The position numbers and the translations under genes were made by a program. The notes beneath the pieces are model-generated. The model saw only the letters and a list, made by a program, of their open reading frames with translations. It had not been told where the DNA came from and did not search any database. Source: Octopus bimaculoides (Eukaryota). From it: DNA of 55,408 nt. Of the stretch, positions 1-55,408 are shown piece by piece. The stretch is from assembly GCF_001194135.2 (NCBI RefSeq), contig NC_068981.1, positions 73,394,156-73,449,563 on the forward strand. The letters are read 5' to 3'. Every line of letters begins with the position of its first letter. Position 1 is the stretch's first letter.

Positions 1-477
1 ATGCGTACATCCACCCTACACATACATACACACACGCATATCTACATGTACATATATCAATAGTTCGCTTGTTACAGATATAGATATAAATATATAAATC
101 AGTGTGCTTGCAAGAATACATACAAGCAAGGACTATAGGATCGATCGGAAAGTTCCATGAGAATGGAATCAATTACGTGTAATTGCCTCCAACCCTCAGG
201 GGTCTGAGAAAATCTTTTAATCCGCTTTACTGATACGGAGCCTTATATTTCTCATGATGATGAAGGGGAAAATAGGTATGGTGGTGGTCATAATAAGATT
301 TGTGCAGACGATGGTGATGGCGACAGCGACAACGACGACGATGAAGATGATGTTGTTGAGGGTAGGATTGCTTAAGGAAAGAAATTCAAAGATGATGCAA
401 GAGAAGGAAGAGCAAGTGGAATGATGGTGATGACAATGATGACAGGTAGGCTTATGAAGACATGCAAGATGATGATG

Positions 478-524
<47 letters not shown>
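478..524. repeat. (AAT)n microsatellite; further (AAT)n tracts at ~857-883, ~1523-1536 and ~1673-1742
   Basis: Direct reading of the sequence. Confidence 0.95.
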
Positions 525-525
<1 letters not shown>

Positions 526-857
526 TCATAGGTGCCCTGGGAATGACAGCGAAACGGGCTGATTACTACCTAGCTCAGATACCAGGAGACCCCAAAATGG
601 CTGAAGTTCAAAAGATAGTGCTCATGGGAACTGCCCATATCCTACGTAAAATACTGTCTATGTGATCCCAAATTTTAAAACAAACACATAATTTTCTTAT
701 GGTTTCTTAAACATTCACTTAGAACAAAACTGTACAAATCCAAATATATGGTACCCTAGGCATAACACCTACATGAACTTCTAACTTGTTCTCTCTTGAG
801 GTCTCTGGGTGAGACTTGGATCCAACTTGTACAAATGCAAAGCAAAAGTCAGACATA
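525..857 (+). mobile_element. 3' end of an R4/Dong-like (restriction-like endonuclease) non-LTR retrotransposon, 5'-truncated, embedded in (AAT)n
   Basis: Translates to VIGALGMTAKRADYYLAQIPGDPKMAEVQKIVLMGTAHILRKILSM* (stop 663-665), matching the typical R4/Dong C-terminal pattern VxGALG...xQKxxLxGTAxILRKxL. A ~190-nt 3' UTR follows, and (AAT)n flanks both sides. Confidence 0.75.
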
Positions 858-883
858 TAATAATAATGATAATAATAATAATG

Positions 884-1518
884 CTTTCAAATTTTGGCAC
901 AGGGCTACCAGTTTTGGGGGAGGGATTAGTCGATTACATCGACCCCAGTGCTCAACTGGTACTGAATTTATCTACTCCGAAAGGATGAAAGGCAAAGCCA
1001 ACCGCAGCGGAATTTGAAATCAGAACGTAAAGATGGATGATACACTGCGAAGCACTTTGCCGGTGCAGTAACGATTTTGCCAGCTCGCCACCTTAAAATT
1101 GATTCCAAATTTTGACACAAAGGCAGCAAGTTCAGGAGGAGTGTAAATCGATTATATTGACCCCAGCACTCAACTAGCACTTATTTCATTGACGTCGAGC
1201 CCCGAAATGCAAGGTTGACCGCGAAGGATTTTGAACACGGAACGTAAAGAAATACCGACAAGTATTTTGTTCGTAGTGCTAATGATTCTGCCAGATTAAT
1301 GATAATCCTTTCTACTAAAGGCACAAGGCCTGAAATTTGGTGGGAGATGACTAATCGATTACATCGACCCCAGTTTTTCACTGGTATTTAATTTATCGAT
1401 CCCGAGAGGATAAAAGGCAAAGTCGACCTCGGTGGAATTTGAACTCACAACGTGAAGAGAGACGAAATATCATCAAGCTTTTCGCCCGACATGCTAATAA
1501 TTTTGCCATCTCACCGCC
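884..1518 (-). mobile_element. Three head-to-tail copies of tRNA-derived SINE family A (~884-1092, ~1097-1295, ~1300-1518)
   Basis: Each copy carries the reverse complement of GGCGGTGAGCTGGCAGAA...GAGTTCAAATTCC (A/B box-like)...GACTTTGCCTTTCATCCTTTCGGGGTCGATAAA...ACCAG. The same family recurs more than 15 times in the window. Confidence 0.85.
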
Positions 1519-1673
1519 TTAGTAATAATAATAATATCACCATGTCGCGTACATATGGTTGGGATGCATGTGCCTGGTGTACCCTTATCAGACGGGTAGT
1601 CATGATGGGTATATTGGGCTTCGTATATTTGTACCCCAGTGTCACTTTGATGGCATGCACTGCTCTCTCACTC

Positions 1674-1738
<65 letters not shown>

Positions 1739-1742
1739 CAAC

Positions 1743-1930
1743 AACTATCGACCAATGATATGCCTCAACCCCACCTACAAGATCCTCACATCCATATTAA
1801 CTGACAGAATATACGCTTTCCATGGACAGAACTGTATCCTTCCACAAGCTCAAAAGACTGTAAAAGGAGTTCTTAGGGGTGCAAAGATAAATTACTCATA
1901 AGTAAAATGATTGTAGAATGTTGTCGGAGC
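1743..1930 (+). mobile_element. Reverse-transcriptase N-terminal fragment of an R4/Dong-like LINE
   Basis: NYRPMICLNPTYKILTSILTDRIYAFHGQNCILPQAQK followed, after a frameshift, by KLLISKMIVECCR resembles the RT start NYRPITCL..YKILT....R....L..N.ILP.EQKG...G..DQLLI. It directly follows an (AAT)n tract. Confidence 0.7.
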
Positions 1931-1974
1931 ATTATTTCCACTTTTTCCAGTTTCCTCTTAACTCTGATATTTGA

Positions 1975-2095
1975 TTGGCACTTCATTTTATCCATCCGAA
2001 AGGATGAACGGCAAAGTCGACCTTGGTGGAATTTGAACTCAAAACGTAATGAGTCGGAATAGATGCTGCTAAGCATTTCGTCGGACGGACGTGCT
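1975..2095 (-). mobile_element. Partial SINE family A copy
   Basis: CCGAAAGGATGAACGGCAAAGTCGACCTTGGTGGAATTTGAACTCAAAACGTAA...CTAAGCATTTCG. Confidence 0.8.
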
Positions 2096-2129
2096 ACTCG
2101 TGGAAGCATAGTTGTAGGAGGACAACGCT

Positions 2130-3239
<1,110 letters not shown>

Positions 3240-3502
3240 NNNNNNNNNNNNNNNNNNNNNNNNNNNNNNNNNNNNNNNNNNNNNNNNNNNNNNNNNNNNN
3301 NNNNNNNNNNNNNNNNNNNNNNNNNNNNNNNNNNNNNNNNNNNNNNNNNNNNNNNNNNNNNNNNNNNNNNNNNNNNNNNNNNNNNNNNNNNNNNNNNNNN
3401 NNNNNNNNNNNNNNNNNNNNNNNNNNNNNNNNNNNNNNNNNNNNNNNNNNNNNNNNNNNNNNNNNNNNNNNNNNNNNNNNNNNNNNNNNNNNNNNNNNNN
3501 NN

Positions 3503-3534
<32 letters not shown>

Positions 3535-3985
3535 AACATATATATTTGTATGCATGTATGTATGTATGTATGTATGTATGCATATACTAGAAGCTAAACA
3601 CGGTTTTACGCGGTCGGTTTGGATGATGTGGTTGTAAAACCTGTTCTGTGTAAGCATTCGATTTGTTTGGGCACACTTATTTTAAAAAAACAATTTTAGA
3701 ATGACTTTTTTTTCTGCCAAAACGCTAAAAATAACTGCCCAACAAAAAAGAAAAAACAACCAAGATTCAACCAAATCAAAAAATAAACCCAAATACTAAG
3801 CGAACAAAAATGAATCATCCCACTTCCATTGCGCGCGCACACGCACAGATGCACACAAACATGCATACACACACACACACACACACATACCCCCCTTTTA
3901 CATTCACACACATATATCCACACAGAGTTGATACGCCGTTTGATTTATTTTTTCAGCGTACAACTTTCATCATCTCACTACCAAC

Positions 3986-4212
3986 TATGACATCACCCCT
4001 TCCTTCCTTATTCATCTATCGCCCCTTCCTTTCTCATTCATAAACACAAGAGTATTATTATAGTGGATTATCTCGGTAACCATGGAAGCTATGAAAAAAA
4101 TATGACATCACCCCTTCCTTCTTTATTCATCTATCACCCCTTCCTTATTTATAAACACAAGAGTATTATTATAGTAGATTATCTCGGTAACCATGGAAGT
4201 TAAGAAAAAAAT
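3986..4212. repeat. ~115-bp direct tandem duplication (3986-4100 / 4101-4212)
   Basis: Both units read TATGACATCACCCCTTCCTT...ATAAACACAAGAGTATTATTATAGT(G/A)GATTATCTCGGTAACCATGGAAG...GAAAAAAATA. Confidence 0.9.
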
Positions 4213-5459
4213 ACAATACCCAGCATCATTACCGGACGATTCTACACATCTGTGTAAGTTTTCGCGCAATTCCACCCAGCCGTTTGACCGTGAATCCCGA
4301 GACAAGAAAGAATCTCCCATGTCAAATTTATGTGAATAAATATACGGAGCAAATAATTCAGGAGAATTGACTGTTATTTCCAGAAGGTAGACATGCTCAG
4401 TATGTCTTTTGATTAATTACATATACATATATACGTATGTACACACACACACACGCAAAAAAAAACGCACACACATACACGCACACACACACATACACAC
4501 ACGCACACACAAACACACACACACACACACACNNNNNNNNNNNNNNNNNNNNNNNNNNNNNNNNNNNNNNNNNNNNNNNNNNNNNNNNNNNNNNNNNNNN
4601 NNNNNNNNNNNNNNNNNNNNNNNNNNNNNNNNTAGAGTTAAATGGTCACAGACAAACGAAATAAGGCCAAAAAAAATCTGAATAAAAGATCTTGGTAAGA
4701 AAACAAAAGATAAATGAATGAACAAAAGGCATGAATCTTCCTTGTTGAACAACAAAAAGAAATCATTAGTTTGTTTCTTTCTTGTCCTTGCAAGCTTCCA
4801 TAAATCAATGACTTTTAGTAGTTTACTTTATCTTATAACACACAACGGCAGCTGCTGTCTCCTGACAATGTACTCCTATATTTATTTAACAAGCCACTGT
4901 TTTTTTTTATTATTAATGATCACGCTGATACTGCTGCTGTTGTTGTTATTGTTGTTCCTGTCGTTGTCTTCATCATTACTAAGGGGGCGAGCTAACAGAA
5001 TCATTTTGTTTTTAGCTTAACTGTCTATCAAAGATCTTGTAGGATTTAGTCACTCCTTCAAATATATTAAGAATGGCGTCCAATTTTTCGGTGAAATATC
5101 AGGTGAGTGAGATTTGAAAACAGCTTTTTTTGATTCTGCCTTTCCACTGTCACAACAAAGCATCCCCCAACATTGCCGGCCAAAACAACAATAACAGCAA
5201 CGACGACGACCAATAACAAGGAAAATGGAAAGAACTTTAACTATAGCATCGAGAAAGAAAACAAAAGCTTAAATGAAAATGAAGAAAAGAAAGACAAAAA
5301 AATTAAATTGTCGCTTCGATACTCTTGCAAACTGTACCTCCAACACCAGCACCACAATTAACGCCAACACAACAAAAAGCCAAGGGATTTTGTCTTGCAA
5401 ATCGAACGTTGATGCGAAATTATATCGTTTTCAGAATGAAATCAATGCAGAAAATATCC

Positions 5460-7088
5460 TTACGCGTTCTGGACAGACTAGCCAATTGATTCTCATCGAC
5501 CCTGATAGTCTCCGAGAGAACGTCGTCGCTCTTGCCCACTTCTATGCTTCTACAGAACACAGAAATATTGTCCGACTGAAGGCCTTTCGCGTGCTAGGCA
5601 TCCTGCTTCGGTCAACGCTTGATCCAGGACTGCAGCTCAGTCAAGGAGACAAGCTGCGGTGAAGCGTGTCTGACAAACGGTGACCGCCCTTTTCGTCGAC
5701 AAGGAAACGCTGGAGAAGTCGCTGCCCCAGAGTATGTCAGCACATCATCAGCCACGACATCCCTATTCAGCAAGTATTGACAACAGAGAGCATGAACAGC
5801 ACAAAGCGTCCCTTCCACAGAAAACAGAATAGTCGCTCCAGCCCAGCCAGGAGTGAACTGGCGTGAGGCGCGACAATCAAACGGAAATATATGATGAAAG
5901 CGGTGAATACCTTCGCCACTTCTGTCCAGCATTAGATGGATAGCTTTCTCGTAATCCATTTCTAGGCGAGATTGGCCATCCTGCTCGTCATTTCGTCCGA
6001 TTTCTTTTCCACTGAAAATCTGAACCAAACTATCCCCAAGCGATTTAACGAGTCCGTCCGTCCAATGTCACACGTCACTCTTGGGCGGCATGGAATTACC
6101 TCTCCAGGGACAGAGTTGCAGGTTCACTGACTTACCTTGATTGTTTTTCCTTTTTTTTTTGTTTTGTTTTGTTTTGGTCTTGACACTATATTTCCTCAGA
6201 ATTGTGCCGATCATGTGACGATGATGTCGTCCGCGTCCGAGTTCGCATGGGCTGCTCTTCAAAGTCTTTACTTTTCGCAATAGCGGCTCAAGTGTCAGTA
6301 TATAAAGAAGAGATGAGAAGGGACAACATTGACGAACCGAGCGCAAAATAACGAATAGTTTCGTTAGGTGGTCATTCATCGAACCATCGAGTTGGTGTTA
6401 CTCTACATTGCAGTAATGAAACCGAAGAAAAATATGACCGAAACCGGCTGCTGTGAGAACAGCTATCAGGTATTGGTGATCAATCCTATCAAAAACTTTT
6501 AGTCGATCTACATTGATAAGAGCCACGCGCATGCCAGATTTTGTTTTACACACCATCCCTATGATGTGTCGCATGACGTAGAAGTTGTCGAGGAGAGATC
6601 TTGCTTAGAATGACACATTATTGCACATCACCGATCGAACAAATGGCAACCCCTTTATTAATACCTTGGCAAACATTTTAAAATCAGCGTTTAACAGAGT
6701 TATGGACTGAACATTATCAATGTGATCCCCCTTGTTTGGGACCTTTCTTACTATGCCACTGCTCCTCGACTCACGGAGCTGGGAATTCTTCCGTTCTATG
6801 ATTAATTGCGGTAGGTATTAGCGAAGAGGTATTCAAACAAGTCTGGCATGTAAAAGTAAAGCTCATAGAGTAGACCATCTAAACCAGGCAATTTGCCCCT
6901 TACGCAGTAAACCATCTTGCCGAGAGTTGCGACAGGCCGTCGAGGTAGGCTCTGAAATTCATCTTACATTCCGTCCCGCCATTCGTTCCGAACAATCGAA
7001 TGAAATACTGTTTAAAATCTTTACTCATCTCCTTGAGGTTGAGGTACATGCACCTGTAGTGAACCCTGGCGGTTAAGCAGGAAAGCAA
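5460..7088 (-). pseudogene. Degenerate Tx1/L1-clade LINE ORF2 fragment (pre-RT linker, RT, post-RT region) with many stops/frameshifts and an internal deletion
   Basis: Minus-strand translation gives, in order: YFIRLFG, GKLPGLDGLLYELY..MPDLF, SITLLNADFKMFAKVL, ALINVD, RSVRQCCPFSSLLYILTLEPLLRK, WTDGLVKSLG/IVWF, LERLFCFLWKG. These are colinear L1/Tx1 ORF2 motifs (GKSPGxDG, ITLLNxDxKIxAKxL, RGVRQGCPLSPLL, FFWxG). Confidence 0.9.
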
Positions 7089-7126
7089 AACAGTAAAGGG
7101 ATTTAACGAGAGTCATCTCCCTCGAC

Positions 7127-7161
7127 CTTCTAGAAAGTTCTCGAACATTCTCGAAGTTTCC
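7127..7161. promoter_or_regulatory. Perfect 7-unit heat-shock element (HSF1 binding array)
   Basis: TTC-ta-GAA-ag-TTC-tc-GAA-ca-TTC-tc-GAA-gt-TTC at 7128-7160: seven alternating nGAAn pentamers with exact 2-nt spacing and differing spacer bases. Confidence 0.9.
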
Positions 7162-7198
7162 GGTTGACGTGGAAGTCGGGGACTTCCAGTTCATCCCT

Positions 7199-7237
7199 TA
7201 TATAAAGGAACAAATTTCTAAATTCGCACCACTCAGT
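7199..7237 (+). promoter_or_regulatory. TATA box (TATATAAAG, 7199-7207) with Inr-like TCAGT (7233-7237)
   Basis: Canonical motifs about 40 bp downstream of the HSE; TSS expected at ~7228-7235. Confidence 0.7.
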
Positions 7238-7403
7238 GTCTGTCTGTCTGCTCAGTTGATTTTGTATCGTGATTTCCATTGATTTTTGCATAGTGACGGA
7301 CAAGTTGTTCTTTGTTTACCATTTGTTGGCGATTGTTTGACTTGTCGTATGACTTACTTTTGTTGTGTTTTCTCCTCCAGTGGGGACGAAAATTACAGTA
7401 AGT

Positions 7404-8106
7404 ATGGAGGAAGTGCAAGTGCGTGCTGAGAGCTACGCTTCAATAGCAGGCAGAGGTAACATTGCAGCAACGGTGAGACAGCTAGAAGTCAGGGAGGTAC
7501 CAGTCGACCTCGAAATAGTGAGAAACAGCAAAAAAATTGATAGAGAAAGAAGGGTCAAGATTAAAATTAACACCGCCGGAAGAAATAACAAGAAGCAAAA
7601 ACGAAAAAATAGTGGTTTACAGAAAGCTTTCACTAGCAAGTAAGAAAATAGAAATGACGAACGAAGAAGATTTGGAAGAATGCTTGCAAAAAATAAGTCA
7701 CATGGAATACTACTGTAGCGGAAGGAAGTTTGGTACTGTGGAGGTGCGCTTCCCGACTGTGGAGGAGGCAGCAAGCAACTCCAATGTAACCTTGAAAACC
7801 GAAAAATGGGCACTCCTGCCAATATACCTTGGGAAGCGAGTGGCGAGAGTGAGGATTGGCAGGGTTCCCCCAGAGATTAACGAGATGTGGCTGCTTCCAG
7901 CTATTCTAATAGACACAAAGGAAGACCCCCAAGTGCTGCAGGTAAGCCGTACTAAACAACTTAACTGTTGGGGATATGGTCTGGAAGCCATAATCCTGGC
8001 CACCGCACCAGACATACAAGAAATAACAGAAGAGATAGAGTTTCCAGAAGACGTGAAGCTGTGTATGGTAGTAGAGGGAAGACCGCCCACATGCTACCAC
8101 TGCGGT
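7404..8106 (+). mobile_element. Tx1/L1-type LINE ORF1 (RRM-like region plus truncated CCHC zinc knuckle), open except for one +1 frameshift in an A7 run (7530-7536)
   Basis: ATG at 7404 (MEEVQVRAESYASIAG...); joining to the 7537 frame gives ...GTVEVRFPT...RVARVRIGRVPPEI...MVVEGRPPTCYHCG, the V.I..VP and xGxPxTCxxCG pattern of L1/Tx1 ORF1. Confidence 0.8.
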
Positions 8107-8317
8107 TTGTGGATGACCAAGCTGAAACGGATCCTTTTCCGCTTTTTGTGGAAGGGAAAACCACCACTTGCGAGGTGCTCCATCTGCTGCCAAAAACCGT
8201 TTGTTTGCCTCACTTACTTGGAGACATGTGATTGCAATAAATGAATATGTTCATGTAATGTTTCAAGCCTTTCCTTCAATTAACCTTATATGTTAACGCA
8301 TTACCTCCAGTAATAAA
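8107..8317 (+). mobile_element. Tx1/L1 ORF2 post-RT remnant fused in frame to ORF1, then stop (8242-8244) and AATAAA signals (8236-8241, 8312-8317)
   Basis: LWMTKLKRILFRFLWKGKPPLARCSICCQKP matches the same post-RT motif seen in the minus-strand copy (LERLFCFLWKG). Confidence 0.7.
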
Positions 8318-9727
8318 TATGTTATGACTTATTGCAAACGTCTCGCGAATTCCTATTTTATTGTTACTACGTACAAGATGGTGACCCTTCTTTTTCTCAT
8401 GCTCATTAAATTATAGGATGTCACTTAATCGACATCACTATACATCTATTATAGTTCGCAAAAGATCGAATTGTAGATTTATCACCACGTTGCACTTCTA
8501 CCACCCGAGGCCATCGAGCGACTTTCATCCCCTTCGTGTCTTAGAGCACTTACAATCTTCATACTTCGTGTTGAAGAACTGGTCGAGGGCTAATCTCACC
8601 GCAAGTATGTCGGATGTGATGCTTTTTCCAAGTTCCTAATCAAGTCTCCTATTCACTATCAGTACGATTTTACTAAACCTAATTGATTCTACTTTAATCG
8701 TTCTTTTCAGGATGAATCTTCACTTGTTGTCGACGGTTGCCCCCTTCAATGCCTGCTTAACTAATTCGCTAATCTGGTTTCTTTAAGTTCAGTACGCTTT
8801 AAGAGACGCGTTCACCTTTCAGTGACGAAGTACCTGCCTACGAAGCCTATGTAGGGTATCGTGCAGATCACTAATTTGTGGTCTGTGTACCGGACGAATT
8901 TAAAAAGTACATTGTGTTAAATTTGAAACTTGTATTTACTCTGTCATCCACAGCTGTAGAATGAAATACAATTGTTATGCTCTGGTTAAAGTGTTAGTTG
9001 GATATTTTTAATCATGTCTTTTTATACTGCTAGAAACTCTCCTCTAGTAAACTATCTCCAAGCAATCTGATTTTTTTCTGGTGTTAAAGTTCGTTGTAAT
9101 CGCAACTATACAAATTTTAGTAAACTCACCCCTAAGATTGAGTTCACTCACTTTGCAATAAGCTCACACACTTCATGACTTTCTTGCGTTATGGAACTAT
9201 TTTCATTATATCTTTTAAAATGCTAGCTTGTCTAAAGGAAGAATCCTTTTAATTATTTCGTATTATGCTTGATGAAGACTATTGTAGTCCTTTTAACTTC
9301 AACGAAATCTTTACAAATACGACACAATTTTTTTTCTTTTTTTATCTAAGACGAAAATAATCATCAGTCTATTTTTTAATTCAATGTTGCCAACATAAAA
9401 AATTATTGTACTTTACAGCGACGCAATAGAGAAAACGGCTTAGACGAGGACTAGACCTATTCACACTGGTTATTCATTACAAACAACAATGAAAGCCTGA
9501 AGTAGAGTAACAGCGATGAGTTAAGTAACAGTGAAGCAAATTCTGAATGTTAATTAGTTGTAATAAATGTGTGTTTATGTCATCAGTTCGTACCTATTCC
9601 GGTTCGTAATTTTTATTTAAGTCACCACACAAATATTACTGCTTAAAGAAATTTGTGTTTGACTTTTGAGATGTTGAAAATAATTTATATTAAATTAATG
9701 TTTTAGTTTTAAGATATGTATGTTTTT

Positions 9728-9840
9728 TCAGTCCCACTATGCAGTACCTTGGACAAGTGTCTTTTACTACAGTCAGTTACAGTCTTGTGAGCAAATTTGG
9801 CAGATGAAAACTATGAGAAAGCTTGTCGCATATACATACA
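9728..9840 (+). mobile_element. Partial CORE-like SINE family C
   Basis: CAGTCCCACTATGCAGTACCTTGGACAAGTGTCTTTTACTACAG...GTGAGCAAATTTGGCAGATGAAAACT aligns with the 36697 copy. Confidence 0.65.
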
Positions 9841-11153
9841 TATGTAAGAGTCCAGTTTGACCCTGCCTGAGATTTGAAACCAAATCCACCGGCTTGTTGC
9901 TTGTCAAAAGGAGCGGGAAATCCTCCACACTAGATGATTGATGAGGAAACACTCTACCCCCTAGGACCTGTACTACTCAAGGAAAGGTCAGTCCTTTGTT
10001 TAAGGTTCGAACTCCATTACTAACCATAGTCTATCTCTTCCTTTGATGTGTCTGCCAGACCAAGGAGCAACACCCACTTTTGTATCAGCCTTAACCAAGA
10101 GCAGCAATTCCCTTTGCTCTTCACTTGAAATTAGTCAGTTGATTCTTAATTTTTCATTAGTCACATCCTGTATTTAGTAATCACTTCAAGTTTTCCTGTT
10201 CTAACAACTAAAAAGACGTAACTAGAATTCATCTATTTGTCTTTTTTTTTTATTGCAACGTTGTTTTCTCAAACTAATCGTGACCTTCACAACTCGATAC
10301 ATCAAGAGAAGTCTCTATGTTAACTTGGAGATTAAACTATTTTAAGATGTACCATATTGAAAAACTGAATAACGTTGATTCCGGGTAGGTGAAGAAGGAA
10401 TGTTAAGAAAAATAATTCCCACTTCTTCAGTAATGTTACCTGATGCTCTGATGCTGGTGTGGAAAGGACACCATTCTGTCTTTATCTTTTATTTGCTTCT
10501 GTCACTGGACTGCAATCATGCCTGGCACCACCTTGAAGGGTTCAGTTGAACAAATTGACCCCAGTACTTATTCTTTATCAGTCTCTTTTGATGAACTGCT
10601 AACCAGCACCGTTGTCAAGTGGCAGGAAGAACAAACACAAACACAGAAACACAGACAGACAGACACATACACACTCACAGTTGTCAGAACAGGAAAACTT
10701 GAAGTGATTACTAAATACAGGATGTGACTAATGAAGATGTAAGAATCATCTGGCTGATTTCAGCAACATATACACACCACTGTTCTTATTATAGTAACTA
10801 TATTTCAGAACATCCTCCTCCCCTTCTAATAAGGTCATCTAGACAACAAATGCTATCCACTACCTCTAAGAATTCTCCTGGACATTTGAGAAAATGTGTT
10901 TTTCATATGCTATTGTTATTTATTGCTCCTGAGTATCTACCACCTACAAAAGTTACTTTCCCTGTTAACTTGCCTGTGAAACCATTGCATCTCTTTTAGG
11001 TTCATCAGTAAAGAAGAAATCAGGACGTCTGCCACTAGCTTTTATGCAGTGTCTTCTAGTGAAGGAAGTACTCTCTACAAGTTAGTTACAATTGGACTCA
11101 AGAAGCTGGAACTGGGACTTGACAAATATTTTGGACAATATTTTGGACAAAAA

Positions 11154-11475
11154 GGGCAAGCGAAAGCGAAATCGTGATGGCACCTGTACCAGTAGAGCAC
11201 TAAGAGCACAGTCCGAGCGTCATCATTGCCAGAGCACCAGCTGTCTGGCTTCCGTGCCGGTGGCACGTAAATAGCACCATTTGAGTGTGATCGTTACCAA
11301 CGTCGCCTTGCTGGCACGTGAAAAAACATTCGAGCGAGATCGTTGCCAGTACCGCTGGACTGGCTCCTGTGCAGGTGGCACGTAAAATACACCATTTCGA
11401 GCGTGGCCGTTGCCAGTACCGCCTGACTGACCTTCGTGCCGGTGGCACGTAAAAGCAGCCACTACACACTCGGAG
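11154..11475 (+). mobile_element. Fragment of the RTE LINE 3' UTR with ~60-bp tandem units (family B)
   Basis: Reverse complement of 11774-12096; repeated GTGCCGGTGGCACGTAAA cores. Confidence 0.85.
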
Positions 11476-11621
11476 GGAAGAGTTCCATGACAAACTGAGT
11501 CTCTCATCAACTGCAATCCCAGATTGATTAATCAGTATTTAACAGATCAAACTGTTAAAGATTGTCTTCTAATATCTACCTGTTATTTTAGTCTGGATAA
11601 GGTTATTGTGAAAACGGAATT

Positions 11622-12130
11622 CATCATCATCATCATCGTCGTTTAACGTCCGCTTTCCATGCTAGCATGGGTTGGACGATTTGACTGAGGACTGGTGGAC
11701 CAGGAGGCGACACCAGGCTCCAATCTGATTTGGCACAATTTCTACAGCTGGATGCCCTTCCTAACGTCAACCACTCAGAGAGTGTAGTGGGTGCTTTTAC
11801 GTACCACCGGCACGAGGGCCAGTCAGGCGGTAATGGCGACGGCCACGCTCCAAATGGTGTAGTTTATGTTCCACCTGCACAGGAGCCAGTCCATCGGCAC
11901 TGGCAACGATCTGGCTCGAATGTCTTTTCACGTGCCACTGGCACAAGTAAGGCGACGTTGGTAACGATCACGCTGTTGCTATTTACGCGCCACCGGCATG
12001 GAAGCCAGACAGATGCTTTGGTAACGATCGCGCTCAGACGGTGCTCTTAGTGCTCCACTGGTACAGGTGCCATCACGACTTCGCTTTCGCTTGCCCTAAC
12101 AGGTCTTCGCAAGCCGAGTTTAGTGTTCCT
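11622..12130 (-). mobile_element. 5'-truncated RTE LINE 3' end (family B): tandem units, GGAAGGGCATCCAGC domain, tail and (GAT)n
   Basis: Ends in ...CCAACCCATGCTAGCATGGAAAGCGGACGTTAAACGACGATGATG. Its 5' end (AGGTCTTCGCAAGC, ~12101-12114) is colinear with the ORF2-bearing copy at 28142-28545. Confidence 0.85.
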
Positions 12131-12740
12131 ACAAATTTAGAATGGCAAGATATATTTCGTGTACAACAGATAACTATCAATTGTTAGCATCATATTATGG
12201 TGAAGATTTGGATTTCCCAAAGGATGAAAAAGTAGTCTATACAAAATTTGTCTAAGTCTATATACACCATCAGGTTCATGGGTAACTGCAGCTGGTGTTG
12301 TGGAAACTGTTTATAAGAACAATCTTTATAGTACTTTGCTTGCCTTCAAAAACAATCACTAATATCTTGGCATGCAACCATTCTTGCTGGAAACATATCT
12401 GAGGAGTTTAATGTGGACCGGGGTAAATTACACCAAGTTGAGTAAATACGAAATTCTTGTGGGTAATAAGTGAGGACTCATTAGACATAAGTAAAATTAT
12501 ATGAAAAAGGTGTTCATTGTTACAACAGAATTTTTCTTCTGGGAACACCACATCTGCAAATAGATTCATATTAATAGATTCAATAAACATTTTGAATTTA
12601 AAGAATCTACGATTTTCATCCTTTCAATTCAAGGGGGTAACATAAATAGATATATTTTAGGATAATTGGTTAAAAAGTTCCCTGATCCCTGATGTAAGAT
12701 GCTCCCTTGCTAGGCTTGATGCCATAGATTGCAATGAAAT

Positions 12741-12785
12741 AACAAAACACATTTGTGTAAAATATTAATTTTTATATTTTTTATT
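12741..12785 (-). terminator. Candidate distal cleavage/polyadenylation site of Tob
   Basis: Minus strand reads TTTGT-AATAAA (12785-12780)-AAATATAAAAATTAATATTTTACACA-AATGTGTTTTGTTATTTC: hexamer, CA about 25 nt later, GU-rich downstream element and upstream UGUA motifs. Confidence 0.45.
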
Positions 12786-13019
12786 ACAAACTTAAAAATA
12801 ATCAACAATATTACGAAGACAAAGTTGACATAGAACTATTTAGGTACATTTCACAATGCATCACACAGGATACAGCATATTGCACAAGATGTTTAAGTCA
12901 TTTTGTTTTTCAAATCTAAACTTCGTGCTTTGCATTTTTTTAAACAAGGAAAAAAAAAGTTTTAGAAAGAAGAAAGTATTAGGCAAAAATAACATGGACT
13001 GTAGAAAACATATTGTCAT

Positions 13020-15560
<2,541 letters not shown>

Positions 15561-16772
15561 AAAATGTGTGCCCGTGACAACATCCATTTTCATGAAATGA
15601 CACAAATATGATATCAAATTAGCAAATAGCTAGTGTGTAAAGTGTGGAGAGATTTATTGTAAAAATAGATATGTGTGTGTTTGTTTTTTTTTTTTTCTCT
15701 GCTTATGATTTCACATAAATTATCACAATAATAATTAGTTGGCTTGTGAAAAATATTAAGATGGCTAAACATTGTCATTCAGCCATCTCTTTGATGTGTA
15801 TTCTTGGAACTTTTTATTTTTAATTTTTTTTTAAATATTTTATAAAACAATCTAATTTAAGATACACCGTCAGCGTTAGAAACAAAATTAAAACAAAAAT
15901 TAAAAAAAACATTGATAAACTTAAGAGAGAGATCAAATAGAAATCAATAAAAAATAGAAGAGATTATCTCTGTAAAAATTGCCATCAGAAAGTAAGCAAA
16001 ACTATATACATACGGTTTGAAAATAACAAAATAATTCTTTTTTTTTTCTTTTGTCTCACAAGTTAAAAATTATTTTTAACCAATAAAAAAAAAACAACAA
16101 GAAACACCACCATAGTACTGAAATGGTTGCTATCATTAATTTTCTCATTGATGAACTGTTAGGTTCTTCCTGAAACAATGTTGAACTCATCATGAAATTA
16201 TCATAAAACAATAAATATTTAAATATTAAGAAATAGTGGTAGTTATTTGTTATGTACACTATTTTGATAAGCTTTCATTGTTTTTATAACTGGAAAACAT
16301 TGGAATTGTGTCCAATAATTTGTATGCCCATTGTTTTCAAATTACCATTGCTATTATTTTCATTATTAATTTATTAATGAGTGTAGATTCAAGGTTAATT
16401 ATCATCAGTGAGCTACACCTGAAATTCTGTATTTAATTCCTGATTGGACACCCTTATATTTCTTACATTCAGTGCTAGTATCCTTGAAGAAAAGGTATAA
16501 ATGTCACAACTTCCCATTTCTCCTCCCACTAAAAGTGTCAGGATTCATGCTTTATATGAAAAGCAATATTTATTGTTAGTGTTTTGTGGAAAAGATTGGT
16601 ACACATAATATGTAAGTATGAAAATAGAATTGACTTTTATCAAAAATTGATATTATATTTCTTCAAATGTTACATGAATGTTGAAAATTTTCAGATATTA
16701 TTCCACAAAATATGTAAGATGCCTAAAATATTAGGCTCGAAACACCCAACGAAAATTTGCTATGCCATAGAC

Positions 16773-16995
16773 CATACACCCTTAAGGATATAACAATATA
16801 GGGAAAGTAAAAATATTTGAGAGTCCTGAAAAATTTCAAAGAAGCCTCAAAGAATATCAAGGTACTAGTGATGTAATACAAACAGATTTATCATATGCCC
16901 TTAATGAGAAAGTAAAAAAGTTCAAGAGTTCTGAAATATTTCACAGAAATCTCAAAGAATATCAAGATATAAGTTGATGTAATGCAAATTGATTG
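16773..16995. repeat. Diverged ~105-bp tandem duplication
   Basis: GAAAGTAAAAA...GAG(A)GT(C/T)CTGAAA(A/T)ATTTCA...CTCAAAGAATATCAAG...TGATGTAAT(A/G)CAAA starts at 16803 and again at 16908. Confidence 0.8.
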
Positions 16996-18361
16996 ACTAT
17001 ACATCAATTTCAGTTAAACTATTCAGAAGAAAATTTACAGATTTATTGAAAATTTATAAACACCTGAACCATCATTGTCAAATAGACATCATTTTATTTT
17101 CATCTTCATTCTCCTATCTTACCTCTTTAATTATATATTCCTATATCAATAGCCATCACGCTTGCATGTTAAAAAATCTGCAACCAAAGAGATGTGCGTT
17201 TATGTTTACAAGATCTGACATTGATACTCTTATAGAGGTCTTTTTCTTGATTAATTTTCTGCTGTTGTCTAAGTTAATACTGCCTTACACTATTATTCTA
17301 AAGAAATAAAATCTAGGGTGTCATTACAAAAGTCTTTGAATGAAACAATAATGAGTCGTTTGCAACATTATTTCTTAAAATTCATGCAGTATTAAAACTG
17401 ACAGGTTTATTGAAAGGAAAACAGAATGGAAAGAAAAAAGAACTGAAAAGATAAAAATATGAAATTACTGATAATTAGAATATATTTACCTGGTGCATTG
17501 TAGGTAATAAGTAATAAAAATGATAGAAGCTGAAGTGACCCAAGGAAATCTGTATGAAATACAGACACAGATGACATGCTAAAAACACTGACTCATATAG
17601 AAAGTATCTTTTGCAAGTTCAATACAAACTTACAGATATTCTTTCGAATATGTTGTAAATTAATCAGCTGGTTTATTGATGGTTACAACAGTTGTTCACA
17701 AATTTAAGTTATAATTGGATATACTAAAGAGTTTTAATAGTATTTTTTCTTAATTTTTTTTTTTTTTTTTTCAAATTTTTGGATATTGTATTTAAATATC
17801 ATTTAAATGTTTCTGAACACAAGAGGGCATTAGAGAAACAATATAGCCACCAAGAAAGTAAAAAAATAAAATAAAATAAAAAAAAAAACAACAGATTCAG
17901 ACATTTTAACAATACTATAAAAAAATAAATTANNNNNNNNNNNNNNNNNNNNNNNNNNNNNNNNNNNNNNNNNNNNNNNNNNNNNNNNNNNNNNNNNNNN
18001 NNNNNNNNNNNNNNNNNNNNNNNNNNNNNNNNNNNNNNNNNNNNNNNNNNNNNNNNNNNNNNNNNNNNNNNNNNNNNNNNNNNNNNNNNNNNNNNNNNNN
18101 NNNNNNNNNNNNNNNNNNNNNNNNNNNNNNNNNNNNNNNNNNNNNNNNNNNNNNNNNNNNNNNNNNNNNNNNNNNNNNNNNNNNNNNNNNNNNNNNNNNN
18201 NNNNNNNNNNNNNNNNNNNNNNNNNNNNNNNNNNNNNNNNNNNNNNNNNNNNNNNNNNNNNNNNNNNNNNNNNNNNNNNNNNNNNNNNNNNNNNNNNNNN
18301 NNNNNNNNNNNNNNNNNNNNNNNNNNNNNNNNNNNNNNNNNNNNNNNNNNNNNNNNNNNNN

Positions 18362-18409
<48 letters not shown>

Positions 18410-18535
18410 ACACACACATATACACACTCATATATATATACATATATAGCCATATACATAATTACATATATGTATACATACATATACAGACACATATATA
18501 TACATACATATACATACATACACATATATGTATAC

Positions 18536-18569
<34 letters not shown>

Positions 18570-19196
18570 AAATACATACATATATACATGTATGTGTGTG
18601 TGTGTGTGTATATATAAATAAATACATATACACGTATATATGCGTGTGTGTATATATATATATATATATATACATATATGCATACATATATACATACATT
18701 CATATATATTTATATATATATTTATATATATATATATANNNNNNNNNNNNNNNNNNNNNNNNNNNNNNNNNNNNNNNNNNNNNNNNNNNNNNNNNNNNNN
18801 NNNNNNNNNNNNNNNNNNNNNNNNNNNNNNNNNNNNNNNNNNNNNNNNNNNNNNNNNNNNNNNNNNNNNNNNNNNNNNNNNNNNNNNNNNNNNNNNNNNN
18901 NNNNNNNNNNNNNNNNNNNNNNNNNNNNNNNNNNNNNNNNNNNNNNNNNNNNNNNNNNNNNNNNNNNNNNNNNNNNNNNNNNNNNNNNNNNNNNNNNNNN
19001 NNNNNNNNNNNNNNNNNNNNNNNNNNNNNNNNNNNNNNNNNNNNNNNNNNNNNNNNNNNNNNNNNNNNNNNNNNNNNNNNNNNNNNNNNNNNNNNNNNNN
19101 NNNNNNNNNNNNNNNNNNNNNNNNNNNNNNNNNNNNNNNNNNNNNNNNNNNNNNNNNNNNNNNNNNNNNNNNNNNNNNNNNNNNNNNNNNNNNNNN

Positions 19197-19247
<51 letters not shown>

Positions 19248-19320
19248 ATGCATATATATATATATACATATATGTATAAGTATATATTGATGCATGCATA
19301 CATACATTACAGATACATAC

Positions 19321-19351
<31 letters not shown>

Positions 19352-19370
19352 CATACATACACATATATTG
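18362..19370. repeat. (TA)n/(TACA)n microsatellites around N gaps
   Basis: Direct reading. Confidence 0.95.
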
Positions 19371-21602
19371 ATTGAATTTATACTAATTTGAAATTTAGAG
19401 CACGGTAAAAAAGATATATTCGTTTTAAGTGATGTTTACTTTTTAGATTTTATTTCTTCCTTTTTTTTTAAAGAAAAAAATTACATATAAATATTTTTAA
19501 AATACATAAGTTTTTTGTTTTTTAAATTTCATGATATTTTTTCCATCCTGTCTTCTTGATCACATTATGCCTTATTTCCGAGCATACATTTTAAGTTACA
19601 GTGTGTGTGTGGTTGTGTATCTTATACTGTGATAGTGTGTTTCATTTTAAACCATGTTCAATACATCTAAACGATTACTAAATTATATTCAAGATAGCTT
19701 TTAGAACCTATAATTTTGAAAAGTTTTCATAAGAAAACACACACTTAAAACCGTTAGTGGGATTGACAAAACTTCTTGTACAAGGTCATGTTAACTTGCT
19801 TTTATGTCTTCAAGTCATCCCAACCTTGAAGAAGGATAAGCTTTGCAAGTTGGCCTTACTCTCAGTTATACCACATGAAGACGAGATCATCTGTAGGGCA
19901 TTAAATATGCAATGAATGAGATATTTCATGAGTTATAGAATATTCTATTAAGATTTAAACCTGAGTCATTTTTAGTTTTCCTGTTATTTCTACTATTAAT
20001 AAAATAATTGAGACATACTTGATATATGTATATGACATTTACCAAACGTGTATAGGTTTAAATATGTATGCTTGTCACTAATATATATATAATTTTGGTA
20101 TTAATACCATTTGTATCACTAAAATTTATTTTTTATGTTAAAATACATTTGAATTTAAATATGTTTTAGCACATGTTAAAATACATAGTAATTTATATAT
20201 GTTTAAATATATGTTAAAATACATTGCAATTAAAAGTAATTTCTTTCATCTAGGACCTTTTACTAAAATAGGTTTTAAAAACATACTTTTAAAAAATTTA
20301 CTGTCAATTCAATTGACTTTATAGGAATGAAAGCAAGGTCAATCCTAACAGAATGGCAGGGTGCCAAACTAGACACAATAAAGCAATTATTTTGACTATG
20401 TGTTTAGTCCATTGATATGTTATCAGCTTTAATTGATCAATACACATATATACAAACATGTGTGTGTGTGTGTGTATATATATATTCCAGCTCAGTATAT
20501 TAACACTATAATTTATAATCAATTCAACATCAATCATCTTTCACATAACCTTCTGCAATAGTATCACCATAGAGGAATGGAAGCTAAAAATATGGAAATT
20601 TATAAATATCAACAAAAATAGAATTTTTTTCAGCATATATATATATATTTTAACTCCTTTTCACTGATACAATTTAAATAAATGCCTCAGATTTACACAC
20701 AGATACTTACACACATGTGTATGCAAGAATTAGTATGCATACATTGTTAGGCATACACGAATACAAACACACACTGCCCTTACATATAGCTTTCAAAGAA
20801 AGTGAGCTGAATACAATTTTAAAAATAAGAATAAATGTTAGGTTAAAAAGTCAAATGATAAAATTCTGCCATTTTAAGAATATACATGTTTTGAAAATAA
20901 TATAATAAAAAGTATGGAAAAATAAAAGAAAAAGACTATTTGTTTCCAAAAACAATTCTGGCCAACAAAATAAAATACCCTTTATATGAAAAGGAACAGC
21001 TGGTTGCAGTAATTAAAAAATATATATATATATATTTAATCTCTTGGATTTTTTTAAATATTTTTTTCCATATATTTTTAAACAATGAATTTAAGGAATA
21101 TCTAGGTAGAAAATACTGCTGGTTGATATTGATATTATACAGGGTTAATGTTAGGGGAAATATTGGCTATGAATCATTTTTTAAAAATCTTTTTTTTTTT
21201 CTTTTTTGAAAGTTGCTGTTATATTCTTCAAAAAAATGTACATTGGATTCACATACATAATGGATGTGATAAAAGTGGCATAGCCACATCAAAAGCCTCA
21301 CAACATGCATAGAAAAATCTAAACTAGAGCTAGCAATATATTACAGATCTTTGGGAAGGTAAACAGAAAAAAAACCCTACACCAAGAACTGACTTTATGA
21401 AATTGCTCTTCAAAAGATGAAAGAAAACTATCCCAAAGATTGGATCAAATAAAGTTTAGCCAAATTGATATGCAAAAAAAAACTAAAAAAAATTTTTTTA
21501 TAGTCAACCTGAATATAAAATGGAATGGGGCAAAAAGAAAAACCAATATTGTGGAGGGAGTGAAGTTAAAAATTGTTGGTGATACTGCAGTTATTATTCA
21601 TG

Positions 21603-21670
<68 letters not shown>

Positions 21671-23302
21671 TTTTATCTGCCTCATCTTTTGTTTAAAAAT
21701 GTTCAAATTTAAGTAAAATTCATTCTCTTCCCTACCCAGATTCATGGAGGAAGAAGGAGAGATAAGCAAAAATATAAGACTGAACAAATTCATTCTCACA
21801 GTATTTTTTAATATTGTGAGTTATAATAAATATATTTTTGGTACTCTCTGCATGAACCACAGAATCAAAGTAAGATTGTGACTTAATGTTCAGTCTTTTT
21901 ATATACATATGCATGAGCAGGCTATATATATATATGCATACATACACATCTTCACATACATATATATGTATAGCACATTGTTATATAAATTCACATATTG
22001 GGCATAGTACACAGGTTGCTAATATGTGTCTTATTTCTTCTTTAAATTTTCAATTTTTTTAAAATGAATATCAATTATGCAGGTTAAATACAATAAAATT
22101 TTTATCATCAAATAAATTTTTGCAAAGTTATGAAAGTATTGTGGCTTCAGAATTTGACTATTTCATATTTTCCATTATTTTTAATATACATTATTTGGGA
22201 TAAATAAACAAGCATAATAGGCTTGCATATTCTGTAATTATATGTATGTGTTTGTATATATATATATATATATATATACCAACTTCCTCTGTGTGTATGG
22301 TTTGCATGTGTTTACAAAAAGAACAAATTTTAATTTATGTATCTATGTAAACTATATTCAATAGTAAAGTAGAATGGATGCAAATAAACAACAAGCATAG
22401 AAATGATTTTAGATAAATAAAACTTGATCTCATTTATTTTTTGCAAATATTTTACTAAACTTCAATCTTTAAAGAAAAGCAATTCAAAATATTATCAGCT
22501 AACACACACGTACATCTATAANNNNNNNNNNNNNNNNNNNNNNNNNNNNNNNNNNNNNNNNNNNNNNNNNNNNNNNNNNNNNNNNNNNNNNNNNNNNNNN
22601 NNNNNNNNNNNNNNNNNNNNNNNNNNNNNNNNNNNNNNNNNNNNNNNNNNNNNNNNNNNNNNNNNNNNNNNNNNNNNNNNNNNNNNNNNNNNNNNNNNNN
22701 NNNNNNNNNNNNNNNNNNNNNNNNNNNNNNNNNNNNNNNNNNNNNNNNNNNNNNNNNNNNNNNNNNNNNNNNNNNNNNNNNNNNNNNNNNNNNNNNNNNN
22801 NNNNNNNNNNNNNNNNNNNNNNNNNNNNNNNNNNNNNNNNNNNNNNNNNNNNNNNNNNNNNNNNNNNNNNNNNNNNNNNNNNNNNNNNNNNNNNNNNNNN
22901 NNNNNNNNNNNNNNNNNNNNNNNNNNNNNNNNNNNNNNNNNNNNNNNNNNNNNNNNNNNNNNNNNNNNNNNNNNNNNNNNNNNNNNNNNNNNNNNNNNNN
23001 NNNNNNNNNNNNNNNNNNNNNNNNNNNNNNNNNNNNNNNNNNNNNNNNNNNNNNNNNNNNNNNNNNNNNNNNNNNNNNNNNNNNNNNNNNNNNNNNNNNN
23101 NNNNNNNNNNNNNNNNNNNNNNNNNNNNNNNNNNNNNNNNNNNNNNNNNNNNNNNNNNNNNNNNNNNNNNNNNNNNNNNNNNNNNNNNNNNNNNNNNNNN
23201 NNNNNNNNNNNNNNNNNNNNNNNNNNNNNNNNNNNNNNNNNNNNNNNNNNNNNNNNNNNNNNNNNNNNNNNNNNNNNNNNNNNNNNNNNNNNNNNNNNNN
23301 NN

Positions 23303-23333
<31 letters not shown>

Positions 23334-23483
23334 AAACAAAAAAAAACAGTAATCTAATTTGTACAAGATGTAGGAGGAATAATTTAAAGATATTTTAATG
23401 GTAAATAAAATAATTATTACAGAGAAGAAATACAAAGAATATTTTCAGCAGTTAAAAATTTAAAAAAGAAATATTTAAAGTTT

Positions 23484-25256
23484 TTAGTTGGCAACAAGTA
23501 AATGATGGAATTGGTTGTTATATGCAGGATTGCCTATGTTGCTCAGAGCTTCTATGAAAGACTTACGACTGTCTGGGAGTAAAGGGTTGCTAGGACTTAA
23601 AGTGTTGGGCATAAAATCAGTGAAGGGCAAGCTGCCATGAGCTGGAGACAGTTGAAAAGGGTTTGAAAGTGGTGACTGGTAAAAATCCCGAAGAGTCAAA
23701 CCAGTTGATGATGGAGAGGGCAAAGGTGGTTGAGGAGATGATTGGTGTGGTTGTGTTTGAGAATTTCCTGGTTGTAAGAGAGTCTGATTGAGTTGTTGGT
23801 GGTGAGGTAGTGGAGAAGTTGCTGTCACATCATGGGAGGGTACTGGTGAGAGCAGAGTTGACTGAGAAGCAACTATTGGTTTTTGATTCACAGATGCCAT
23901 ATATCTATGATGTGGATGCTGCACTTGCTGTTGCTGTGGTTGTTGATGGTGTTGCTCAAATAAAAATTCAATCCTTGGATCACGGGGAGAGAGAGATCTG
24001 GGTCGGGTGGCCAGTGTTGTGCCAGGGGCTGATGAACCTGGGCTAGGGTGACCAAAACCCATGCCAACTCGAAGTGCAGAATTAGCTAAAGTTGGTGAAA
24101 CACCAACTGCAGGTACATTTGTTTGGGGAGCAGGTCCAATTAGACTACCACCAGTAGGGGTCACTGGTGAAGACTGGAGGGATGAACCAGCAGCTCTTTG
24201 TCGGAAGTAGTTTCGAAATTCAATAGGAGATAATCTAGTTGGACGTTTCACCTGGCTCTTCAGTTTGGTTGAGCCAAACTTAGTCTGTGCAAATGATGAA
24301 GCTGTGAATTGTGGAGATGTCAGGTTTGGTTTGGTTAGAAAAGATGTAGGCCTTGAGGCAATGACAGGAGTAGCACTGGTAATGACCGGACTTGACAGCT
24401 GACAAGATGGGACAGTTGCAGAAGGAGAAACTGAAGCTGCAGCAGTTGAAATGTTAGTATTACTTGAATTGTTAGCATTGTTACTGGTGGTGTTGGTACT
24501 GTTGTTGTTGTTGTTGTTGTTATTATCATTGTTATTATTATTATTATTATGATTATTAATGTTGTTGTTGTTGTTATTAGATATGGACAAATTAGATATG
24601 GCAGCAACTGTAGTAGAAACAACTTCAGGAGATGGAGCATGAACAACAGTAACTGTTGTTGAACCAGGAGCCTGATTACCAACTGTGGACATATTAGTAC
24701 TTGCAGCTGAATTGAAGAGAGTAGTGGACGGGGAAGCGGCTGTACTCCAACCAGCAGGTGAAGTTGGGGATGACGGAGATAGACTTAAACTACTCAATGA
24801 AGATGATACAGAATCTATTGGCTTAAAGCACTGAGCTTCTGGGTTGAAGCCTTTGTTTGCTGCCTGTACTTCATGATCAACAGTATCAAGAAGTTCATCA
24901 TCTTTCTTGTCACTATATAAAATTTTGACAGTGCCTTTCTCGCTAAGACGGTATGACACTTCAGACGGATCAATCCAAAGAGTTAAATCAGCTGGTAGAT
25001 AACTTCTGACTTCACCAATCTCTAAGCCGCTTCCATAAACAGCCTTCTCAATATCAGGATCGACTTTTTCTCCATTAACTCGAATACATCGGTAGGCTGA
25101 ACCCTTATTGGGTCGTTCAGGATACCAGTGGCCATTAAATTTTGTTTTCATACGCTTTTCAAGTTCATGACCAAACATATCCACACGTCGTCGGGGAAGT
25201 TTGTTGTAAAGATAGGAAATAATGAAGTTAAGAGCTACAGACACTTCAACATGCAT
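23484..25256 (-). CDS. Tob: Tob (transducer of ERBB2, BTG/Tob family) anti-proliferative protein / CAF1-CCR4-NOT deadenylase adaptor, 590 aa, single coding exon
   Basis: N-terminal BTG/APRO domain with Box A (HWYPERPNKGSAYRCIRVN) and Box B (LPADLTLWIDPSEVSYRLSE). Also a PAM2 motif (FNPEAQCFKP, aa 137-146), the Tob-specific FAQTKFGSTKLK motif, and a C-terminus YNNQFHHLLVAN resembling vertebrate Tob ...QQFQPVMAN. In-frame TAA lies 6 nt upstream of the ATG; context is AAACATG. Confidence 0.97.
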   Translation of the reverse strand: MHVEVSVALNFIISYLYNKLPRRRVDMFGHELEKRMKTKFNGHWYPERPNKGSAYRCIRVNGEKVDPDIEKAVYGSGLEIGEVRSYLPADLTLWIDPSEVSYRLSEKGTVKILYSDKKDDELLDTVDHEVQAANKGFNPEAQCFKPIDSVSSSLSSLSLSPSSPTSPAGWSTAASPSTTLFNSAASTNMSTVGNQAPGSTTVTVVHAPSPEVVSTTVAAISNLSISNNNNNNINNHNNNNNNNDNNNNNNNNSTNTTSNNANNSSNTNISTAAASVSPSATVPSCQLSSPVITSATPVIASRPTSFLTKPNLTSPQFTASSFAQTKFGSTKLKSQVKRPTRLSPIEFRNYFRQRAAGSSLQSSPVTPTGGSLIGPAPQTNVPAVGVSPTLANSALRVGMGFGHPSPGSSAPGTTLATRPRSLSPRDPRIEFLFEQHHQQPQQQQVQHPHHRYMASVNQKPIVASQSTLLSPVPSHDVTATSPLPHHQQLNQTLLQPGNSQTQPHQSSPQPPLPSPSSTGLTLRDFYQSPLSNPFQLSPAHGSLPFTDFMPNTLSPSNPLLPDSRKSFIEALSNIGNPAYNNQFHHLLVAN

Positions 25257-25385
25257 GTTTTAGTTCCTTGGTAACACTGTCAAAAATTCAATGCAAAATC
25301 TTGTTTAGATTGTTGTCTGTTATTCTTCACTTTGCTCCTTTGGCAAGTTAAATAAACTTTTTGCAAAAAGTTTTATCACGTTCTC

Positions 25386-25425
25386 CTGAAAATAGACAAA
25401 GAAAAAAGAAAATATAGATTTTTAC
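25386..25425 (-). other. 3' splice acceptor of the Tob 5'-UTR intron; the exon begins at 25385 (129 nt of 5' UTR before the ATG)
   Basis: Minus strand: TATATTTTCTTTTTTCTTTGTCTATTTTCAG|GAGAAC, a strong polypyrimidine tract plus CAG. This matches the known Tob gene plan of a non-coding first exon and one coding exon. Confidence 0.85.
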
Positions 25426-26408
25426 AACTAAATTTGTACAGTACGAAGGGAAACATGTGCAATATACATCTGTTTAATAACTCCATTACACAGACATATC
25501 AACACTGTCAATTTTAAATGCAGTCTGTCATACATGGGGATACATACCAGTTACATTCATATGTATGTATGCATGTATATATATGTGTGTTTGAGTGTGT
25601 GTGTGCATGTGCACATGTATGAATAAATATTCATCTTAATATTCAAACATCAAATTATTTCATTGTTTTATTTTTTGTCCAACTTCATGCCAGCATAAAG
25701 AAAGAAATACTAAAATGATATGGATATGTCCACATACAGCCAAATTCAAAATTTCATATTCAACTCCTGGAACATTCAGTATTGTCACTCAACCTGCTAG
25801 AAATAGTAATTAAATTTTCTTCACAAACTAACCCGCTATCATAAAAGAAAGTCAAGGTCCATATTAGCTCATATAGTCCTTAATGTACTCTTTTAAAAGA
25901 CAGGTTGGTCACAGCTAGAATGCTTTGATCATAAATCTGCACCATTAAAGGTAACCTGATGTTAAACAACAGCAATAACCATACATTTTCTCTTGGTTGT
26001 TATATAATTTATAATGACTTTTTTATTTAGAACTTTGAAGTTTAACTCTTTTTTTCTTTTCTACTATTTTTATGTTTTTGTTTCATTGAATCCTACATTT
26101 AGTTATAGATTTGAGCAAAGACTTGCAAAGTAAGTTATTGAAATATATAGTATGCTACTGATGCTGAATCATTCAAATTAACTAAGAGCACAGAGTTCAT
26201 TATTCAATGACCAATAGATGTTTATATGTAGCTGACTTTTCAAATAGTTTTAATGGAGTGCAAAACTAAATAATTTTGAAAGAGCAACAAAAATTAATTG
26301 CAATTTGAACTAATGGGATTTAGTTTAAGAGGCTTTTGGAGATGATACCAGCAAAGACTGAAGTGAAAGAATACCACATGTTCAATGATTAACAGTCAAA
26401 ACTTGTGT

Positions 26409-26570
26409 ATCATCATCATCATCGTTTAACGTCCGCTTTCCATGCTAGCATGGGTTGGACGATTTGACTGAGGACTGGTGAAACCGGATGGCAACACCAG
26501 GCTCCAGTCTGATTTGGCAGAGTTTCTACAGCTGGATGCCCTTCCTAACGCCAACCACTCAGAGAGTGTA
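26409..26570 (-). mobile_element. Short 3' fragment of family B (RTE tail)
   Basis: CATCATCATCGTTTAACGTCCGCTTTCCATGCTAGCATGGGTTGGACG...GGATGCCCTTCCTAACGCCAACCACTC. Confidence 0.9.
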
Positions 26571-52264: not shown

Positions 52265-53485
52265 ACATATGTATATATGTCCACTTATATATTTGTACAC
52301 ACACACACACACACACACACACGCACGCACGCACACACACGCNNNNNNNNNNNNNNNNNNNNNNNNNNNNNNNNNNNNNNNNNNNNNNNNNNNNNNNNNN
52401 NNNNNNNNNNNNNNNNNNNNNNNNNNNNNNNNNNNNNNNNNNNNNNNNNNNNNNNNNNNNNNNNNNNNNNNNNNNNNNNNNNNNNNNNNNNNNNNNNNNN
52501 NNNNNNNNNNNNNNNNNNNNNNNNNNNNNNNNNNNNNNNNNNNNNNNNNNNNNNNNNNNNNNNNNNNNNNNNNNNNNNNNNNNNNNNNNNNNNNNNNNNN
52601 NNNNNNNNNNNNNNNNNNNNNNNNNNNNNNNNNNNNNNNNNNNNNNNNNNNNNNNNNNNNNNNNNNNNNNNNNNNNNNNNNNNNNNNNNNNNNNNNNNNN
52701 NNNNNNNNNNNNNNNNNNNNNNNNNNNNNNNNNNNNNNNNNNNNNNNNNNNNNNNNNNNNNNNNNNNNNNNNNNNNNNNNNNNNNNNNNNNNNNNNNNNN
52801 NNNNNNNNNNNNNNNNNNNNNNNNNNNNNNNNNNNNNNNNNNNNNNNNNNNNNNNNNNNNNNNNNNNNNNNNNNNNNNNNNNNNNNNNNNNNNNNNNNNN
52901 NNNNNNNNNNNNNNNNNNNNNNNNNNNNNNNNNNNNNNNNNNNNNNNNNNNNNNNNNNNNNNNNNNNNNNNNNNNNNNNNNNNNNNNNNNNNNNNNNNNN
53001 NNNNNNNNNNNNNNNNNNNNNNNNNNNNNNNNNNNNNNNNNNNNNNNNNNNNNNNNNNNNNNNNNNNNNNNNNNNNNNNNNNNNNNNNNNNNNNNNNNNN
53101 NNNNNNNNNNNNNNNNNNNNNNNNNNNNNNNNNNNNNNNNNNNNNNNNNNNNNNNNNNNNNNNNNNNNNNNNNNNNNNNNNNNNNNNNNNNNNNNNNNNN
53201 NNNNNNNNNNNACACACATATATATATATATACATACATACATACATATATATACATATATATACATATATATATATACACATATACATACTTATACATA
53301 TATATACATTCATATACATATATATATGCATATACATATACATATATCTATGCATATACATATATATGCATATATATATATATGCATATACATACATATA
53401 CGTATATATACGCATATACAGACATACATATATATATGCATATATATAAATATATATATATATACACATATATATATATGCGTAT

Positions 53486-53519
<34 letters not shown>

Positions 53520-53944
53520 GCGTATACACACATATACATATATGCATATACATACATATATATATGCATATACATACATATATATATGCATATACATACG
53601 TATACATTCATATTATATGCATATACATACATACATATATGTATATACATACATATACATACATATGCATATACACACACAGGCGGACATGTGTAGGAGA
53701 AAAAAGCGGATGGGAGTGTGGTTACGGTCCGCCATGTCCGCCCATACATACATACATGTATATGTGTGTGTGTGTGTGCGTGTGTGCGTGCGTGCGTGTG
53801 TGCGTGTCTTTACACACACACATACATACACGCAAATACACACTCACACATACACACATACATATGCATATATGGCAGCATCTGGGCCCAAGTTCAACCG
53901 TGATCAAGCAGCAGAGCTACATATGTTCACACGCACACTCACAC

Positions 53945-54006
<62 letters not shown>

Positions 54007-54352
54007 GAATGAGAAAGAGTGAGAGAGGGAATGAGAGAAAGATAAAAAGAGAATGAGTGTGAGACGAAAACAGAGATATATAGAGAGAGAGAGAGACACA
54101 GACAGACAAACAGAGAGAGAGAGAGGGGGGAGGGAGAATACAGATAATGCGAAAAAACTCCAGTGAGATTGAGAAGAGGCGAGATATTGCCAGAATGAAA
54201 AAAAAAGCCAAAATCTAGAGTAGGAATGATCGAGTGTATATATGTGTGTGTATGTGTGTGGGTGTGAAAAAGAGGAGAAAAACAGATGGAAAAAAAAAAA
54301 TCTTCAAAAACTTGAGAGTGAGATTTCCGTGTTTCATATATATAATATATAT

Positions 54353-54398
<46 letters not shown>

Positions 54399-54534
54399 CG
54401 ACACACACACACGCACACAGTGTAGCTGAAGAATATTCATTTGAATAATGTTTTTGTTTCTTTTTGAAAAATATGTCCGGATCCTAGAAGGAATCCGCTT
54501 TTGCCCCGATTTTTTCTAACCCTGATATTCAAAT

Positions 54535-54609
<75 letters not shown>

Positions 54610-54748
54610 GAGAGAGAAAGAGAGAGAGAGGAGATATAGATGGATAGAGTGATAGAGAGAAAATATAGATAGATAGAGAGAGTGCGAGAGATAGAAAGAG
54701 ATACATTTTGGGATAAATAAATAGAGTGAGAAAAAGAGATAGACAGGT

Positions 54749-54779
<31 letters not shown>

Positions 54780-55321
54780 CAGATAGATAGATAGAGAGAG
54801 AGGGGAGAGAACGATCAGAAGAGACTACGAGAAAAAAAGAGACGGCAAAGCGAAAAGAGAGACGAGAAAGCGAGTGTCAGACGAACTTAGTTCCATTTTA
54901 AAACGGCAACGCAGTTTCTGGTGCTACTGAGGAACCAGTCCCGATATGTGAAAGCAAGAAGCGATACATCCAACACTTAACAACAGGATTAATTATCTGC
55001 TTCTATTTGCTAGATTTCAAATCGGGTAGTAAAAAAAAAAAAAAATTATCATATATTAAAAGGAATATCATGAGTTTGCAGTTTAATGTACTCTCACCTA
55101 TTATTGATTAGCTTCGGCCATTGACCTGTACCATAGCATCTACACACACACACACACACACACACGCATATGCACACACGCACACACACATACAGAGTCT
55201 GATAAAAGGTACTTGCAAACATGTAAACGAGAAGGAAATATTGAAATAGGGAATGCGTGCGTGATGCATATACACATATATACATATATACATACATACA
55301 TACATATATATATATGCATAT

Positions 55322-55354
<33 letters not shown>

Positions 55355-55363
55355 TATGCATAT

Positions 55364-55408
<45 letters not shown>
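52228..55408. repeat. Microsatellite-dominated end: (TA)n, (CA)n, (TACA)n, (AG)n, (GATA)n and N gap 52343-53211
   Basis: Direct reading; explains all Y/I/H/T/C/V/M-rich ORFs here. Confidence 0.95.

What the first reader, a model, noticed from the sequence alone, without database searches (positions are those of the whole stretch)
7127..8317. Candidate heat-shock-inducible retroelement gene: perfect 7-unit HSE + TATA + Inr driving a Tx1-type ORF1
Seen: TTC-ta-GAA-ag-TTC-tc-GAA-ca-TTC-tc-GAA-gt-TTC (21 of 21 consensus positions, with spacers that differ, so not a slippage repeat). TATATAAAG follows about 40 bp later and TCAGT about 30 bp beyond that, then a 5' UTR, an ORF1 starting at 7404 and two AATAAA. 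Established: this is the architecture of hsp70-class HSF1 promoters; LINEs normally use internal promoters because target-primed reverse transcription cannot copy sequence upstream of the TSS. No HSP gene is present. Inference, two options: (a) a Tx1 family that carries and regenerates an upstream HSE/TATA module, i.e. a stress-activated LINE, or (b) a LINE ORF1 captured behind a host heat-shock promoter, possibly a domesticated stress-induced RNA-binding protein or a repressor/decoy of the family.
Basis: partly seen in the sequence, partly recalled or inferred. Interest (0 to 1): 0.85.

Follow-up and report, generated by a model that had tools for sequence, protein, structure and literature searches.

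The report
Heat-shock promoter fused to dead LINE
A textbook heat-shock promoter really does sit just upstream of a jumping-gene (LINE) fragment in the octopus genome, but the fragment is broken, seven related copies lack this promoter, and whether it marks a heat-activated LINE family could not be tested here.

Summary
There are seven perfect alternating nGAAn units at 7128-7160, TATATAAAG at 7199-7207, Inr-like CCACTCAGT at 7229-7237, and a LINE ORF1 starting at 7404.

The window is Octopus bimaculoides chromosome CM046601.1. The ORF1 belongs to an octopus LINE group of L1/Tx1 type and folds as two RRMs followed by a CCHC knuckle.

This copy is defective:
- It has a +1 frameshift in an A7 run (7530-7536).
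- The zinc knuckle is cut after CYHCG (8105).
- The cut end is fused to a 31-codon scrap of ORF2.

Promoter, ORF1 piece and about 240 bp of unassigned 3' sequence form a block of about 1.39 kb (about 7035-8447). This block interrupts an older antisense LINE, so the promoter arrived here by insertion.

5'UTR homology to two other O. bimaculoides copies starts at about 7250-7252. In the closer copy it starts exactly at a shared TCAGTTG motif, about 90 bp downstream of the HSE. None of seven relatives has an HSE.

Most likely the promoter is non-LINE DNA placed next to a dead LINE piece, giving at most a heat-inducible, non-functional transcript. A heat-activated LINE subfamily is not excluded, because the copy number could not be measured. 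Domestication is unlikely.

The parts
7035..8447 (+). Inserted block of about 1.39 kb (each boundary known to about 15-25 bp) holding the promoter module, the LINE piece and the unassigned 3' sequence. It interrupts an older antisense LINE.
   Evidence: tblastn of the L001 LINE proteins: pre-RT residues 34-59 map to 8525-8448(-) and residues 67-104 to 7034-6921(-). They are collinear, and only 7 residues are unaccounted for. DNA alignment.
7128..7160 (.). Array of seven perfect inverted nGAAn units (HSF-type heat shock element).
7162..7196 (.). Imperfect palindrome GGTTGACGTGGAAGTC-ggg-GACTTCCAGTTCATCC. It contains TGACGTGG (7165-7172), which is CRE/UPRE-like by my recollection of those consensus sequences.
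   Evidence: (I2). The motif assignment was not tested.
7199..7207 (+). TATA box TATATAAAG.
7229..7237 (+). Inr-like CCACTCAGT. The TATA-directed start is predicted at A7231 or A7235.
   Evidence: The geometry is read from the sequence; the start site was not measured.
7252..7403 (+). LINE-family 5'UTR, beginning with the Inr-like TCAGTTG. It contains one out-of-frame uATG (7349), and GTAAGT (7398-7403) lies directly before the ATG.
   Evidence: Homology to L128 starts at TCAGTTG (score 73 against shuffles 39.9+-6.8; the upstream part scores 24 against 27.4+-4.7). Homology to L124 (79 against 49.5+-6.8). TCAGTTG is also in L125.
7404..8105 (+). LINE ORF1 with two RRMs. It has a +1 frameshift in the A7 run at 7530-7536, and its CCHC knuckle is cut after CYHCG.
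   Evidence: 41 of 44 family-conserved positions are kept. AlphaFold model pLDDT 87, with tandem-RRM matches in the PDB.
8110..8202 (+). 31-codon scrap of the LINE ORF2 post-RT region (LFRFLWKGKPPLARCSICCQ), read in frame with ORF1. The stop is at 8242-8244.
   Evidence: tblastn to L001 C-terminal residues 95-125, 64.5% identity. blastn to L001 14136-14225, 74% identity.
8203..8447 (+). Unassigned 3' sequence with AATAAA at 8236-8241 and 8312-8317 and ATTAAA at 8405-8410. It has no poly(A) or microsatellite tail.
   Evidence: It has no match elsewhere in the window or in the related loci. No Rfam hit.
5474..7034 (-). Older LINE, 3' part (pre-RT, RT and post-RT), decayed.
8448..8904 (-). Older LINE, 5' part (end of the endonuclease and start of the pre-RT region). 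It is 5'-truncated near 8905.

Best explanation
The HSE/TATA module is a genuine HSF-type Pol II promoter by sequence. It stands 90-125 bp upstream of the point where a defective L1/Tx1-type LINE copy begins (TCAGTTG at 7252). I read the module as non-LINE DNA.

Two histories fit. Either the LINE piece landed just downstream of an HSE-bearing sequence that had itself been inserted into an older LINE. Or the LINE piece was copied here together with the upstream flank of its source locus, that is, as a read-through or 5'-transduced transcript, or as a DNA fragment captured during break repair.

Predicted behaviour (all inferred):
1. On heat or proteotoxic stress, HSF trimers occupy the seven-unit array and recruit Pol II to the TATA box.
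2. Transcription starts at about 7231-7235. The RNA therefore carries the whole LINE 5'UTR and ORF1.
3. The RNA ends at AATAAA 8236 or 8312.
4. The product is non-functional. Translation from ATG 7404 stops at 7641-7643. Even with the frameshift repaired, the protein would be a two-RRM ORF1p with a broken zinc knuckle and no ORF2.

Shown: the motifs, the nested structure, the defects, the limit of 5'UTR homology, and the absence of an HSE in seven relatives. Inferred: HSF binding, the start site, inducibility, and the order of the insertions.
For: - The HSE is far beyond chance, and its core positions have changed less than its spacers.
- The ~1.39 kb block interrupts an otherwise collinear older LINE.
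- The older LINE is full of stops and frameshifts. The block's ORF1 keeps 41 of 44 conserved positions and has one frameshift. The block is therefore younger.
- 5'UTR homology to L128 starts exactly at TCAGTTG (7252), and nothing upstream of it is similar. The same motif is in L125. Homology to L124 runs over about 7250-7399.
- 0 of 7 relatives (L001, L002, L003, L124, L125, L126, L128) has three or more HSE units with at most 1 mismatch in the upstream sequence available, up to 800 bp (only 240 bp for L003, 538 bp for L125).
- No close relative of this ORF1 was found. No ORF resembling the promoter or 5'UTR region was found among 5.8 billion proteins.
- The ORF defects are shown.
Against: - Only one copy could be examined, and the relatives are distant (27-53% amino-acid identity). 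A recently acquired 5' module in this particular subfamily would look exactly the same.
- A chance meeting of a rare seven-unit HSE with a sense-oriented LINE 5' end within about 100 bp, with a TATA box 30-34 bp before an Inr-like site and about 50 bp before the LINE's own Inr, is improbable a priori. That favours some non-random link.
- No significant target-site duplication was found, either for the block or for a nested LINE. The order of events is therefore not resolved.
- The non-LINE flanks (7035-7251 and 8203-8447) could not be identified with anything.
Confidence: 0.5

Rival explanations
1. Stress-activated LINE subfamily. The HSE/TATA module is an integral 5' part of a young ORF1-bearing (possibly ORF1-only, non-autonomous) L1/Tx1-type subfamily. 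Its RNA starts at or upstream of about 7061, so the module is copied at each retrotransposition. The window holds one dead copy.
For: - The module lies at least 67 bp inside a block that was inserted as foreign DNA into an older LINE.
- The ORF1 is well preserved.
- HSE core positions show no change while the spacers do, which fits selection in a source element.
- The close, correctly oriented geometry is unlikely by chance.
- LINE lineages are known to swap 5'UTRs (my own knowledge, not checked here).
Against: - 0 of 7 relatives has an HSE.
- 5'UTR homology stops at TCAGTTG, downstream of the TATA box.
- A TATA/Inr promoter fires downstream of itself, so its transcripts would lose the module.
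- No Inr or other start signal was seen near 7061.
- There is no significant TSD and no 3' tail.
- No similar ORF or 5' region is in the protein collections.
Confidence: 0.25
2. Composite element by target-specific insertion. As with Tx1L in the Tx1D transposon, this Tx1-like LINE would preferentially insert at a fixed site just downstream of the promoter of an HSE-bearing repeat 'Z' (7035-~7250 plus ~8250-8447) and borrow its heat-shock promoter.
For: - The Tx1 clade is known for target specificity, including insertion into DNA transposons (Kojima 2015, PMC4494074).
- The relative L001 sits in (ATT)n on both sides.
- Non-LINE sequence flanks the LINE piece on both sides within the block.
- An 8-mer, CCTTATAT, occurs at 7196 and at 8284.
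Against: - The 8-mer is within chance (expected about 0.1-0.3 such matches by my estimate).
- The other relatives are not flanked by Z-like sequence.
Confidence: 0.12
3. Domesticated, heat-inducible ORF1-derived RNA-binding protein or decoy.
For: - The promoter looks complete.
- ORF1 keeps 41 of 44 conserved positions.
- The frameshift lies in a homopolymer and could in principle be an assembly error.
Against: - The reading frame is broken.
- The zinc knuckle is truncated and fused to an ORF2 scrap.
- The locus is nested in TE debris rather than in a host gene context.
- No exact or near-identical protein is annotated.
Confidence: 0.04
4. Remnant of an hsp gene or pseudogene whose coding part was replaced by the LINE piece.
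For: - The promoter has hsp70-class architecture.
- AATAAA and ATTAAA signals lie in the unassigned 3' part.
Against: - No HSP coding remnant exists anywhere in the window.
- The whole unit lies inside an older LINE.
- Octopus hsp promoters could not be fetched for comparison.
Confidence: 0.05

Closest known systems
hsp70-class HSF promoters (e.g. Drosophila hsp70)
   Same: Contiguous inverted nGAAn units lie within about 100 bp upstream of a TATA box, followed by an Inr about 30 nt further on.
   Different: No chaperone gene follows. The array is longer and more perfect than the 3-5 units I recall for hsp70 promoters. The module lies inside transposon debris.
ONSEN/ATCOPIA78 (Arabidopsis) and the TCN12/TCN3 LTR elements (Cryptococcus)
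   Same: These are transposable elements whose own promoter carries HSEs, so host heat-shock signalling activates them (cited in PMC6927752 and PMC12810828).
   Different: Those are LTR elements. Their HSEs sit in U3, which the LTR replication cycle regenerates. A LINE cannot regenerate sequence upstream of its start site. Here the HSE is not shared by relatives.
HSE-bearing Helitrons of Caenorhabditis (Garrigues et al. 2019, PMC6927752)
   Same: A mobile, non-coding DNA carrier supplies HSEs to whatever lies downstream.
   Different: No Helitron ends or other transposon hallmarks were found for the flanks here, and only one array is present.
Tx1L inserted in Tx1D, and Tx1-9_AMi in Harbinger (Tx1-clade composite elements; Kojima 2015, PMC4494074)
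   Same: An L1/Tx1-type LINE sits at a defined place inside another inserted sequence and may depend on flanking transcription.
   Different: Target specificity for the HSE-bearing flank is not shown. Only one instance was seen.
SVA-MAST2 5' transduction subfamily, and HAL1 (ORF1-only L1 derivatives)
   Same: These are non-autonomous derivatives that carry or use an upstream host promoter (SVA-MAST2, cited in PMC4494074) or keep only ORF1 (HAL1, from my own knowledge).
   Different: Those are multi-copy families with defined junctions. Copy number here is unknown.

Membership tests
HSF-type heat-shock promoter | At least three contiguous inverted nGAAn units | tested here: met
   Seven perfect units at 7128-7160.
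HSF-type heat-shock promoter | Core promoter (TATA plus Inr) within about 100 bp downstream of the HSE | tested here: met
   TATATAAAG at 7199-7207 and CCACTCAGT at 7229-7237. This is by sequence only.
HSF-type heat-shock promoter | HSF binding and stress-induced transcription | not testable with these tools
   Needs RNA-seq or CAGE, HSF1 CUT&Tag, or a reporter assay.
HSF-type heat-shock promoter | Drives a chaperone or co-chaperone gene | tested here: not met
   No HSP70, HSP90, DnaJ or small-HSP coding sequence in the window.
L1/Tx1-type LINE | ORF1 with RRM(s) followed by a CCHC knuckle | tested here: met
   The family has RRM plus CCHC. The model shows two RRMs. In this copy the knuckle is truncated after CYHCG.
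L1/Tx1-type LINE | ORF2 with an APE endonuclease, a reverse transcriptase and a C-terminal zf-RVT domain | tested here: not met
   This copy keeps only 31 codons of ORF2. The related full element L001 has Pfam hits to Exo_endo_phos and zf-RVT. Its RT was recognised only by motif reading and did not score in Pfam. This copy is a deletion derivative, not an autonomous element.
L1/Tx1-type LINE | Assignment to the Tx1 clade specifically (RT phylogeny, target specificity) | tested here: inconclusive
   L001 is flanked by (ATT)n on both sides, a Tx1-like trait. No RT phylogeny was made. The window copy is not in a microsatellite.
L1/Tx1-type LINE | Target-site duplication and a 3' tail from target-primed reverse transcription | tested here: inconclusive
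   No significant TSD. No poly(A) or microsatellite tail at the block end.
Stress-responsive TE with HSEs in its own promoter (ONSEN type) | The HSE lies inside the mobilised unit | tested here: inconclusive
   The HSE is at least 67 bp inside the block that interrupts the older LINE. The block may be two nested insertions.
Stress-responsive TE with HSEs in its own promoter (ONSEN type) | The HSE is shared by copies of the family | tested here: not met
   0 of 7 relatives has one. Close relatives were not available.
Domesticated ORF1-derived host gene | Intact reading frame | tested here: not met
   +1 frameshift at 7530-7536 and a truncated knuckle fused to an ORF2 scrap.
Domesticated ORF1-derived host gene | Single syntenic orthologue under purifying selection | not testable with these tools

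The most novel reading that the evidence does not exclude
An octopus L1/Tx1-type LINE subfamily exploits the host heat-shock response. It would do so in one of two ways. It could carry a seven-unit HSE/TATA module in a 5' extension. Or it could insert specifically just downstream of the promoter of an HSE-bearing repeat. To my knowledge this would be the first HSF-wired non-LTR retrotransposon, making heat-triggered LINE transcription in a cephalopod directly testable.
Probability: 0.3. Interest if true: 0.8.

Novelty: new variant of a known kind. Interest (0 to 1): 0.42.

Why it matters
HSE-carrying transposons are known among LTR elements (ONSEN, TCN12/TCN3) and Helitrons. I found no LINE example in the literature searches made here.

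A LINE cannot regenerate an upstream promoter, so a LINE family tied to an HSF promoter would need an unusual solution. It could start transcription upstream of the module, use repeated modules, or insert specifically behind a promoter. Octopus LINE activity has drawn interest in the brain (PMC9115989, listed but not read), so a stress-inducible LINE would matter there.

If this locus is a one-off, it is only a likely heat-inducible non-coding transcript from transposon debris. It would then be a useful caution that perfect promoter motifs can sit in dead DNA.

Tried and rejected
- **Other copies in the window.** None found.
- **Other copies in public protein collections.**
  - The repaired ORF1 gave one hit at 52% identity.
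  - A family profile gave four hits.
  - A concatenated translation of the stop-free reading-frame stretches of 7042-7640, both strands, gave nothing at E<=10.
  - The exact ORF product is not on record.
- **HSE pattern in metagenome contigs.** It returned at least 120 contigs, none related beyond the motif itself.
- **Target-site duplication of the block.** The best candidate is a 9-bp core with 6 of 9 matches, not above shuffles.
- **TSD of a nested LINE.** The 8-mer CCTTATAT is within chance.
- **Terminal inverted repeats or MITE structure.** Not significant.
- **Helitron-like ends.** There is a 6-bp hairpin at 8417-8436 but no CTRR end. I rejected this by eye.
- **Twin priming.** Rejected, because the sense-strand piece is ORF1 plus a post-RT scrap, not the segment adjacent to the truncation point of the older LINE.
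- **Mouse-L1-like monomer repeats in the 5' region.** No internal repeat found.
- **Tandem-repeat origin of the HSE.** TRF finds nothing, and the changes are skewed to the spacers.
- **CpG depletion as an age or methylation marker.** Uninformative: observed/expected is about 1 in the old LINE too.
- **Rfam and bacterial-type promoter scans.** Nothing found.
- **Pfam on the window ORFs.** No significant hit.
- **5'UTR DNA similarity to L001, L002 and L003.** Not above shuffles.
- **Multiple alignment around TCAGTTG.** Uninformative.
- **Orthologous-locus comparison through the Tob gene.** Impossible: the 10-kb flank limit falls short of the 16-kb distance, and the exact-match look-up only returned the window's own assembly.
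Full report

Yes. The array TTCtaGAAagTTCtcGAAcaTTCtcGAAgtTTC occupies 7128-7160 with no mismatch to seven alternating nGAAn units. Dinucleotide-preserving shuffles gave 0.00 matches even with three mismatches allowed. All five perfect 3-unit HSEs in the 55-kb window lie inside this array. Base composition predicts 7e-8 such arrays per window.

Tandem Repeats Finder does not call it a repeat. If it is read as three 10-bp units, 0 of 18 core positions but 5 of 12 spacer positions differ (Fisher p=0.0056). The GAA/TTC positions have therefore been kept while the spacers drifted.

TATATAAAG is at 7199-7207. CCACTCAGT is at 7229-7237, with candidate start bases 30 and 34 nt after the T of TATAAA. 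The ATG is at 7404, and AATAAA occurs at 8236-8241 and 8312-8317. Between the HSE and the TATA box lies an imperfect palindrome containing TGACGTGG (7165-7172).

Seven-unit perfect HSE arrays are not unique in nature. None is related to this locus beyond the motif.

**2. Where the window comes from**

A BTG/Tob-family gene at 23487-25256(-) (Pfam BTG) is an exact match to a protein on Octopus bimaculoides GCA_001194135.2, CM046601.1. The fetched locus is 100% identical to the window. Window position + 73,394,155 gives the record position.

**3. What the ORF is**

A full HMMER search of 1.84 billion representative proteins found 416 relatives (112 at E<=1e-10). Every one whose source could be read is from O. 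bimaculoides, O. sinensis or O. vulgaris, or from unnamed sequencing-run (Logan) assemblies.

Full-length members share this layout:
- an N-terminus of the form M..YA..A;
- an EG..KL.PPEE segment;
- a conserved core;
- a CCHC knuckle (Pfam zf-CCHC in P0002).

An AlphaFold2 model of the repaired window ORF1, built with 78 relatives, has mean pLDDT 87. Its best PDB matches are tandem-RRM proteins such as HuC/HuD, IMP3 RRM12 and hnRNP A1 UP1. ORF1 is therefore two RRMs plus CCHC.

In O. sinensis locus L001, such an ORF1 is followed by an ORF2. That ORF2 has an APE-type endonuclease (Pfam Exo_endo_phos), RT motifs and a C-terminal zf-RVT domain. The element is flanked by (ATT)n on both sides. This microsatellite targeting is a habit described for the Tx1 clade (Kojima 2015, PMC4494074).

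'L1/Tx1-type' is therefore reasonable. I made no RT phylogeny, so membership of the Tx1 clade itself is not established.

**4. The copy is defective**

- The frame that starts at ATG 7404 stops at 7641-7643.
- The family sequence continues in the +1 frame from 7537. Removing one A from the A7 run at 7530-7536 restores ...VRNSKK-LIEKEGSRLKLTPPEE..., which matches the relatives.
- After CYHCG (8105) the knuckle's H and last C are missing.
- The frame instead runs into LFRFLWKGKPPLARCSICCQ (8110-8202). This is the post-RT region of ORF2: 64.5% amino-acid identity to L001 residues 95-125 and 74% nucleotide identity.
- The frame stops at 8242-8244.

Up to the truncation, ORF1 keeps 41 of 44 family-conserved positions. 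Two of the three misses are the deleted H and C. The copy has therefore decayed little since it was functional. It remains an internally deleted, non-autonomous fragment.

**5. The surroundings change the picture**

tblastn with the L001 proteins shows an older, decayed LINE on the minus strand that the finding splits in two:

| L001 segment | Window position (minus strand) |
|---|---|
| Endonuclease residues 151-237 | 8904-8645 |
| Pre-RT residues 1-59 | 8608-8448 |
| Pre-RT residues 67-171 | 7034-6772 |
| RT and post-RT | down to 5474 |

Only seven reference residues are unaccounted for across a 1,413-bp interruption. About 7035-8447 is therefore an inserted block of about 1.39 kb. It holds the promoter module, the LINE piece and about 240 bp of unassigned 3' sequence.

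The HSE lies at least 67 bp inside the block. The promoter is thus not an ancestral host promoter at this site.

I could not find a significant target-site duplication, terminal inverted repeats or an RNA-family match. The block has no poly(A) or microsatellite tail. How the block was inserted, and whether it came as one piece or two, stays open.

**6. Does the promoter belong to the LINE?**

I obtained upstream DNA for seven relatives:

| Locus | Source |
|---|---|
| L001 | O. sinensis |
| L002 | O. vulgaris |
| L003, L125, L126 | Logan assemblies |
| L124, L128 | O. bimaculoides |

None has even three HSE units with at most one mismatch in the upstream sequence available. That was up to 800 bp, but only 240 bp for L003 and 538 bp for L125.

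The window's 5'UTR is nonetheless homologous to the 5'UTRs of the two O. bimaculoides copies:
- L124: score 79 against shuffles 49.5+-6.8, with the well-aligned part at about 7250-7399. blastn gives 82.5% over 40 nt.
- L128: score 73 against shuffles 39.9+-6.8.

With L128 the homology begins exactly at a shared Inr-like TCAGTTG (window 7252, L128 5439). The sequences upstream of that point show no similarity (24 against 27.4+-4.7). The same heptamer is in L125.

The shared LINE sequence therefore starts about 50 bp downstream of the TATA box and about 90 bp downstream of the HSE. On this evidence the module is flank, not LINE.

**7. What could not be tested**

No protein closer than 52-64% identity, over part of the sequence only, exists in the collections. 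A query made from the translated reading frames of the promoter and 5'UTR region found nothing.

No nucleotide search of an octopus genome was possible with these tools.

**8. Explanation and rivals**

Best explanation (0.5): an HSF-type promoter on non-LINE DNA has been placed next to a young but dead LINE fragment. This happened either by nested insertion or by co-copying of a source locus's upstream flank.

On stress, HSF would bind the array, and Pol II would start about 7231-7235 and read through the complete LINE 5'UTR and the broken ORF1 to AATAAA. These steps are inferred from the motifs only.

Rivals:
- A subfamily that truly carries the module (0.25). The module's position inside the block, the selection-like pattern in the HSE and the improbability of the geometry arising by chance favour it. 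The relatives and the position of the TATA box relative to the start site count against it.
- A Tx1L/Tx1D-like composite, in which the LINE targets an HSE-bearing repeat (0.12).
- An hsp pseudogene remnant (0.05).
- A domesticated gene (0.04).

**9. Comparison with what is known**

HSE-bearing mobile elements are documented for LTR retrotransposons: ONSEN, and TCN12/TCN3 (PMC12810828). They are also documented for Caenorhabditis Helitrons (PMC6927752). My literature searches turned up no LINE example.

The locus works like an hsp70-class promoter by sequence. It fails the 'shared by family copies' test for an ONSEN-type element and the 'intact ORF' test for a domesticated gene.

**10. Verdict**

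- Observation: confirmed.
- Interpretation: partly supported.
- Novelty: at most a new variant of a known kind (a transposon associated with HSEs).
- Interest: moderate (0.42). It would rise to about 0.8 if a genome BLAST shows a repeated HSE-LINE junction, which I put at about 0.3.

Noticed in passing
window 23487-25256 (-): Intact single-exon BTG/Tob-family gene of 590 aa (Pfam BTG, E=8e-38). It is the only clear host gene seen in the window. Its exact match identified the window as O. bimaculoides CM046601.1.
   Followed up: yes
L001 9720-9778 and 15345-15385: The full-length relative LINE in O. sinensis is flanked by (ATT)n microsatellite on both sides. This suggests microsatellite-specific integration, as in the Tx1-clade families Kibi and Koshi.
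   Followed up: partly
window 7165-7172 (within the palindrome 7162-7196): TGACGTGG, a CRE/UPRE-like octamer by my recollection, sits between the HSE and the TATA box inside a 16+16 nt imperfect palindrome. It may be a second stress-factor site.
   Followed up: no
window 7349-7429 and 7398-7403: The 5'UTR holds one out-of-frame uATG, whose 26-codon uORF overlaps the ORF1 ATG. A perfect splice-donor-like GTAAGT lies immediately before the ATG, and an acceptor-like ttttctcctccag is at 7368-7380.
   Followed up: no
L125 1-545: A Logan contig shows the CCHC end of one ORF1 followed, about 190 nt later, by a new TCAGTTG-initiated 5'UTR and ORF1. Elements of this group can therefore lie head to tail.
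   Followed up: no
window 11626-11705, 26409-26488, 28143-28222, 49511-49590; also 957-1033 and seven more sites: Two families of short dispersed repeats, probably octopus SINEs. One begins with (ATC)n followed by GTTTAACGTCCGCTTTCCATGCTAGCATGGGTTGGACG. Another shows GGCAAAGTCGACC...GGAATTTGAACTCAGAAC.
   Followed up: no
L004-L123 (metagenome contigs): At least 120 metagenome contigs carry a perfect array of seven or more HSE units, some with several arrays per contig (for example L038, L035, L068). I did not examine what they flank.
   Followed up: no
L124 5400-5690: A palindromic, MITE-like inverted-repeat structure of about 290 bp lies directly upstream of another O. bimaculoides copy of this LINE group.
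   Followed up: no
window 8417-8436: A 6-bp stem hairpin, GATGTC-acttaatc-GACATC, lies just inside the right end of the inserted block. It is probably chance.
   Followed up: partly
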